From assembly GCA_963752905.1 (NCBI GenBank), contig CAVWAC010000003.1:324572-388571 (forward strand): a stretch of DNA of 64,000 nucleotides, given 5' to 3'. A program made the position numbers and the translations under genes. Under the pieces are notes generated by a model. That model had not been told where the DNA came from. It worked only from the letters and a program-made list of their open reading frames with translations, and ran no database searches. Position 1 is the first letter of the stretch; the number at the start of each line of letters is the position of its first letter. Shown in pieces: positions 1-64,000 of this stretch. This stretch comes from an uncultured Solirubrobacterales bacterium (lineage in GTDB: Bacteria; Actinomycetota; Thermoleophilia; Solirubrobacterales; Solirubrobacteraceae).

Positions 1-1
1 C

Positions 2-862
2 AACGACGGCGTCTCCGGCGAGGGCAACGCGATCATCGATCTCGTCGGCCTTCCGGCCTCCGGGTCGCCCGGCGAGCGGGCGGCGATCGCCGAGCGCATC
101 GGCACGCTCCGTCCCGAGGCGCCGGGGGTCAGCGCCGCAGAGTTCCTGGCCAAGCTGACCGCCGGCGGGGGCGTCGTCGAGGAGTGGATCGACGTGCCGG
201 AGCTCCACAGCCCGAGCGTCCAGCTGCAGATCACGCCGTTCGGCGAGGTCGAGCTGCTCTCGACGCACGACCAGATCCTCGGAGGTCCGAGCGGGCAGAG
301 CTACCTCGGGTGCCGCTTCCCGGCCGCGCCCACCTATGCCGCCGTGCTCACCGAGCCGGCGCGTCGCATCGGCGAGGAGCTGGCCCGGGCCGGCGTGGTC
401 GGCCGCCTGGCCATCGACTTCGTCGTCGCTCGCGGCGCCACTGGCGAGTGGCAGCCGTTCGCGATCGAGATCAACCTGCGCAAGGGCGGGACGACGCACC
501 CGTTCGAAACCCTCGCCGCGCTGACCGGAGGCCGCTACGACGCGGAACGCGCCGAGTTCATCACCCCGCATGGCGAGACCAAGCACTACGTGGCCACCGA
601 CCATCTCGAGGCGCCGGAGCTGTGCGGGCTCGGCCGCGACGGCGTGCTCGCCCTCGCCCGGCGGCGCGACCTGCGCTTCCACCCGCTGCGTCGCACCGGG
701 GTCGTCTTCCACATGCTGAGCTCGGTGGACGAACTCGGGCGCTGCGGCTTCACGGCCATCGCCAACAGCGCCGCGGAGGCCGACGCCCAGGCCACCCGCG
801 TCACCGCGATGGTCATGGCCCAGGCCACTCGGGCGACGCTCGGCGACGCGCTCGTCGCGTAG
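2..862 (+). CDS. ATP-grasp peptide ligase PGM1-related protein, C-terminal part (5'-truncated by window edge)
   Basis: Frame open from base 2: NDGVSGEGNAII...VVEEWI...SPSVQL...LLSTHDQILGG...YLGCRFPA...AIEINLRKGGTTHP...YVATDHL; matches my recollection of the PGM1-like ATP-grasp family. Confidence 0.75.
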   Translation, partial: NDGVSGEGNAIIDLVGLPASGSPGERAAIAERIGTLRPEAPGVSAAEFLAKLTAGGGVVEEWIDVPELHSPSVQLQITPFGEVELLSTHDQILGGPSGQSYLGCRFPAAPTYAAVLTEPARRIGEELARAGVVGRLAIDFVVARGATGEWQPFAIEINLRKGGTTHPFETLAALTGGRYDAERAEFITPHGETKHYVATDHLEAPELCGLGRDGVLALARRRDLRFHPLRRTGVVFHMLSSVDELGRCGFTAIANSAAEADAQATRVTAMVMAQATRATLGDALVA

Positions 863-899
863 ACGAGGAGCAGATCGCGTGCGCGTTCCCAGCGGCGAT

Positions 900-1832
900 C
901 TAGAAGACGATGACGACCCGCCCGCGCAGACCGCCGGCGTCCATGACCTCGTAGGCCTCGGCGGCTCGCTCGGGCGGGTACTCGCCGGCGACGCGCAGCG
1001 CGATGCGTCCGTCGGAGGCGAAGGCGCGGAGCTGCTCGAGCCAGTCGGTGCGCTCGAGCACGTCGCGGACCCGGACCGCGTGGACGGCGATGCCGCGCTC
1101 GGCCTCCCGGTCATCCCAGCCGCGCACCACGGCGATCCCGCCGCCATCCCGCACCGCCGGCAGCCCGTCGTGCCGCAGCAGCGCGGTGTCGTAGAGCCCG
1201 TCGACCCCGCCGGGCACGATCTCGCGCACCCCCGGGCTGAAGCCCTCGCCGCGGGGGACGACCTCGTCGGCGCCGAAGCTCGAGACGAGCGCGACGTCCT
1301 GCGGCCCGGCGTCGGCGATCACCCGCAACCCGCGGGCCTTGGCCAGCGGGATGACGTAGGACGCCAGGAGCCCGGCGCCGCCGCTCACCGCCAGCGACTC
1401 GCCGGAGCGCAGACCGAGCATGTCGAGGCCGAGCAACGCGGTGAGGCCGTTCATCGGCAGCGTGCTCGCCTGGGCGAGCGTCGCCCCGGTGGGGATCGCG
1501 ACGACCGAGGCCGCGGGGGCGACGATCAGCTCACACTGCGCGCCGCCCTCCTCGCGCCGCGGCGACACCGCCGTCATCACCTGCTCGCCGACGCTCAGGC
1601 GCTCGACGCCCTCACCCACCGACTCGATCGTCCCGGCGGCGTCCATCCCCGGCGTCCAGGGCGGCGGCAGCTCGTCGCCGCCGCCGAGCCGGCGCAGGCC
1701 GATATCGGTCGGGTTGACGGCCGCGGCGGCCACCGCGATGCGAACCTCGCCGGGCCCCGCGGCCCGGACCGGCCGGTCGATGACCTCAAGCACCTCGGGG
1801 CCACCGGGGGCCGTGATGCCGACAGCGCGCAT
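900..1832 (-). CDS. NADPH:quinone reductase / zinc-independent MDR family oxidoreductase
   Basis: MRAVGITAPGGPEVL, AAVNPTD, PWTPGMDAAG, GGAGLLA; GAGAGGA SD upstream of the ATG at 1832. Confidence 0.9.
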   Translation of the reverse strand: MRAVGITAPGGPEVLEVIDRPVRAAGPGEVRIAVAAAAVNPTDIGLRRLGGGDELPPPWTPGMDAAGTIESVGEGVERLSVGEQVMTAVSPRREEGGAQCELIVAPAASVVAIPTGATLAQASTLPMNGLTALLGLDMLGLRSGESLAVSGGAGLLASYVIPLAKARGLRVIADAGPQDVALVSSFGADEVVPRGEGFSPGVREIVPGGVDGLYDTALLRHDGLPAVRDGGGIAVVRGWDDREAERGIAVHAVRVRDVLERTDWLEQLRAFASDGRIALRVAGEYPPERAAEAYEVMDAGGLRGRVVIVF

Positions 1833-1834
1833 GA

Positions 1835-2830
1835 TCAGTCCTCTCGTCTCGCGTATTCGGTTTCCAGGTCGAGCTCGGTCCGCACCCCGAGGCCTCCGAG
1901 CGCGGCGTTGGCCTCCGCGAGGCTCGTCGCGCCGGCGACCGCCCGCGCGAGCCGGCCCGCGGCGCGATACGTCGCCCCGACCTCGAGGTAGAAGGTCACC
2001 GCCGAGACCGCCGACAGCTCGAGGGTGCGCTCCCCGCCGCGGATGGCCACCGGGCCGAAGCCGCCGCGGAATGAGCTGACGCCCATCGCGCTCGCCTCGG
2101 TGGGGACGACCGCGACCGCCGCCTCGACCCGCTCGGCCACCGCCTCGGTCAGCCCGCGGGCGCCGCACAGTCCGCCGGCGGCGGCCACGTGGCCGAGCCG
2201 CTCGAGCACCTCGCCGGGCGTGAGCTCGGCGTCGCAGCCGGCTCCGAACAGGCCGAGCAACACCGGCCGGCCGGCAAGGCGCAGGCGCTCGGCGACGGCG
2301 AGCATGACCGCGTCGCAGAGCGGGCTGCGAAGCCCCGGCTCGTCACCGTGGGCGAGCACGTCGCCGCCAACGTCGACGAACACGGTCAGGTCGCAGCCGA
2401 GCGCGTCGGCCGCCGCGGCGAGACCGGCGGCGATCACCGCCGGGCCGTCATGAATGTCGATCAGCACGGTCGGGGTGCCGAGGAACCCGGCCATCCGCGC
2501 CTCGGCAAAGAACACCTCGGTGCCGGCCACGTGCGTGCGCTCGCCGGCCAGCATCACCGCCGGCGCGAGCGTCTCGGCGTCGGCGATCTCGCTGGCCCGC
2601 CGCGGGCCAGGCTGGGGATCGATCGGACGCCGCTCCCAGGTGATGCCCCCGAGCACCGGATCGGCGCCGTCGTACCGGCGGGCGTGCTCGGCGGTGGCGA
2701 GCGCCCCGACGACGTCGCCCCCGCCGCCCATGCCGATGACCAGCGGTCGCCGCGCGCGGCGCAGGAGCGCCTCGGCGTCGAGGGGGCCGCTCGTCTCGGC
2801 GGTGTCGGATGTCTCGGCGGCGGTGGTGAT
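1835..2830 (-). CDS. DUF1152 family protein (start uncertain; probable ATC start)
   Basis: GMGGGGDVV, VDVGGDVLAHGDEPGLRSPLCDA, GAGCDAEL motifs; no ATG/GTG/TTG between 2902 and the conserved motif. Confidence 0.75.
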   Translation of the reverse strand: MTTAAETSDTAETSGPLDAEALLRRARRPLVIGMGGGGDVVGALATAEHARRYDGADPVLGGITWERRPIDPQPGPRRASEIADAETLAPAVMLAGERTHVAGTEVFFAEARMAGFLGTPTVLIDIHDGPAVIAAGLAAAADALGCDLTVFVDVGGDVLAHGDEPGLRSPLCDAVMLAVAERLRLAGRPVLLGLFGAGCDAELTPGEVLERLGHVAAAGGLCGARGLTEAVAERVEAAVAVVPTEASAMGVSSFRGGFGPVAIRGGERTLELSAVSAVTFYLEVGATYRAAGRLARAVAGATSLAEANAALGGLGVRTELDLETEYARRED

Positions 2831-2881
2831 GGCGGGACCTCGGGCCGCCCTGACTTTAGTGAGGCGGCATCGGAACCCGTC

Positions 2882-2900
2882 GAGTACGCAATCCGTACTC
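2882..2900. promoter_or_regulatory. Palindromic operator, probably for the adjacent TetR
   Basis: GAGTACG-CAATC-CGTACTC perfect 7-bp inverted repeat between divergent DUF1152 and tetR genes, next to a TACAGT -10 at 2907-2912. Confidence 0.6.
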
Positions 2901-3524
2901 ATGAGGTACAGTCCGCCCATCGTGGCCTCGCTGGTTGCCAGCCACCCGGACGTCGAGCCGCTGCTCAACGCGCGCCCCCAGCGGGCCAAGCTGCTCGACG
3001 CGATGGTTCGGGCCGTGGCCGACAAGGGCTACGAGGCGGCGACCGTCGCCGACGCCGTGCGCCTGGCGCGCGTGTCCCGCGGCACCTTCTACGAGCTGTT
3101 CGACTCCAAGGAGGCGTGCCTGGCCGCCGCCTACCGGGCCGGCGCCGAGGTGCTCGAACAGCGGGTGAGCGACGCGGTGCGCGGGGCAACGGATTGGTGC
3201 GAGGAGCTGCGCCTCGGCATCCGCGCCTACCTCGAGACGCTCGACGGCGATCCCGTGTTCGCGCGGGTCTACCTGCTCGAGTGGTTGTCGATCGGCAGCG
3301 AGCGGGAGGCCACCGTGCGCCGCTTCGCCCGTCGCTACGCAAAGAGCTTCGCCCGCTCCGGCGCCCCCGTGCCGCCGGAGGACGCCCTCTACGTGCTCGC
3401 CGCCGGCGTGCACGAGCTCGCGTGCACGCGCGTGCGGGCCGGGGCCCCGACGATCGACCTCGAAGATGTCCTGGTGGGCTGCGCAGTGCGGCTCGCCGGA
3501 AAGGAGCAGCAACCGTGGACCTGA
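2901..3524 (+). CDS. TetR/AcrR family transcriptional regulator (alternative GTG start at 2922)
   Basis: RAKLLDAMVRAVADKGYEAATVADAVRLARVSRGTFYELFDSKE helix-turn-helix. Confidence 0.9.
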   Translation: MRYSPPIVASLVASHPDVEPLLNARPQRAKLLDAMVRAVADKGYEAATVADAVRLARVSRGTFYELFDSKEACLAAAYRAGAEVLEQRVSDAVRGATDWCEELRLGIRAYLETLDGDPVFARVYLLEWLSIGSEREATVRRFARRYAKSFARSGAPVPPEDALYVLAAGVHELACTRVRAGAPTIDLEDVLVGCAVRLAGKEQQPWT

Positions 3525-4651
3525 CGTTCGACGAGCGCGAGATCGCGTTCCGCGAGGAGTTGCGGGGCTGGCTGGCCGACAACCCGGCCGGCGAGCCGCC
3601 GGAGACCGAGGATGCCCACTACCAGTGGCGCCGGGACTTCCAGCGCCGGCTGGCCGGCGGCGGCTGGGCCGCGGTCCACTGGCCGCGCGAGTACGGAGGC
3701 CGCGGCGTGACGCTCACCGAGTCGGCGATCTTCTTCGAGGAGATCGGACGGTTCGGGGCGCCGTTGCCCGCCAACGTCCTCGGGCTCCTGCTCGCCGGCC
3801 CGACGATCATGGCCTGGGGCACCCAGGAGCAGAAGGACCGCTACCTCGGCCCGATCGTCACCGGTGATGAGATCTGGTGCCAGGGCTTCTCCGAGCCCGA
3901 GGCCGGCTCGGACCTCGCCTCGCTGAAGACGCGCGCGGTCAAGGACGGCGACGACTGGGTGGTCACCGGTCAGAAGGTGTGGACCTCCGGCGCCCAGTAC
4001 TCGAAGTGGTGCATGCTCGTCGCCCGCACCGACTTCGACGCCCCGAAGCACAAGGGGCTCTCCTATTTCCTCATGGACATGGAGCAGGACGAGGTCCAGG
4101 TCCGCCCGCTGCGCCAGATCACCGGCGAGGCCGAGTTCAACGAGCTGTTCATCGAGGAGGCGCGGATCCCCGCCGCCAATCTGCTCGGCGGCGAGGGCAA
4201 CGGCTGGAAGGTCGCCCTGACGACGCTGATGAACGAGCGGGCCGGACTTGCCTTCTTCCTCCAGGTGCGCCTTCGCCAGCTCCTCGACGCCGTGCTCGCC
4301 GAGGCCGCCGGCCGCGGCCTGCTCGACGACCCCGTCGTCGCCGACAAGCTCGGCGAGCTTCACCTCAAGGCCGAGGTGCTGCGCCTCACCGCCTACCGCG
4401 GCCTGACCGCGATCGAGAAGTACGGCCAGCCCGGCCCGGAGGGCTCGCTCACCAAGTGGATGTGGTCGGAGACCAACCAGCAGCTCACCCAGTTCGCCGC
4501 CGACCTGCTCGGGCCCGAGGCGTTGCGCGCCGGGAGCAGCTGGGCCTACGAGCTGATGCGGGCTCGCGGCAACTCGATCGAGGGCGGCACCACCGAGGTG
4601 CTCAAGAACATCGTCGCCGAGCGTGTGCTCGGACTCCCCAAGGCACGCTAG
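3515..4651 (+). CDS. Acyl-CoA dehydrogenase (alpha-type subunit)
   Basis: WCQGFSEPEAGSDLASLKT, GQKVWTS, FNELF, NSIEGGTTEV; GTG start after GGAG SD. Confidence 0.93.
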   Translation: MDLTFDEREIAFREELRGWLADNPAGEPPETEDAHYQWRRDFQRRLAGGGWAAVHWPREYGGRGVTLTESAIFFEEIGRFGAPLPANVLGLLLAGPTIMAWGTQEQKDRYLGPIVTGDEIWCQGFSEPEAGSDLASLKTRAVKDGDDWVVTGQKVWTSGAQYSKWCMLVARTDFDAPKHKGLSYFLMDMEQDEVQVRPLRQITGEAEFNELFIEEARIPAANLLGGEGNGWKVALTTLMNERAGLAFFLQVRLRQLLDAVLAEAAGRGLLDDPVVADKLGELHLKAEVLRLTAYRGLTAIEKYGQPGPEGSLTKWMWSETNQQLTQFAADLLGPEALRAGSSWAYELMRARGNSIEGGTTEVLKNIVAERVLGLPKAR

Positions 4652-4666
4652 GCGCAGGAGGCAATC

Positions 4667-5653
4667 ATGGATTTCGATCTCACCGAGGACCAGAAGGAGA
4701 TCAAGCGGGTCGCCCACGAGCTGCTCGCCGCGCGCTCGCCGTGGCCGAAGGTTCGCGAGGCCGCCGAGTCGGCGAGCTACGACGAGGCGCTCTGGCGTGA
4801 GCTCATCGAACTCGGATGGCCGGGCATCGCCGTCGCCGAGAAGGACGGCGGCCAGGGGCTCGGCATGATCGAGCTCGCGGTGCTCGCCGAGGAGCTGGGC
4901 TATGCGTGCGCGGCGACGCCGTTCGTCTCCGCCGCCGCCGTCGCCGCCGTTGTCTCGGCCTGCGGCGAGGCGGGCGCCCGCGGCCGGCTGCCCGGACTGA
5001 TCAGCGGCGAGCTGACGGCCGGCTTCGGCACCCGGGAGCTCGCCGCCGACGGCGCCGGCTCCGATCTGTTCGTGCTGCTCGACGGCGATGACGCCGAGCT
5101 GATCGAGCGTCCCGACGCGCAGCCGTTCACGACGATCGACTCGACCCGCCGCTACGCCACCCTCGAGTCGGCGGCCAGCGGCGAGGCGCTCGGCGCGGGC
5201 GCCGCCGACCGGATCCGCGTGGTCATCGCCGCCGAGGTCCTCGGCCTCTGCCAGCGCGCGCTCGAGATGACCCTCGAGTACGTCAAGGACCGCAAGCAGT
5301 TCGGCGTGCCGGTCGGCTCGTTTCAGGCCGTCGCCCACCGCTGCGCGCAGATGCTCCTGCATACCGAGAGCGTGCGCTCGGCGACCTACTTCGCGGCCTG
5401 GGCGGCGGACGCCGACCCGGAGCGTCTGCCCGAGGCGGCGGCGCTTGCCGCCGCGGCCGCGGCCGACGCCGGGCGCGAGGTCACGTCAAGCGCGATCCAG
5501 GCCCACGGCGGCATCGGCTTCACCTGGGAGGCCGACGTCCACTGGCTCTACAAGCGCGCGCAGCTCGACACGGCTCTGCTCGGCGGCGCGGGCCGGCACC
5601 GCGCGGCCCTCGCCCGGTTGGCGGCGCAACGGACCGCGGCCGCCGCGTCCTGA
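4667..5653 (+). CDS. Acyl-CoA dehydrogenase (short partner subunit)
   Basis: MDFDLTEDQ, YVKDRKQFGVPVGSFQAVAHRCA, AIQAHGGIGFTWE; 328 aa with reduced middle domain. Confidence 0.9.
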   Translation: MDFDLTEDQKEIKRVAHELLAARSPWPKVREAAESASYDEALWRELIELGWPGIAVAEKDGGQGLGMIELAVLAEELGYACAATPFVSAAAVAAVVSACGEAGARGRLPGLISGELTAGFGTRELAADGAGSDLFVLLDGDDAELIERPDAQPFTTIDSTRRYATLESAASGEALGAGAADRIRVVIAAEVLGLCQRALEMTLEYVKDRKQFGVPVGSFQAVAHRCAQMLLHTESVRSATYFAAWAADADPERLPEAAALAAAAAADAGREVTSSAIQAHGGIGFTWEADVHWLYKRAQLDTALLGGAGRHRAALARLAAQRTAAAAS

Positions 5654-5757
5654 TTGGCGGCCGCCGCGTCCCGATTGGCGGCCGCCGCGTCCTGATCGCG
5701 GCCGCCGCGTCCTGATCGCGGCCGCCGCGTCCTGATCGCGGCCGCCGCGTCCTGATC
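5636..5757. repeat. Tandem repeat, 6 copies of a 20-21 nt unit
   Basis: GCGGCCGCCGCGTCC(T/C)GAT(TG/C): two 21-nt then four identical 20-nt units; the first unit contains the ACAD stop codon. Confidence 0.95.
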
Positions 5758-5859
5758 GCGGCGCCGCACCTTATGCGTCTTTAGATTCATCTTGCGCTTG
5801 ACTTCGGTGGGCCCGCGATTCTTAGCTCGTCTGTCCGTCCAAACCTGAGAGGACCGGGA

Positions 5860-6375
5860 ATGAGTAAAGGGACGTTTCTGAAACTGGCCGGTAGTGCGGC
5901 CGCGACCGCGGCGCTCGTCGCGGCTGTGCCCGCACTGGCCGCCAACCACAACGCGAGCTCGACGTCGAGTTCGTCCACAAGTTCGAGCGTGCGTCCGCAC
6001 GTGAGACACAACGGCTACGCCCCGGGCGCCAATGGCGAGAAGGCGCTCACCGGCGCGACCCTGTCGTCAGCCTCGAGCGCGGCTCTGGCCGCGGTCCCGG
6101 GCGGGAAGGTCACCCGGGCGAGCACCGAGACCGACGGCACGGTCTCCGGCGCGACCTACGAGGTCCACGTGACCAAGTCCAACGGCTCGCAGGCCGTGGT
6201 CATCGAGAACTCGAGCTTCAAGGTGCTGAGCGTCCAGTCGGGGGCCGGCCACTGCGCCGGCGGTCCCGGCGGCTCCGGCGCTCATGGGGCGGCCGACTAC
6301 GGCGTCCCGCAGGGCGGCCAGTTCCAGGGCGCGAACTTCCAGGGTGGCCCGCCGGCCGGCGGCCCCAACATCTAG
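5860..6375 (+). CDS. Secreted protein with PepSY-like domain
   Basis: Signal peptide (…AVPALA), Ser-rich linker, AALAAVPGGKVTRASTE…YEVHVTKSNGSQAVV, Gly-rich tail. Confidence 0.65.
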   Translation: MSKGTFLKLAGSAAATAALVAAVPALAANHNASSTSSSSTSSSVRPHVRHNGYAPGANGEKALTGATLSSASSAALAAVPGGKVTRASTETDGTVSGATYEVHVTKSNGSQAVVIENSSFKVLSVQSGAGHCAGGPGGSGAHGAADYGVPQGGQFQGANFQGGPPAGGPNI

Positions 6376-6435
6376 CCCCGGTTCGTACCGGCTCTCGCGC
6401 CGCTCTCGACCCCGAGGGCGGCGCGAGCTTGCCGA

Positions 6436-6945
6436 TCAGAGTGGCGAGAGGCGCATCACCGGGACCCGGCGGATGCCCTCGACGCGGTCCTCGTAGACCG
6501 TGTAGCCCGTGTACATCTGGGACGCGAAGGTGTAGAGCCGATCACGCTCTGCGCCCTCGGCCTCGGTTGCCTGGTAGCGCCCCTCCCGCCCGCGGCTGTA
6601 CAGGGTCACCTCGGGGTTGGCCTTGAGGTTGTAGTACCAGGCCGGGTACCGCGGTCGACCGAAGCTCGAGGCCATGAGGATGACGTCGTCGCCGTCGGTG
6701 AAGTAGAGCAGCGGCACGCGGCGCTCGACGCCGCTCTTCGCGCCCCGGACGGTGAGCAGGACGATGGGCACCATCCCGAAGCCCGAGTCGACGTGACCGC
6801 GGCTGAGCTTGATCAACCATGGATCGATCCGGCTGGCCACGTTCATGTACAGCCACGTTCCCGGCTTCGAGAGCACGACCGAAGTGATCCGGCGGTCGAA
6901 GGCAGTGTGGGGCCGAGTCGGGTCGATCGCGGGGACGTGGGCCAC
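6436..6945 (-). CDS. Deazaflavin (F420H2)-dependent nitroreductase family protein
   Basis: IVLLTVRGAKSGVERRVPL, ASSFGRPRYPAWYYNLKANP; GTG start 6 nt after TATGAT. Confidence 0.88.
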   Translation of the reverse strand: MAHVPAIDPTRPHTAFDRRITSVVLSKPGTWLYMNVASRIDPWLIKLSRGHVDSGFGMVPIVLLTVRGAKSGVERRVPLLYFTDGDDVILMASSFGRPRYPAWYYNLKANPEVTLYSRGREGRYQATEAEGAERDRLYTFASQMYTGYTVYEDRVEGIRRVPVMRLSPL

Positions 6946-7040
6946 GGCATGATCATATGGGCGCGCGCTTGCAGAGGACAGGAAGCTTTGCTCGGGCACC
7001 GAAAGCTGCAGGACTCGCACCACGCGTCAGGGAGTCCTCC

Positions 7041-7856
7041 ATGCACGAGACCGAGTCCTCCACCATCACATTCGAGTCGCCGGAGGCAGAGCATCGCCCC
7101 ACCGGCTCGCGTCTGTCGAATTTCGGCAACCGGCTGGCCCGCGGGCTCGATCGGGTCCGTCCCGAGCCGACGGCCTGGGAGCCCGAGGAAGAGTTCCAGT
7201 ATCCCGAGCCGGCCGATGACGGCCCGTCGCCCGAGCGGCACGCCGCGCGCTTCCCGATCGTCCGCCACGGCTACGATCCCGACCTCGTCGAGGAGTACCT
7301 CGCCGAGCTCGAGCGCGATCTTACGCGCACCCGGGCGACCACCGCCACCGAGGTCGATCACGAGATCGCGCGGATCGGCGAGCAGACCTCATCGATCCTC
7401 CGCGTCGCTCACGAGAAGGCGCAGGAGATGAACCGCGAGGCCCGGGCCGAGGCCGAAACCTGCATCGCCGACGCCGCCACCGAGGCCGCGGCGATCAAGC
7501 GTGAGGCCGAGCAGCGGCTCGCACAGCTCGACAGCGACACCGACGCGATCTGGCGCGAGCGCGAGCGGCTGCTCGAGGACGCCCGCAGCGTCGCGACCGC
7601 TCTGTTCACGCTGATCGACGAGGCTGCCGAGCGGTTCCCCGCCGAGACCGAGCGGACGAGCGACAGCGGGGTCGTCGCCGCGCCCGAGCCGACGAGCGAT
7701 GGCGGCGGCGTGGTCGCCGCGCCCGAGCCGACGAGCAAGTGGCAGGCGATCGCCGCCGAGGAGCCCCCGAGCGAGGCCATCCCTGGACCGGTGAGCGCGG
7801 CCGGCTCGGTGCCGCCTCCGCACAGCGCGGACGCCAAGCCCGCGGACACGCCGTAG
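7041..7856 (+). CDS. DivIVA domain-containing coiled-coil protein
   Basis: FPIVRHGYDPDLVEEYLAEL followed by a long coiled coil and a Pro/Ala-rich tail; GGAG SD. Confidence 0.75.
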   Translation: MHETESSTITFESPEAEHRPTGSRLSNFGNRLARGLDRVRPEPTAWEPEEEFQYPEPADDGPSPERHAARFPIVRHGYDPDLVEEYLAELERDLTRTRATTATEVDHEIARIGEQTSSILRVAHEKAQEMNREARAEAETCIADAATEAAAIKREAEQRLAQLDSDTDAIWRERERLLEDARSVATALFTLIDEAAERFPAETERTSDSGVVAAPEPTSDGGGVVAAPEPTSKWQAIAAEEPPSEAIPGPVSAAGSVPPPHSADAKPADTP

Positions 7857-7942
7857 CCGGCGTCGGTTGTTGGCGGCGCCCCGCCGGGCGATAGCCGGCG
7901 TCGGTTGTTGGCGGCGCCCCGCCGGGCGATAGCCGGCGTCGG
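7854..7942. repeat. Tandem repeat, 38 nt x 2.3, between convergent genes
   Basis: TAGCCGGCGTCGGTTGTTGGCGGCGCCCCGCCGGGCGA exact twice plus 13 nt; starts at the DivIVA stop codon. Confidence 0.95.
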
Positions 7943-7944
7943 GC

Positions 7945-8919
7945 CTAGCGACGCCCGTCGGGGCCGTAGCCCTGCTCGCGGAGCCAGCCGACCGTCTGCT
8001 CGAGCCCGTCGTCGAGTCCAACCCGCGGCTGCCAGCCGAGCATCGTCCGCGCCTTGGCGTTCGAATAGGTCCCGCTGCGCAGCAGGTAGCGGGCCGCACC
8101 GGGGTTGACCTCATTGTCGCCCGGTGCGAGCCGGGCGAGGCGCTGGACGACCGCGGCGAAGCCGATCGCCACCGGCGCCGGCAGGGTCACGAGGCGGCGT
8201 CCGAGCAGCTCGGCGTAGGGCGCGAAGAACTGCTTGTAGGGCACGCCGATCCCGTCGGACAGGGTGAAGATCTGACCGACGGCGTCCGGTGAGGCGGCGG
8301 CGAGCACGACGCCGTCGACGAGGTTGTCGATGTACACGGGCGAGTGGATCCCCCGCCCGCCGCCCGGCAGGATCAACCGGCGGGATCGGATCAGCTCGGC
8401 CGGGATGATCGCCCAGGCCCGCGACCGCGGCCCGTACACGTCGCCGGGGCGGACGATCGTGCAAGCCATCCGGCCCTCGGCCTGAGCCTGGAGCACGACC
8501 TGCTCGGAGGCGATCTTGCTGTCCGGATAGGGCACGTAGGTGTTGTGGACCGGGTAGCGCTCGTCGACGCCGTCGGGAAACTCGAGTCCGAACACGGTGA
8601 TCGAGGAGAAGTGCACGAAGCGCCCGGCCCCCGCTCGCTCGGCCGCCGCCAGCGCGTTGGCGGTGCCGAGCACGTTCGACCGCCAGGTCTTCTCGGGCCG
8701 CTCGAGCCGCAGCGAGACGTCGGCCGCGGTGTGGATGAAGAGCTCGCAGCCCTCGGCATGGGCCTGCCAGGCGCCCGGTCCCGAGACGTCGCCCTGCACG
8801 ATGTTCCGCGACTGATCGGGCACGAGGTCACACCCGCGGGGCTCGTGACCGTCGGCGAGATAGCGGTCGTACAGCGCCCGTCCGATGAAGCCCGCGGCGC
8901 CGGTGATGAACACGCGCAT
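7945..8919 (-). CDS. NAD-dependent epimerase/dehydratase (3-beta-HSD-like extended SDR)
   Basis: ITGAAGFIG, HTAA, YPDSK, IVRPGDVYGP. Confidence 0.9.
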   Translation of the reverse strand: MRVFITGAAGFIGRALYDRYLADGHEPRGCDLVPDQSRNIVQGDVSGPGAWQAHAEGCELFIHTAADVSLRLERPEKTWRSNVLGTANALAAAERAGAGRFVHFSSITVFGLEFPDGVDERYPVHNTYVPYPDSKIASEQVVLQAQAEGRMACTIVRPGDVYGPRSRAWAIIPAELIRSRRLILPGGGRGIHSPVYIDNLVDGVVLAAASPDAVGQIFTLSDGIGVPYKQFFAPYAELLGRRLVTLPAPVAIGFAAVVQRLARLAPGDNEVNPGAARYLLRSGTYSNAKARTMLGWQPRVGLDDGLEQTVGWLREQGYGPDGRR

Positions 8920-9068
8920 GGGGTCGGACTCTAGGCGGTTTTACCCCGCTGCACACACCCACCGTTGTGATCGCGTCGGGGCAGCGAGCGCGCTCCTGCG
9001 CGTGGTGATCAGCGGCGCCGCCACCGCGCAACCGCCGATGCCCGAGGAGCTCAAAGCGACGCGCTGAC

Positions 9069-10661
9069 TCACGCGGGTGCGGGCGCCGCCGCGGCCTCGC
9101 TGGCCACCGGCGCCCGCCCGCGGATCAGATCGGCGGCCCGCTCGGCGATCATGATCGTCGGCGCGTTCGTGTTGCCGCGCACGAGGGTCGGCATCACCGA
9201 GGCGTCGATCACCCGCAGGGATTCGAGGCCGAGGACCCGGAGCTCGTCGTCGACGACCCGACCCATCGCGCACGTGCCCACCGGGTGATACAGCGTCGTC
9301 GAGTTGCGCTCGATGTAGGCGAGCAGGCTCGCGTCGTCGTCGCCGGACGGCGGCGCGACGAGCTCGTTGGTGAGCGCGCTCAACGCCGGCTGGCCGACGA
9401 TCTCCAGGCACCGGCGCACCCCGGCGATCATCGTCGCCCGGTCCTCGTCGCTGACGATGTAGTTGTGGAGGATCCGCGGCTTGGCCGTCGGCACCCGCGA
9501 GCGGATCTTGACGAAGCCGCGGCTCGTCGGCCGCAGCACGCAGGCCGACAGCGCCCAGCCGTCGACGAGGATCTCCCCCGCCCCGGCCTCGGGGAACAGC
9601 ACCGGGATCATGTGCAGCTGCACGTCGGGAGCCTCGAGCCCCTCACGCGTGCGGATGAACCCGCCGGACTCGGCGAAGTTCGAGGTCAGCGGCCCGCGTC
9701 CCTCGGTCTGGAGGAGCATGAGGTTCTCCTCGCTCTCGGCCCCGAGCAGCGACGGCGCTGACGTCGTCCCGGTGATCCAGGTCGCGAGATGGTCCTGGAG
9801 CCCCTGCCCGACCGGAAGCTCGTGGACGACCGGGATGTGGGCGAGTTCGAGGTCGGCCGCCGGACCGATGCCGCTCAGCAGCAGGATCTGCGGGCTCTGG
9901 TAGGCCCCGGCGCTGAGGATGACCTCGCGCTCGGCCCGGATTTCCCGCAGCTCCTCGCGCTGGTCGATCTCCACACCGATCGCCCGGCCGCCGTCGAGCA
10001 GGAGCCGGGTGACGTGGGCGCCGGTCTCCACGGTGAGATTCGGTCGCCCGAGCGCCGGATGCAGATAGGCGACCGCCGCCGAGCACCGCATGCCGCCGCG
10101 CTGGGTGACCTGGTACCAGCCGACGCCGTCCTGCTCGGGGCCGTTGAAGTCATCGTTGCCCGGGATCCCGGCCTGCTCGGCGGCGGCGATGAACGCGCCG
10201 CATGTCTCGTAGCGCGAGCGGTTCTCGCTGACCGCGAGCGGGCCGCCGGCGCCGTGCCATTCGTTCGCGCCGCGCTGGTTGTCCTCGGCCCGGATGAAGT
10301 ACGGCAGGACGTCGTCGAACGCCCATCCGCGATGCCCGAGGGCCGCCCAGCCGTCGTAGTCGGCGCGATGACCGCGGATGTAGACCATCGCGTTGACCGA
10401 CGAGGACCCACCGAGCGTCCGTCCCCGCGGCAGATACCGCTGGCGGCCCGCGAGCCCCGGCTCGGGGTCGGACAGCAGTCCCCAGTCGTACTTGCTCTGG
10501 CCAACGGCGAGCACGCCCGCCGGCAGATGCAGCTCGTCGGCGTTGTCGGGCGGCCCGGCCTCGATCAGGCAGACGCTCACGTCCGGATCCTCCGTCAGCC
10601 GCGCGGCCAGCACACAGCCGGCCGATCCCGCGCCGACGATCACGTAGTCAAACCCGCTCAT
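9069..10661 (-). CDS. GMC family oxidoreductase (choline dehydrogenase-like)
   Basis: FDYVIVGAGSAGCVLAARL, PRGRTLGGSSSVNAMVYIRG, YHPVGTCAMG, GNTNAPTIMIAE. Confidence 0.95.
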   Translation of the reverse strand: MSGFDYVIVGAGSAGCVLAARLTEDPDVSVCLIEAGPPDNADELHLPAGVLAVGQSKYDWGLLSDPEPGLAGRQRYLPRGRTLGGSSSVNAMVYIRGHRADYDGWAALGHRGWAFDDVLPYFIRAEDNQRGANEWHGAGGPLAVSENRSRYETCGAFIAAAEQAGIPGNDDFNGPEQDGVGWYQVTQRGGMRCSAAVAYLHPALGRPNLTVETGAHVTRLLLDGGRAIGVEIDQREELREIRAEREVILSAGAYQSPQILLLSGIGPAADLELAHIPVVHELPVGQGLQDHLATWITGTTSAPSLLGAESEENLMLLQTEGRGPLTSNFAESGGFIRTREGLEAPDVQLHMIPVLFPEAGAGEILVDGWALSACVLRPTSRGFVKIRSRVPTAKPRILHNYIVSDEDRATMIAGVRRCLEIVGQPALSALTNELVAPPSGDDDASLLAYIERNSTTLYHPVGTCAMGRVVDDELRVLGLESLRVIDASVMPTLVRGNTNAPTIMIAERAADLIRGRAPVASEAAAAPAPA

Positions 10662-10831
10662 GCCATCTCCCTCGCGCCGTGGTTCGAGGGGCATTCTCTG
10701 CCGCGGCCGCGGCGGGCGTCAAGCGGACCGGCGCCCCGGGCCCGACTCGTCCCGGCGGCGTCAGCGCAACTTCCTCGCCGGCGGCTCGTTTCCATGAGGG
10801 TCAGATGTTCCACGCACTGGGGGTGGTGTCC

Positions 10832-12271
10832 GTGATCCGGAAGTTCGCGGTCGTTCTCGTTGTTGCCCTGTGGGCCGGCTGGGCTGCGTCGGCGCGGGCG
10901 GCCGGCGGAGACTGGTACCTCGCGCTCGGCGACTCGCTCGCCGCGGGCGATCAATCCCAGCCGAGTGTCGCCGGCGGCGGGTACGTCGATCAGCTCACGG
11001 GGCTCATGCAGCCCGCCGACCCGGGGATGCAACTCATGAACCTGTCCGTCCCCGGCGAGACGTCGTCGTCGTTCCTGGGCGTCCAGCTCTCGGGTGCCGA
11101 GAGCTTCCTCCGGAGCCACCAGAGTCACGTCCGGCTCGTCACGATCGACATCGGGGGCAACGACATCGCCGGCTGCCCGCCCGGCGCCACCACGTGCCTC
11201 GACGCGGCGTTGACGCGCATCGATAACAACGTGTCGCAGATCGTGGGCGGTCTCACCGCCGCCGCGGGGCCGGAGACGACGTTCGTGATGATGACCTACT
11301 ACGACCCGTTCCTCGAGTACTGGGTGACCGGAGCACTCGGTCAGGCCGAGGCGGAGGCGACGCTCCCGGCCGTCGCAGAGCTCAACCGCCATCTCGTCTC
11401 CGATTTCGGGCCCCGCTTCCTCGTGGCCGACGTCGCGAGCGCCTTCTCGACGAGCGATTCGAGCACGATCGTCAGCACGCCGACGCACGGCGAGCTTCCG
11501 ATGAACGTCGCGGTCATCTGCCGCCTCACCGGAGGGTGCGATTCCGGCTTCGATCTCCACGCGAACGCTCGCGGCCATGCCGTCATGGCGGAAACCTTCC
11601 TCGCGGCGATCGAGCATCGGCCGCCGCGCCCGGCGCCGCTCGTTGCGCCCGGCCTGTCCGGCAAGGCCGTTCCGGGCGCCACGCTCACCGCCTCGCACGG
11701 CGTCTGGACGAACGCCCCGACGGCGCTCACCTACGGCTGGGAGCGCTGCAACGTGGTCGGGGCGCAGTGCTCGACGATCTCCGGCGCCACTGCGGGCACC
11801 TATGTCGTGGCGGCGGCGGACCGGGGGCACACGATCCGCGTCGTCGAGGCGGCCGCCAACGCCCATGGCACCGGCCGCAGCGCGTCACATCCCACGGCGC
11901 TCGTCGCCGCATCGGTAGCGCAGATCAAGCGGCAGCTCGCCGCCGACATCGTCCCCCACGGCAAGCAGCCGCGGATCTCGGCGATCCTCGCGGCGGGCGG
12001 CTTCACCGTGTCGCTGACCGCGTTCGCCTCCGGCGTCGAGATCGTCGACTGGTACGCCGTCCCGCCGGGGCAGCACGTCGCGCGCCTCGTCGCGGCCGGC
12101 ACGGCTCGGTTCTCCGGCCCGGGGATCCGGCGGGTGAAGCTCACGCTCGCCCCGGGGAGCCGCACGCTCCTGCGGCGCGCGAAGAGCATCAGGATCGGGG
12201 CCGCAGGGTCGTTCCGGGCGGTCGGACGCGGTCTGCTGACGGGGAAAGCGTCGTTCGTGCTGAAGCGGTAG
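10832..12271 (+). CDS. Secreted SGNH/GDSL hydrolase with Ig-like module
   Basis: Signal peptide, YLALGDSL, IDIGGND, DLHANARGH; C-terminal GATLTASHGVW…YGWERC…C…ISGAT…TY module. Confidence 0.85.
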   Translation: MIRKFAVVLVVALWAGWAASARAAGGDWYLALGDSLAAGDQSQPSVAGGGYVDQLTGLMQPADPGMQLMNLSVPGETSSSFLGVQLSGAESFLRSHQSHVRLVTIDIGGNDIAGCPPGATTCLDAALTRIDNNVSQIVGGLTAAAGPETTFVMMTYYDPFLEYWVTGALGQAEAEATLPAVAELNRHLVSDFGPRFLVADVASAFSTSDSSTIVSTPTHGELPMNVAVICRLTGGCDSGFDLHANARGHAVMAETFLAAIEHRPPRPAPLVAPGLSGKAVPGATLTASHGVWTNAPTALTYGWERCNVVGAQCSTISGATAGTYVVAAADRGHTIRVVEAAANAHGTGRSASHPTALVAASVAQIKRQLAADIVPHGKQPRISAILAAGGFTVSLTAFASGVEIVDWYAVPPGQHVARLVAAGTARFSGPGIRRVKLTLAPGSRTLLRRAKSIRIGAAGSFRAVGRGLLTGKASFVLKR

Positions 12272-12357
12272 GGCGGCGCGCCGCGGTTCGCGCCCGCGGC
12301 GACGGAGGCGCCCCGCGGCGCGTACCACCGTGGTTGGTCCGTCCCGCACCGGGGTAG

Positions 12358-12380
12358 TACACTGGTTGAGTAGTCAACCA
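12358..12380 (+). promoter_or_regulatory. -10 box plus palindromic operator upstream of FMN reductase
   Basis: TACACT followed by TGGTTGA-GTAG-TCAACCA perfect inverted repeat. Confidence 0.55.
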
Positions 12381-12402
12381 ACATCGAGGATCTGAACCCC
12401 TG

Positions 12403-12987
12403 ATGCCCAAACTCATGATCGTGATCGGCAGCGTCCGCCCCGGGCGCGTCGGTCGTCCCATCGCCGAGTGGTTCGAGCGGCGTGCCCACGAGCACGGCGG
12501 CTTCGACGTCGAGGTCGTCGACCTCGCCGAGCTCGGCCTGCCGCTGCTCGACGAGCCGGCCCATCCCCGTCTGCGCCAGTACACCCAGCCGCACACCCAC
12601 GCCTGGAGCGCGATGGTCGAGGACGCGGACGCATTTGTGTTCGTCACCTCGGAGTACAACCACAGCTACCCGCCGGCGCTCAAGAACGCGATCGACTACC
12701 TCCACCACGAGTGGAAGGACAAACCGGTTGGGTTCGTCTCCTACGGCGGCGTGGCGGCCGTCACCCGCGCGGTCCAGCACCTCAAGCCCGTCGTCTCGGT
12801 TCTGAAGATGACCCCCGTCGCCGAGTCGGTGAACATCCCGTTCTTCCACCAGTTCCTGAACGACGACGGCGAGATCGTGGCCAACGAGGTGATGGAGCAG
12901 TCCGCCGACGCGATGCTCGACGAACTGCTGCGCCTCGAGGGCGCTCTGCGGCCGCTGCGCGAGCGCCACGCGGCCGCGGTCCACTAG
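12403..12987 (+). CDS. NADPH-dependent FMN reductase
   Basis: IGSVRPGRVG, FVTSEYNHSYPPALKNAIDYL, VSYGG. Confidence 0.93.
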   Translation: MPKLMIVIGSVRPGRVGRPIAEWFERRAHEHGGFDVEVVDLAELGLPLLDEPAHPRLRQYTQPHTHAWSAMVEDADAFVFVTSEYNHSYPPALKNAIDYLHHEWKDKPVGFVSYGGVAAVTRAVQHLKPVVSVLKMTPVAESVNIPFFHQFLNDDGEIVANEVMEQSADAMLDELLRLEGALRPLRERHAAAVH

Positions 12988-13027
12988 CCGCGCCAGCCGC
13001 CCTGGCGCGGCCGGCGGGCCGCGCCGG

Positions 13028-13155
13028 CCGCGAACTTTGGCGATTTGGTTCGGCACGTCCGAACTGAATCGCCATTCATCGCGCCCGGGCCGGCCCCGGA
13101 CCGCGAACTTTGGCGAATCGCTTCGGTGCGTCCGAAGTGAATCGCCATTCATCGC
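13028..13155. repeat. Two-copy 55-nt REP-like hairpin repeat
   Basis: Copies 13028-13082 and 13101-13155 with identical flanks and a central GGCGA…TTCGG…CCGAA…TCGCC stem; 18-nt spacer. Confidence 0.8.
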
Positions 13156-13208
13156 CGTCGGGGTCGCGGCGCGCCGGACCGACGAACGGCATGATGTAGC
13201 CCAAGCCC

Positions 13209-14180
13209 ATGCCCATGCTCGCCGCCTACGCCAGCAAACTCGCGCCCGATGACCCCCTCAGCGCCCTGACGATCGGGGAGCGGCCGGATCCCGAGGTCCC
13301 GCCCGGCTGGACGACCGTGGCCGTCAAGGCCGCGTCGCTCAACCACCACGACCTGTGGTCGCTGCGCGGCGTCGGCCTCAGCGAGGACCGGCTGCCGATG
13401 ATCCTCGGCTGCGATGCCGCCGGGCTCGACGAGGACGGCAACGAGGTCGTCGTCCACGCGGTCATCAGCGACGACAGCTGGCGCGGCGACGAGACGTTCG
13501 ACCCGCGCCGCTCGCTGCTCTCCGAGCGCCACCAGGGCGCGCTCGCCGAGCGGGTCGCCGTGCCACGCCGCAACCTCGTCCCCAAGCCGCCCGAGCTGTC
13601 GTTCGCCGAGGCCGCGTGCCTGCCGACAGCCTGGCTGACCGCCTACCGGATGCTGTTCACGCGCGGCGGGGTCGTCCCCGGGATGACCGTGCTCGTCCAG
13701 GGCGCTGCGGGCGGCGTCGCGACCGCGCTCATCGTCCTCGCCCGTGCTGCCGGCGCCCGTGTCTGGGTGACCGGGCGCTCCGAGGACCGCCGCCGCCGGG
13801 CACTCGAGCTCGGCGCCCACGACGCCTTCGAGTCCGGGGCGCGGCTGCCAGAGCGGGTCGACGTCGCGATGGAGACCGTCGGCGAGGCGACGTGGTCGCA
13901 CTCGATCCGCTCGCTCAAGCCGGGAGGCACGCTCGTCGTCTCCGGGGCGACGACTGGCGAGGCGCCCTCGGCCGAGCTGCGGCGGATGTTCTTCCTCCAG
14001 CTCTCCGTCGTCGGCTCGACGATGGGGACCCGCGACGAGCTCGACCGCCTCGTCCGCCTCTGTGTGCAGCAGAACATCCGGCCGGAGATCCACGCCGAAA
14101 TGCCGCTGACCGAGGCCCGTGACGGATTCGCGACGATGCTCGCGGGCGACATCGTCGGCAAGATCGTCTTCACCCTGTGA
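13209..14180 (+). CDS. Zinc-binding dehydrogenase / quinone oxidoreductase (MDR)
   Basis: AASLNHHDLWSLRG, ILGCDAAG, CLPTAWLTAYRML, QGAAGGVA. Confidence 0.9.
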   Translation: MPMLAAYASKLAPDDPLSALTIGERPDPEVPPGWTTVAVKAASLNHHDLWSLRGVGLSEDRLPMILGCDAAGLDEDGNEVVVHAVISDDSWRGDETFDPRRSLLSERHQGALAERVAVPRRNLVPKPPELSFAEAACLPTAWLTAYRMLFTRGGVVPGMTVLVQGAAGGVATALIVLARAAGARVWVTGRSEDRRRRALELGAHDAFESGARLPERVDVAMETVGEATWSHSIRSLKPGGTLVVSGATTGEAPSAELRRMFFLQLSVVGSTMGTRDELDRLVRLCVQQNIRPEIHAEMPLTEARDGFATMLAGDIVGKIVFTL

Positions 14181-15025
14181 GCGCCCGGGCCTTCCGCGGC
14201 GGCGCGCTCGTCACCGGCGGCGCGCGGGGACTCGGCTACGAGATCGCCCGGCGGCTCGTCGACCGCGGCCACATGGTGCACGTCACCGACCTCGACGCCG
14301 AGGCCGCCACGCAGGCCGCCGAGCGGCTCGGGCCGACCGCGTTCGCCTCCGCGCTCGACGTCCGTGATCCGCAGGCCTGCCACGCCGCCGCGTCGGTGAC
14401 CGTCGAGCGGGCCGGCTCGCTCGCGGTGTGGGTCAACAACGCCGGCGTGCTCATCACCGGGCCGGCCTGGGAGCAGGACGCGGCCACGCGGCGGCTGATG
14501 GTCGAGGTCAACGCGCTCGGGACGATGAACGGCACGCTCGCGGCGCTCGAGCAGATGCGGGCGTCGGGCCGCGGGCACGTCGTCAACGTCGTGTCGCTCG
14601 CGGGCATCGTGGCCGCGCCCGGGGAGACGGTGTACTCGGCCTCCAAGCACGCCGCGATCGCCTTCAGCATCGGCACGCTCGCCGACCTCCGCCAGGCCGG
14701 GATCCGCGGCATCGACATCTCGTGCATCTGCCCCGACGGGATCTGGACGCCGATGCTCCACGACAAGCTCGACGACCCGGCCGCCGCGGCCTCCTTCACC
14801 GGCGTGCTGCTCCAGCCGGCGCATGTGGCCGACCGCGTCGCCGAGCTGCTCGACCACCCGCGGCCGGTGCTGACCGTGCCCCGCTGGCGGGGCGCGTTCG
14901 TACGCGTCGTCGATCGCTGGCCGTCGCTCGCGGTCCGGGGCGTCGGGCCGATCCTCGCCTACGGCCGCCTGCAGCAGCGTCGGCTCGCCCGCAAGATCCA
15001 GGCGGGACGCTGGCCCTCGAGCTGA
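14177..15025 (+). CDS. SDR family oxidoreductase
   Basis: TGGARGLG, VNNAG, YSASK; GTGA overlap with the upstream gene. Confidence 0.92.
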   Translation: MSARAFRGGALVTGGARGLGYEIARRLVDRGHMVHVTDLDAEAATQAAERLGPTAFASALDVRDPQACHAAASVTVERAGSLAVWVNNAGVLITGPAWEQDAATRRLMVEVNALGTMNGTLAALEQMRASGRGHVVNVVSLAGIVAAPGETVYSASKHAAIAFSIGTLADLRQAGIRGIDISCICPDGIWTPMLHDKLDDPAAAASFTGVLLQPAHVADRVAELLDHPRPVLTVPRWRGAFVRVVDRWPSLAVRGVGPILAYGRLQQRRLARKIQAGRWPSS

Positions 15026-15057
15026 CCTCCGTCGTCCCCGAGGCCCTCAACCTGACC

Positions 15058-16647
<1,590 letters not shown>

Positions 16648-16717
16648 CGTCTGGAACTCCCTTCGCCTCTCGATTGCCGTGAAGCCTACGCGGTAGGGCA
16701 TCGCCTAGGCTTCGGGT

Positions 16718-17677
16718 GTGGCCACCGGCTGCTTCATCTCGACCGGCCGCTCGTTCGAACAGGCGATCGAGCGCGTCCGGCTCGCCGAGTTCCTCGGCTA
16801 CGAATCGGTCTACTGCACCCACATCGCCGGCCGCGAGTCGCTCACCGTGCTCACCGCCTTTGCGACGGCGACCGAGCGGATCCGTGTCGGCAGCGGTGTC
16901 GTCCCGATCTACAGCCGCACGCCGGCGACGATGGCTCAGACCGCGGCCACGATCGACGATCTCTCGGGTGGCCGGTTCACCCTCGGCCTCGGGGTGTCGC
17001 ACCGCCCGGTCGTCGAGTCGTGGCACGGCCAGACGATCGACCATCCTGCCGCCGAGATGCGCGAGTACGTCGGGATCGTCCGGGCGATTCTGCGCGGCGA
17101 GGATCCCCCGCCCGGCGAGAAGTGGCGCTCGACCTTCCACCTTGCCGGGCTCGATCCCCGGCCCGAGCTGCCGATCTACATGGCTGCGCTGTCCCCCGGG
17201 ATGCTCCGTCTTGCCGGCGAGATCGCCGACGGCGTGATCCTGTGGCTGTGCAACCCTCACTACATCCGCGACGTCGTCGTGCCCCAGGTCCGCATCGGCC
17301 GTGACCGGGCCGAGCGCACGCTCGAGGGTTTCTCGATCGTCGCCGCCGTGCCGGGCGCCCTCACCGACGACCACGCGGCCGCTTACGACGCGATGCGCAC
17401 CGATCTGCTCGCCTACTTCGGGCTCCCGTTCTACCGGGCGATGATCGAGCGCTCCGGGTTCGGCGAGGACCTCGCGGCCTATGACGCCGCCGGCGGCGAG
17501 TTCGAGGCGATGCGCGCGGCGATCTCCGACGACTTCCTCGACGTGCTCACCGCGGTCGGCGACGAGGACGCGGTCCGCGCGGGCATCATGCGCTACGCCG
17601 ATGCCGGCGCGACGAGCCCGTGCATCGGGCCGATCGCCCGCACCGACTTCACCGCCACGCTGCGGGCCGCGGCCTGA
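16718..17677 (+). CDS. LLM class flavin/F420-dependent oxidoreductase
   Basis: TERIRVGSGVVPIYSRTPATMAQTAATIDDLSGGRFTLGLGVS, LAGEIADG. Confidence 0.9.
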   Translation: MATGCFISTGRSFEQAIERVRLAEFLGYESVYCTHIAGRESLTVLTAFATATERIRVGSGVVPIYSRTPATMAQTAATIDDLSGGRFTLGLGVSHRPVVESWHGQTIDHPAAEMREYVGIVRAILRGEDPPPGEKWRSTFHLAGLDPRPELPIYMAALSPGMLRLAGEIADGVILWLCNPHYIRDVVVPQVRIGRDRAERTLEGFSIVAAVPGALTDDHAAAYDAMRTDLLAYFGLPFYRAMIERSGFGEDLAAYDAAGGEFEAMRAAISDDFLDVLTAVGDEDAVRAGIMRYADAGATSPCIGPIARTDFTATLRAAA

Positions 17678-18139
17678 GCGCTCAGACGTGCAGGAGCTCG
17701 TGCTCGGCGTGCATCGCGGCGGCGACGAGCGCCTGGTCGCGCGCGCTGGTAGGCCCGCCGGTGAAACCGCCGCTCGGTCCGGCTTCGGTGCAGCCGGCAC
17801 GATCGACGCCATGCGCTCCAGCGCTCGAGCGCGAGCGCGGCGACCCCGTTCTCGTCCGCCAGTCCCCGGCACAGGCGCAGCGCACACGCTTCGTCCCCGC
17901 CTGGAGCGTTGCACCCACTTCCGGGAGGACAACAGGGACGCATATTCGTCGCCTACCCCATCTGACGACTCTCACCACCCGGGTGGTCCGCAAACGGACG
18001 ACGGCCTCGCTCAGTGCCCGGCGATCGCGTGCGGGAGTGGATCTCCTCGAGCCCGGCAGACGATGTGGCGGCGGGTCACTTCCCACGAGGTCTACATTGG
18101 AGTCCAGCGCGTACCGGAACGAGCGCGTGGGGTAATCGA

Positions 18140-20206
18140 ATGAGACCAAACGACACCGGCGGGCGCTGGGCTCGCATCGCACCGATGAGTTGTTGGCTCT
18201 CGCTGCTCGTGATCTCCGCCGTCGCGGCGAGCACGACGGCCGCCCGACCCATCGCGCGAGCCGGATCGGGCTGGCACGTTCTGTCTCGCCCGATCGATCC
18301 CCGGCAGCAAACAGCGGTTCCATGGGGCTACCGCTCCTACTGGCTGCAGCCGTGGCGGGCCTACCTCGACACCCCGCCGGCCTCCGTCCTCCGCGACGCG
18401 GTCGGGATCAACTTCAACGTTCCCGCGAGTTTGGCGCCGCGCGTCGCGGCGCTGCTGGGTGACTCCGGATTCAAGCGCGCGCGGATCGAGATCGGGTGGA
18501 GCAGCATGTCCTATGAGCACCCGGACCGGCTGGCCGACCCCGGGCCGATCGATGCCGAGCTGGCGGCGCTGAGAGACAACGGGATCAGACCGTTGATCCT
18601 CCTGAACGCGAGCCAGGCGCCGGGGCCTGTGAAGTTCTTCCTCGCTCATCTGCTCCGCCGGGCCGCAGCCGGTGCCCGGCGCGTTCAGGTCGACGCGCGG
18701 ACGGCGAGGATGCTGGTTCCGGGACTCTCTGGCTTCGTCGGTCCACCGGGCATGAAGGGTGGATTCATCGCGACGTCGGTCTCGCGGGGCGGCTGGGTTT
18801 CGCTGTCGATGCCGCTCCCGTTTGCCGTGCCGGCCGGGACGTACGGAGCCGTGCTGCTGCGCTACCCGCCATTCGCGCCCCCGTTCACGCGCGGTGAACG
18901 CGCGAACCCGAGTTTCGAGCGGACGCTCAGAGGCTGGCTGGCCTACGTACGCGCGGTCACGGCCGAGGCGAAGCGCGTGCTCGGGAGCCAGAAGTTCGAC
19001 GTCGAAGTGTGGAACGAGTCGTTCGCGAATACGGGCATCCTGTCCCTGAACAACTACTACAACCCGGTCCCGCGCTCGCTGCAGGGCACCGGAAGCGTGA
19101 GCCGGCAGCTCCTCGCGCGCACTGTGGAGTTCCTGCGTGATCCCGCCAACGGTGTCCCAACGGTCGGCATCGGTGACGGCTTCGCCGATGGCGACCCGTC
19201 CATGGCGGGATCGACCGAGCCGGCGGGGCTGACTGCGATCGACAAACACCCTTACCACGCGAACGTGAAGGCGTTCCCCCAGGATGCGCTCTTGCCCGTG
19301 TACGTCCAGAACGGAATCCGTCCGGTCAACGCCCTTGGCCAGCCGGAGGGCGCCAACCTCTTCGGCGTCTGGCTCGACTCGTTCGTCCCGCGGTTCCGCG
19401 CGTTCTTTCCCGAGTACTACCTGAGCGCCCTGCAGACGGAGTTCATGGAGCGCGACCTCTCGCCGATCCCCACCCGCATCGGGGGCGTGATCCATGGGCG
19501 CTACAGCCGGCCCCGTGGAGCCAGCCGAGCGCCGCAGATCTGGATCACCGAGACCAACATCGACCCCGCCGGCGCCGGGCCGCTGACCACGGCCGACATG
19601 TGGCACCTGCAAGCAAAGGCGGCCATGAGGACGCTGTCGGCGTTCGTCAATAAGGGCGTCACCGCGATCGACTTCTTCGCCGTGGCCCACCTCCGATTCA
19701 CAATGGTTGACCTGACGGAACCCGGCGGTGGCGAGACGATGACCTCGATCCGTCGGTTCACGCGAGCATTTGCCGGACCGAACGTGATCGCCACCCGCCG
19801 CTCCCTGACCCTGCTGCAGATCGCCGACCGAGGCAACTGGATTCAGTTCAGCGGCGACGGCACCGCCGCCCATCCACCGCTCTACAACCGCGACGTCGTT
19901 GGCGTTTTCCCCTTCCAGGTCAACTCCAACAAGTTCGTCATCCCCGTCTACGTCATGACTCGAGATATGGCCACGCTCTACAAGCCCCAGGCCCCTACGA
20001 GCGACGTTACCCGTTACGACCTCCCGGCCGAGACCTATCGTCTGACCATCGGCGGTCTCAATACACGGAAACTGACCGCGACCGCCACCGATCCCCTGAC
20101 CGGCGAGGCGGTACCCGTACAGATCGTCTCCACCACGGCCCACACCGCCACCTTCCAGATCCCACTCACCGACTCGCCGCGGCTGCTTGTGCTCCGAGAT
20201 GCATGA
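18140..20206 (+). CDS. Secreted hypothetical protein, putative clan GH-A glycoside hydrolase
   Basis: Signal-like N-terminus; ARIEIGW, EVWNE (acid/base-like), DKHPY, IWITET (nucleophile-like); beta-rich C-terminus. Confidence 0.6.
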   Translation: MRPNDTGGRWARIAPMSCWLSLLVISAVAASTTAARPIARAGSGWHVLSRPIDPRQQTAVPWGYRSYWLQPWRAYLDTPPASVLRDAVGINFNVPASLAPRVAALLGDSGFKRARIEIGWSSMSYEHPDRLADPGPIDAELAALRDNGIRPLILLNASQAPGPVKFFLAHLLRRAAAGARRVQVDARTARMLVPGLSGFVGPPGMKGGFIATSVSRGGWVSLSMPLPFAVPAGTYGAVLLRYPPFAPPFTRGERANPSFERTLRGWLAYVRAVTAEAKRVLGSQKFDVEVWNESFANTGILSLNNYYNPVPRSLQGTGSVSRQLLARTVEFLRDPANGVPTVGIGDGFADGDPSMAGSTEPAGLTAIDKHPYHANVKAFPQDALLPVYVQNGIRPVNALGQPEGANLFGVWLDSFVPRFRAFFPEYYLSALQTEFMERDLSPIPTRIGGVIHGRYSRPRGASRAPQIWITETNIDPAGAGPLTTADMWHLQAKAAMRTLSAFVNKGVTAIDFFAVAHLRFTMVDLTEPGGGETMTSIRRFTRAFAGPNVIATRRSLTLLQIADRGNWIQFSGDGTAAHPPLYNRDVVGVFPFQVNSNKFVIPVYVMTRDMATLYKPQAPTSDVTRYDLPAETYRLTIGGLNTRKLTATATDPLTGEAVPVQIVSTTAHTATFQIPLTDSPRLLVLRDA

Positions 20207-20303
20207 GCGCCCACGGGCGGCTCTCGTGCTCGCCGTAGCTCATTATCCCGAGGCACAGGCGGGACACGCGGAGACCGGTGCGGCCGAGGTTGACGTAGTC
20301 CAT
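20166..20303 (-). pseudogene. Truncated aldo/keto reductase (only the first 33 codons remain)
   Basis: MDYVNLGRTGLRVSRLCLGIMSYGEHESRPWAL is a typical AKR N-terminus; the resemblance ends at 20205, coinciding with the stop codon of the convergent GH gene. Confidence 0.8.
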
Positions 20304-20328
20304 GTTCAGGGCTCATTCTTGATGACGA

Positions 20329-21159
20329 TCACGCGTCCCCGACCCGATCGAGGCGCCGAACGGTGCGATAGACGAGGCTCTGGTAGGCCGAGCCGGCGAC
20401 CCGCTGGAGCATGTCGAGTGCACGCGCGTCGGCCCCGATGAGGATCCGGGCGCGCCGACGCTCGATGCCGCGGAGGATGATCCGCGCCGCCGCTTGCGGG
20501 CTCGTGCGGGCGACCTGCTCGAAGGCGAGCGCCATCTCCTCGGCGTCGTCGGCGTCGCCGATGCGGGCCGAGCGGGCGATGTTCGTGCGGATCCCGCCCG
20601 GATGGACGCAGCTGACGCCGACCGGGTGCCCGGCGAGCAGCATCTCCTGGCGCAGCGCCTCGGTGAAGCCGCGCACGGCGAACTTCGTCGCGTTGTAGCC
20701 CGACTGGCTCGGCACGGCGATCATCCCGAACAGGCTCGAGATGTTGACGAGGTGGCCCTCACCGGACGCGATCAGGTGGGGCAGGAACGCCTTGCTGCCG
20801 TACAGCACACCCCAGAAGTTGATCGAGAAGATCCACTCGTAGTCCTCGATCGCGGTGTCGACGACGTCCTTGTGCATCGCCACGCCCGCGTTGTTGACCA
20901 CGAGGTTGACCTGCCCGAAGTCCGTCCGGACCGCCGCCGCGTGGGCGAACACCGCCTCGCGGTCGGACACGTCGAGCGCGTAGGCCCGCGCCTCACCCCC
21001 GCGCTGCTCGCACGCGGTGGCCACCGCCTCGGCGCTCCCGCGGTTGACATCCGAGACCGCGAGCCCCGCGCCGCGCGAGGCAAGTTCGAGCGCGAGCGCC
21101 CGGCCGATGCCCGAGCCCGCGCCGGTGACCACCGCCACCCTGCCGTTGAAGTTGTCCAT
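20329..21159 (-). CDS. SDR family oxidoreductase
   Basis: TGAGSGIG, VVNNAG, YNATKFAV, VHPGGIRT. Confidence 0.93.
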   Translation of the reverse strand: MDNFNGRVAVVTGAGSGIGRALALELASRGAGLAVSDVNRGSAEAVATACEQRGGEARAYALDVSDREAVFAHAAAVRTDFGQVNLVVNNAGVAMHKDVVDTAIEDYEWIFSINFWGVLYGSKAFLPHLIASGEGHLVNISSLFGMIAVPSQSGYNATKFAVRGFTEALRQEMLLAGHPVGVSCVHPGGIRTNIARSARIGDADDAEEMALAFEQVARTSPQAAARIILRGIERRRARILIGADARALDMLQRVAGSAYQSLVYRTVRRLDRVGDA

Positions 21160-21177
21160 CCCGACAGCCTAGGGGCG

Positions 21178-22719
21178 TCAGGGGTGAACGGGCGGCACCG
21201 TGAGCAGGGCGGCGCTCGCGGCCGAGAGCACGACCGTGTACGTCGAGCCGTCGGGGTCAACCGCGGTCGTCCGGGGCGAGCCGCGCAGGCGCCCGCTCGT
21301 GCTGTTGGCGGCGAAGCTCTGGCCGGCGAGCGTGATCCGCCGTGTCCCGGATGCCGCGGGCGCGACCATGCGCTGGAGCGCCGCGGTGCCGTCGGCGCCC
21401 GGGATCCGCACGGCCACGGCATGGCCGTGGCGGAGGTCCTTGTTGATGACGAGCACGCGGACGCGATGGTCGGGAGCGAGCGTGCTCCAGACCTTGACCG
21501 CCCCAGTCGAGCCGCCGCTCTGCGCGAGCAGCACCGAGCCCGGCGGCGCCGCCCGGCCGAACAGCAGCAGCCCGTAGTACTCCGGCGCGATCGCGACGCT
21601 CCAGCCGCCGCCCGAGTGGCGCATCGTGAACAGCTCATAGCCGGCGCCCGGGAACGTGTGGATGTTGACGCCGTCGATGCCGCCCCGGAGCAGCTCGAAC
21701 AGCATGTCGGGCGCCCACAGCGCCGAGGCGAAGGTCTCGCTCACCGTCGGCGCGGCGCCGCAGGCCACCGAGTTGAGCTCGTCGAGCCGCAGCGGCAGAT
21801 GATGCTGGTGGGCGACCGCGGCGAGAGCCGACAGCGTCGTGGCCAATCCGGTCGAGGCGGCGGGGGCGAGCAGGTCGCCGATCGTCGGATAGCGCGGCGA
21901 GCCGGGCGAGACGAAGCACGACTGCAGCGGGTAGCGGTGCATCGTCACGAGGCCGAGCGACGGCGTGCCCGAGATGAAGTTCCAGAGGTTGGCCGCCCAG
22001 GAGACGGTCCCGTACGAGGGCGCCGCGAGCGGATAGGCCGGCACCGCGGAGGCGATCGCGTTGAAGTCGGGTGCGTAGGCCGAGTAGTCCCATCCCGACG
22101 GCCGGCCGGTCACCGCCCGCCCACTCGCGGTGTGGTACCAGGGGAACGTGCCGTACAGGTCGGGTTCGTTGCCGAGCTCGAGGGCGCGCACGTACGTCCG
22201 CCCGACGCCCGACAGGAGCGCCTTGGCCTCGGCCCCGGCGAGGGCCGAGCTGTCGGCCTCGAGGTTGACGCCGAGGATCATGCGCGCGTCGAGGGCGACG
22301 GCCACAGCATGGGCGAGCTTCAGCCACGGATCGGTGAGGGTGAACGTCGCCCACGGCGGGGTGCTGCCGCCGACGGAGGGCAGCCAGCTCTTGTCCTCGC
22401 TCATGCCGCCGACCCGGAGCACCGGCCGCTGGCCCGGGCTGAGCCCGCGGACGAGCTTGAGGAAGAGTGGGTTGAGATGGGATGGATCTGAGCCCGCGTA
22501 GGCGGGCAGCGCCGGATACTCGATCGAGAGGCCGAGGAAGCCGGTCGGCACCGCGCGCAGCGGCGCCGCGCGGGCCTCGACGACGACGTGGGTGTCGACT
22601 CGCGGCGCGCGTCGCTGCGGCCCCGAGCTCGACACGCCGAGGATGATGATCAGCACCGCGAGCGCGACGACGATGCCGAGGTCGGCGGCGCGATAGCGGT
22701 GAGCGGCCGCAGCGCTCAC
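21178..22719 (-). CDS. Glycoside hydrolase family 79 protein (beta-glucuronidase/heparanase-like), membrane-anchored
   Basis: FLGLSIE, VLRVGG, ELGNEPD, LRLDELNS, FASALW, GVNIH; N-terminal hydrophobic helix. Confidence 0.8.
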   Translation of the reverse strand: MSAAAAHRYRAADLGIVVALAVLIIILGVSSSGPQRRAPRVDTHVVVEARAAPLRAVPTGFLGLSIEYPALPAYAGSDPSHLNPLFLKLVRGLSPGQRPVLRVGGMSEDKSWLPSVGGSTPPWATFTLTDPWLKLAHAVAVALDARMILGVNLEADSSALAGAEAKALLSGVGRTYVRALELGNEPDLYGTFPWYHTASGRAVTGRPSGWDYSAYAPDFNAIASAVPAYPLAAPSYGTVSWAANLWNFISGTPSLGLVTMHRYPLQSCFVSPGSPRYPTIGDLLAPAASTGLATTLSALAAVAHQHHLPLRLDELNSVACGAAPTVSETFASALWAPDMLFELLRGGIDGVNIHTFPGAGYELFTMRHSGGGWSVAIAPEYYGLLLFGRAAPPGSVLLAQSGGSTGAVKVWSTLAPDHRVRVLVINKDLRHGHAVAVRIPGADGTAALQRMVAPAASGTRRITLAGQSFAANSTSGRLRGSPRTTAVDPDGSTYTVVLSAASAALLTVPPVHP

Positions 22720-22970
22720 TCCCGGATCGTGGTGTCAAGCTCGAGTTGGAGGGCCGTGGGTTCGAGCGGCTCGGGCGTCGCCCGGGGCCGGCCACGCTTC
22801 GCCCAGTGCCCTACCACCTGGTGCGCGGTGCAGCTGCGATAGCTCACCCGACGATCGAGCGGCTGCACGCTCAGCCCGCTGGGGGCGTTTCCGAGCACGA
22901 AGGCGTGGAAGCGCCGCCCCAGGCGATCGACCTCGACGATGTCGCCCGTCTGGATCCCTTCGAGCCGCAT
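22716..22970 (-). CDS. Small hypothetical protein (84 aa), SH3/Tudor-like beta pattern
   Basis: MRLEGIQTGDIVEVDRLGRRFHAFV…; ATG 8 nt after TACCCT; stop overlaps the GH79 GTG. Confidence 0.6.
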   Translation of the reverse strand: MRLEGIQTGDIVEVDRLGRRFHAFVLGNAPSGLSVQPLDRRVSYRSCTAHQVVGHWAKRGRPRATPEPLEPTALQLELDTTIRE

Positions 22971-23017
22971 GGGCACAGAGGGTACGCGGGCGGGAGGCGC
23001 GAGCCCGCCGCCGCCGC

Positions 23018-24856
23018 TCAGTACAGGTCCTGGACCTCGATGTTCCAGCGCGCCGTGTCGGATCCCGGCGAGACGCTCAGCTGGTAGACGCCCGGACCGG
23101 TGTGGAAGGTCCGCGTCTGGCCGCTGCCCTGGCCGAGGTCGAAGTTGTCGAGCGTCACGCCGGAATGGGCGTCGGTGAGCGTCGCGCTGGGGCCCGAGCA
23201 GATGAAGATCAGCGTGCACGTGCCGACGTAACCCATGCTGTAGACGATCCGCCAGCGCTGGCCGCGGATGCGGAACGGCACCGACTGGTCCTGGTTCGTG
23301 CCGCCGAAGCTGGTGAGTGAGCGCCAGCTCGGGACCTCGGCGACGGACAGCTCGACGACGCTGCCGCGGCCGACCCGAGCGCCCGCGCTCGGGCTCTGGC
23401 TCATGACCGTGCCCGGAGTGCTCCCCGGGGCCGCGATCGACTGCACGCCGCTGCCGAGGTGCGCCTGGCCGAGGGCCGTCTGGGCGGTTCCCGTGCTCGC
23501 GCCGACGACGTTCGGCACCGTCACCGGCGGCGGTCCCCCGCTCAGCACCACCGTGACGGTGGCGCCACTGTTGACCCGCACGCCGGCCGCCGGGTGCTGG
23601 GCGATCGCCCGGCCACGGGCGGCGGAGCTGAACCCGCTCGCGAAGGTGGCGTGCAGCCCGCTGTGGCGCAGCGCGTCCGTGGCCCGGTTGCGCGTCAGGC
23701 CGCCCACGTTCGGGACGCGCACCTGCCCCGACCCGAGCGCGACGGCCAAGGCGACGCCGACCGCCCCGCCGAGCAGCGCGGCCACGAGCGCGAACAGCGC
23801 CATGCGCTGCCGCCGCTCTGCCGGATTGACGTTGTGGCGCGGGGACATCGGCTGGCCGATCCGGGTGGCGTCCTCGTGCCCGTCGCCCGCGACCCGCGTC
23901 GTCTCCTCGTGCCCGTCCTCCGCGACCCGCGTGGCCTCCTCGTGCCCGTTGGTCGCCACCCGGGTCGCCGCGTCGCTGCCGTTGACGGGGGCCGGCGACA
24001 CGTCGGACGGCGTCACCGGCACCGGGGCGATCCAGCGCAGATCGGCGCGCGCCCGCGCGAGCGCCGCGGCCATCTCCTCTCCGTCGGCGTAGCGGTCGGT
24101 GGGATCCTTGGCCAGCGCGCGCTCCACGATCGCGCCGAGGCTGAGCGGCGTGCCTGGGGGCAGCGGCGGCGGCGGGTCCTGCACGTGGGCGACGGCGAGC
24201 TCGACCATCGAGCCCTGGAAGGGCGGGCGGCCGGCGAGCATCTCGTAGAGCACGACGCCGACGCCATAGACGTCGGTGCTCGGGCTCGTGCCGGCGCCGC
24301 GAGCCTGCTCGGGAGCCATGTAACGCGGCGTGCCGGCCACCGTCCCGCCGCCCTCGCTGCTGCCCTCGGCGAGGCGCGCGACGCCGAAGTCGCCCACCTT
24401 GATCCGGCCGTCGACGGTGATCAGCACGTTGGCCGGCTTGACGTCACGGTGCACGACGCGGCGGGCGTGGGCGTGGGCGAGCGCGTTCGCGAGCTGCTCG
24501 GCGATGTCGGCCGCCTCGTCGGGCGGGATCGGACCCGCCCTCAGGCGGTCGGCGAGGCTCTCGCCGTCGACGAGCTCGGCGACGTAGTACAGCCCCTCCG
24601 AGGCGTGGCCCACGTCGTAGATCTGCACGATGCCCGGGTCGCTGATCGAGGCGAGCAGCTGGGCCTCGCGCTCGAAGCTCTCGACCCACTCCGGGTCCTC
24701 CGACCACCACGGCTTGATCACCTTGACCGCGACCCAGCGCGCGAGCCGGCGATCGCGACCGCGATAGACGCGGCCGAACGTCCCCTCGCCGATGACGGCA
24801 TGCAGCTCGTAGCGCCCGTCGAGGGCGACGCCGGAGAGATCGGGTGCGATGGGCAT
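23018..24856 (-). CDS. PknB-like Ser/Thr protein kinase with TM helix and two PASTA domains
   Basis: IGEGTFG, VAVK, HRDVKPAN, DFG, GTPRYMAPE; TM; VRVPNVGG and VTVPNVVG repeats. Confidence 0.93.
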   Translation of the reverse strand: MPIAPDLSGVALDGRYELHAVIGEGTFGRVYRGRDRRLARWVAVKVIKPWWSEDPEWVESFEREAQLLASISDPGIVQIYDVGHASEGLYYVAELVDGESLADRLRAGPIPPDEAADIAEQLANALAHAHARRVVHRDVKPANVLITVDGRIKVGDFGVARLAEGSSEGGGTVAGTPRYMAPEQARGAGTSPSTDVYGVGVVLYEMLAGRPPFQGSMVELAVAHVQDPPPPLPPGTPLSLGAIVERALAKDPTDRYADGEEMAAALARARADLRWIAPVPVTPSDVSPAPVNGSDAATRVATNGHEEATRVAEDGHEETTRVAGDGHEDATRIGQPMSPRHNVNPAERRQRMALFALVAALLGGAVGVALAVALGSGQVRVPNVGGLTRNRATDALRHSGLHATFASGFSSAARGRAIAQHPAAGVRVNSGATVTVVLSGGPPPVTVPNVVGASTGTAQTALGQAHLGSGVQSIAAPGSTPGTVMSQSPSAGARVGRGSVVELSVAEVPSWRSLTSFGGTNQDQSVPFRIRGQRWRIVYSMGYVGTCTLIFICSGPSATLTDAHSGVTLDNFDLGQGSGQTRTFHTGPGVYQLSVSPGSDTARWNIEVQDLY

Positions 24857-24967
24857 CGGCGGCCGAAGAGGTCAGATCGATGGTGGACGGGGAGCGCCGA
24901 ATGCGTCGCCCCCAACAGACATGATGGCGAATGACCCGCAGAACACCCGAGATTTCGTGCCAACGCA

Positions 24968-25468
24968 ATGATCCTGCTCCTCGAAGTGGCGGCCCTGCTC
25001 GGGGTCGCGCTGGCCGGCCATCGGCTCCTTCCGGGGCGGCCGACGGCCGTCGTCGTCGCCGGCTGGCTCGCCGCGCTGGCCGGCGCGGCCGCCTTCTGGA
25101 TCGGGGTCGGCCCCGGTGCGGTCGGCATGGTGCGCGAGCACGCGCGGGATGCGCACCTCAACGCTGCTCAGGCGTTTGCCCGCCCGGGCGAGGGGTTCGG
25201 CGCGCGCGAGGACGTGCTCGCCTGGGCCGACGCGACCCTGCCCCGACACGGTCGCGTCTATCTCGACTGCCCGCAGCCGGAGCGCTGCTCGAACGGCCTG
25301 GCCAACTGGATCGCCTACCGGCTCGAGCCGCGCGTGTTCACCGACACGCCGGCGCAGGCCACATGGGTGCTCCTCTACCGCACGGCGTCGGGCCGTTCGG
25401 CGCCCCCGGGCTTCGTGCTCGCCGCGACCTACGCGCCGGGCTTCGCCGTCGCGAGGAGGGCGGGGTGA
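24968..25468 (+). CDS. Hypothetical membrane protein
   Basis: Two N-terminal hydrophobic segments, extracytoplasmic C-terminus (WIAYRLEPR); GTGA coupling to the next gene. Confidence 0.65.
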   Translation: MILLLEVAALLGVALAGHRLLPGRPTAVVVAGWLAALAGAAAFWIGVGPGAVGMVREHARDAHLNAAQAFARPGEGFGAREDVLAWADATLPRHGRVYLDCPQPERCSNGLANWIAYRLEPRVFTDTPAQATWVLLYRTASGRSAPPGFVLAATYAPGFAVARRAG

Positions 25469-26898
25469 GGAGCGTCCTCGGGCCGGTCGCCGTCCACGGC
25501 TCCCTGTGGCTTGGGGGCCTTGGCATGCTGCGCGCCGCCGGCGTGATACCGGAGGCCTGGTCGTGGCGGGCCCTTGCGGCCAGCGGCCTCGCCTATCTCG
25601 TGGGAATCGTCGGCACCCTCACCCTGTGCCTGGTCGTGCTCATCGCCGGCGGCCCGTTCACCCTTCCGCTGTTCTTCGCCTTCGCCGGGGTGCTCGCGCT
25701 CCCGGCGCTGCGCGATCTCCTTCGCATCGCGCGCACCGGCCCACGGCGCGGAGGGTCGCGCCCGCGCCCCGCGTGGCTCGCCGAGCGCCGGGGCGTCCGG
25801 ATCGCGCTCGGGCTGACCCTCGCCGCCCTCTTCGGCCTTCTCGTCGTCGGCCTGTTCACGCTCAGCAACCGCCCGATCGCCGGCGCCGGCGAGACCGACG
25901 CGTGGCACATCTGGATGTTCCGCGCGCGCCTGCTGTCCCTCGACACCCACCTGCCGACCGCGATCCTCGGCTTTGCCGGGGATGCTCGGATCAATCCGCA
26001 CTACAACATCAACCCCGCGTATCCGTGGCTGCTTCCGCTCTTCGAGGCGCTCCACCTCCGGGCCGTCGGGACGTCGGCACCCTCGTCGGCCCATCTCGCG
26101 CTCTGGCTGCTCGGGGTGGGATTCGTCTGGGCCGGTGCGTTCCTCGCCGCTCGGGTGACGCGCCCGCTCGTCTGGGTGCCGGTGCTCGCCGGCACGCTCG
26201 TGCTCTCCCGCCACGCGCTGCTGAGCGGTTACGCCGACGTGCCGGTGGCCTACTACCTCGGCCTCGGCACGCTCGCCCTCGGGCTGTGGCTGCGGTCCGG
26301 CCGCCGGAGCGACCTCGTCCTCGCCGCCCTGCTGATGGCGGGGGCGGCGCAGATCAAGAACGAGGGCACCGCCGGCGCGGTGGCGATCGTCGTGGCGGCC
26401 GGCCTGGTCGCTCGGTTCGGCCCCCGCACCGTCCCGCTGCGCGAACTGCTCATCGCCACCGGAGCAGTGGCCCTTCTCGCCGTCCTGCCCTGGCAGCTGT
26501 GGGTCTCGGCCCACCATCTGCAGACCGAGGTGCCAACCGGCCGCTACCTCGACGTGCGCTACCTCGCGCACCATGCATCCCGTGTCTGGCCGTCGGTGCG
26601 CTCGCTCGGAGCGCAACTCGCGATCCCCACGCACGTCACCCTGTTCGTCGCTCCCGCGGTCGCGCTCGCGGTGCTGTGCCTGTGGCAGCGGCAGCACCGG
26701 GGGCTGTCCGCCTTCTACCTGCTCGCCGGGGCCGGCTACTTCGTCACGCTCGTCGGGGCCGACTGGGTCGACACCTTCCCGTTCGGGCACCTGCTCAGTG
26801 GCTCGTCCTACCGGCTCGTCGACGGGGTGGCCATGATCGCGGTCGCGGCGATCATCCAGCTGTCCGGGAGCGGGCCGCTCACCGCACGACGAGAATGA
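25465..26898 (+). CDS. Polytopic membrane protein, putative GT-C fold glycosyltransferase
   Basis: About 12 TM segments; ETDAWHIWMFRAR, YPWLLP, GYADVP, QIKNEG motifs. Confidence 0.6.
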   Translation: MRSVLGPVAVHGSLWLGGLGMLRAAGVIPEAWSWRALAASGLAYLVGIVGTLTLCLVVLIAGGPFTLPLFFAFAGVLALPALRDLLRIARTGPRRGGSRPRPAWLAERRGVRIALGLTLAALFGLLVVGLFTLSNRPIAGAGETDAWHIWMFRARLLSLDTHLPTAILGFAGDARINPHYNINPAYPWLLPLFEALHLRAVGTSAPSSAHLALWLLGVGFVWAGAFLAARVTRPLVWVPVLAGTLVLSRHALLSGYADVPVAYYLGLGTLALGLWLRSGRRSDLVLAALLMAGAAQIKNEGTAGAVAIVVAAGLVARFGPRTVPLRELLIATGAVALLAVLPWQLWVSAHHLQTEVPTGRYLDVRYLAHHASRVWPSVRSLGAQLAIPTHVTLFVAPAVALAVLCLWQRQHRGLSAFYLLAGAGYFVTLVGADWVDTFPFGHLLSGSSYRLVDGVAMIAVAAIIQLSGSGPLTARRE

Positions 26899-27043
26899 TC
26901 ACGACGATGACCAGCAGCAGAGCCATGCCGGCCCCGGCCAGCGGCCACGGCTGGCGCCAGAACTCAGGCTTGGCGCGGTCACGGGTGTAGCGGCCCTCCG
27001 GCGGCTCGCCGACCCAGTCCTCGTCATCGTCGTAGGGCGCCAT
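26879..27043 (-). CDS. Small single-pass membrane protein (54 aa), not in the ORF track
   Basis: MAPYDDDEDWVGEPPEGRYTRDRAKPEFWRQPWPLAGAGMALLLVIVVIILVVR; ATG 8 nt after TAGCCT; GC3-rich codons. Confidence 0.75.
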   Translation of the reverse strand: MAPYDDDEDWVGEPPEGRYTRDRAKPEFWRQPWPLAGAGMALLLVIVVIILVVR

Positions 27044-27075
27044 CGTGCCTCAGGCTACCCACTGTCGGCGCGGTG

Positions 27076-27963
27076 TCAGCCGAGCGAGCTGAGGCTCGCG
27101 ACCTGGTCGGCCGGCGGGAGCGCCGGCGGCGCTTGTGGCCCGTACACGGGAATGTCCATCTGCATCGTCATGCTCACGCCGAGACCGGCGAGGGCGCCAC
27201 CGCCGAAGGACATCTCGATCCGCCGCACGAGGTGGTGACTGTCGACCCACACGTCGATCGGCAGGCCGCTGACATGGGCGAACGACTGCAGCGCACCGAG
27301 CTCCCGCTTGATCGTGCCCTGCATCGACGAGGGCACGGAGTTCGCGACCTGGTCGAGGCTGATCGTCGCGTGGTAGTGCGTCGTCGCCTGGTTGTCGACC
27401 CAGTCGCCACCGACGACCGTCACGTTGCCGGACACGCCGCGGAGGTACTGGAGGAACTGGCTCGGGTCCGAGGACAGCGGGTTCTGGGTCAGCGAGGACA
27501 ACCCGGAGATGCCGGCGGCCGCGGCGAGCTTGGTGAGGTCGATCTTCACCCAGGGCTTGCCGCCGGTCGCGCTCCCGACGAGCTGGGCGGGCATCTTCAT
27601 GTACAGGGCGTCGGGCCGAACGATCTCCTCGATGTGCATGTTCCCTCCGCTCGAGCCGGGAATCCCCTGCGGCAGGTTCATGTCCATGACGAAGGAGCCG
27701 GTGTGCCCGCGGGTGTCGAACACGCCGCTGCCGCTGGCCGTCACCGCGCTCGGGAGGGTCGGGGCGCTGATCTGCATCGACATCGTCATCCGGAACCCGG
27801 GCGTGGAGTTGGAGACGGTGGCCGCCTGCGCCACCGGGTCGAGCACACTGCTGCCACCGCAACCGGCGAGGGCGAGCACGCAGCCGCCAATGGCGACCAG
27901 CGAGACGACGGTCGCGGCGGCGCGGGCCCAGCCCGGGCGAGTCCGGAGTGCCCCCGGTGTCAT
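27076..27963 (-). CDS. Lipoprotein, LppX/LprAFG-like fold
   Basis: Lipobox LAGC; DPSQFLQYL, TTHYHATI, DVWVDSHHLVRR. Confidence 0.75.
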   Translation of the reverse strand: MTPGALRTRPGWARAAATVVSLVAIGGCVLALAGCGGSSVLDPVAQAATVSNSTPGFRMTMSMQISAPTLPSAVTASGSGVFDTRGHTGSFVMDMNLPQGIPGSSGGNMHIEEIVRPDALYMKMPAQLVGSATGGKPWVKIDLTKLAAAAGISGLSSLTQNPLSSDPSQFLQYLRGVSGNVTVVGGDWVDNQATTHYHATISLDQVANSVPSSMQGTIKRELGALQSFAHVSGLPIDVWVDSHHLVRRIEMSFGGGALAGLGVSMTMQMDIPVYGPQAPPALPPADQVASLSSLG

Positions 27964-28082
27964 GCCTCCAGCATCGGCATCGGGGACCGCGATCTTTACG
28001 ATGCACCGGACGTTTGCCGAGGTTTGTGGCGAGTTAGGAAAGCTGAACCGCGAGTCAGGCATGACCCCGCGCAGCTAGTGTC

Positions 28083-30587
28083 ATGCGCGTGCACATGCGC
28101 CGTCTCGCCCCTCTCTGTGCCCTGATCGGGCTGCTCGGGCTCGCGCTTGCCGCTCCGGCGGGCGCCGCGTCGCCGTGGCCGGAGATGCGCCACGACGCGC
28201 GCAACACCGGCCTCAGCCCGATCGTCGCCCACTATGACGGCGGCCGACCGTGGTCGCTGCGCACCGGTCGCGGCATCTTCTCCACGCCGATCATCGGCAG
28301 CGACGGGACGGTCTACGTCGGCTCCGCCGACACCTACTTCTACGCGATCGCGCCGAACGGGCGGCTGCGCTGGCGGCTGAAGACCGGCGGGATCATCGAC
28401 GCCGCCGCCGCGCTCTCGCCGTACGACCCGGCGCTCGGCTCGACCCCGCTCACCTTCGGCTCGGGCGACGAGTGGCTGTACCACATCACCACGCCCCGGT
28501 CAGGGCGGCCGCGGATCCTGTGGCGCTTTCATCCGACCAAGCCGCCGGTCGGCGGCCAGCAGGTGAGCTGGTGGGAGGGGAACGTCGCCGTCGGTCCGCA
28601 CGGCAACCTCTACGCCGGCAACACCGGCGGCACCGCGTACGCGCTGACCCCGAGCGGCCGCCTTCTGTGGACGTTCACCGGCGGGCAGTCGATCTGGACG
28701 ACGCCGGCCTTCACCGCCGACGGGTCGAGCTTCTGGGGCTCGCTCGACTTCCACGTCTACCGGCTCGACCCCTCGGGGCGGGAGGTGTGGAAGATGTTCA
28801 CCCCCGGCTACGTCGTCTCCTCACCGGCGATCGGCTCCGACGGGACGGTGTACGTCGGCTCGTTCGACTCCAAGCTCTACGCGCTCGATCCGGCCACCGG
28901 GGCGCCGCGCTGGACCTTCCAGACGAGCGACCACATCTACGCCTCCCCCGCCGTCGCGCAGGATGCCGCGGGGCACACGACCGCGATCTACATCGCCTCC
29001 GCCGACGGCTCGGTGTACGCGCTGTCGCCCTCGGGCCACCTGCTGTGGCGCTACGACACCGGCGACCCGGTCCGCTCCTCGCCCGTGCTCGGCCGGGCGC
29101 CCGCCGGCGAGCACCGGAACATCCTCTACGTCGGCTCGTCCAACGGCAAGCTCTACGCGATCGACGCCGACACCGGCCGCCGGCGGTGGTCCTACGACAC
29201 CACGCCGAGCGATCCCGCGCTGCGCGATCGCAACGACCTCAACGCCTCCCCCGCCCTCGGCCGCACCGGCGTCGTGATCGCGGGCGAGCACGGCTACGTC
29301 GACTACGTCCCCTACGACTACTGCCTGCATCGCCGCGACCCGCGCTGCTCGACGAGCCCGGCTCAGGAGCTCGGCAACGACCTCGACCGGGTGTTCCCGG
29401 TGACCGCCGGCGGCACGACCCTCGGGACGACGCACGTGCAGAACGTCTCGACGGCGACGGTGCTCAACCTGCGCCTGATCGTCCGCCGGCACGGAAGCAC
29501 GGTCAACGCCGCAATGCTCGACCCGGGCCAGCTTGTCACCGCCACCCCGCGCTTTGCCTTCACCACCCAGGAGTCGGGCGACGGCCACTACCTCTTCGTC
29601 GTGCCGACCGGCCTGCTGCGGCCCGCGACCACCTACCGCCTGCGAATCCGCGGCGCCTACACCGACAACGGCTCGCACATGGGCAACTTCGTCGCCCAGG
29701 GTCCGGTCGCGGGGCACTTCGACCAGACGCTCACCGTGCGCACCGCCCCGGCCGGCGGTCGGCTGCCGCTGGAGGCCGGCGGCAACCGGGTGAGCGCGCT
29801 GACGATCAGCCGGCTCGCGGTGCCGATGCCCGCGTTCCTGCCCTCGGTCAACCAGATCGGCTTTGACTCCTACGACTGGATCGCCTCGACGATCCGCCGC
29901 ACCGGCTCGCACGTGCTGCTGTGGGTAACCGGCGCCTACCCGGACGCCCGCGGCGTCGAGCGGATCGACCCCCACAGCGCATTCGGCTTCCCGCTCGAGG
30001 GCCGCTATCAGGGCCGTGCGCTCCAGCTCTCGAGCCCGAGCGTGCCGCTCGAGTTCAGCTTCGGCACAGTGCCGCTGCGGACGTTCGACCTCCGCGGCCA
30101 GCTCGGGCCGGGCCTCAGCTTCCGCCCCGGCGCCGCGCTGTACGCCGAGACGGTGTGCGCGAGCGTGCCCAACTACGGTGCCGAGCTCACCTTCACCGGG
30201 ATCTGCAACCCGAGCGGCGTGCTCGCAGCGAGCGGCACCTTCCTCTCGACGGCCTACCAGGGCCCCGCCGCCGAGCGGCCGTCCGGCGTCCGCCTCGCCG
30301 CGCTGAGCTTCACCCGGCCCAGCGGCGGTCGCGGCGGGAGCGTGAGCGCGGGTCTCACCGGTCCGCAGCTGCCCGGCGCGAGCCACATCGCGGCGCTGCT
30401 GCTGACGAACGCGGTGAGCGGCGCGCCGGTGAGCCTCGACCTGCGCTCGAACACGACGGTGGTGCGGGACGCGCACGGACGGATCCACGCAGTGCGGCTC
30501 GCCATCCCGGCGGGCACCGCCCTGCCGGCTCACGTCCGGATCGACGTGATCATCGACGCCTTCCCCCTCGCGACCCGCACGTTCTAG
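28083..30587 (+). CDS. Secreted PQQ-like/BamB-type beta-propeller repeat protein with C-terminal unknown domains
   Basis: Signal peptide; repeated SSPAIGSDGTVYVGSxD…LYA…RW units. Confidence 0.8.
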   Translation: MRVHMRRLAPLCALIGLLGLALAAPAGAASPWPEMRHDARNTGLSPIVAHYDGGRPWSLRTGRGIFSTPIIGSDGTVYVGSADTYFYAIAPNGRLRWRLKTGGIIDAAAALSPYDPALGSTPLTFGSGDEWLYHITTPRSGRPRILWRFHPTKPPVGGQQVSWWEGNVAVGPHGNLYAGNTGGTAYALTPSGRLLWTFTGGQSIWTTPAFTADGSSFWGSLDFHVYRLDPSGREVWKMFTPGYVVSSPAIGSDGTVYVGSFDSKLYALDPATGAPRWTFQTSDHIYASPAVAQDAAGHTTAIYIASADGSVYALSPSGHLLWRYDTGDPVRSSPVLGRAPAGEHRNILYVGSSNGKLYAIDADTGRRRWSYDTTPSDPALRDRNDLNASPALGRTGVVIAGEHGYVDYVPYDYCLHRRDPRCSTSPAQELGNDLDRVFPVTAGGTTLGTTHVQNVSTATVLNLRLIVRRHGSTVNAAMLDPGQLVTATPRFAFTTQESGDGHYLFVVPTGLLRPATTYRLRIRGAYTDNGSHMGNFVAQGPVAGHFDQTLTVRTAPAGGRLPLEAGGNRVSALTISRLAVPMPAFLPSVNQIGFDSYDWIASTIRRTGSHVLLWVTGAYPDARGVERIDPHSAFGFPLEGRYQGRALQLSSPSVPLEFSFGTVPLRTFDLRGQLGPGLSFRPGAALYAETVCASVPNYGAELTFTGICNPSGVLAASGTFLSTAYQGPAAERPSGVRLAALSFTRPSGGRGGSVSAGLTGPQLPGASHIAALLLTNAVSGAPVSLDLRSNTTVVRDAHGRIHAVRLAIPAGTALPAHVRIDVIIDAFPLATRTF

Positions 30588-30592
30588 GCGGG

Positions 30593-31549
30593 ATGGCCGG
30601 CGAGGACACCGCCCGCCCGGAGGTCACCCTCGACGTCGACGGCCGCAGCGTGCGGATCAGCAACCCTGACCGGGTCTATTTCTCCGCGCGCGGCGAGACG
30701 AAGCTCGACCTCGTCAACTACTACCTCAGCGTCGGCGAGGGGATCGTCCGCGCCCTGCGCGAGCGGCCGTGCATGCTGCATCGCTTCCCCGGCGGTGTCG
30801 GCAGCAAGAAGGTCCACCAGAAGCGGGTGCCGTCGGGCGCGCCGCCGTGGCTGGAGACGGTGCGGGTCGACTTTCCCTCCGGCCGTCATGCCGACGAGCT
30901 GTGCGTGACCGAGCTGGCCAGCGTCATCTGGGCGGTGCAGATGTCGACCGTGGAGTTCCACCCGTGGAACTCGCGCCGCGGGAACGTCGAGTGCCCGGAC
31001 GAATGGCGGATCGACATCGACCCAATGCCCGAGTGCGACTTCGACCGGGTCCGCCGCGTCGCTGCGGTCGCGCACGAGGTGCTCGACGAGCTCGGCGTCA
31101 CCGGATGGCCGAAGACCTCGGGCGGGAGCGGGATCCACATCTATGTCCGGATCGAGCCGCGCTGGGGGTTCGGGGAGCTCCGCCGAGCGGCGCTCGCCTT
31201 CGCCCGCGAGGTCGAGCGCCGGACCCCCGCCGACGCCACCACGACCTGGTGGCGCAGGGACCGCGAACCGGACAAGGCGTTCGTCGATTACAACCAGAAT
31301 GCGCGCGACCACACGATCGCCTGCGCGTACTCGGTGCGCGGTGTCGAGCACGGCAGCGTCTCGACCCCGATCGCCTGGGAGGAGATCGCCGACGTCGACC
31401 CGTCCGAGCTCACGATCGCCACCGTCCCGGACCGGTTCGCGCAGCTCGGGGACCTCCACGCCGGCATCGACGATCGCGCCTTCTCGCTCGAGCCGCTGCT
31501 CGAGTGGGCCGATCGCGACCGGCTCGAGGTGCCCGAGTCCGAGGCCTGA
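30593..31549 (+). CDS. Stand-alone LigD-type primase-polymerase (Prim-PolC/PolD-like)
   Basis: ISNPDRVYF, STVEFHPW, RIDIDP, KTSGGSGIHIY, DYNQNARD, AYSVR. Confidence 0.9.
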   Translation: MAGEDTARPEVTLDVDGRSVRISNPDRVYFSARGETKLDLVNYYLSVGEGIVRALRERPCMLHRFPGGVGSKKVHQKRVPSGAPPWLETVRVDFPSGRHADELCVTELASVIWAVQMSTVEFHPWNSRRGNVECPDEWRIDIDPMPECDFDRVRRVAAVAHEVLDELGVTGWPKTSGGSGIHIYVRIEPRWGFGELRRAALAFAREVERRTPADATTTWWRRDREPDKAFVDYNQNARDHTIACAYSVRGVEHGSVSTPIAWEEIADVDPSELTIATVPDRFAQLGDLHAGIDDRAFSLEPLLEWADRDRLEVPESEA

Positions 31550-31655
31550 CGGCGACCCGCCCATCACAGGCATGACGGCCGCCGCGCCCCGGCGCGCGGC
31601 GACCCCATGCCCGCCCCTGCCTGTTGCCCCCAGCCGGCGCCGTCACCCTCGCCCC

Positions 31656-31913
31656 CTAGCGGTGGGTGACCTGCCGCCCGCCCGCGCCGGTGGTCCGGCG
31701 GGGCGTCGCGGCTCCCGCCGGGCGGGTGCGCGACAGCCGCGCGCGGACCCGGGCGACCAGCGAGGTTCGCCGGACGCCACCCTCGCGCAGGGCCAGCTCG
31801 TGCCGCGCCCGTTGTTCGACGGCGCGCGCGCTCTCCCGCCATCGGGCCTGGCTCCCGGCGCTGACCCGCCCACCGCGGCTCAGCAACAGGAACTCGTCGT
31901 CGATGCGATACAT
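31656..31913 (-). CDS. Small Arg-rich hypothetical protein (85 aa)
   Basis: MYRIDDEFLLLSRGG…; GGAGG SD 8 nt upstream of the ATG. Confidence 0.6.
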   Translation of the reverse strand: MYRIDDEFLLLSRGGRVSAGSQARWRESARAVEQRARHELALREGGVRRTSLVARVRARLSRTRPAGAATPRRTTGAGGRQVTHR

Positions 31914-32178
31914 CGTGGGTTCCTCCGTGTCGTCTCGGGCCAGCCCGGACAGCGACCCCTCGAGCAGGGGTCATCGCCCGGGCCGGCCCGGTGTTCAGTG
32001 TCAGTTCATCCCCCCGCGTGTCACCGTCACCGAGCAGCAGTCAGTGACACTGCCGGGGCAACGGTGTGAATCGGGGTACGGCTATTGCGTGTGTTGCAGC
32101 CGGCCCTCGCGGGCGGCGCTCACATCAGGGCTGATTTGTCTCCAACTGCCATCACCTGCCATTCCGTCTCGAAGCAAC

Positions 32179-32202
32179 AAAAAAGGCGGCCCGTGGGCCG
32201 CC
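32179..32202 (-). terminator. Intrinsic terminator (attenuator terminator)
   Basis: Minus strand GGCGGCC-CACG-GGCCGCC followed by TTTTTTGTT. Confidence 0.85.
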
Positions 32203-32234
32203 CTTGCTGAAACTGCCGATGTGCGCTGGTGCTT

Positions 32235-32369
32235 TCAGCGCACCGACCTCCCAGCAAGGGCATCGCAATTCCCGCGCACGGCGAGCACCATCGAGGCATC
32301 CCGTGCTGTCGCCGAAGCGACAGCGGTCGCGATCTGAAGGACGTGGATGTTCTTGATGGGCGTGTTCAT
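32235..32369 (-). CDS. Leader peptide / uORF (44 aa), not in the ORF track
   Basis: MNTPIKNIHVLQIATAVASATARDASMVLAVRGNCDALAGRSVR; GGGAG SD; lies between a promoter and a terminator. Confidence 0.7.
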   Translation of the reverse strand: MNTPIKNIHVLQIATAVASATARDASMVLAVRGNCDALAGRSVR

Positions 32370-32394
32370 AACGTGCTCCCTACTGCTTCGGAGC

Positions 32395-32423
32395 AGGGTA
32401 ACTCACGGACCGGATGTTTGCAA
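32395..32423 (-). promoter_or_regulatory. Housekeeping sigma-type promoter
   Basis: TTGCAA - 17 nt - TACCCT upstream of the uORF. Confidence 0.75.
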
Positions 32424-32467
32424 GGTCCGCGGAGCAAAAAGTGTCACTCCACCGGGTCCGCGCCTCG

Positions 32468-33115
32468 CTACGCCTCCGCGCGAAGGTAGGCGAGCACGGC
32501 GAGCACCCGCCGGTTGTCCTCGCCCCCGGTGGGCAGCTCGAGCTTTCCGAAGATGCTCGAGACGTGCTTCTCTACCGCCCCGGACGTGACGACGAGCGTC
32601 TCGGCGATCGCCTGGTTGGAGCGGCCCTCGGCCATCAGCGCGAGCACCTCGCGCTCGCGGGGGGTGAGGCTGTCGATCGCGCTCGAGCGCCGGCGGGCGA
32701 GGATCTGCGCGACGACCTCGGGGTCGAGCACGGTGCCGCCGCCGGCGACGCGCCGGACGGCCGCGACGAACTCCTCGACGTCGGCTACCCGGTCCTTGAG
32801 GAGATAGCCGATTCCACCCTTGCCGTCGGCAAGCAGCTCGGCGGCGTAGGTCTGCTCGACGTGCTGGGAGAGGATGAGCACCGGCAGCCCCGGCTGGCGC
32901 TCGCGCGCGGCGAGGGCGGCGCGCAGACCCTCGTCGCGGAAGCTCGGCGGCAGCCGCACATCGACGACGCACACGTCCGGCTTGTGGCCGAACGCGGCGG
33001 ACACGAAGCGATCGCCATCGGCGACGGCCGCGACGACCTCCATCCCGTTGTCCTGCAGCAGCCGGGTCAGCCCGTCGCGGAGCAGCGCGAGGTCCTCACA
33101 GATCACGACGCGCAC
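32468..33115 (-). CDS. NarL/LuxR family response regulator
   Basis: MRVVICED, VVDVRLPP, YLLKDR, LTPREREVLALMAEGRSN. Confidence 0.95.
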   Translation of the reverse strand: MRVVICEDLALLRDGLTRLLQDNGMEVVAAVADGDRFVSAAFGHKPDVCVVDVRLPPSFRDEGLRAALAARERQPGLPVLILSQHVEQTYAAELLADGKGGIGYLLKDRVADVEEFVAAVRRVAGGGTVLDPEVVAQILARRRSSAIDSLTPREREVLALMAEGRSNQAIAETLVVTSGAVEKHVSSIFGKLELPTGGEDNRRVLAVLAYLRAEA

Positions 33116-34347
33116 GGCAGCTCCGCGCGGACGACCGTCGGACCGCCGGGGGGACTGTCGACGCTCAGGGTTCCGTCGAGCGCGGCGACGCGCTTGCGCA
33201 ATCCGGCGAGGCCCGAGCCCTCGGGGTCAGCGCCGCCGCGGCCGTCGTCGACAATCTCGGCGACGAGCTCGCGGCTCGGGCCCTCCCAGACGTGGACGGA
33301 GATCCGCGTCGCGGCGGCGTGCTTGCGCGCGTTGGCCAGCGCCTCGGCGACGACGAAGTACACGGCGGTCTCGCGCGGGCCGGCGGCGTCGCCGGGCAGC
33401 TCGACGGCGAGCTCGACCGGGGGCGTGCGGCCCGAGACGAGCGCGGTCAGCGCCGCGTCGAGTCCGCGGTCCTGGAGGATGCTCGGACCGATCCCCCGCA
33501 CGAGCGCGCGGAGCTCGGCCATCGCGGCCTGGGCCTGACCGCGCGCGTTGCTGACGTGCTCGAGCGCGGTGTCCGGATCGGCCTGGGCCAGTCGCTGCTC
33601 GGCCATGCCGAGGTCCATGGCGAGCGCGACGAGGCGCGCCTGAGCGCCGTCATGCAGGTCCCGCTCGACGCGCTGGAGCTCGGTCGTGGCGGCGTCGACG
33701 GCGCCCGCGCGCGTCTCCGAGAGCGTCTGCACGCGCTCCTCGAGCACCCGGCGGCCGGGGCCGAGCAGCGCCGCCGCCACCTGGGCCTGGAGCAGCGCGG
33801 TCCAGCGCACGACCCACGCGGCAGCGATCGCCGCGGCGGGCGCGATCAGCGGGCCGGCGATCGAGACGAGCACGACGTGAGCGTGAATCCATCCCGGTAG
33901 CGACCAGGCCCAGATCGGCAGCGTGAGCAGCGCGAGGGTGGTCGTCCAGACGGTGACGGCGACCGTGAACGCGAGCACACCGAGGGGCAGTGAGACGAGC
34001 ATCCACACGGCGTCCAGCCACGTCTGGCGATCGCCGAGCACCGACAGCAGCCGAACGATCGTCCCCTCGCCCTTCGGCGGTGCGTAGACCGCGGCCACCG
34101 GCCGCCGCAGGACGCTCGCCGTCCGTGCCCGCTCGAACCCGCACCACCAGCGGTCGACGTGGGCGATGAGCACGGCAAGCGGCAGGCCGACGACGAGGAT
34201 GATCATCCCGAGCGCCATCGACGCCCCGGTCACGAGGAACGTGAACGCGGCGATCCCCGTGATGAGCGACACGAGGAGATAGAACGTCTCGCGCCAGCAC
34301 GCGGCGGTCAGGGGACGGCGGCAGACAGTGGCAAACGTCGGAGGCAC
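33103..34347 (-). CDS. Sensor histidine kinase (HisKA_3) with putative sensor TM domain (start approximate)
   Basis: ERDLHDGAQARLV, VVAEALANARKHA, DDGRGGA, GSGLAGL. Confidence 0.92.
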   Translation of the reverse strand: MPPTFATVCRRPLTAACWRETFYLLVSLITGIAAFTFLVTGASMALGMIILVVGLPLAVLIAHVDRWWCGFERARTASVLRRPVAAVYAPPKGEGTIVRLLSVLGDRQTWLDAVWMLVSLPLGVLAFTVAVTVWTTTLALLTLPIWAWSLPGWIHAHVVLVSIAGPLIAPAAAIAAAWVVRWTALLQAQVAAALLGPGRRVLEERVQTLSETRAGAVDAATTELQRVERDLHDGAQARLVALAMDLGMAEQRLAQADPDTALEHVSNARGQAQAAMAELRALVRGIGPSILQDRGLDAALTALVSGRTPPVELAVELPGDAAGPRETAVYFVVAEALANARKHAAATRISVHVWEGPSRELVAEIVDDGRGGADPEGSGLAGLRKRVAALDGTLSVDSPPGGPTVVRAELPCAS

Positions 34348-34512
34348 CGGCAAAGGATCGCCCGCCGGACGGCTGCGCGCAATGCGGCCGGCCACCGGTT
34401 GCACTCTGCGGTTTTCCCCACCCCGATACGCCAGCTGCCGTCCTGGCCGCAGTCGGCATCCGGTGGGACCGTGGCGGCAGCGCAGAGAAATGCCGACCGG
34501 GAGGAGTCCGTC

Positions 34513-36705
34513 ATGTCAGTGTCCAACCTCGCCGCCCGCGCCGGGGCGTGGAGTGCCCGCCACCGCCGCCTTGCCATCGCCGGCTGGCTCACGTTCGTGA
34601 TCGTCGCCGCCGTCGCCGGCGGCGCCCTGGGCACGAAGATCGACACGCACGAGGGCAGCGGCGAATCCGGCCGGGTCGACACCTTCCTGCGCGCCCACCT
34701 GCCGCAGTCCTACTCGGAGCGGATCCTCATTCAGTCCCGCGCCGGCCGGCTTGGAAACACGCCGGCGTTCGGCGCGGCGGTGCGCGACCTCGTCGCCCGC
34801 CTGAGACCGATCCCGTACGTCCGCGATCTGCAGGCGCCGGCCGCGTCCGGTCAGGGCGGGACGGTCTCACGTGACGGGCGCTCGGCGCTCGTCAGCCTCG
34901 AGCTCGGCCAGCGCGGCGACGTCAACCGTGTCCTCGGGGCGACCGCGGCCACCGCCCGCGACCATCCGTCGCTACGGATCGAGGAGTTCGGCGACGCGAG
35001 CGCCAACCAGGCGCTCAACCGCTCGCTCGGCCAGGACTTCACCCGGGCCGAGACGCTGTCGCTGCCGATCACGTTGCTCATCCTCGTCGTCGCCTTCGGC
35101 TCACTCGTGGCCGCGGGCGTGCCGATGCTGCTTGGCCTCACCGCCGTGGGCGCCACGCTCGGCCTCGTCGGCGCCGTCTCGCAGCTCCTGCCGATGGACG
35201 GCTCGATCAACTCCGTCGTCCTGCTGATCGGCCTCGCCGTCGGCGTCGACTACTCCCTGTTCTATCTCCGCCGCGAGCGGGAGGAGCGAGCCGCGGGAGC
35301 CGACGAGCGCGCGGCGCTGCAGGCCGCGGCGGCGACCTCCGGGCACGCGATCGTGGTCAGCGGTCTCACGGTGATCGTCGCGATGGCGGGGATGTTCTTT
35401 GCCGGGTCGCGCACGTTCTCGTCGTTCGCCGTCGGCACGATCATGGTCGTGGCGGTGGCTGTGCTCGGCTCGCTGACCGTGCTCCCGGCGGTGATGAGCG
35501 CGCTCGGTCACCGGATCGAGAAGGGCCGGATCCCGGTCCTCCACCGGCTTCGGCGCGCCGACCGCCAGTCGCGGGTGTGGAGCGCCGTCCTGCGCCCGGT
35601 GATGTGTCACCCCGGCCCCTCCGCGGCGATCAGCGCGCTCGCGCTGCTCGCCCTCACGCTGCCGGTGCTGGGCATGCACACGGCGCTCCCCGGCACCGGA
35701 TCGCTGCCCCGGAGCATCCCGATCATGCGCACCTATGACCGGATCGAGGCGGCCTTCCCCGGCGGCCCGGCGCCCGCCGTCGTCGGCATCCTCGCCCGTG
35801 ACGTGCAGGCGCCTGCGGTCCAGGGCGCGGTCGCGCGCCTGCTCGCGCAGGCGCGCCGCGCGCCCGGCCTGCACCGGCCGATCGGCATACAGCACAGCGG
35901 CGACGGGCGCGTGGAGACGATCTCGATCCCGATCGCCGGCGGCGGAACCGACGCCCGCTCGGATGCGGCGCTGGCCCGGCTACGGGCGATCACGCGCTCG
36001 ACGGTGGGTGCGCTGCCGGGTGTCGAAGCCGGCGTCACCGGCATGACCGCGGGGACGGCCGACTTCAACGCCGTGATGGACTCCCACCTGGCGATCGTCT
36101 TCGCCTTCGTGCTCGGGATGGCGTTCCTGCTGCTGCTCGTGAGCTTCCGCTCGGTGGTCATCCCGCTGCAGGCGATCGTGCTCAACCTGCTCTCCGTCGG
36201 CGCGGCCTACGGCCTGCTCGTCCTCGTCTTCCAGGACGGACACCTCCATGGGCTGCTCGGCTTCGAGGGCCGCAGCGAGATCACCTCGTGGCTGCCGCTG
36301 TTCCTGTTCGTCGTGCTCTTCGGCCTCTCGATGGACTACCACGTGTTCATCCTCAGCCGCGTGCGCGAGGGGATCGAGCGCGGCCTCGACGCCCGCGAGG
36401 CGACACTGCGCGGCGTGCGCAGCACGGCCGGTGTGGTGACCAGCGCGGCGTTCGTGATGGTCGGCGTGTTCGCGATCTTCGGGACGCTGCGGATGATCGA
36501 GTTCAAGCAGCTCGGGGTTGGCCTCGCCGCGGCGATCCTCATCGACGCGACGGTCATCCGCGGCGTGCTGCTGCCGGCGACACTCGCCTTGCTCGGGGAG
36601 CGCGCGTGGTACCTGCCGGCGTGGTTGGCGTGGCTGCCGCGCCCCGCACGTCCTGTCCGGACGCGACCGGCGCGTCAGGCCGTCGAGCCGTCGGTCGCGA
36701 GCTGA
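34513..36705 (+). CDS. MMPL family (RND-like) transporter
   Basis: GLAVGVDYSLFYLRRERE, FGLSMDYHVFILSRVRE, LIDATVIRGVLLPA; GAGGAG SD. Confidence 0.93.
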   Translation: MSVSNLAARAGAWSARHRRLAIAGWLTFVIVAAVAGGALGTKIDTHEGSGESGRVDTFLRAHLPQSYSERILIQSRAGRLGNTPAFGAAVRDLVARLRPIPYVRDLQAPAASGQGGTVSRDGRSALVSLELGQRGDVNRVLGATAATARDHPSLRIEEFGDASANQALNRSLGQDFTRAETLSLPITLLILVVAFGSLVAAGVPMLLGLTAVGATLGLVGAVSQLLPMDGSINSVVLLIGLAVGVDYSLFYLRREREERAAGADERAALQAAAATSGHAIVVSGLTVIVAMAGMFFAGSRTFSSFAVGTIMVVAVAVLGSLTVLPAVMSALGHRIEKGRIPVLHRLRRADRQSRVWSAVLRPVMCHPGPSAAISALALLALTLPVLGMHTALPGTGSLPRSIPIMRTYDRIEAAFPGGPAPAVVGILARDVQAPAVQGAVARLLAQARRAPGLHRPIGIQHSGDGRVETISIPIAGGGTDARSDAALARLRAITRSTVGALPGVEAGVTGMTAGTADFNAVMDSHLAIVFAFVLGMAFLLLLVSFRSVVIPLQAIVLNLLSVGAAYGLLVLVFQDGHLHGLLGFEGRSEITSWLPLFLFVVLFGLSMDYHVFILSRVREGIERGLDAREATLRGVRSTAGVVTSAAFVMVGVFAIFGTLRMIEFKQLGVGLAAAILIDATVIRGVLLPATLALLGERAWYLPAWLAWLPRPARPVRTRPARQAVEPSVAS

Positions 36706-37571
36706 GCGAGCGCAATCGCGCCGAGCACGCCGGCGTCGTCGCCGAGCTCCGGCGCGACGAGGTAGTCGTCGATCGCCTCGCCGAGCAGCGGGCTCTCGAG
36801 GTAGCCGCCGACGAGCTCGGCGAGCCGCGCGCGCACGGCGGGCAGCAGCCCGGGGCGCTCCATCACCCCGCCACCGGCGATCACCCGCTCGGGCGAGGCG
36901 ACCATGACGATGGCGAGGATGCCGAGCGCGATGTACTCGGCGGCGAGCGCCCAGGCCGGATGACCGTCGGGCAGGTCACGGGGATCGGCGTCGAAGCGCT
37001 TGGCGATCGCCGGACCCGCGGCCAGCCCCTCCCAGCAGTCGCCGTGGAGGGGGCAGACGCCGTCGAACGGGTCGCGCTCGCGATCGTGGGGGATGCGCAG
37101 GTGTCCGACCTCGGGGTGGATGAGTCCATGGACGGGGCGGCCGTCGAGGAGCAGCCCGGCCCCGATCCCCGTCCCGACGGTTAGGTAGCAGAGGCTCGAG
37201 ATCCCGCGCCCGGCACCCCAGCGGTGCTCGCCGACCGCCGCGGCGTTGACGTCGGTGTCGAAGCTGACGGGCACGCCGAGGCGCGCCGCGAGCGTCGGCG
37301 CGAGCGGGGTGTGCTGCCATCCCGGCTTCGGCGTCGTCGTCACGTACCCCCACGTCGGCGAGTCGAGGCGCAGGTCGAGCGGCCCAAAGGCGCCGATGCC
37401 GATCCGCTCACACCGCGGCTGACCGGCGAAGAACTCGGCGATCCGCTCGATCGTCTCCGGCGGCGAGCCGGTGCGGAAACGGGCGTCGGCCCCGATCTCG
37501 CCCGCCACGTTCCCGACGCCGCACACGCACCACGTCCCGCCCGTCTCGACGCCACCGAAGCACCGTGTCAT
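36675..37571 (-). CDS. ROK family fructokinase
   Basis: GGVETGGT, FDTDVNAAA, TVGTGIGAG, HPEVGH, CPLHGDCWEGLAAG. Confidence 0.9.
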   Translation of the reverse strand: MTRCFGGVETGGTWCVCGVGNVAGEIGADARFRTGSPPETIERIAEFFAGQPRCERIGIGAFGPLDLRLDSPTWGYVTTTPKPGWQHTPLAPTLAARLGVPVSFDTDVNAAAVGEHRWGAGRGISSLCYLTVGTGIGAGLLLDGRPVHGLIHPEVGHLRIPHDRERDPFDGVCPLHGDCWEGLAAGPAIAKRFDADPRDLPDGHPAWALAAEYIALGILAIVMVASPERVIAGGGVMERPGLLPAVRARLAELVGGYLESPLLGEAIDDYLVAPELGDDAGVLGAIALAQLATDGSTA

Positions 37572-37596
37572 CCCTCAATCATGACCGGACGGCGGT

Positions 37597-38631
37597 TTAG
37601 GAGGAGGCGACGGCCTGAGCCGGCCTCGGCTCGGCGCCCTGATCGTCGATCCACTCATCGATGCGCCGCCACCAGTCGGTCAGCCACTCCACCTGCTCGT
37701 CGGGGTCGGCGGGAATCTCCGCCCGCGGAACGAGCCACCGGCGCATGGTCAGAGTGCGGCCGATCGGCATCTCGCGGTACAGCTCGCGCGGATAGGCGGC
37801 GAGCCCGAGGCCGGTGTGAGCGGCGAACACGACGTCGGCGTCGGGCCTGGCCTGAAGTGCCGCAAGCGCGCCGAGCGGTCGTGGCGGCAGCACGTGGTTC
37901 ATCGTCGTGGCCGCGTCGGCGGCCGCGTGGTTGCCCTTCTGCCGCAGGTGACGCACGGCGCGGCGACGGCGCTCGGGAGTGAAGTTGCCGCCCTCGGGGA
38001 ACAGGACGAGCACGCCGCGCGACCCGAGCCGGTCAGTCGTGGCCGCGATCCGCGCCTCGCACGCCTGACGGTCGTCGGTGTCCAGCACGGCATGCGGGAG
38101 GCGATGGGCGATCAGGTCGACGGAGGGATCGAATGCGACCGCCTGCTTGAACACGACGCTCGGACGCCGGCCAAACCGGGACAGCAGCATGTCGATGAGG
38201 ATCATCGTGTCGCCCGGACCGGCATGGCGGCTGAACAGGATGAGCGCACCCCCGTCGCTGAGCGCCCGGTCGGCCTCATTCGAAGCGTCCTCGGCGATGC
38301 CGATGTCGAGGGCTCGCACGGCCGGCCCGGTGACCCCATGGACGAACCACCTCAGCAGCCGCCAGTGCCAGCGCTGGACCGTGGGCGTGCCCATCAGCAG
38401 GCCCGCGCCGCTGCGCAGCCACAGCGCGCCGCAGGCGACGAGCATGAGCAGCTCACGCACGAGATAGGCGACCACGACCCGGACGAGGACGAGCGGCTTG
38501 CGCTCGCGGGTGAGCGCGGCGGCGACGCCGGCGACGAGGAACAGCACCGGCGAGAGCACGAGGGCGAGGCCGCCGACCAGCACCCACCCGGTGATGCTCA
38601 GAGGCCGGCGCAGCCACCGCGAGGACATCAT
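37597..38631 (-). CDS. 1-acyl-sn-glycerol-3-phosphate acyltransferase family protein
   Basis: SRHAGPGD (HxxxxD), LFPEGGN, N-terminal TM segments; ATGA coupling to the patatin gene. Confidence 0.85.
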   Translation of the reverse strand: MMSSRWLRRPLSITGWVLVGGLALVLSPVLFLVAGVAAALTRERKPLVLVRVVVAYLVRELLMLVACGALWLRSGAGLLMGTPTVQRWHWRLLRWFVHGVTGPAVRALDIGIAEDASNEADRALSDGGALILFSRHAGPGDTMILIDMLLSRFGRRPSVVFKQAVAFDPSVDLIAHRLPHAVLDTDDRQACEARIAATTDRLGSRGVLVLFPEGGNFTPERRRRAVRHLRQKGNHAAADAATTMNHVLPPRPLGALAALQARPDADVVFAAHTGLGLAAYPRELYREMPIGRTLTMRRWLVPRAEIPADPDEQVEWLTDWWRRIDEWIDDQGAEPRPAQAVASS

Positions 38632-39494
38632 CGCCGCACGCTCTCCTCGGCCGCGAGGTAGCGCATCGACGCCTCGTAGGCCGCATCGATCTGGTGCGTG
38701 ATCGTGCGGGCCAGACGCCGGACCTTGAGCGGGCCCGCGAGGTCGTTGTAGGCCGGCGCCGCCGACCCGCCCGTCGGCAGGATGTGCAGCTCGATGCCCT
38801 CGGGCAGCGAATGCAGGTCGTGGGCGAAGCGGTGACGCCGCGCGACCTCGAAGGCGACGAGCCCGACCTCCCACGGCCAGCGCGGCGGCTTGAGCGGCTG
38901 CTCGAGCCGGCCGACCTGGAGGACGAATATCCGCCTGGCGCCGAGCGCGACGGCCCGGCTCACCGGGATCGAGTTGACGATCCCTCCGTCGATGAAGTGC
39001 TCGCCGTCGATCCGGATCGGTGGCAGCACGCCGGGGACCGAGCACGACGCGAGGATGATCTCGGCAAGCGGGCCGCGATCGAACCAGTGCTCGGCCGCGC
39101 GTTCGATCGACGCGGCCACGCACTGAAAGGGCGTCGCGAGCTGCTCGACGCGCTCGACCGGCAGCACCTCCTCGAGCCGGTGCTTGACGTCGGCGACGCG
39201 CTGCAGGTGCGTGCCGCTACGGGCGAGCGTCGTCACCCGACGCGCCATCGTCAGGGCGGACAGGGCGGTGTGGTTGGCCTGATCCCAGACCTCGGCCAAA
39301 CGCTGCACCCCGTCCCGCGTGGGATCCGCGGCGAAGAACGCGCCGTTGACCGCGCCGATCGAGGTGCCGAGCACGACGTCGGGCTCGACCCCGAGCTCGG
39401 CGAGCGCCCGCAGCATGCCCACCTCGTGCGCGCCGAGAAGTCCGCCGCCGCCGAGGACGAAGGCCGTCTCGTAGGGTCCCGAGTGCTCGCTCAC
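38628..39494 (-). CDS. Patatin-like phospholipase
   Basis: GGGGLLG, GTSIG, DGG motifs. Confidence 0.93.
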   Translation of the reverse strand: MSEHSGPYETAFVLGGGGLLGAHEVGMLRALAELGVEPDVVLGTSIGAVNGAFFAADPTRDGVQRLAEVWDQANHTALSALTMARRVTTLARSGTHLQRVADVKHRLEEVLPVERVEQLATPFQCVAASIERAAEHWFDRGPLAEIILASCSVPGVLPPIRIDGEHFIDGGIVNSIPVSRAVALGARRIFVLQVGRLEQPLKPPRWPWEVGLVAFEVARRHRFAHDLHSLPEGIELHILPTGGSAAPAYNDLAGPLKVRRLARTITHQIDAAYEASMRYLAAEESVRR

Positions 39495-39540
39495 CCGAGA
39501 GAGCTACCCGCAGGCGGCGCCCCCTAGGCTCTGACGCGGA

Positions 39541-41124
39541 TTATCCGTCGCGCAGGGCGACGATTCCGCCGACCCCGCCGAGGTACAGCGATGTGTGGCC
39601 GCTCGCGGGATTGCGTCCGAGCGCGATCCCCGCGTAATGGTTGTTGTAGAGGCCGCCGTGGCCGGCGACCCGCATCCAGTCGATGCGCCCGGTGCGGTAG
39701 TCGAGGGCGGCCCAGGCCCACACGCCCGCGCCGGGCACGCGCGGGTCGTGGACCTTGGCGTAGGTGTAGATGAGGCCGTTGGCCGTGTCGCCCTTGGCCA
39801 CCGCCGACGCGGTGTGGATCTGGTTGTTGCGCCACACGATGTGGCAGCCCGAGCCGGTGGGAGCGATGTCGATCCGGTCCATCCCCGGCGCGCTGATCAG
39901 GCCGAGATTGCCGCCGACCTTGATTCCGCCGGCGATCACGTCGTTCCACTTCTGCAGGTCGTAGCCGTAGTTGTTCTCGACGATCAGCGAGCGTCCCATC
40001 GAGATGAGCGAGTTCTCGTCGGCGCTCGCGCCCTTGCTGAACACCGGCACGGTGCAGACGACCCGGCGCTGACCGCGGCCGAGACGGTCAGCGGTGCGAT
40101 ACACAACGACGTCCATGGGGTCGGCGTTGTCGGTGATCGCGACGTACGCCGGCGTCGCGCTGCGGCGGCCGGTGAGCGACCCGATCAACGTCGGTGTCGT
40201 GCCCGAGCCGGCGTTGATCTGCCCCGGCTTGTGGACGCCGGTGTTGCGGTAGGTCCTGCTCCAGACGATGTGCGGCAGCAGGTCGGCCCCGGCGTGGAAC
40301 TTGTACATCGCCTTGTCGGTGACGATGTAGACGCCGTCGCGGCCGACGGCGAACGAGTTCTCGATCTCCTGACCGAGGATCAGCGAGCGGCAGCGGCCGG
40401 TGCGCGGGTCGAGCACACCGACGGCGCCGTGATAGCGCCCGACGAACCACAGCCTGCCCTGGGCGTCGGGCAGGACCGACGGGATGCGATCGCCGGCCGA
40501 CAGGCACGGCTACCTCGCGACCGGCACGAACCGCGGGGCGGCGCTGGGGCCGCGCAGGGCGACGACGAGGATGTGGCTGTTCGACGCCGCGAGCACCGCG
40601 CGGTTGTGGTTGTCGAGGTAGAAGTACGCCCCGCCGGTGGTGTTGAGCGCAGGGTTGGTCCCGGCCGGCGGCGGCACGAACGGGAGCTGGTAGAAGGCGA
40701 GCGTGGCGAGCGTGCGCGGATCGAGGAGGTACATCCCGGGCCCGTGCTTGAGGTCGGTGCACGTGCCGACGATCCGTCCGTTGGGCTCGAAGGCAAGCGT
40801 GATGCAGTCGCGTCCGATCGCGGTCGAGAGGGTCGTCGGCCGGCGCCCGAGCGGTCCCGACAGCCCGGTGTAGTTATCGCTCGCCCAGGCGTCGTTGTGG
40901 ACGCTGTTGCCGGGGTCCGCGGCCATGAACGGGTCCTGCCACGCGGTCTGCACGCCGGGCACCGGATGCGACGTGGCCGCATGCCCGGTGAAGGCGGGCA
41001 GCGCGGGCGCCGGGCCGGTGCTCTCGATCGGGGTCGCCGGCGTGAGCGCGAGCGCGGCGCCAGCGGCGAGCACCGCGAGCAGCCCCGCGGTGACAACGAT
41101 GATGCGCCAGCGCTTCGCTTCCAT
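39541..41124 (-). pseudogene. Secreted beta-propeller-like hypothetical protein interrupted by one in-frame TAG (40510-40512)
   Basis: ORFs 40510-41124 and 39541-40416 share a frame; the sequence reads …RFVPVAR*PCLSAGDRIPSVLPDAQGRLWF… with continuous coding-like character. Confidence 0.7.
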
Positions 41125-41214
41125 GCGAACGCCAACGATACCCGGCCCGAGCCGACGCCGATCCCCCGAATCGGGTGATCCGGCGTCCCGTGCCCGCCGT
41201 ATGGTCTCTCGAGC

Positions 41215-41991
41215 ATGAACGCCCTCGCCTACGACCGGGTCGGCTCCGGGCCGCCGCTCGTCCTGTTGCATCCGCTCGGCGCTGACCGTCGCGTCTGGCG
41301 CCCCGTGCTCGCGCGCCTGTCCGCGCACCGCGACTGCATCGCCGTCGACCTGCCGGGCTTCGGCGAGAGCCCCGCCGTCGCCGGCCCCGCACACCCCGGC
41401 GACCTGGCGCGCGTCGTCGGCGCGCTGGCGAGCGAGCTCGGGATCCCTCCCGGCGGAGCCCACCTGGCCGGAAACTCGCTCGGCGGGTGGGTGGCGTTCG
41501 AGTCCGCCCTGCGCGGCGACGCCGCGAGCGTCACCGCGATCGCCCCCGCCGGACTGTGGACGCGCCCGCTCGCCCCCAAGCCCGAGGTCGCCCGCTCGGT
41601 GGCCCGTGCGGCGCGCCTGCTGCTGCCGTTGGTGCTGCGGGTCCCCGCCACGCGCCGGGCGATCCTGTCTGGCACCGTCGCCCGCCCGGTTCAGGTGCCG
41701 AGCGACGCGGCCCTCGCGCTCGTCCGCGCCTACGCCGACGCACCGGGATTCACCGCCGCCAACCGGGCGATGCGGTCGGCCACCTTCGCGCGGCTCGACG
41801 AGATCGAGGTGCCGGTCACCCTCGTGTGGCCCGAGTTCGACCGCATCGTCGCCCGCCCCCGCTCGCTGCCGCCGAACGTGACCAGCCTCGGCCTGCCCGG
41901 TTGCGGGCACGTGCCGATGTGGGACGACCCCGAGGCCGTGGCGGCGGCGCTGCTCGCCGGGTCGTCGTCCTTCGTGTCTTCGTCGGCCTAG
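41215..41991 (+). CDS. Alpha/beta fold hydrolase
   Basis: LLHPLG, DLPGFG, GNSLGG, CGHVP. Confidence 0.93.
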   Translation: MNALAYDRVGSGPPLVLLHPLGADRRVWRPVLARLSAHRDCIAVDLPGFGESPAVAGPAHPGDLARVVGALASELGIPPGGAHLAGNSLGGWVAFESALRGDAASVTAIAPAGLWTRPLAPKPEVARSVARAARLLLPLVLRVPATRRAILSGTVARPVQVPSDAALALVRAYADAPGFTAANRAMRSATFARLDEIEVPVTLVWPEFDRIVARPRSLPPNVTSLGLPGCGHVPMWDDPEAVAAALLAGSSSFVSSSA

Positions 41992-42015
41992 TGTCGTGAG
42001 TCGGAACTCAGGCGC

Positions 42016-42675
42016 CTAGCTCGGACGGCGCGCGGGCCGCCAGCGGCACATGCACTCGTCGAGCTCGGCGATGTCGAGCGCCGGCTCGGGGAGCGGCGTG
42101 CACATGCGATCGGCCCGCATCCCGTCGAGCAGGAGCGTGAGAAAGCGCCGCCAGAGCTCGGGCTGGGCCGGCGGCGTCACGTCGGCGATGGTCCCGACCA
42201 TCAGCTGCATCAGCGCGAGGTCCGACGCGGAGAGGTCGTCGCGCAGCTCGCCGGCCTCCTGGGCGCGGCGCACGAGCTCGGTGACCCGGGGCCGCATTTG
42301 CTCACGGACGTGGGCGACGCGCTCGCGCCCCTCGGTGGTGCCGAGCAGCGCCTCCTTGAGCCCGCGGTCGGTCGCCTGGAGGGCGACGAGCCGTTCGAGG
42401 AAGGTCGTCAGCCCGAGCCAGGGATCCTCGATCGCGAGCGCCTCGTCGGCGAGGCCGACGATCTCGACCATCTGCTGCTCGAACAGAGCGTCGATGAGCT
42501 GGTCGCGGCAGGAGAAGCGGCGGTAGACGGTGCCGACGCCGAGGCCGGCGCGATGGGCTACGTCGTCGAGCGTCACGGCCAGCCCGCGCTCAGCGAAGAG
42601 CTCGCGGGCGGCTTGCAGGATGCGCAAGCGATTGCGCTCGGCATCTCGTCTCAGGGGACGCTCGATTGTTGACAT
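42016..42675 (-). CDS. TetR family transcriptional regulator
   Basis: LRRDAERNRLRILQAA…LDDVAHRAGLGVGTVYRRF. Confidence 0.93.
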   Translation of the reverse strand: MSTIERPLRRDAERNRLRILQAARELFAERGLAVTLDDVAHRAGLGVGTVYRRFSCRDQLIDALFEQQMVEIVGLADEALAIEDPWLGLTTFLERLVALQATDRGLKEALLGTTEGRERVAHVREQMRPRVTELVRRAQEAGELRDDLSASDLALMQLMVGTIADVTPPAQPELWRRFLTLLLDGMRADRMCTPLPEPALDIAELDECMCRWRPARRPS

Positions 42676-42697
42676 GTCCGTAACTTTAGCGGGAAAG

Positions 42698-42714
42698 CGG
42701 AGGGCTAACCTCCG
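42698..42714. promoter_or_regulatory. Probable TetR operator
   Basis: CGGAGG-GCTAA-CCTCCG inverted repeat between divergent tetR and MFS genes; a second half-site CCTCCG lies near 42750. Confidence 0.6.
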
Positions 42715-42773
42715 TATGTGCTACGGTGACGGGGAAAGTTGAGATCCATCCTCCGTTTAGCGGGAGTGCCTTC

Positions 42774-44228
42774 ATGACCAACCCCCACCACGAACGTCGC
42801 TGGCTTGTGCTGGCGATTCTCGGGATCGCCCAGCTAATGGTGGTCCTTGACGCCACGATCGTCAACATCGCCCTGCCGTCTGCGCAGAAGGCGTTGCACT
42901 TCACCAACGACAACCGCCAGTGGGTGGTGACGGCCTACGCCCTGTCGTTCGGGTCGCTGCTGCTCCTCGGCGGGCGCATCTCCGACCTGTTCGGCCGCAA
43001 GTGGACCTTTATCGGCGGCCTGCTCGGCTTCGCCATCGCCTCCGCCGTCGGCGGCGCGGCCCAGTCGTTCGGGATGCTCATCACCGCACGCGCCGTCCAG
43101 GGCGCGTTCGGCGCCATCCTCGCGCCCGCCGCGCTGTCGCTGCTGGCCACCACCTTCACCGAGCCAGGTGAGCGGGCGAAGGCGTTCGGCATCTTCGGCG
43201 CCCTGGCCGGCAGCGGCGCCGCCGTCGGGCTGCTGCTCGGCGGCTTCCTCACCGAGTACCTGTCCTGGCGCTGGTGCCTGTACGTGAACCTGCTGTTCGC
43301 CGGCGCCGGCATCGCGGGCGCGCTCGTGCTCCTGCACAACGTCCGGCCTGAGCATCGGCCCCGGATCGACATCCCGGGCGCGCTGCTCGCCACAAGCGGC
43401 CTGTTCTCGCTCGTCTACGGGTTCTCCCACGCGAGCACGACGAGCTGGGGCAACTCCCTCACCGTCGGGATGCTCACCCTCGCCGTCGTCCTGCTGAGCG
43501 CCTTCGTGCTCGTCGAGAGCCGCGTCGAGCATCCACTGCTGCCGCTGCGGATCGTCGTGGACCGTGACCGCGGCGGGTCCTATCTGGCGGTCGCGATGTC
43601 GGCGATCGCGATCTTCGCCGTGTTCCTGTTCCTCACCTACTACCTGCAGCAGAACCTCGGCCTCTCGCCGATCATGTCCGGGGTCGCCTTCCTGCCGATG
43701 GTCGCCTGCATCATGTTCTCCTCGATCACCGCCAACGTCCGGCTCGTGCCCCGCTTCGGCGCCCGGCCGCTCGTGCCGACCGGGATGCTGATGGGCGCGG
43801 CCGGGATGCTGTACCTGACCGGCCTCGGCCCGCACGCGAGCTACGCCGCAGCGATCCTCCCCTCGCTGCTCGTCATGGGCCTCGGCTTCGGCCTGATCTT
43901 CGCCCCGTCGATCGCGACCGCGACGCTCGGGGTGGGACAGGACGACGCCGGCGTGGCCTCGGCCATGGTCAACGTCTCCCAGCAGGTCGGCGGCTCGATC
44001 GGCACCGCCCTGCTGTCGACGATCGCAGTCACCGCCACGGCGAGCTTCGCCACCTCGCACGTCGGGTCGGCGGGCCTCGCGGCGCAGGCCGCGGTTCACG
44101 GCTACACAACCGCGTTCACGTGGTCGGCGGTGATCTTCGCCATCGGCGCCGTGTTCACCGGCGCGCTGCTGCGGCCGCGGTCGCAGACCGCGCAGGTCCG
44201 CAGCGCCGAGCCCGCGTTCGAGATGTAA
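42774..44228 (+). CDS. DHA2 family (EmrB/QacA) MFS efflux transporter
   Basis: MVVLDATIVNIALP, GGRISDLFGRK, SWRWCLYVN, 14-TM pattern. Confidence 0.93.
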   Translation: MTNPHHERRWLVLAILGIAQLMVVLDATIVNIALPSAQKALHFTNDNRQWVVTAYALSFGSLLLLGGRISDLFGRKWTFIGGLLGFAIASAVGGAAQSFGMLITARAVQGAFGAILAPAALSLLATTFTEPGERAKAFGIFGALAGSGAAVGLLLGGFLTEYLSWRWCLYVNLLFAGAGIAGALVLLHNVRPEHRPRIDIPGALLATSGLFSLVYGFSHASTTSWGNSLTVGMLTLAVVLLSAFVLVESRVEHPLLPLRIVVDRDRGGSYLAVAMSAIAIFAVFLFLTYYLQQNLGLSPIMSGVAFLPMVACIMFSSITANVRLVPRFGARPLVPTGMLMGAAGMLYLTGLGPHASYAAAILPSLLVMGLGFGLIFAPSIATATLGVGQDDAGVASAMVNVSQQVGGSIGTALLSTIAVTATASFATSHVGSAGLAAQAAVHGYTTAFTWSAVIFAIGAVFTGALLRPRSQTAQVRSAEPAFEM

Positions 44229-44288
44229 GTCGCTGGGGGGCGTGCGGATCGGCGCGCCCCCTATCCGGCCCGTTCGCCCCCTGTCGCC

Positions 44289-45323
44289 CTACTCCTTCGG
44301 CTCGTCCCGTGGGGGCAGGTACGGCTCGTCATCCGCGGCCACGTGGCCGGCGCGGATCTGGCGCTCGCGGGCGAGCTCGGCGTTGAACTCGGCGCCGAGC
44401 AGGATGACCGTGTTGCTGATCCACAGCCAAATGAGGAACACGACGACCGAGGCGAGCGCGCCGTAGGTCTTGTTGTAGGAGGAGAAGTTGGCGACGTAGA
44501 GCGCGAACAGCGCCGAGGCGAGGAGCCACAGGAGCACGGCGAGGACGCCGCCCGGGCTGATCCAGCGCCAGCCGGGCTGCCGCACGTTCGGCGAGGCCCA
44601 GTAGAGGATGCCGAGGATGACGATCAGGACGACGACGAGCACGGGCCATTTGGCGATGTCCCAGACCTGGACCGCGGTCGAGCCGACGCCGATGACGTCG
44701 CCGAGCTGGCGGGCGAGACCGCCGGTAAGCACGACGGCGAGCGCGGCGAGCGTCAGCAGCACGACGGTGACGAGGGTCACGGCGAGCCGCACGGGGATCG
44801 TCTTCCACATCGGCCGGCCCTCCTCGACGTCCCAGACGATGTTCGCGGCGCGCATGAAGGCGGCGATGTAGCTCGAGGCCGACCACAGCGCGAGGACGAT
44901 GCCGACGACGAACGCCAGCCCGGCCGTGCCCTGGGCGGCGTCGACGTTGTGGATCGCGCTGGTGAAGATGTCCTTGGCCGGCCCCGGCGCCACCTTGCCG
45001 AGGTTCTGCACGAGCGGCTCGGTCGCGGAATGGCCGATCAGCCCGAGGACCGAGACGAGCACGATCAGCATCGGGAAGATCGACAGCACCCCGTAGTAGG
45101 TGAGCGCCGCGGCGAGGTCGGTGAGGTTGTCGGCCTGGAACTCCTTGACCGTGCGCTTGAGCACGGCGAGCCAGCTGTGGCGTGAGAGGTCGGTCGGATC
45201 CGCGGGGCCTCCGGCCCGCCGCTCGGCGGTGCCCCGCTCGCCCCGGTCCTCGGCCGTCTGCGACTTGCGCCGGTCCTCGGCCGTCTCCGACTTGCGCTGC
45301 CCGGTCTCGCTCTCGGCCGCCAT
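44289..45323 (-). CDS. YihY/virulence factor BrkB family membrane protein
   Basis: LAAALTYYGVLSIFP, ALWSAS, YNKTYGALASVVVFLIWLW, GAEFNAE. Confidence 0.9.
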   Translation of the reverse strand: MAAESETGQRKSETAEDRRKSQTAEDRGERGTAERRAGGPADPTDLSRHSWLAVLKRTVKEFQADNLTDLAAALTYYGVLSIFPMLIVLVSVLGLIGHSATEPLVQNLGKVAPGPAKDIFTSAIHNVDAAQGTAGLAFVVGIVLALWSASSYIAAFMRAANIVWDVEEGRPMWKTIPVRLAVTLVTVVLLTLAALAVVLTGGLARQLGDVIGVGSTAVQVWDIAKWPVLVVVLIVILGILYWASPNVRQPGWRWISPGGVLAVLLWLLASALFALYVANFSSYNKTYGALASVVVFLIWLWISNTVILLGAEFNAELARERQIRAGHVAADDEPYLPPRDEPKE

Positions 45324-45395
45324 GGGGGTGTCATACCCGGGATCGGCCGCGGCAACAACCTTATTTTGCGGCCGCACCGGTTAGCCTCCGGCCGC

Positions 45396-46853
45396 ATGTG
45401 GTTGGAGGACGCCGTGGTCTACCAGGTTTACGTGCGCTCGTTCCAGGACACCGACGGCGACGGCGTCGGCGACCTGCCGGGCGTCACCGCGCGCCTGCGC
45501 TACATCGCCGAGCTCGGCGCCGACGCCGTCTGGCTGACCCCGATCTACCCGTCCCCGAACGCCGACTTCGGCTACGACGTCAGCGACTACACGGCCGTCG
45601 AGCCCGCGTTCGGGACGCTCGCCGACCTCGACGCGCTCGTCGCCCGCGCCCATCAGCTCGAGCTCCGCGTGCTGCTCGACTTCGTGCCCTGCCACACCTC
45701 AATCGCGCACGCCTGGTTCCGCGAGCACCCCGACTACTACGTGTGGGCCGACGCGCCGCCGAACAACTGGCTGGCCAGCTTCGGCGGCACGGCCTGGGAG
45801 CGAGATCCGGTCACCGGGCGCTTCTACCTGCACTCGTTCTTTCCCGAGCAGGCCGATCTCAACTGGCGCAACCCGGACGTGCGCGAGGCGATGGCCGGGG
45901 CGCTGCGGTTCTGGCGCGAACGCGGCGTCGACGGGTTCCGCCTCGACGCTCTCGACCGTCTGCTCAAGCACCCCGAGCTGCGCGACGATCCGATCGCCAC
46001 CCGGCCGCCGGCGCTGCCGCTCGACGAGCAGTACGGCACCCTGCACCACGTCAACTCGAGCAACGCCCCCGACATCGGCGCCGCGCTGCAGTCGATCCGC
46101 GGCGCGGTCGGTCCCGACGCCGCGCTCATCGGCGAGGTGTACCTCCCCTCCGACCAGCTCGCGCCCTACCTCGACGCGCTCGACGCGGTGTTCGCGTTCG
46201 AGACGCTGCACGCGCCGCCGACCGCAGACGCCCTCCGCGCGGCGATCGCCTCGGCGATCGAGGCCGGCAAGCAGGGGTGGGTGCTCTCCAACCACGACTT
46301 CAGCCGGCTGGCCAGCCGCGTCGGGCCGGGCAACGCCCGTGCGGTCACCACCCTGCTGATGAGCCTGCCGGGGCCCGTGTTCGTCTTCCAGGGCGACGAG
46401 CTCGGGATCGCCGACGCCCAGCAGGACGGCCCGCCGCTTGACCGCTTCGGCCGCGACGTCCTGCGCCACCCGATGCCGTGGACCGACGAGCGGGGCGGTG
46501 GCTTCACCACCGGCACGCCCTGGCTGCCGGTCGGAGACGGAGCTGCGGCGAGCGTCGCCGCCCAGGAGCGCGATCCCGGCTCGCACCTGAACCTGATCCG
46601 GGTTCTCGCCGGGCTGCGCGGACAGCTCGCCGGTCCGGTCGAGTTCGTCGACGGGCCGGCGAGCACGATCGTCCTCCGTCGGGGTGAGCACCTCGTCGCG
46701 ATCAACCTCGGCGACGAGCCGCAGCCCGCCCTGGGGCTCGACGGCGGCGAGCGCGCGCTCGCCGTCGAGGCGCGTCCGGGCGACGGCGCGAATTTGCACA
46801 TGATTCCGGCCCACGGCGGCTGGGTTTCGCGCAGCCCGGTTTCCCGGTCGTGA
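45396..46853 (+). CDS. GH13 alpha-glucosidase / alpha-amylase family
   Basis: YQVYVRSFQD, DFVPCHTS, GFRLDA, GEVY, SNHD, FQGDELG. Confidence 0.92.
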   Translation: MWLEDAVVYQVYVRSFQDTDGDGVGDLPGVTARLRYIAELGADAVWLTPIYPSPNADFGYDVSDYTAVEPAFGTLADLDALVARAHQLELRVLLDFVPCHTSIAHAWFREHPDYYVWADAPPNNWLASFGGTAWERDPVTGRFYLHSFFPEQADLNWRNPDVREAMAGALRFWRERGVDGFRLDALDRLLKHPELRDDPIATRPPALPLDEQYGTLHHVNSSNAPDIGAALQSIRGAVGPDAALIGEVYLPSDQLAPYLDALDAVFAFETLHAPPTADALRAAIASAIEAGKQGWVLSNHDFSRLASRVGPGNARAVTTLLMSLPGPVFVFQGDELGIADAQQDGPPLDRFGRDVLRHPMPWTDERGGGFTTGTPWLPVGDGAAASVAAQERDPGSHLNLIRVLAGLRGQLAGPVEFVDGPASTIVLRRGEHLVAINLGDEPQPALGLDGGERALAVEARPGDGANLHMIPAHGGWVSRSPVSRS

Positions 46854-46895
46854 TCCTCCAGAAGCGGATCGTCGCCGTCCTCACCGCCGGCGCGG

Positions 46896-48077
46896 TCAAC
46901 GGCTGATACGCCCGTCCCAGCCCCGCTCGAGCGCAAACCGCGCACCGATCGTCCACGCCTGCACGCGGTTGGCGATCGGAATCGACGCGGGCGCGCCGGA
47001 TGTGACGGCGTAGAGCTCGGGAGCGTCTCCGAGCTGGTCGAGCGCGATCAGTACGCCCTGGCGCACCCGCTCGGCCTCGTCACCGCGGCCGGCCGCGCGC
47101 AGACCACCCCATCCCAACCACGAGTCGAACGGCCAGACGGCGCCGCGATGGTAGGCGCTCGCGTCGAATTGGGGGTGCGTGGACGCGAGGGTGCGCAGCC
47201 CGAAGTCAGTCAGCACGTCGGGCCGGCAGAGCCGTTCGGCGTAGGCATCGCACTCGGACGCCGGCAGCGCGTCGGCCCACAACAGCCATCCCAGCTGCGA
47301 ACCCGCTCCCGACACGCGCCGATCCCGCCGGTCAACCGCCAGCGCGTCCGGCGAGAACGCGCGCGCGATTCGCTCCGTGGTCCGCTCGGCCAGCGACAAC
47401 CATCGGTCGTCCCCGGACAACCGAGCGGTGGCCCGCAGCGCGGCGACGGTCACCGCCTGCGTGTCTGCATCCGCGACCGGCGGGTCGGGGCTCCGGCCGT
47501 CGGCGTCGATGATCCCGCCACCGTACGCCTGCAGCGGGTCCGAGGTGTCCCGCCAGCCCTGCTGAGCCAGCCCGCCACGGCCCAGACGCGGCCCATGACG
47601 GATCAGTCCGTCGCCGCGTTCGAGCGCTTGCTCGACCCACGCACTGGCCGCCCGCCAGTGACGTGAGAGCTCCTTCTCGAGCGCGACATCGCCGAGCTTC
47701 GCGAGCACGACGAGAAACCAGGATGTGGCATCCGCCGAGCCGTAGTAGCGCAACTGCCCATCTCGCACCGGCCAGCCCATCTGCTCGAAGCGGGGTTCCG
47801 CTTGTGGGCGGTACTCGTGGACGATCTTCCCCGGCTCCTCATCCGCCCAGGCATCGAAGCGCTCACCCTGGAGGGCAGCGAGGACCCGGAGCGTCGCACG
47901 CGCCACTTCTGGGTGCGCGGGCAGCACCTGCAGTGAGGTGATCAGGGAGTCACGCCCGAACAGGGCATGAAAGCGACCGGGATCCTGCTCGTCGATCGGC
48001 TGCGACGACGCGTACGGCCACCCTTCATCGGAGAGGATCGAGCTGCCGAGCACGTTGTCTGGAGTCATCCGATTCAT
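46896..48077 (-). CDS. Amylo-alpha-1,6-glucosidase / glycogen-debranching-like (alpha/alpha)6 hydrolase
   Basis: FHALFGRDSLIT, EEPGKIVHE, YYGSADAT, QQGWRD, YHRGAVWPFD, PELY. Confidence 0.82.
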   Translation of the reverse strand: MNRMTPDNVLGSSILSDEGWPYASSQPIDEQDPGRFHALFGRDSLITSLQVLPAHPEVARATLRVLAALQGERFDAWADEEPGKIVHEYRPQAEPRFEQMGWPVRDGQLRYYGSADATSWFLVVLAKLGDVALEKELSRHWRAASAWVEQALERGDGLIRHGPRLGRGGLAQQGWRDTSDPLQAYGGGIIDADGRSPDPPVADADTQAVTVAALRATARLSGDDRWLSLAERTTERIARAFSPDALAVDRRDRRVSGAGSQLGWLLWADALPASECDAYAERLCRPDVLTDFGLRTLASTHPQFDASAYHRGAVWPFDSWLGWGGLRAAGRGDEAERVRQGVLIALDQLGDAPELYAVTSGAPASIPIANRVQAWTIGARFALERGWDGRISR

Positions 48078-48179
48078 CGCTACAGCATTTTCCGCCTCAC
48101 GCCGTATCCCCGCGCCGGTGCGCGTGCGCCCGCTCGATACGGTCCCCGCATGGCCGAGCGAGAAGATCGACGCGCCGTT

Positions 48180-49100
48180 CTAGCCGCCGTCGCGACCGCG
48201 TTGTCCACGGCCCTGGGCTGGCGCTGGGGTGAAGCTGGCCGAGATCGCCGCGAGCGCGTCGAGGACGTCCGGGATGAGGGCGTGCCGCCCGCCCGGTGGG
48301 AGCAGCGCGTAGACGTCTCGCGCGAGGTCTGACTCGGCGATCGGCCTCAGGGCGAGGTCGCGAAACGGGTCCGCGAGCAGTTCGGGGACGAGCGTGACGG
48401 CGAGCCCTCGCCGGACAAGCGCGCTGATCGCGAGCTGATCGTGCGTGATCGAGACGACATTGGGCTCGAAGCCCGCGTTGCGACAGGCCCGGACGATCAT
48501 GCCATCGGTCAGCGCGACGCTCCAGTCATCCTGGCTCAGCTCGGCCAAGCGGACCGCGCGCCGTCGCGCGAGCCGATGGTCAGGGGGAAGCGCGACCAAG
48601 AACCGTTCGCGCAGCAGGAGCTGGGCCCCGGGGGCGTCGGGGACGATGCCCGTCTCTTCGAAGACGATGGCGATGTCGAGCGCACCGGTGCTCAATTTGG
48701 CCGACAGCTCCACGGAGGTCCCCTCGTCGAAGGTGACGCGAAGGTCGGGATGGGCTTGGCGGAGGCGATGGACCGCTCTGGGCACGAGACTGGCCAGCGC
48801 GGTGGGAAAGGCCCCGATCCGCAGCCGCGCGCGACGGCCCTGGGCGGCAGCGGCAATCTGCATCCGCGCGAGCTCGAGTCGCCCCGCGATCACGTCGGCG
48901 TGCTCGAGCACGATCCCGCCCTCGGCGGTGAGCTCGAGACCGCCCGGACCGCGCGACAACAGGCGAACACCGAGCTCGCGCTCGAACTGGGCGACCTGGT
49001 TGGAGACCGCCGGCTGCGACAGCGAGAGGTCGCGGGCGGCGTGCGAGAACGAACGCCGGTGCGCGACCGCGCGAAACGTGAGCATCCGCCGCGGGTCCAT
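48180..49100 (-). CDS. LysR family transcriptional regulator
   Basis: SFSHAARDLSLSQPAVSNQVAQFERELG…LLSR, LTAEG. Confidence 0.93.
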   Translation of the reverse strand: MDPRRMLTFRAVAHRRSFSHAARDLSLSQPAVSNQVAQFERELGVRLLSRGPGGLELTAEGGIVLEHADVIAGRLELARMQIAAAAQGRRARLRIGAFPTALASLVPRAVHRLRQAHPDLRVTFDEGTSVELSAKLSTGALDIAIVFEETGIVPDAPGAQLLLRERFLVALPPDHRLARRRAVRLAELSQDDWSVALTDGMIVRACRNAGFEPNVVSITHDQLAISALVRRGLAVTLVPELLADPFRDLALRPIAESDLARDVYALLPPGGRHALIPDVLDALAAISASFTPAPAQGRGQRGRDGG

Positions 49101-49242
49101 AGCCCCAGCTTATCGACATGAATGAAATATGATTTGCGATTATCCCAGCGGAAAGTCACACTGGCGTCACGGATAAGGCCCAAAAGTAGGCGGATTGCTG
49201 ATTGCAGGCGGGCCTTCTTACGTCAGGCTCATCGCAGAGGTC

Positions 49243-49692
49243 ATGTTCAGCTCGCCGCAAGCACACAGCAGTGGATTGGCACGGATCGACGCGCAGTGGG
49301 ACTTCCGCCACGCCCGCCGCGCCTACCTCGTGGGCCGGCTGGGCGGCTGGGTACGCCGGTGCAGGTCCTGCCGGCGCCCCCGAACGCTCGCGCCGCCGGC
49401 CGCCTTGGCCGCCGGGCCCCGCAGGCTCGAGGCCGTGCCGCTGCGCAGCATCGTCGGCACGCTCGAGCCGACCGAAAGCTTCGACGCGCAGTTTCGTCCC
49501 GCATCGGAGATCGTGCGGTGGCGCTGGGAGCGGATCGCGCTCGCGCACCGACGAGGCGATTCCTTGCCGCCAGTCATCCTGCGCCGTCAACCAGACGGCT
49601 ACTACATCGTCGACGGGCGCCACCGCGTATCGGTCGCGCGCACGCTGCACCACCGCGACATAGACGCCTGGGTCACCGGTCCCGAAGCCTGA
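49243..49692 (+). CDS. Small ParB/Srx-fold domain protein
   Basis: VPLRSIVGT, FDAQFRP, RWERIALA, LPPVIL, YIVDGRHRVSVAR; AGAGG SD. Confidence 0.75.
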   Translation: MFSSPQAHSSGLARIDAQWDFRHARRAYLVGRLGGWVRRCRSCRRPRTLAPPAALAAGPRRLEAVPLRSIVGTLEPTESFDAQFRPASEIVRWRWERIALAHRRGDSLPPVILRRQPDGYYIVDGRHRVSVARTLHHRDIDAWVTGPEA

Positions 49693-50914
49693 GCGCGACG
49701 GCCCGGAATGCGCCAACCGGGGCTAACCGATCCAGCAGCGAGGCAACACCGCCGAATCGCGGATGGGTCAGCGTTCCTGACGAGCCGCACGGGCCGACCG
49801 CCCCGGACAGGCTCCAACGCAAGAAGAAGCTCGAAGAGGCCGCGGCGGCGCTCGGCCCGCGCGAGTCCCCGTACCGGGAGACAGACGGATCGCTCGATCC
49901 GCCGGACCAAGCGTGGCCCATCCCGTGGACCGTCCAAAACTGCGCCACGGCGCATCCCTGCCCATCCGGGTAGGACACAACCGTATACGTTCGTCCGCGA
50001 GGCACGACGCCCCTCCTCACCGCGGCTCGCCTCCCCAAGATGGGGGCGCGGTGTTCTCGCTCGAGAACAAGGTTGTCCGTGTCGAGCCACTGATGGAGCG
50101 CTTGCTCGCCGCAGTGGTAGGGAACCACCTCGTCTTGATCGCCATGGAACACGATGACCGGCATCACGCGGGCGTGCGCCGCCATCGCGCCCAGGGCGGC
50201 GCGCGCCAGCGTCGCCGTAGTGCTCGGCGACACGCCTTCCGCCAGGCACCCCAGCTCGACTCGCGTGTACGCGGCGCCGGAGTGGATGCCGATCGCCGCG
50301 TAAACGTCGGGGTAGCTCGCGCCGAGAATCGAGCTCTCGAATCCGCCGGCGGAGATCCCAATGACGTAGACGCGCCCGGGATCGATCCTCCATGTCCCGA
50401 CCACCGCCCTCGTCATCGCGGCAATCGCCCCGGCGTCGCCTCGACCCTGCCCCTCCGCACCGGGATCCCAGATTCCCTTCCAACACCCCCCGTGAGCGAG
50501 GTCAGCCGCGTCAACGTCCGGGTACAACACGATAAATCCACGCTGCTCGGCGACCTGGGCATAGCCGCTCGCAACAGCCTGCTGACTCGCGGTCGTGCTG
50601 CATCCATGGAGCACGACCACCAGGGGCACATTCGCAGCACCGCGATAGCTGGCCGGCACGAACACCAGGTACTGATACGAGTCGCCACCCACTTCGAGCC
50701 GCGCGTAGTGATACCCGCCGTAGCGGGCCCGACCCTGGCCCACCACAACTACCGCCGTCGCCGCAGCCAGCGCCAGCCCGCACAGCACCAGCATGACCTG
50801 GACTGGCCTGCGTCGTAGCAGCTCCGGGGTGATGCGACCGGTGTGCACGTTCGAACCGCCGAACCGTACCCCGCCGCGTCGATTCGGTTCGGTGTCCGGG
50901 GACGCGCTCCTCAC
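49673..50914 (-). CDS. Secreted PHB depolymerase family esterase (LpqC-like); start uncertain
   Basis: VVVLHGC, FIVLYPD, GISAGG, HGDQD, GMGHAWSGG. Confidence 0.85.
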   Translation of the reverse strand: MRSASPDTEPNRRGGVRFGGSNVHTGRITPELLRRRPVQVMLVLCGLALAAATAVVVVGQGRARYGGYHYARLEVGGDSYQYLVFVPASYRGAANVPLVVVLHGCSTTASQQAVASGYAQVAEQRGFIVLYPDVDAADLAHGGCWKGIWDPGAEGQGRGDAGAIAAMTRAVVGTWRIDPGRVYVIGISAGGFESSILGASYPDVYAAIGIHSGAAYTRVELGCLAEGVSPSTTATLARAALGAMAAHARVMPVIVFHGDQDEVVPYHCGEQALHQWLDTDNLVLEREHRAPILGRRAAVRRGVVPRGRTYTVVSYPDGQGCAVAQFWTVHGMGHAWSGGSSDPSVSRYGDSRGPSAAAASSSFFLRWSLSGAVGPCGSSGTLTHPRFGGVASLLDRLAPVGAFRAVALRLRDR

Positions 50915-50956
50915 GGTCGACGGTGCGAGCGGCAGGCGGCTTTTCGCCGATAAGTC

Positions 50957-51994
50957 TCAGCTGTCGCGTCCGGTCAGCGAACGGCTGCGCTGGTCGACGC
51001 CCGGACCCCCGTAGGGATAGTCGGACGGCGCCGGATCGCTGATCACGTCGAGCCGCTCGGTCTCCTCTCGGCTGAGGTGCAGGCCGGCCGCCCCGAGGTT
51101 GTCCGTGAGTTGCTCCACGGTCCGCGCGCCGAGGATGACCGACGTCATCATCGGCCGGTCCGTGAGCCAGGCCAGAGCGACCTGCGCCATCGAAACGCCG
51201 CGTCCCTCGGCGACCGACTGCACTGCGTCGATGACGTCCCACGTGCGCTGCTGCGTGCTGCGCCGGTCATAGGCCTCGACGCCGCGCTCGGGGTTCTCAC
51301 CCAGACGAGTGGGCCCGCTCGGGCGCTCGGACTTCGTGTATTTGCCGGTGAGCCAGCCGCCGCCGAGCGGCGACCAGGGCAGCAGTCCCAGACCCGTCGA
51401 CTCGCACGCCGGCACGATCTCCCACTCGATCTCACGGACGAGCAGGTTGTACTGCGGCTGCAGCGTGACCGGGCGCGCGAGCCCGCGGAACTCGGCGAGG
51501 TCGACGATCTTCTGGATCTGCCAGCCGGTGTAGTTCGACAGACCGACATAGCCGACCTTGCCCGAGCGCACAGCGTCGTCGAGAAACTGCAGTGTCTCGA
51601 TGAGCGGCGTGTGGGGATCGAACGCGTGCACCTGGTAGAGGTCGATGTGGTCCACCCCCAGGCGCGTGAGCGACGCGTCCAGGGCCGCGCGCAAGTGCCG
51701 GCGCGAGAGCCCCAGGTCGTTCGTGCCCGGCCCCATCGGAAATCGGCCCTTGGTCGCCAGCACGACCTGACTGCGGATCTCCGGCGGCTGCTTGGCCAAC
51801 CAGCGCCCGATGATCTCCTCCGAGACGCCACCGCTGTAGACATCGGCGGTGTCGATCAGGGTTCCGCCCGCCTCGACGAACACGTCGAGCTGCTCATGCG
51901 ACACGCGCTCGTCGCTCTCGGTCCCGAACGTCATCGTGCCGAGCGCCATGCTCGAGACCACGCAGCCGCTCTGTCCCAGTGTCCGGTACTCCAT
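50957..51994 (-). CDS. Aldo/keto reductase
   Basis: MEYRTLG, LGTMTFG, IDTADVYS, LATK, IDLYQVH, PWSPLGGG. Confidence 0.95.
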   Translation of the reverse strand: MEYRTLGQSGCVVSSMALGTMTFGTESDERVSHEQLDVFVEAGGTLIDTADVYSGGVSEEIIGRWLAKQPPEIRSQVVLATKGRFPMGPGTNDLGLSRRHLRAALDASLTRLGVDHIDLYQVHAFDPHTPLIETLQFLDDAVRSGKVGYVGLSNYTGWQIQKIVDLAEFRGLARPVTLQPQYNLLVREIEWEIVPACESTGLGLLPWSPLGGGWLTGKYTKSERPSGPTRLGENPERGVEAYDRRSTQQRTWDVIDAVQSVAEGRGVSMAQVALAWLTDRPMMTSVILGARTVEQLTDNLGAAGLHLSREETERLDVISDPAPSDYPYGGPGVDQRSRSLTGRDS

Positions 51995-52126
51995 CCCACA
52001 CCTCGCTCTCGGTCGTTGCAGGCGTCCTACCCGCCGGGGCCCCGGTTCACGACCTGATCAGCCCCCAGTAGGCAGCCGCCCTGCGACCAGCTGGTGAGGG
52101 TCTGGTCGCCCACGCGCTCGACCTGA

Positions 52127-53542
<1,416 letters not shown>

Positions 53543-53645
53543 CCCGTTTTCGACGACACCTGGACCGTCGCGGCCGAGTACGGCGACTTACCGTCGGTCA
53601 ATTGGAGCCTGGCCATCCGAGGCTGCTCTTTATGCCAGCGATGCT

Positions 53646-54020
53646 TCAGGCGGCATTGTCCTGGACTAGCTCGTAGACGAACCCGTCGGGAGCGCGGAAG
53701 TGCATCCACGATCGCGTCCCGCCGCCCTGAACCGGCAGCACGATTTCCGCGCCAGCCGCGAGCAGGTCAGCGACCGCCTGCTCGAGATCGTCTACCCGGA
53801 ATCCGGCCACGGGGTGGGTGAGATGCGCGTTGTACTGGCTTTTCGGTCCGAACACCTCGACCGTCGCGCCGCCGGGAACGTCCAGCACGGCGAAGTCGGT
53901 CTCCGACGAGCGCACACCGAGCCCCAGCACGTCCTTGAAGAACGCAACGGTGGCCGCGTACTCGGTCGTCCGCGTCCCCACCCACGTCAGCGAAAGCACT
54001 CGCACGACTACCCTCCCCAT
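53646..54020 (-). CDS. VOC (glyoxalase/bleomycin resistance) family protein
   Basis: FFKDVLGL, FRVDDLE, HFRAPDGFVYEL. Confidence 0.85.
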   Translation of the reverse strand: MGRVVVRVLSLTWVGTRTTEYAATVAFFKDVLGLGVRSSETDFAVLDVPGGATVEVFGPKSQYNAHLTHPVAGFRVDDLEQAVADLLAAGAEIVLPVQGGGTRSWMHFRAPDGFVYELVQDNAA

Positions 54021-54613
54021 CGTCGTTCATCGGCCGACGCACTTCGCGTGTCCTCCGCCAGGATCGACTGCACCGGGGAGGCGACGGCGGCCGCGTCCAC
54101 CGCGTCGGTCGTGTCGACCTCGAGAAGCGATCCAAGTCCAGTGGCAGTGAGATGGTGCTCGTTCCAGAGCTCTTCGAGCGGGCGTTCAGAGTCGAAGTAG
54201 CCCGCGCTACGAGTTCCCGTCCTGGCTCGGTAACGGGCCTCGACGACGTCACGCGGGCAGACGCAGCGGATCTCGATCAGTTGTCCCGGCAGAGCTCGCA
54301 GGTGAGGCAGTGTGTATGGGTAGAAGGTGCTGTCCAGCACAGCACCCGGACTGGTCCTGGCCACGGTCAGCATCGCCATCACCGCCGCACGCCCCAGTTC
54401 GCGGCTCTGCTCGACCGTAACGGGCACGCCGAGCACATCAATGAGCGCGTCCTTGATCGCGTCTTTGGCCAATAGGGGAAGAGACAGCTCTCTCGCCAGC
54501 GGCCGCGCGAGGGTGCTCTTCCCCGATCCGGGAGGTCCAGCCACCAGCACGAAGACTGAGGTTCTCCGTCGGCGTGACCCGGGCGCGTCGCCAGATCCGA
54601 GACCGTCCGCCAC
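54008..54613 (-). CDS. AAA_33-like P-loop kinase/ATPase
   Basis: AGPPGSGKST, LPLLAKDAIKD, ARYRAR lid. Confidence 0.8.
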   Translation of the reverse strand: MADGLGSGDAPGSRRRRTSVFVLVAGPPGSGKSTLARPLARELSLPLLAKDAIKDALIDVLGVPVTVEQSRELGRAAVMAMLTVARTSPGAVLDSTFYPYTLPHLRALPGQLIEIRCVCPRDVVEARYRARTGTRSAGYFDSERPLEELWNEHHLTATGLGSLLEVDTTDAVDAAAVASPVQSILAEDTRSASADERRWGG

Positions 54614-54661
54614 TCCCGTCAGGTCATCCGGGAAGTGCGATTCGGTGAATCATTTTCGGTT

Positions 54662-55555
54662 CTAGCCCTTGACGGCGCCCGCGGTGAGACCGGCCACGAT
54701 GCGCTTCTGGAACAGCAGCACGAGCAGGATCAGCGGCACCGAGATGACCACCGAAGCGGCCGCGATGCTCCCGTACGGGACCTGATGCTCGGTCGCCCCG
54801 GTGAAGAACGAGATCTCGGCCGGAACGGTCCGGGCCGCGGTGGTCGCGGTCAGCGTGACGGCGAGCAGGAACTCGTTCCACGCGGCGATGAACGTCAGGA
54901 TCCCCGCGGTGGCCAGGCCGGGAGCGGCGAGCGGCACCACGACCTTGCGGAACGCCTGGAAGCGCGTGGCCCCGTCCACGAGCGCCGCCTCCTCGAGATC
55001 CTTGGGGATCTCACGGAAGAACGACACGAGGATGAAGATGGCGAGCGGGAGCGCGAAGGTCAGGTACGGGATGATCAGGCCGATGTAGGTGTCGAAGATC
55101 CCAATGTCCGACCACAGCTTGAACAGTGGCGCCGCGATCGCGATCTGCGGGAAGGTCGTGATCGAGAGAACGATGCCCAGGATGATGGCCTTGCCGCGGA
55201 GTTTGAGGCGGGCGAGAGCGTAGGCGCAGAACGAGCCGACGATGAGCGCCAGTGCCGTGGTGATGAGCGCCACGATGGCGCTGTTGCGTAGCGAAGCGAC
55301 GAAGTCGGGGTTTTTGAAGATCGCGCTGTAGTTGGTCAGCGTCGGGTGGTGCGGGACGATGCTCGACCCGTTGAGGTCGCTGCCCGCTTTGAGCGACATG
55401 TTGATCAGCCAGTAGAACGGAAACAGGCAGAACAACACGATCGCCGCCACTGCGAGCCACATGTACCACGGGGTGCGGTCCTTTTTCGGCTTCCTGGCCG
55501 TCCGGGCGCGAGCGCGCGGTACCGCTTCGGCGGAGGTAGCGGTTGATGCTTCCAT
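54662..55555 (-). CDS. Carbohydrate ABC transporter permease
   Basis: IPKDLEEAALVDGA (EAA motif), AWNEFL. Confidence 0.95.
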   Translation of the reverse strand: MEASTATSAEAVPRARARTARKPKKDRTPWYMWLAVAAIVLFCLFPFYWLINMSLKAGSDLNGSSIVPHHPTLTNYSAIFKNPDFVASLRNSAIVALITTALALIVGSFCAYALARLKLRGKAIILGIVLSITTFPQIAIAAPLFKLWSDIGIFDTYIGLIIPYLTFALPLAIFILVSFFREIPKDLEEAALVDGATRFQAFRKVVVPLAAPGLATAGILTFIAAWNEFLLAVTLTATTAARTVPAEISFFTGATEHQVPYGSIAAASVVISVPLILLVLLFQKRIVAGLTAGAVKG

Positions 55556-55569
55556 TTATCTCATCCTCC

Positions 55570-56490
55570 CTATTCCGCCGTCATTCCACGGATGTTGCCG
55601 CCAACGAACCGGATGTAGCCGAACGACACCAGCATCACGATGATGAAGGCGAGGATCGCCATCGCCGCTCCCTGGCCGTAGAGCCGATTGGTGGCGAAGG
55701 TCTGCTGCGCGATCGTCGACAGCGTCGACGTGCCCACCGTGCCCTGAGTGAGCACATAGGGCAGATCGAAGATCCGCAACGCGTCAAGCGTGCGGAAGAT
55801 GAGCGCCACCAGGATGGCCGGCTTGAGCAGCGGGAGCGTGATTCGCACGAAGCGCTGCCAGGCCGTGGCCCCGTCGACCTTGGCCGCCTCATAGATGTCG
55901 TCCGGGATCACCTGCAGGCCCGCCAGCAGCAGAAGCGCGATGAACGGCGAGGTCTTCCAGACGTCGGCCAGGATGATAATGATCAGTGCGTACGGCTCCT
56001 GTCCAAGCCACACCGTGTGAGTGCCCAGGAGCGTGTTGATGAAGCCGTAGGGCGACACGAACATCGTTCGCCACATCACCGCCGTGACGACCGTGAGTAC
56101 CGCCCACGGCACGAGGACGACCGTGCGCAGAAGGCCCTGACCCCGGAAGGCGCGGTGCATGGCCAGGGCCATCGCCAGGCCGATGATCGTCTCGAGCGTC
56201 ACGGAGATGACCGTGAAGATGATGGTGTGGTACAGCGCCGAGCGCCAGTCGGGATCCGACACAGCACTCGTGTAGTTGTCAAAGCCCACCCACCGCGACA
56301 GCCCGGCGACACGCACGCTGTACTGGTGCAGTGACAACCAAATCGCGTAGATGATCGGCCACGCCGCCACGATCGCGATGAGGATCATCGAGGGCGAGAC
56401 CATGAGCACGGCCAGTCGCTTCTCGGAAAGGCTCCTGGAGCGCCGGCGCGTGGGCGCCGGCGCTCCAACGTGATTCGCCACAGTGGCCAT
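55570..56490 (-). CDS. Sugar ABC transporter permease
   Basis: DVWKTSPF, IYEAAKVDGA, FDLPYVLT. Confidence 0.95.
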   Translation of the reverse strand: MATVANHVGAPAPTRRRSRSLSEKRLAVLMVSPSMILIAIVAAWPIIYAIWLSLHQYSVRVAGLSRWVGFDNYTSAVSDPDWRSALYHTIIFTVISVTLETIIGLAMALAMHRAFRGQGLLRTVVLVPWAVLTVVTAVMWRTMFVSPYGFINTLLGTHTVWLGQEPYALIIIILADVWKTSPFIALLLLAGLQVIPDDIYEAAKVDGATAWQRFVRITLPLLKPAILVALIFRTLDALRIFDLPYVLTQGTVGTSTLSTIAQQTFATNRLYGQGAAMAILAFIIVMLVSFGYIRFVGGNIRGMTAE

Positions 56491-56495
56491 GATCG

Positions 56496-57791
56496 TTAGA
56501 ACGTCGCGAGGGCCGAGTTGATCTGCGAGTCCGCCTTCTGGAGAGCTGCCTGGGGGCTCACGCGACCAGCCAGGGCATCGTTGACGTTCGTGTAGATGGC
56601 CTCCGAGATCTGCGGGTAGACCGGCGAGACCGGGCGGGCGTGCGCCTGAGAGAGCGCCTGCAGGAGCTGCGACGAGTACGGGACCGCCTTCATGACATCC
56701 GCGTCGTGGTAGACCGACGGGATGACGGCCGCGAGCGAGAACTTGAGGATCTGCGCCTTCTGCATCGCCGGGGAGGCGAAGAAGTCGGCAAACTTGAGCG
56801 CGAGGCCCGGATCCTTCGAGTACACGCTGATGACGCTGTTATGACCGCCGAGGATGCTCGCCTTACCTGCGCCGGCGAAGGTCGGCAGCGGGGCGGCCTC
56901 GATCTTGCCCTTCAGCGCACCCGTGCTGTCGGCCGCGTATGCGTAGGTCCAGTTGCGCATGTAGCCGTACTTGCCCGTGGTGAACGCCTGGTCGGTCTCC
57001 GGCTCCATGTACGTCGTCACGGCCTGCGGGGCCGACCCCTCCTTGATGCCGCTGACCATGAGCTCGAGCGCCTTGACGTTCTGCGGCGAGTTGATCGCCG
57101 ACTTCTTGCCGTCGGCCGAGAGCACCTGACCGCCCGCCGCGAAGGCGAGCTCGAGGAAGTCACACGTGAGTCCCTCGTACGGTGCCCCCTGGTAGACGAT
57201 GCCGCCCGTCTTCTTCGCATCGGCGTAGACCTGCTGCCAGGTCGACGGCACGGCCTCACCCTTCTTGTAGTAGATGAAGGCCGCGTCGCTCGTCTGGGGA
57301 ACGCCCCAGTACTTGCCGCCGTAGTGAACGGTCTCGAGCGGCGCCGCGATGAACTTCGACGCGTTCGCCGTCACGTACGGGGTGAGGTCGTAGAGCCACT
57401 TCTGGCTGGAGAACTCCGCCGTCCAGATCACGTCGGACGAGAACACGTCGCAGGAGCTCGAGTGGGCCTGCTGGCGCTGAATGAACTGCGCCCGCTGCTG
57501 GTCAGCCGAGGCCGGGAACTCCACCAACTGGGCGTGGTAGCCCTGGGCGCCGTACTTGGCGTTGAACTGGGCGACGACGTAGTGGGCGGCGCCCGTGGTG
57601 TCCTTCCCGGTGCAGTACGTGATCGTGCCCTTGGGCGGGTTGTCCGCGGCACTCGCGGGAAGAACCTTCGCGCCCGAGACGCTCGAGTTGGCGCCCGAGC
57701 CACCCCCGCTGCCACTGCTATTGCTGCTGCCGCAGGCAGCTACGAACAATGCACAAACGGCGAGAACGACAGGCGCAAGCTTGGTGCGCAT
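56496..57791 (-). CDS. Sugar ABC transporter substrate-binding lipoprotein (trehalose/maltose-type, LpqY/ThuE-like)
   Basis: Lipobox VAAC; DVIWTAEF, YEGLTC, MRNWTY, LGGHN, RPVSPVY. Confidence 0.88.
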   Translation of the reverse strand: MRTKLAPVVLAVCALFVAACGSSNSSGSGGGSGANSSVSGAKVLPASAADNPPKGTITYCTGKDTTGAAHYVVAQFNAKYGAQGYHAQLVEFPASADQQRAQFIQRQQAHSSSCDVFSSDVIWTAEFSSQKWLYDLTPYVTANASKFIAAPLETVHYGGKYWGVPQTSDAAFIYYKKGEAVPSTWQQVYADAKKTGGIVYQGAPYEGLTCDFLELAFAAGGQVLSADGKKSAINSPQNVKALELMVSGIKEGSAPQAVTTYMEPETDQAFTTGKYGYMRNWTYAYAADSTGALKGKIEAAPLPTFAGAGKASILGGHNSVISVYSKDPGLALKFADFFASPAMQKAQILKFSLAAVIPSVYHDADVMKAVPYSSQLLQALSQAHARPVSPVYPQISEAIYTNVNDALAGRVSPQAALQKADSQINSALATF

Positions 57792-57936
57792 ACAACCTCT
57801 CCTCTCCCGAAGGAACAAGCGCCAATGACGCTTGAGTGGGGCACTTTTCGGGAATACGTATACCCCGATGTCAGATGTCCAACCAGCGGTCCGTTAGGGC
57901 TTGGTGTCCTTCGTCAGGCGCCGGCCCGATTGGCGT

Positions 57937-57950
57937 CGAAAGCGATTCCA
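57937..57950. promoter_or_regulatory. Possible LacI-family operator
   Basis: CGAAAGCGATTCCA resembles TGWAANCGNTNWCA with a central CG; lies between the divergent ABC genes. Confidence 0.4.
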
Positions 57951-58005
57951 GTCCTTGCCCCGCCGGTACATTTCTGCGCCGTCACGGTCCACCTGAGGAG
58001 GGGAA

Positions 58006-59187
<1,182 letters not shown>

Positions 59188-59274
59188 GGCCCGGACGCCC
59201 TGCCGCCTTCGTGGCGCGCCCTTCAGCTGGGCGCGCGCCACGGCTGGCGGTGCGCTCGAGGCCGGTGGGCCATC

Positions 59275-60591
59275 ATGACGCGGTCGCCGTCGAGGGTCCC
59301 CGCGCTCGCCCTGGAGCTCGTCCTCGCCGTCAACGCGGTCGTCTGCGCCGGGCTGTGGCTCCGGCATGGCCCGGGAGACGTGCACAATCTCGCCACGGGC
59401 CTCGTCGGGGCCGGGCGGCTGACCGGCCTGCTCGGGGCCTACCTGGCCCTGGTCCAGATCGTGCTCCTCTCGCGGCTGCCCGCGCTCGAGCGACTGGCGG
59501 GTCTGGACCGGCGGGTGGCCTGGCATCGTCCCGCCGCCGGCGCCTGTCTCGGCCTGCTCGGTGTCCACGCCGTCCTCATCACGGCCGGGTACGCGCTCGG
59601 CGATCGGCTCAGCGTGCCCGCCGAGGTGCGGCGCCTGATCACCGGCTACCCGGGAGTGATCACGGCCACCGCCGCGCTCGTCCTGCTCATCGCCGTGACG
59701 GCCGTCTCGGCCGGGCCGTTGCGACGCGCCCTGCGCTACGAGACGTGGCACTTCTCCCACCTCTACGTCTATCTGGCCATCGCCCTGGCCTTCAGCCACC
59801 AGATCGCCACAGGCAGCGACTTCGTTGGAGACCCGCTCGCCCGCGCCTACTGGACCGCGCTCTACCTCGTCACGGCGGCCATCGTGCTCGCGGGTCGCGT
59901 GGCCGCGCCGTTGCTGAGCGCGGCCCGCCATCGCCTGCACGTGCTCAGCGTGGTCGCTCAGGGCCCGGGCGTGACCTCGATCGAGATCGGCGGCCGGCGG
60001 CTGCACCACCTGCGCGCCCACTCGGGCCAGTTCTTCGCCTGGCGCTTCCTCACTCGCGACCGGTGGTGGGAGACGCATCCCTTCTCGCTGTCGGCCGCGC
60101 CCGACGGCCGTCGCCTGCGCATCACCGTCAAGGGCCTGGGCGACTTCAGCTCCCGGCTGGCCGCCGTGCCGGTCGGTACCCGAGTCATCGCCGAGGGGCC
60201 GTACGGCACGTTCACCGCGGCGGGCCGGCGCTGCACGCGCGTGGCTCTGATCGCCGGTGGCGCCGGGATCACGCCGATCCGAGCGCTGCTTGAGGACATG
60301 CCGGCGCAGGCCGGCGAGATCGCCGTCGTTTACCGCGCCGCCCGCGCCCAGGATCTCATCCTGCGCGAGGAGCTCGACGCGCTGGCGGCGTGCCGCGGCG
60401 CCGAGGTTCACTACCTGACCGGTCCGGACCGAACGCTCTCCGGCGCAGAGCTGCGAGTCCTCATCCCCGACATCGCCCAGCGCGACGTGTACGTCTGCGG
60501 CCCGCCCGAGATGACCCGGTCCACGCGGGCGACGCTGCGCGGTCTCGGCGTCCCCGCCCGGCACCTCAACGTGGAAAGGTTCACCTTGTGA
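59275..60591 (+). CDS. Ferric reductase-like transmembrane protein with FAD/NAD-binding domains
   Basis: TM His residues (WH…H, WH…H), HPFSLS, EGPYG, AGGAGITP, CGPP, ERF. Confidence 0.9.
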   Translation: MTRSPSRVPALALELVLAVNAVVCAGLWLRHGPGDVHNLATGLVGAGRLTGLLGAYLALVQIVLLSRLPALERLAGLDRRVAWHRPAAGACLGLLGVHAVLITAGYALGDRLSVPAEVRRLITGYPGVITATAALVLLIAVTAVSAGPLRRALRYETWHFSHLYVYLAIALAFSHQIATGSDFVGDPLARAYWTALYLVTAAIVLAGRVAAPLLSAARHRLHVLSVVAQGPGVTSIEIGGRRLHHLRAHSGQFFAWRFLTRDRWWETHPFSLSAAPDGRRLRITVKGLGDFSSRLAAVPVGTRVIAEGPYGTFTAAGRRCTRVALIAGGAGITPIRALLEDMPAQAGEIAVVYRAARAQDLILREELDALAACRGAEVHYLTGPDRTLSGAELRVLIPDIAQRDVYVCGPPEMTRSTRATLRGLGVPARHLNVERFTL

Positions 60592-61019
60592 AGCGCGGGC
60601 TGGTGGCCCTGGTCCTGACCGCCGCAGCGGTGGCCGCGCTCGCGCGCTTCCACACCCATCCCCCGCGGACGCTCAACCTGCGCGCCGCGCAGCCGGACCG
60701 CCCAGCCGTGCGAGCGGCGGCCAGCCGGGCGCGGCCCGGCGTGCGCACGGCCACCGGGCCACCGATGATGACGCCGTTCTCGCTTGTGCAGGTCCGCGTG
60801 ACGCTCACCGACGGGCGTCTCACGGGCGTGGAGACCGTGGCGCTGACGGGCGATGGGCCTCACACCGAGGCGCTGAACGCGCGCGCCGAGCCGATCCTGC
60901 GCCGCGAGGCCCTGCGCGCCCGCAGCGCGCACATCGACACGGTAAGCGGCGCGACGTATACCAGCCGCGTCTGGATCCAATCGCTGCGCGCGGCCATCGA
61001 GGCGGCCCGCCGTGGCTGA
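60588..61019 (+). CDS. Extracytosolic FMN-binding (flavinylated) protein
   Basis: Signal/anchor, VQVRVT, DTVSGATYTS flavinylation motif. Confidence 0.88.
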   Translation: MKRGLVALVLTAAAVAALARFHTHPPRTLNLRAAQPDRPAVRAAASRARPGVRTATGPPMMTPFSLVQVRVTLTDGRLTGVETVALTGDGPHTEALNARAEPILRREALRARSAHIDTVSGATYTSRVWIQSLRAAIEAARRG

Positions 61020-61737
61020 GCGCCGCACCGAGCATCTCATGGGCACGGCGGTCACGGTCGAGATCCGCGATCGGGTCGTCCCCTACCGGGCCCTCGAGCA
61101 CGCGTTCGCCTGGCTGAGATGGGTCGATCGGGGGTTCAGCACCTACGACGCGGCCAGCGACGTCAGCCGGCTCAACGCCGGAGAGATCGGCCTGACCGAC
61201 ACGCACCCCCTCGTTCGGAAGGTGCTTGCATACTGCGACGTCTTGCGAGCCGGGACCGATGGGTACTTCGACGCGCACGCTCCCCTGCCCGGCGGCGTCG
61301 ACCCGTCGGGCCTCGTCAAGGGATGGGCGGTGGACGTGGCATTCGCGGGACTTCGCCGCGCCGGCGCCCAGCAGCTGTGCATCGAGGCGGGCGGTGATGT
61401 GCGGGTGGCCGGCGGACCCTGGCGCGTGGGCATCCGCCATCCGCGCCAGCGCGACCAGCTCGCGGCGGTGGTCGTGCTCCGCAGCGGCGCTGTGGCCACC
61501 TCGGGCGCCTACGAGCGCGGGGCCCACGTGGTCGATCCGCACACCGGGCGGCCACCGGTCGGAACGGTGAGCGTGACGATGATCGACCAGACGCTCGCGC
61601 GGGCGGACGCTCACGCCACGGCGGCGTTCGCCATGGGATCCCGCGGGCCGGCGTGGTCAGCCGGGCTGACCGCCATGACCATCCTCACCGACGACCAGGT
61701 GCTGCTGACGCCGACCTTCTGCGACCTGCGGGCTTGA
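61012..61737 (+). CDS. apbE: FAD:protein FMN transferase
   Basis: MGT, FSTY…S…SRLN, DPSGLVKGW, AGGD, ATSG…H..DP, ADAHATA. Confidence 0.9.
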   Translation: MAERRTEHLMGTAVTVEIRDRVVPYRALEHAFAWLRWVDRGFSTYDAASDVSRLNAGEIGLTDTHPLVRKVLAYCDVLRAGTDGYFDAHAPLPGGVDPSGLVKGWAVDVAFAGLRRAGAQQLCIEAGGDVRVAGGPWRVGIRHPRQRDQLAAVVVLRSGAVATSGAYERGAHVVDPHTGRPPVGTVSVTMIDQTLARADAHATAAFAMGSRGPAWSAGLTAMTILTDDQVLLTPTFCDLRA

Positions 61738-61740
61738 GCC

Positions 61741-62520
61741 TCATCGGCGATAGCCGCCCTCGGCGTTGATGACCTGGCCCGTGATCCACGCGCTGTCCGC
61801 ACCGGCGAGCCAGGTCACGACTGCCGCGATGTCAGCGGGCGTGCCCCAGCGCCCGACGGGAAACGCGTTGCGCAACGCCTCGCGATCCGCGTCCGAGGCC
61901 CATCCGGTGTCGACCGGGCCGGGATTGATCGCGTTCACCGTGATCCCGCGGTCCGCGAGCGCGTCGGCGAGCGACCAGGTCATCTGATGTACCGCTCCCT
62001 TGCTGATCGCGTAGGGCAGCTCGCTCGCCATGGGCCCCAAGTGCTGCCCGGAGGTGAACAGCACCACCCGGCCGTCGCGGCGCGAGTCATCGTGCCGGTC
62101 GGCATAGGCTTGGACCAGTAGGACGACGGCTCGAGCATTGACCGCCCAGGCCAGATCCAGATCGGGTGCCGTGACCGAAGGCAGGCTTCCCGGGGCCGAT
62201 CGAGCGTGGTTCGCCACCAGGACGTCGACCGCTCCGAGCTGTTCGACGGCGAAGTCGACGACACTGCGCGGAGCTTCGGGATCGGCGAAGTCAGCCTCGA
62301 TGCTCCTGAGTCGATCGCTCTCGCCTCCGAGGGCCTCGACCACCGCTTGCACACCGGCCGGATCGGGTCCCCATGGCTGCTCGGCGTCGTGCGGCGCCCA
62401 GGACTGTACGACAACGCTGGCGCCTTCAGCGAGCATGCGCTGAGCTATGGCAAAGCCGATTCCCGCCTGCCTGCTCACGCCGGTGATGAGCGCAATTCGC
62501 CCTGTCAGACGTGCGAGCAT
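61741..62520 (-). CDS. SDR family oxidoreductase
   Basis: TGVSRQAGIG, LVANHA, YAISK, NPGPVDTG. Confidence 0.9.
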   Translation of the reverse strand: MLARLTGRIALITGVSRQAGIGFAIAQRMLAEGASVVVQSWAPHDAEQPWGPDPAGVQAVVEALGGESDRLRSIEADFADPEAPRSVVDFAVEQLGAVDVLVANHARSAPGSLPSVTAPDLDLAWAVNARAVVLLVQAYADRHDDSRRDGRVVLFTSGQHLGPMASELPYAISKGAVHQMTWSLADALADRGITVNAINPGPVDTGWASDADREALRNAFPVGRWGTPADIAAVVTWLAGADSAWITGQVINAEGGYRR

Positions 62521-62600
62521 CGACGACTTCTATCGCACCTCGAGCTCCACGCATGTCGACAGCGAACAGGCGCGAGGGTCCCGGGTAGAAGGTACGGGTC

Positions 62601-63788
62601 TTGAACGGTCCGGACCGCCATGCCATCGACGCGGCGACGCGCGCCACGTATGCGGCTTTTGTCGGCATGGGCTTTGCCGTCGCGAGCTGGGCGTCGCGGA
62701 TCCCCCAGGTCAGGCAGCAGCTCAATCTGGATTCGTCGGAGCTCGGCTTGGTCCTATTGGCGATGGCCGCCGGATCGGTAATCGCGCTGCCGTTATCGGG
62801 CCCCGTGGTTACCCGATTTGGCGCGCGCGCCGTCGTCTCGCGCATGGCGACCGTCGCCGGCGCGGGTCTGGTCGTGATCGCGTTCGGCTGCCGCATCGGC
62901 GTGGCCCCGGTGCTTGTGGGCCTGTTCGCGCTGGGAGTCGGGACGGGCAGCTGGGATGTCGCGATGAACGTGCACGGTGCGGCCGTCGAACGGCGTCGCG
63001 CCCGCGCGATCATGCCGCGCTTTCACGCCGGGTTCAGCATCGGGACGGTCGCCGGAGCGCTGGGCGGCGCCGCGATGCTCGCGCTTGGCGTGTCGGTGAC
63101 CGCGCACCTGGCCATCGTCGGCCTGGCGGTCGCGAGCGGCGTGCCGATGGCCGTACGGCCCTTCATTGATGATCATGGCGATGCTAACCCTGGGCGTCTG
63201 TCCTCAGGCGCGGGAGCCGCTCGCAGGTCACTAAGAGCCTGGCGCGAGACGCGCACCGTGCTGATCGGCGTGTTTGTGCTCGCGCTGGCGTTTGCTGAAG
63301 GGTCTGGCAACGACTGGATCAGCCTGGCCATGATCGACGGTCACGGGGCGCGACCCGTGGTGGGAACGCTTGCGCTCGCCGTCTTCCTGGCCGCAATGAC
63401 AGCCGGGCGCTGGTGCGGTCCACGACTTCTCGACGAGCACGGACGGGTACCGGTGCTGCATGCGACCCTGATCCTGGCGATCGCCGGACTCGTCATGTTT
63501 ACCCTCGGGTCCGGCATCGAGGTCGCGTTCGTAGGCACAGTGCTGTGGGGCGCAGGAATCTCACTTGGGTTTCCAGTAGGCATGAGCGCCGGCGCCGACG
63601 ACCCGTCATTGGCCGCGGCTCGAGTGAGCGTCATCTCGTCAATCGGCTATTGCGCCTTCGTCGCCGGACCACCCCTGCTCGGACTTCTCGCTCAGCGCTA
63701 CACGTTGCTGCACGCGCTTACCGTGGTCATCGCGCTTCTTGTCCTCGCCGGCGCCATCGCGGGCGCCCTACGCCGTCCCGCGTGCTGA
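62601..63788 (+). CDS. MFS transporter (YbjJ-like)
   Basis: SWASRIP, DVAMNVHG, AFAEGSGNDW, IGYCAFVAGP; 12-TM pattern. Confidence 0.88.
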   Translation: MNGPDRHAIDAATRATYAAFVGMGFAVASWASRIPQVRQQLNLDSSELGLVLLAMAAGSVIALPLSGPVVTRFGARAVVSRMATVAGAGLVVIAFGCRIGVAPVLVGLFALGVGTGSWDVAMNVHGAAVERRRARAIMPRFHAGFSIGTVAGALGGAAMLALGVSVTAHLAIVGLAVASGVPMAVRPFIDDHGDANPGRLSSGAGAARRSLRAWRETRTVLIGVFVLALAFAEGSGNDWISLAMIDGHGARPVVGTLALAVFLAAMTAGRWCGPRLLDEHGRVPVLHATLILAIAGLVMFTLGSGIEVAFVGTVLWGAGISLGFPVGMSAGADDPSLAAARVSVISSIGYCAFVAGPPLLGLLAQRYTLLHALTVVIALLVLAGAIAGALRRPAC

Positions 63789-64000
63789 AACGATGAGCGC
63801 CGGTCACTGGCGGATCATCCTCCCGCCGCTCGAGGGAACGCCGGGGATCGTGCGCAAGCACGTCGACAAACTGAGCGCTTGGATCTCACGCGATCGGAGC
63901 GGCATCAGGTTGCAGAGCCGGCGTCTGTGGCGCCGGTGGCCGTGCGGGAGGCGCCTGGTTATCGCCTGGGTCATCTGGAGCTCGCACCCACGCAACGATC

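Follow-up and report, generated by a model that had tools for sequence, protein, structure and literature searches.

PA5471.1-armZ of Pseudomonas aeruginosa is an antibiotic-responsive transcription attenuator that is mediated by the ribosome. In bmrB-bmrCD of Bacillus subtilis (PMC4191407) and in the mef/mel leader (PMC4335068), a leader ORF overlaps the antiterminator arm ahead of an intrinsic terminator, and stalling turns the genes on. For the whiB7 leader of mycobacteria and Streptomyces, efficient translation of the uORF leads to a rho-independent terminator, whilst impaired translation leads to an antiterminator and read-through (10.1101/2023.06.02.543512). The whiB7 uORF of M. smegmatis codes for 19 of the 20 amino acids (10.1101/2023.06.02.543512); it samples many amino acids, and this means that it answers to antibiotics as well as to numerous defects of amino-acid or tRNA supply or function. 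The tRNA L-array (trn operon) of Anabaena PCC 7120 is silent in normal growth, induced by translational stress and co-regulated with rtcB, and its control lies with promoter repeats that are bound by the RHH repressor TrcR (PMC8421152, PMC10272220).

The element described here lies on the minus strand of a 64,000-nucleotide stretch of DNA (the window) from an uncultured Solirubrobacterales bacterium. The promoter, Shine-Dalgarno sequence, 44-codon uORF, antiterminator arms, nested helix and U-tailed terminator that an earlier note had read from the sequence are all found where it placed them (Table 1). The locus thus has a promoter-proximal ORF with a ribosome-binding site, an intrinsic terminator ahead of the genes, an exclusive and covarying alternative helix with one arm inside the ORF, and co-directional genes without a promoter of their own. 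We consider it likely that the element is a ribosome-dependent leader-peptide transcription attenuator which reads general translation performance, in the manner of whiB7.

Table 1. Features of the element and the region 3′ of it in the window
Feature	Position	Strand	Remarks
GTGACAC motif	32441..32447	minus	just 5′ of the −35 box; kept in the nearest relative, L075; heptamer again in the spacer 3′ of the terminator
Promoter: −35 box TTGCAA / 17-nt spacer / −10 box TACCCT	32423-32418 / 32400-32395	minus	promoter 32395..32423
Shine-Dalgarno sequence GGGAG	32380-32376	minus	6 nt 5′ of the uORF ATG
Leader uORF, 44 codons + TGA	32369..32235	minus	peptide MNTPIKNIHVLQIATAVASATARDASMVLAVRGNCDALAGRSVR, then stop; codons 2-35 are the presumed sensing window
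uORF-internal 8-bp hairpin GCTGTCGC-TTCG-GCGACAGC	32324-32305	minus	UUCG loop
P1 5′ arm (antiterminator) GCCCTTGCTG	32261-32252	minus	uORF codons 36-39; perfect complement of CAGCAAGGGC (32209-32200)
AGG (Arg) codon in the conserved GAGG	32247..32249	minus	four codons before the stop
P2 inner hairpin arms GTGCGCTG / CAGCGCAC	32243-32236 / 32228-32221	minus	encloses the uORF stop
uORF stop TGA	32237-32235	minus	within P2
P1 3′ arm CAGCAAGGGC	32209-32200	minus	last six bases common to the terminator 5′ arm
Intrinsic terminator AAGGGCGGCC-CACG-GGCCGCCTTT	32205-32182, T-run to 32179	minus	10-pair stem, 7 G-C, CACG loop, T6
Second ribosome-binding site AGGTGAT	32157-32151	minus	complementary to the 16S 3′ end
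Mini-ORF, ATG start	32152..32120	minus	MAVGDKSALM, then stop; overlaps the TTG mini-ORF
Mini-ORF, TTG start, 6 codons	32145..32125	minus	METNQP, then stop; overlaps the ATG mini-ORF
Structured spacer with GTGAC(AC) repeats	31914..32119	minus	
Long spacer hairpin	31992-31935	minus	just 5′ of the next ribosome-binding site; gave a spurious miRNA-like match in the Rfam search
85-aa very basic protein (SBP) ORF, MYRIDDEFLLLSRGGRV...	31913..31656	minus	putative regulated gene; convergent with a ligD-like gene ending at 31549

Like the whiB7 leader, which is the nearest worked-out case, the element occurs in Actinomycetota and has a promoter-proximal uORF without a run of regulatory codons. The two are, however, unrelated in sequence or by model, the uORF stop of the window element sits atop the antiterminator hairpin with an AGG codon four codons earlier, and the targets of the family include non-coding RNA genes. 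The protein encoded downstream in the window lacks cysteine and any Pfam match and is not a WhiB, and no positive feedback of the WhiB7 type is evident. The element is not counted among the whiB7 leaders, as its downstream gene does not resemble WhiB (Fe-S, Cys-rich, AT-hook) and there is no sequence relationship. The overlap of leader ORF and antiterminator arm seen in bmrB-bmrCD and mef/mel recurs here, but these leaders and that of armZ, from Firmicutes and Pseudomonas, govern proteins of efflux or resistance, are shorter, often need drug-specific arrest motifs and have no homology to the element. As in the trpL, hisL, pheL and thrL leaders, the position of the ribosome on the leader peptide would decide between terminator and antiterminator; unlike these, the window element has neither a cognate codon run nor a clear 1:2 ‘protector’ hairpin, and without translation it is predicted to default to read-through and not to super-attenuation. 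An amino-acid biosynthesis leader is ruled out, since the peptide is diverse and free of any single-amino-acid codon run, no biosynthetic genes lie downstream of the element at the loci among the matches listed, and no Rfam leader matches. The earlier note had favoured a general translation sensor on the strength of the missing codon run, and a peptide that varies freely outside its RNA-constrained tail bears this out and fits the whiB7 type.

The 226-nt window RNA folds with −104.2 kcal/mol, compared with −86.5 ± 4.3 kcal/mol for dinucleotide shuffles (z = −4.1). In the minimum-energy fold, a check that had been proposed at the outset, the long P1-P2 antiterminator helix is formed and the terminator is reduced to a 4-bp GGCC/GGCC stub, 3 nt from the U-run. 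The alternative helix excludes the terminator because P1 and the terminator 5′ arm compete for 6 nt. That the two folds are mutually exclusive had been asserted for the window alone and extends to the family: of 120 sequences, 116 have P1 in their minimum-energy fold, and in 115 of the 120 the antiterminator takes away 2–6 of the approximately 11 terminator pairs, whilst the terminator itself is kept in all members. Imposing the whole terminator on the fold carries a median penalty of +2.7 kcal/mol, and one of +4.0 kcal/mol for the window sequence. This small gap between the folds means that the outcome depends on kinetics. As the P1 3′ arm is made before the terminator 3′ arm, an unobstructed transcript should take the read-through fold, which is also the equilibrium fold of the window RNA without translation. 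A terminator scan of positions 31400-32800 found one terminator-like site only, that at 32205-32179.

The hairpin with the UUCG loop inside the uORF, to which the earlier note also drew attention, exists in the window but is not a feature of the family: it is lost in the nearest relative (L075) and is local to the window genome. uORF bodies as a class are mildly structured (mean z of −1.1 against mononucleotide shuffles). Neither the comparison with L075 nor the folding of uORF bodies supports a view of the hairpin as a conserved element, whether for pausing or of the 1:2 kind.

A blastn search of 40 relatives matched the 3′ ~90 nt of the window element in three genomes, and all three share with the window the promoter, the two competing helices and the frame of the uORF, which here has 43–46 codons. 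A first covariance model (R1), run on 201 genomes from 51 genera of the window's family, detected the element in 23 genomes and 14 genera, usually once per genome. A strict DNA pattern, built from the members found in this way and applied to 185,579 species with one genome apiece, identified at least 119 species-level genomes with the element. The labels among the matches listed are nearly all Solirubrobacterales, Solirubrobacteraceae, Thermoleophilia or less specific uncultured-actinobacterial names; one match among those listed lies in a bin labelled Burkholderia sp. The relatives of the window genome are all uncultured MAGs. A second model (R2), based on 100 sequences and run phylum-wide on 401 genomes, gave strong matches confined to the window's own family, and outside it only weak terminator-like matches, barring one in a bin with 7% contamination. 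A distribution wider than the family is thus unsupported by this search. Rfam 15, searched with the window and a relative in E-value mode and with 14 loci in gathering mode, returned only chance-level matches (E 0.07–9) and tRNAs, and no riboswitch or leader model matched in the window or its relatives, in keeping with the earlier view of the element as unrecognised. The 44-aa peptide, used as a query against its own genome, found no paralogue.

Conservation of the ten-base complement in homologues had been set beforehand as the test of the proposal. Both the pairing and the nested helix are kept, with compensatory changes, for example CCCTTGCTG/CAGCAAGGG replaced by CCCTCGCTG/CAGCGAGGG or by CCCTCGCGC/GCGCGAGGG. 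In an alignment of 100 members (A3), the fitting of which to the model favours structure, standard pairs fill 88.8% of cells, and 33–56% when the 3′ partners are slid by 1–3 columns, a control that is independent of the fitting. Changes on both sides of a pair occur in 166 cells, compared with 55 ± 6 after shuffling (0 of 500 shuffles reached as high a count), and in P2 they are seen at all six modelled pairs. Equally independent of the fitting is the P1 pair 11/130, a position at which the scan pattern accepted any Y/R combination and at which C-G occurs 88 times, U-A 10 times, U-G twice and C-A never. The element is a strongly conserved, putative RNA switch and far from a chance arrangement, since at least 119 other genomes have the whole architecture and its paired positions covary.

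Of 100 clean cases, 89 have a promoter of the TTGNNN-17-TANNNT form 5′ of the uORF, and the spacer is of 17 nt in 87 of these 89. A generic sigma-70 scan of positions 31400-32800 found no match, not even at the conserved promoter itself, and so the family's own form was used for promoter scans. Among 100 members, 59 have an SD-like site 3–10 nt 5′ of the ATG of the uORF. Of the 119 matches listed, 117 have a same-frame ATG uORF that ends inside the P2 hairpin; their lengths run from 21 to 66 codons with a median of 45. One genus has a 21-codon, nearly leaderless uORF. The stop codon falls exactly four codons past the AGG of GAGG in 111 of the 119 matches listed, amongst which GAGG itself was selected as a requirement of the strict scan pattern; members found by the model, unselected in this respect, have GAGG in most cases and lack it in some.

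Indirect support for translation of the uORF comes from GC content, which in uORF bodies is 0.79 at third codon positions (GC3) and 0.59 for GC1 and GC2, and from indels in threes. Of the two remaining frames, one is interrupted by stops in 62% of uORF bodies and the other in 37%. Between L075 and the window, the uORF body is heavily diverged, with indels of 6 and 3 nt, and the promoter, 5′UTR, first codons and P1/P2/terminator block hardly differ. Conservation of the peptide is limited to its C-terminal tail, [A/S/T]-L-[A/V]-x-R-x-x-[R/P], and this tail follows the RNA: at the Leu codon, the third base covaries with its P1 partner, as the change from Ala to Val does with its own, and the Arg codon, in matches for which the pattern required GAGG, is always AGG and never CGN. 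A frame that is kept, a body that varies and a tail that is bound to the RNA together point to selection on the act and register of translation, and not on the peptide. An ArfA/BrfA-type non-stop rescue-factor gene was considered for the uORF and dropped, as the stop codon precedes the terminator.

The uORF bodies contain on average 16.0 distinct amino acids in approximately 35 residues, compared with 13.96 ± 0.15 in stop-free nucleotide shuffles, 13.65 in real protein segments from the same loci and 13.24 in N-terminal segments. Enrichment is seen for the residues N, T, M, C, H and F, and mildly, by 1.25x, for alanine. Part of this diversity could stem from relaxed selection at the protein level. 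In one case inspected by eye (L015), a gene for tRNA-Leu(UAG) lies downstream and the uORF has no CUA codon.

The earlier note had called for a search for relatives and a catalogue of the genes downstream; together with the genomes counted above, this yielded three classes of locus. In every case the downstream genes are co-directional with the element and start 20–360 nt away. In class a (approximately 77 of the 119 matches listed), the gene encodes a small, very basic protein of 60–110 aa, falling into several subfamilies, with its start 50–360 nt past the terminator. Class b (approximately 27 of the 119 matches listed) has a conserved, RNA-like structured block of ~300 nt, followed in 14 instances by arrays of 3–20 tRNA genes. 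Class c, seen in one genus, combines tRNA-like genes with a TROVE/Ro60 (Rsr) gene (Pfam E = 7e-40). This family-wide module in front of tRNA arrays and Rsr had not been seen in the earlier note. The tRNA genes 3′ of the element are co-directional in 185 cases and opposite in 2, and the 2.5 kb 5′ of the element hold no tRNAs.

The 85-aa ORF of the window (GC3 0.91) belongs to class a, and the window genome has the basic-protein version only; the ~300-nt RNA, which 8 of 24 genomes in the window's genus have, is absent there. The basic protein, which has no cysteine, matches no family in Pfam or NCBIfam and has five unnamed homologues in a collection of 5.8 billion proteins. The protein family looks largely disordered. 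An RNase P-like or SRP-like identity was considered for the ~300-nt RNA on the basis of a resemblance, and finds no support in Rfam. Past the terminator, GGTGA[TC] lies within 80 nt in 70 of the 119 matches listed, and a Shine-Dalgarno sequence with a mini-ORF, most commonly of 4 codons, is present in 71 of the 119, in both main classes. Among 73 spacers, GTGACAC occurs 54 times and its complement 7 times.

The constancy of GAGG and of its AGG codon is not accounted for by the pairing model. We speculate that a slow AGG, by placing the ribosome squarely on the P1 5′ arm, would be a neat explanation. The conservation of GAGG without that of its pairing partner could also reflect a switch operated by a factor or ligand, in which a protein or small molecule binds the P1-P2 internal loop (GAGG 5′, CAUA 3′) and stabilises or melts the antiterminator, the uORF being secondary. 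A CAUA-like stretch does recur past P2, the GUGAC repeats of the spacer are strongly strand-biased, and the commonest putative regulated product is very basic and resembles an RNA binder; the small basic protein itself could be the bound factor, giving feedback. Such a switch is nevertheless unlikely: a stop codon fixed in position relative to the hairpin in 111 of the 119 matches listed counts against it, as does the lack of any Rfam riboswitch or leader match, a conserved SD and ATG and codon periodicity would be senseless without translation, and the basic protein is usually absent from the tRNA-array and Rsr loci.

We regard as quite unlikely the proposal of a stand-alone small gene under a promoter and terminator of its own, for a structured sRNA of ~190 nt and/or a 44-aa micro-protein, in which the ‘antiterminator’ would be the sRNA body and the downstream genes would be independent. 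The promoter and strong terminator are indeed present, and downstream gene classes vary among genomes as an autonomous gene predicts. Independence of the genes is, however, hard to reconcile with their orientation and proximity, with the 185:2 bias of the tRNA genes and with promoter scans between terminator and next gene, in which TTGNNN-17-TANNNT was found at 0 of 26 and 0 of 74 loci, or 0 of 100 (unusual promoters could escape this consensus scan). The body of the peptide is unconserved, and the hairpin always has bases in common with the terminator stem. A trans role of the terminated RNA could coexist with attenuation; terminated attenuator RNAs are reported to act in trans, for example rnTrpL (PMC7968998).

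Considering the favoured scheme of leader-peptide attenuation, transcription would start from TTGCAA-17-TACCCT, and a ribosome would load at GGGAG and translate the 44-codon uORF. A ribosome that keeps pace would open and cover the 5′ strand of P1-P2 (codons 36-44) as the polymerase makes the terminator some 60 nt further on. With the P1 5′ arm covered, CAGCAAGGGC would be left without a partner, the full 10-pair terminator would form and transcription would stop at the T-run. If no ribosome is there, or if it comes late or stalls within the first ~30 codons, P1-P2 would form first and seize six bases of the terminator 5′ arm, leaving the 4-bp stub 3 nt from the T-run, past which the polymerase would continue. 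The cause might be antibiotic action, a missing charged tRNA or tRNA damage. Read-through would then cover the second ribosome-binding site with its mini-ORF, the structured spacer and the gene for the 85-aa basic protein.

The sign of this regulation, with translation leading to termination and stalling to read-through, is suggested by geometry and energetics. We infer likewise that the uORF is translated, what signal it reads and what the basic protein does. With a ribosome at codons 36-43 the P1 5′ arm is occupied, as termination requires. A ribosome parked on the stop codon covers about −15 to +12 nt, whilst the P1 5′ arm occupies −24 to −15, and hence only the edge of the arm is covered; this means that timing matters, and it is the weakest link of the model. 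For termination to be efficient, the ribosome would have to occupy codons 36-43 at the critical time, or P1 would have to be blocked sterically by the terminating ribosome. A reversed or Rho-linked scheme, in which translation of the uORF (and mini-ORF) shields the leader from Rho or opens structure to promote expression and the terminator is a constitutive damper, could draw on the long, untranslated and structured leader of ~270 nt in the window and on the strongly conserved second SD and 4–6-codon mini-ORF just past the terminator, which could load ribosomes against Rho, but is highly improbable, as it leaves unexplained why the antiterminator 5′ arm lies inside the uORF and why in 115 of 120 members one set of six bases is contested by both folds, and as the untranslated equilibrium fold is the one that permits read-through.

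The same switch fronts the ~300-nt RNA with tRNA arrays, or tRNA-like genes with Ro60/Rsr, which suggests that the family serves to turn on a response to translation stress or one of RNA quality control. The physiological logic resembles that of the Anabaena L-array, in that a spare tRNA array is tied to RNA repair (rtcB there, Rsr/Y-like RNA here). The means differ: a protein repressor acts at the promoter in Anabaena, in contrast to the cis-acting, ribosome-sensing uORF attenuator proposed here. Full-text literature searches found no paper joining ‘tRNA array’ to leader peptides or attenuation, and a leader-peptide attenuator that controls non-coding RNA genes was not found in the literature searched. 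We put forward tentatively, as a real possibility, a clade-wide, cis-encoded translation-stress regulon in Solirubrobacterales, in which ‘amino-acid sampler’ uORFs read the progress of the ribosome and hence the pools of charged tRNA, and in which a lag would call up spare tRNA arrays and the ~300-nt RNA, tRNA-like/Y-like RNAs with Ro60/Rsr, and small basic proteins.

In conclusion, the comparisons of sequence and predicted structure support a new, clade-specific family of putative translation-sensing attenuators, a known kind of switch that would be new in gating non-coding RNA genes and a family of small proteins. Little is settled about what keeps supernumerary tRNA arrays silent and about the occasions on which they come into use, and the Anabaena protein repressor is the only worked-out control of a tRNA array in the literature searched. 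The family would offer a second and simpler solution, with the ribosome itself as the sensor. The use of one switch for tRNA arrays, Ro/Y-RNA modules and basic proteins predicts that these belong to a common stress response, and shows where the function of the proteins should be sought. The work also brings to light a further, unlisted structured RNA of ~300 nt, and it provides an RNA motif of high specificity for annotating the Solirubrobacterales, an abundant and poorly studied order of soil bacteria.

At the loci of relatives where the attenuator stands beside tRNA arrays, a conserved RNA-like block of ~300-350 nt lies with the attenuator on one side and the arrays on the other. Its sequence runs in the order GGTGATGCTCAGCTTGAA ... 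GAGGCCCCGCCTGAGAGAGAAAG ... CGGGCTCCAAAGCTCCTCCACGTAGGAC ... GATCCAGGGTCGAAGGGTAGGCGAGTGGC, with variable hairpins inserted, and in the alignment of the block (A4) a long-range helix, GGCCCCGCCU/AGGCGAGUGGC, carries compensatory changes. The block was not found in the window's own genome and a comparison with Rfam gave no match; it has the appearance of a large structured RNA, as yet unlisted, associated with spare tRNA arrays.

A different arrangement is seen in one genus, g30 (loci L016, L018, L020 and L021), where the uORF has only 21 codons and is nearly leaderless. Here a tRNA-Arg(GCG/ACG)-like gene begins within about 30 nt after the terminator, followed by a spacer rich in stems; a TROVE/Ro60 (Rsr) gene comes last, in some cases after a tRNA-Asp-like gene. 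The order is reminiscent of YrlA-type Y RNAs adjoining rsr. At two further loci, L148 and L111, an attenuator-like element directly adjoins a TROVE/Rsr reading frame whose N-terminal part is missing; recombination or a chimeric assembly may have produced this junction.

Features around the attenuator in the window, and in relatives where a locus (L) is named
Feature	Position	Strand	Remark
Two-component pair	32468-34404	-	directly upstream of attenuator, same strand
GTGACAC, single copy	32441-32447	-	upstream of -35 box
Strong second ribosome-binding site (AGGTGAT) with overlapping mini-ORFs of 6 and 10 codons	32120-32157	-	directly after terminator
GTGACAC repeats	31935-32119	-	in spacer
85-aa basic protein gene	31656-31913	-	
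Double-GNAT acetyltransferase, 306 aa	L003:1886-2806, L004:2008-2928		start overlapped by small basic protein gene (TAATG)
Conserved RNA-like block	L074:3165-3528	+	also at 20-odd other loci (A4)

Upstream of the attenuator, the window encodes a histidine kinase (PF13796 sensor and HisKA_3) and a LuxR/NarL-type response regulator, with no obvious terminator between this pair and the attenuator's promoter; the arrangement is not kept in relatives. Beyond the terminator, the same Shine-Dalgarno (SD) site with a mini-ORF recurs in 71 of the 119 loci, in the basic-protein and tRNA-array classes alike, the commonest length being four codons (M-K/N/T-K/T-x). In 73 spacers compared, GTGACAC is the most enriched word and shows a strong strand bias (54 vs 7), which together suggest a motif that acts at the RNA level or in oriented protein binding. 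The SD of the basic protein is itself contained in a GGAGG-N-CCTCC palindrome in the 'MRGDPQA' subfamily.

The family of the 85-aa basic protein, which has no match to known families, shares the N-terminal motif M-x-F/L-x-R/D-D-E-F/Y-L-L-L-S-R-x-G-x-V-P. The middle part varies, has a high content of Arg and Pro and seems to be disordered, and some members carry a C-terminal Y-F/L-E-L/M-E-F motif. Given the overlap of the small basic protein gene with the acetyltransferase start in L003 and L004, the double-GNAT enzyme of these two relatives would also be under the switch.
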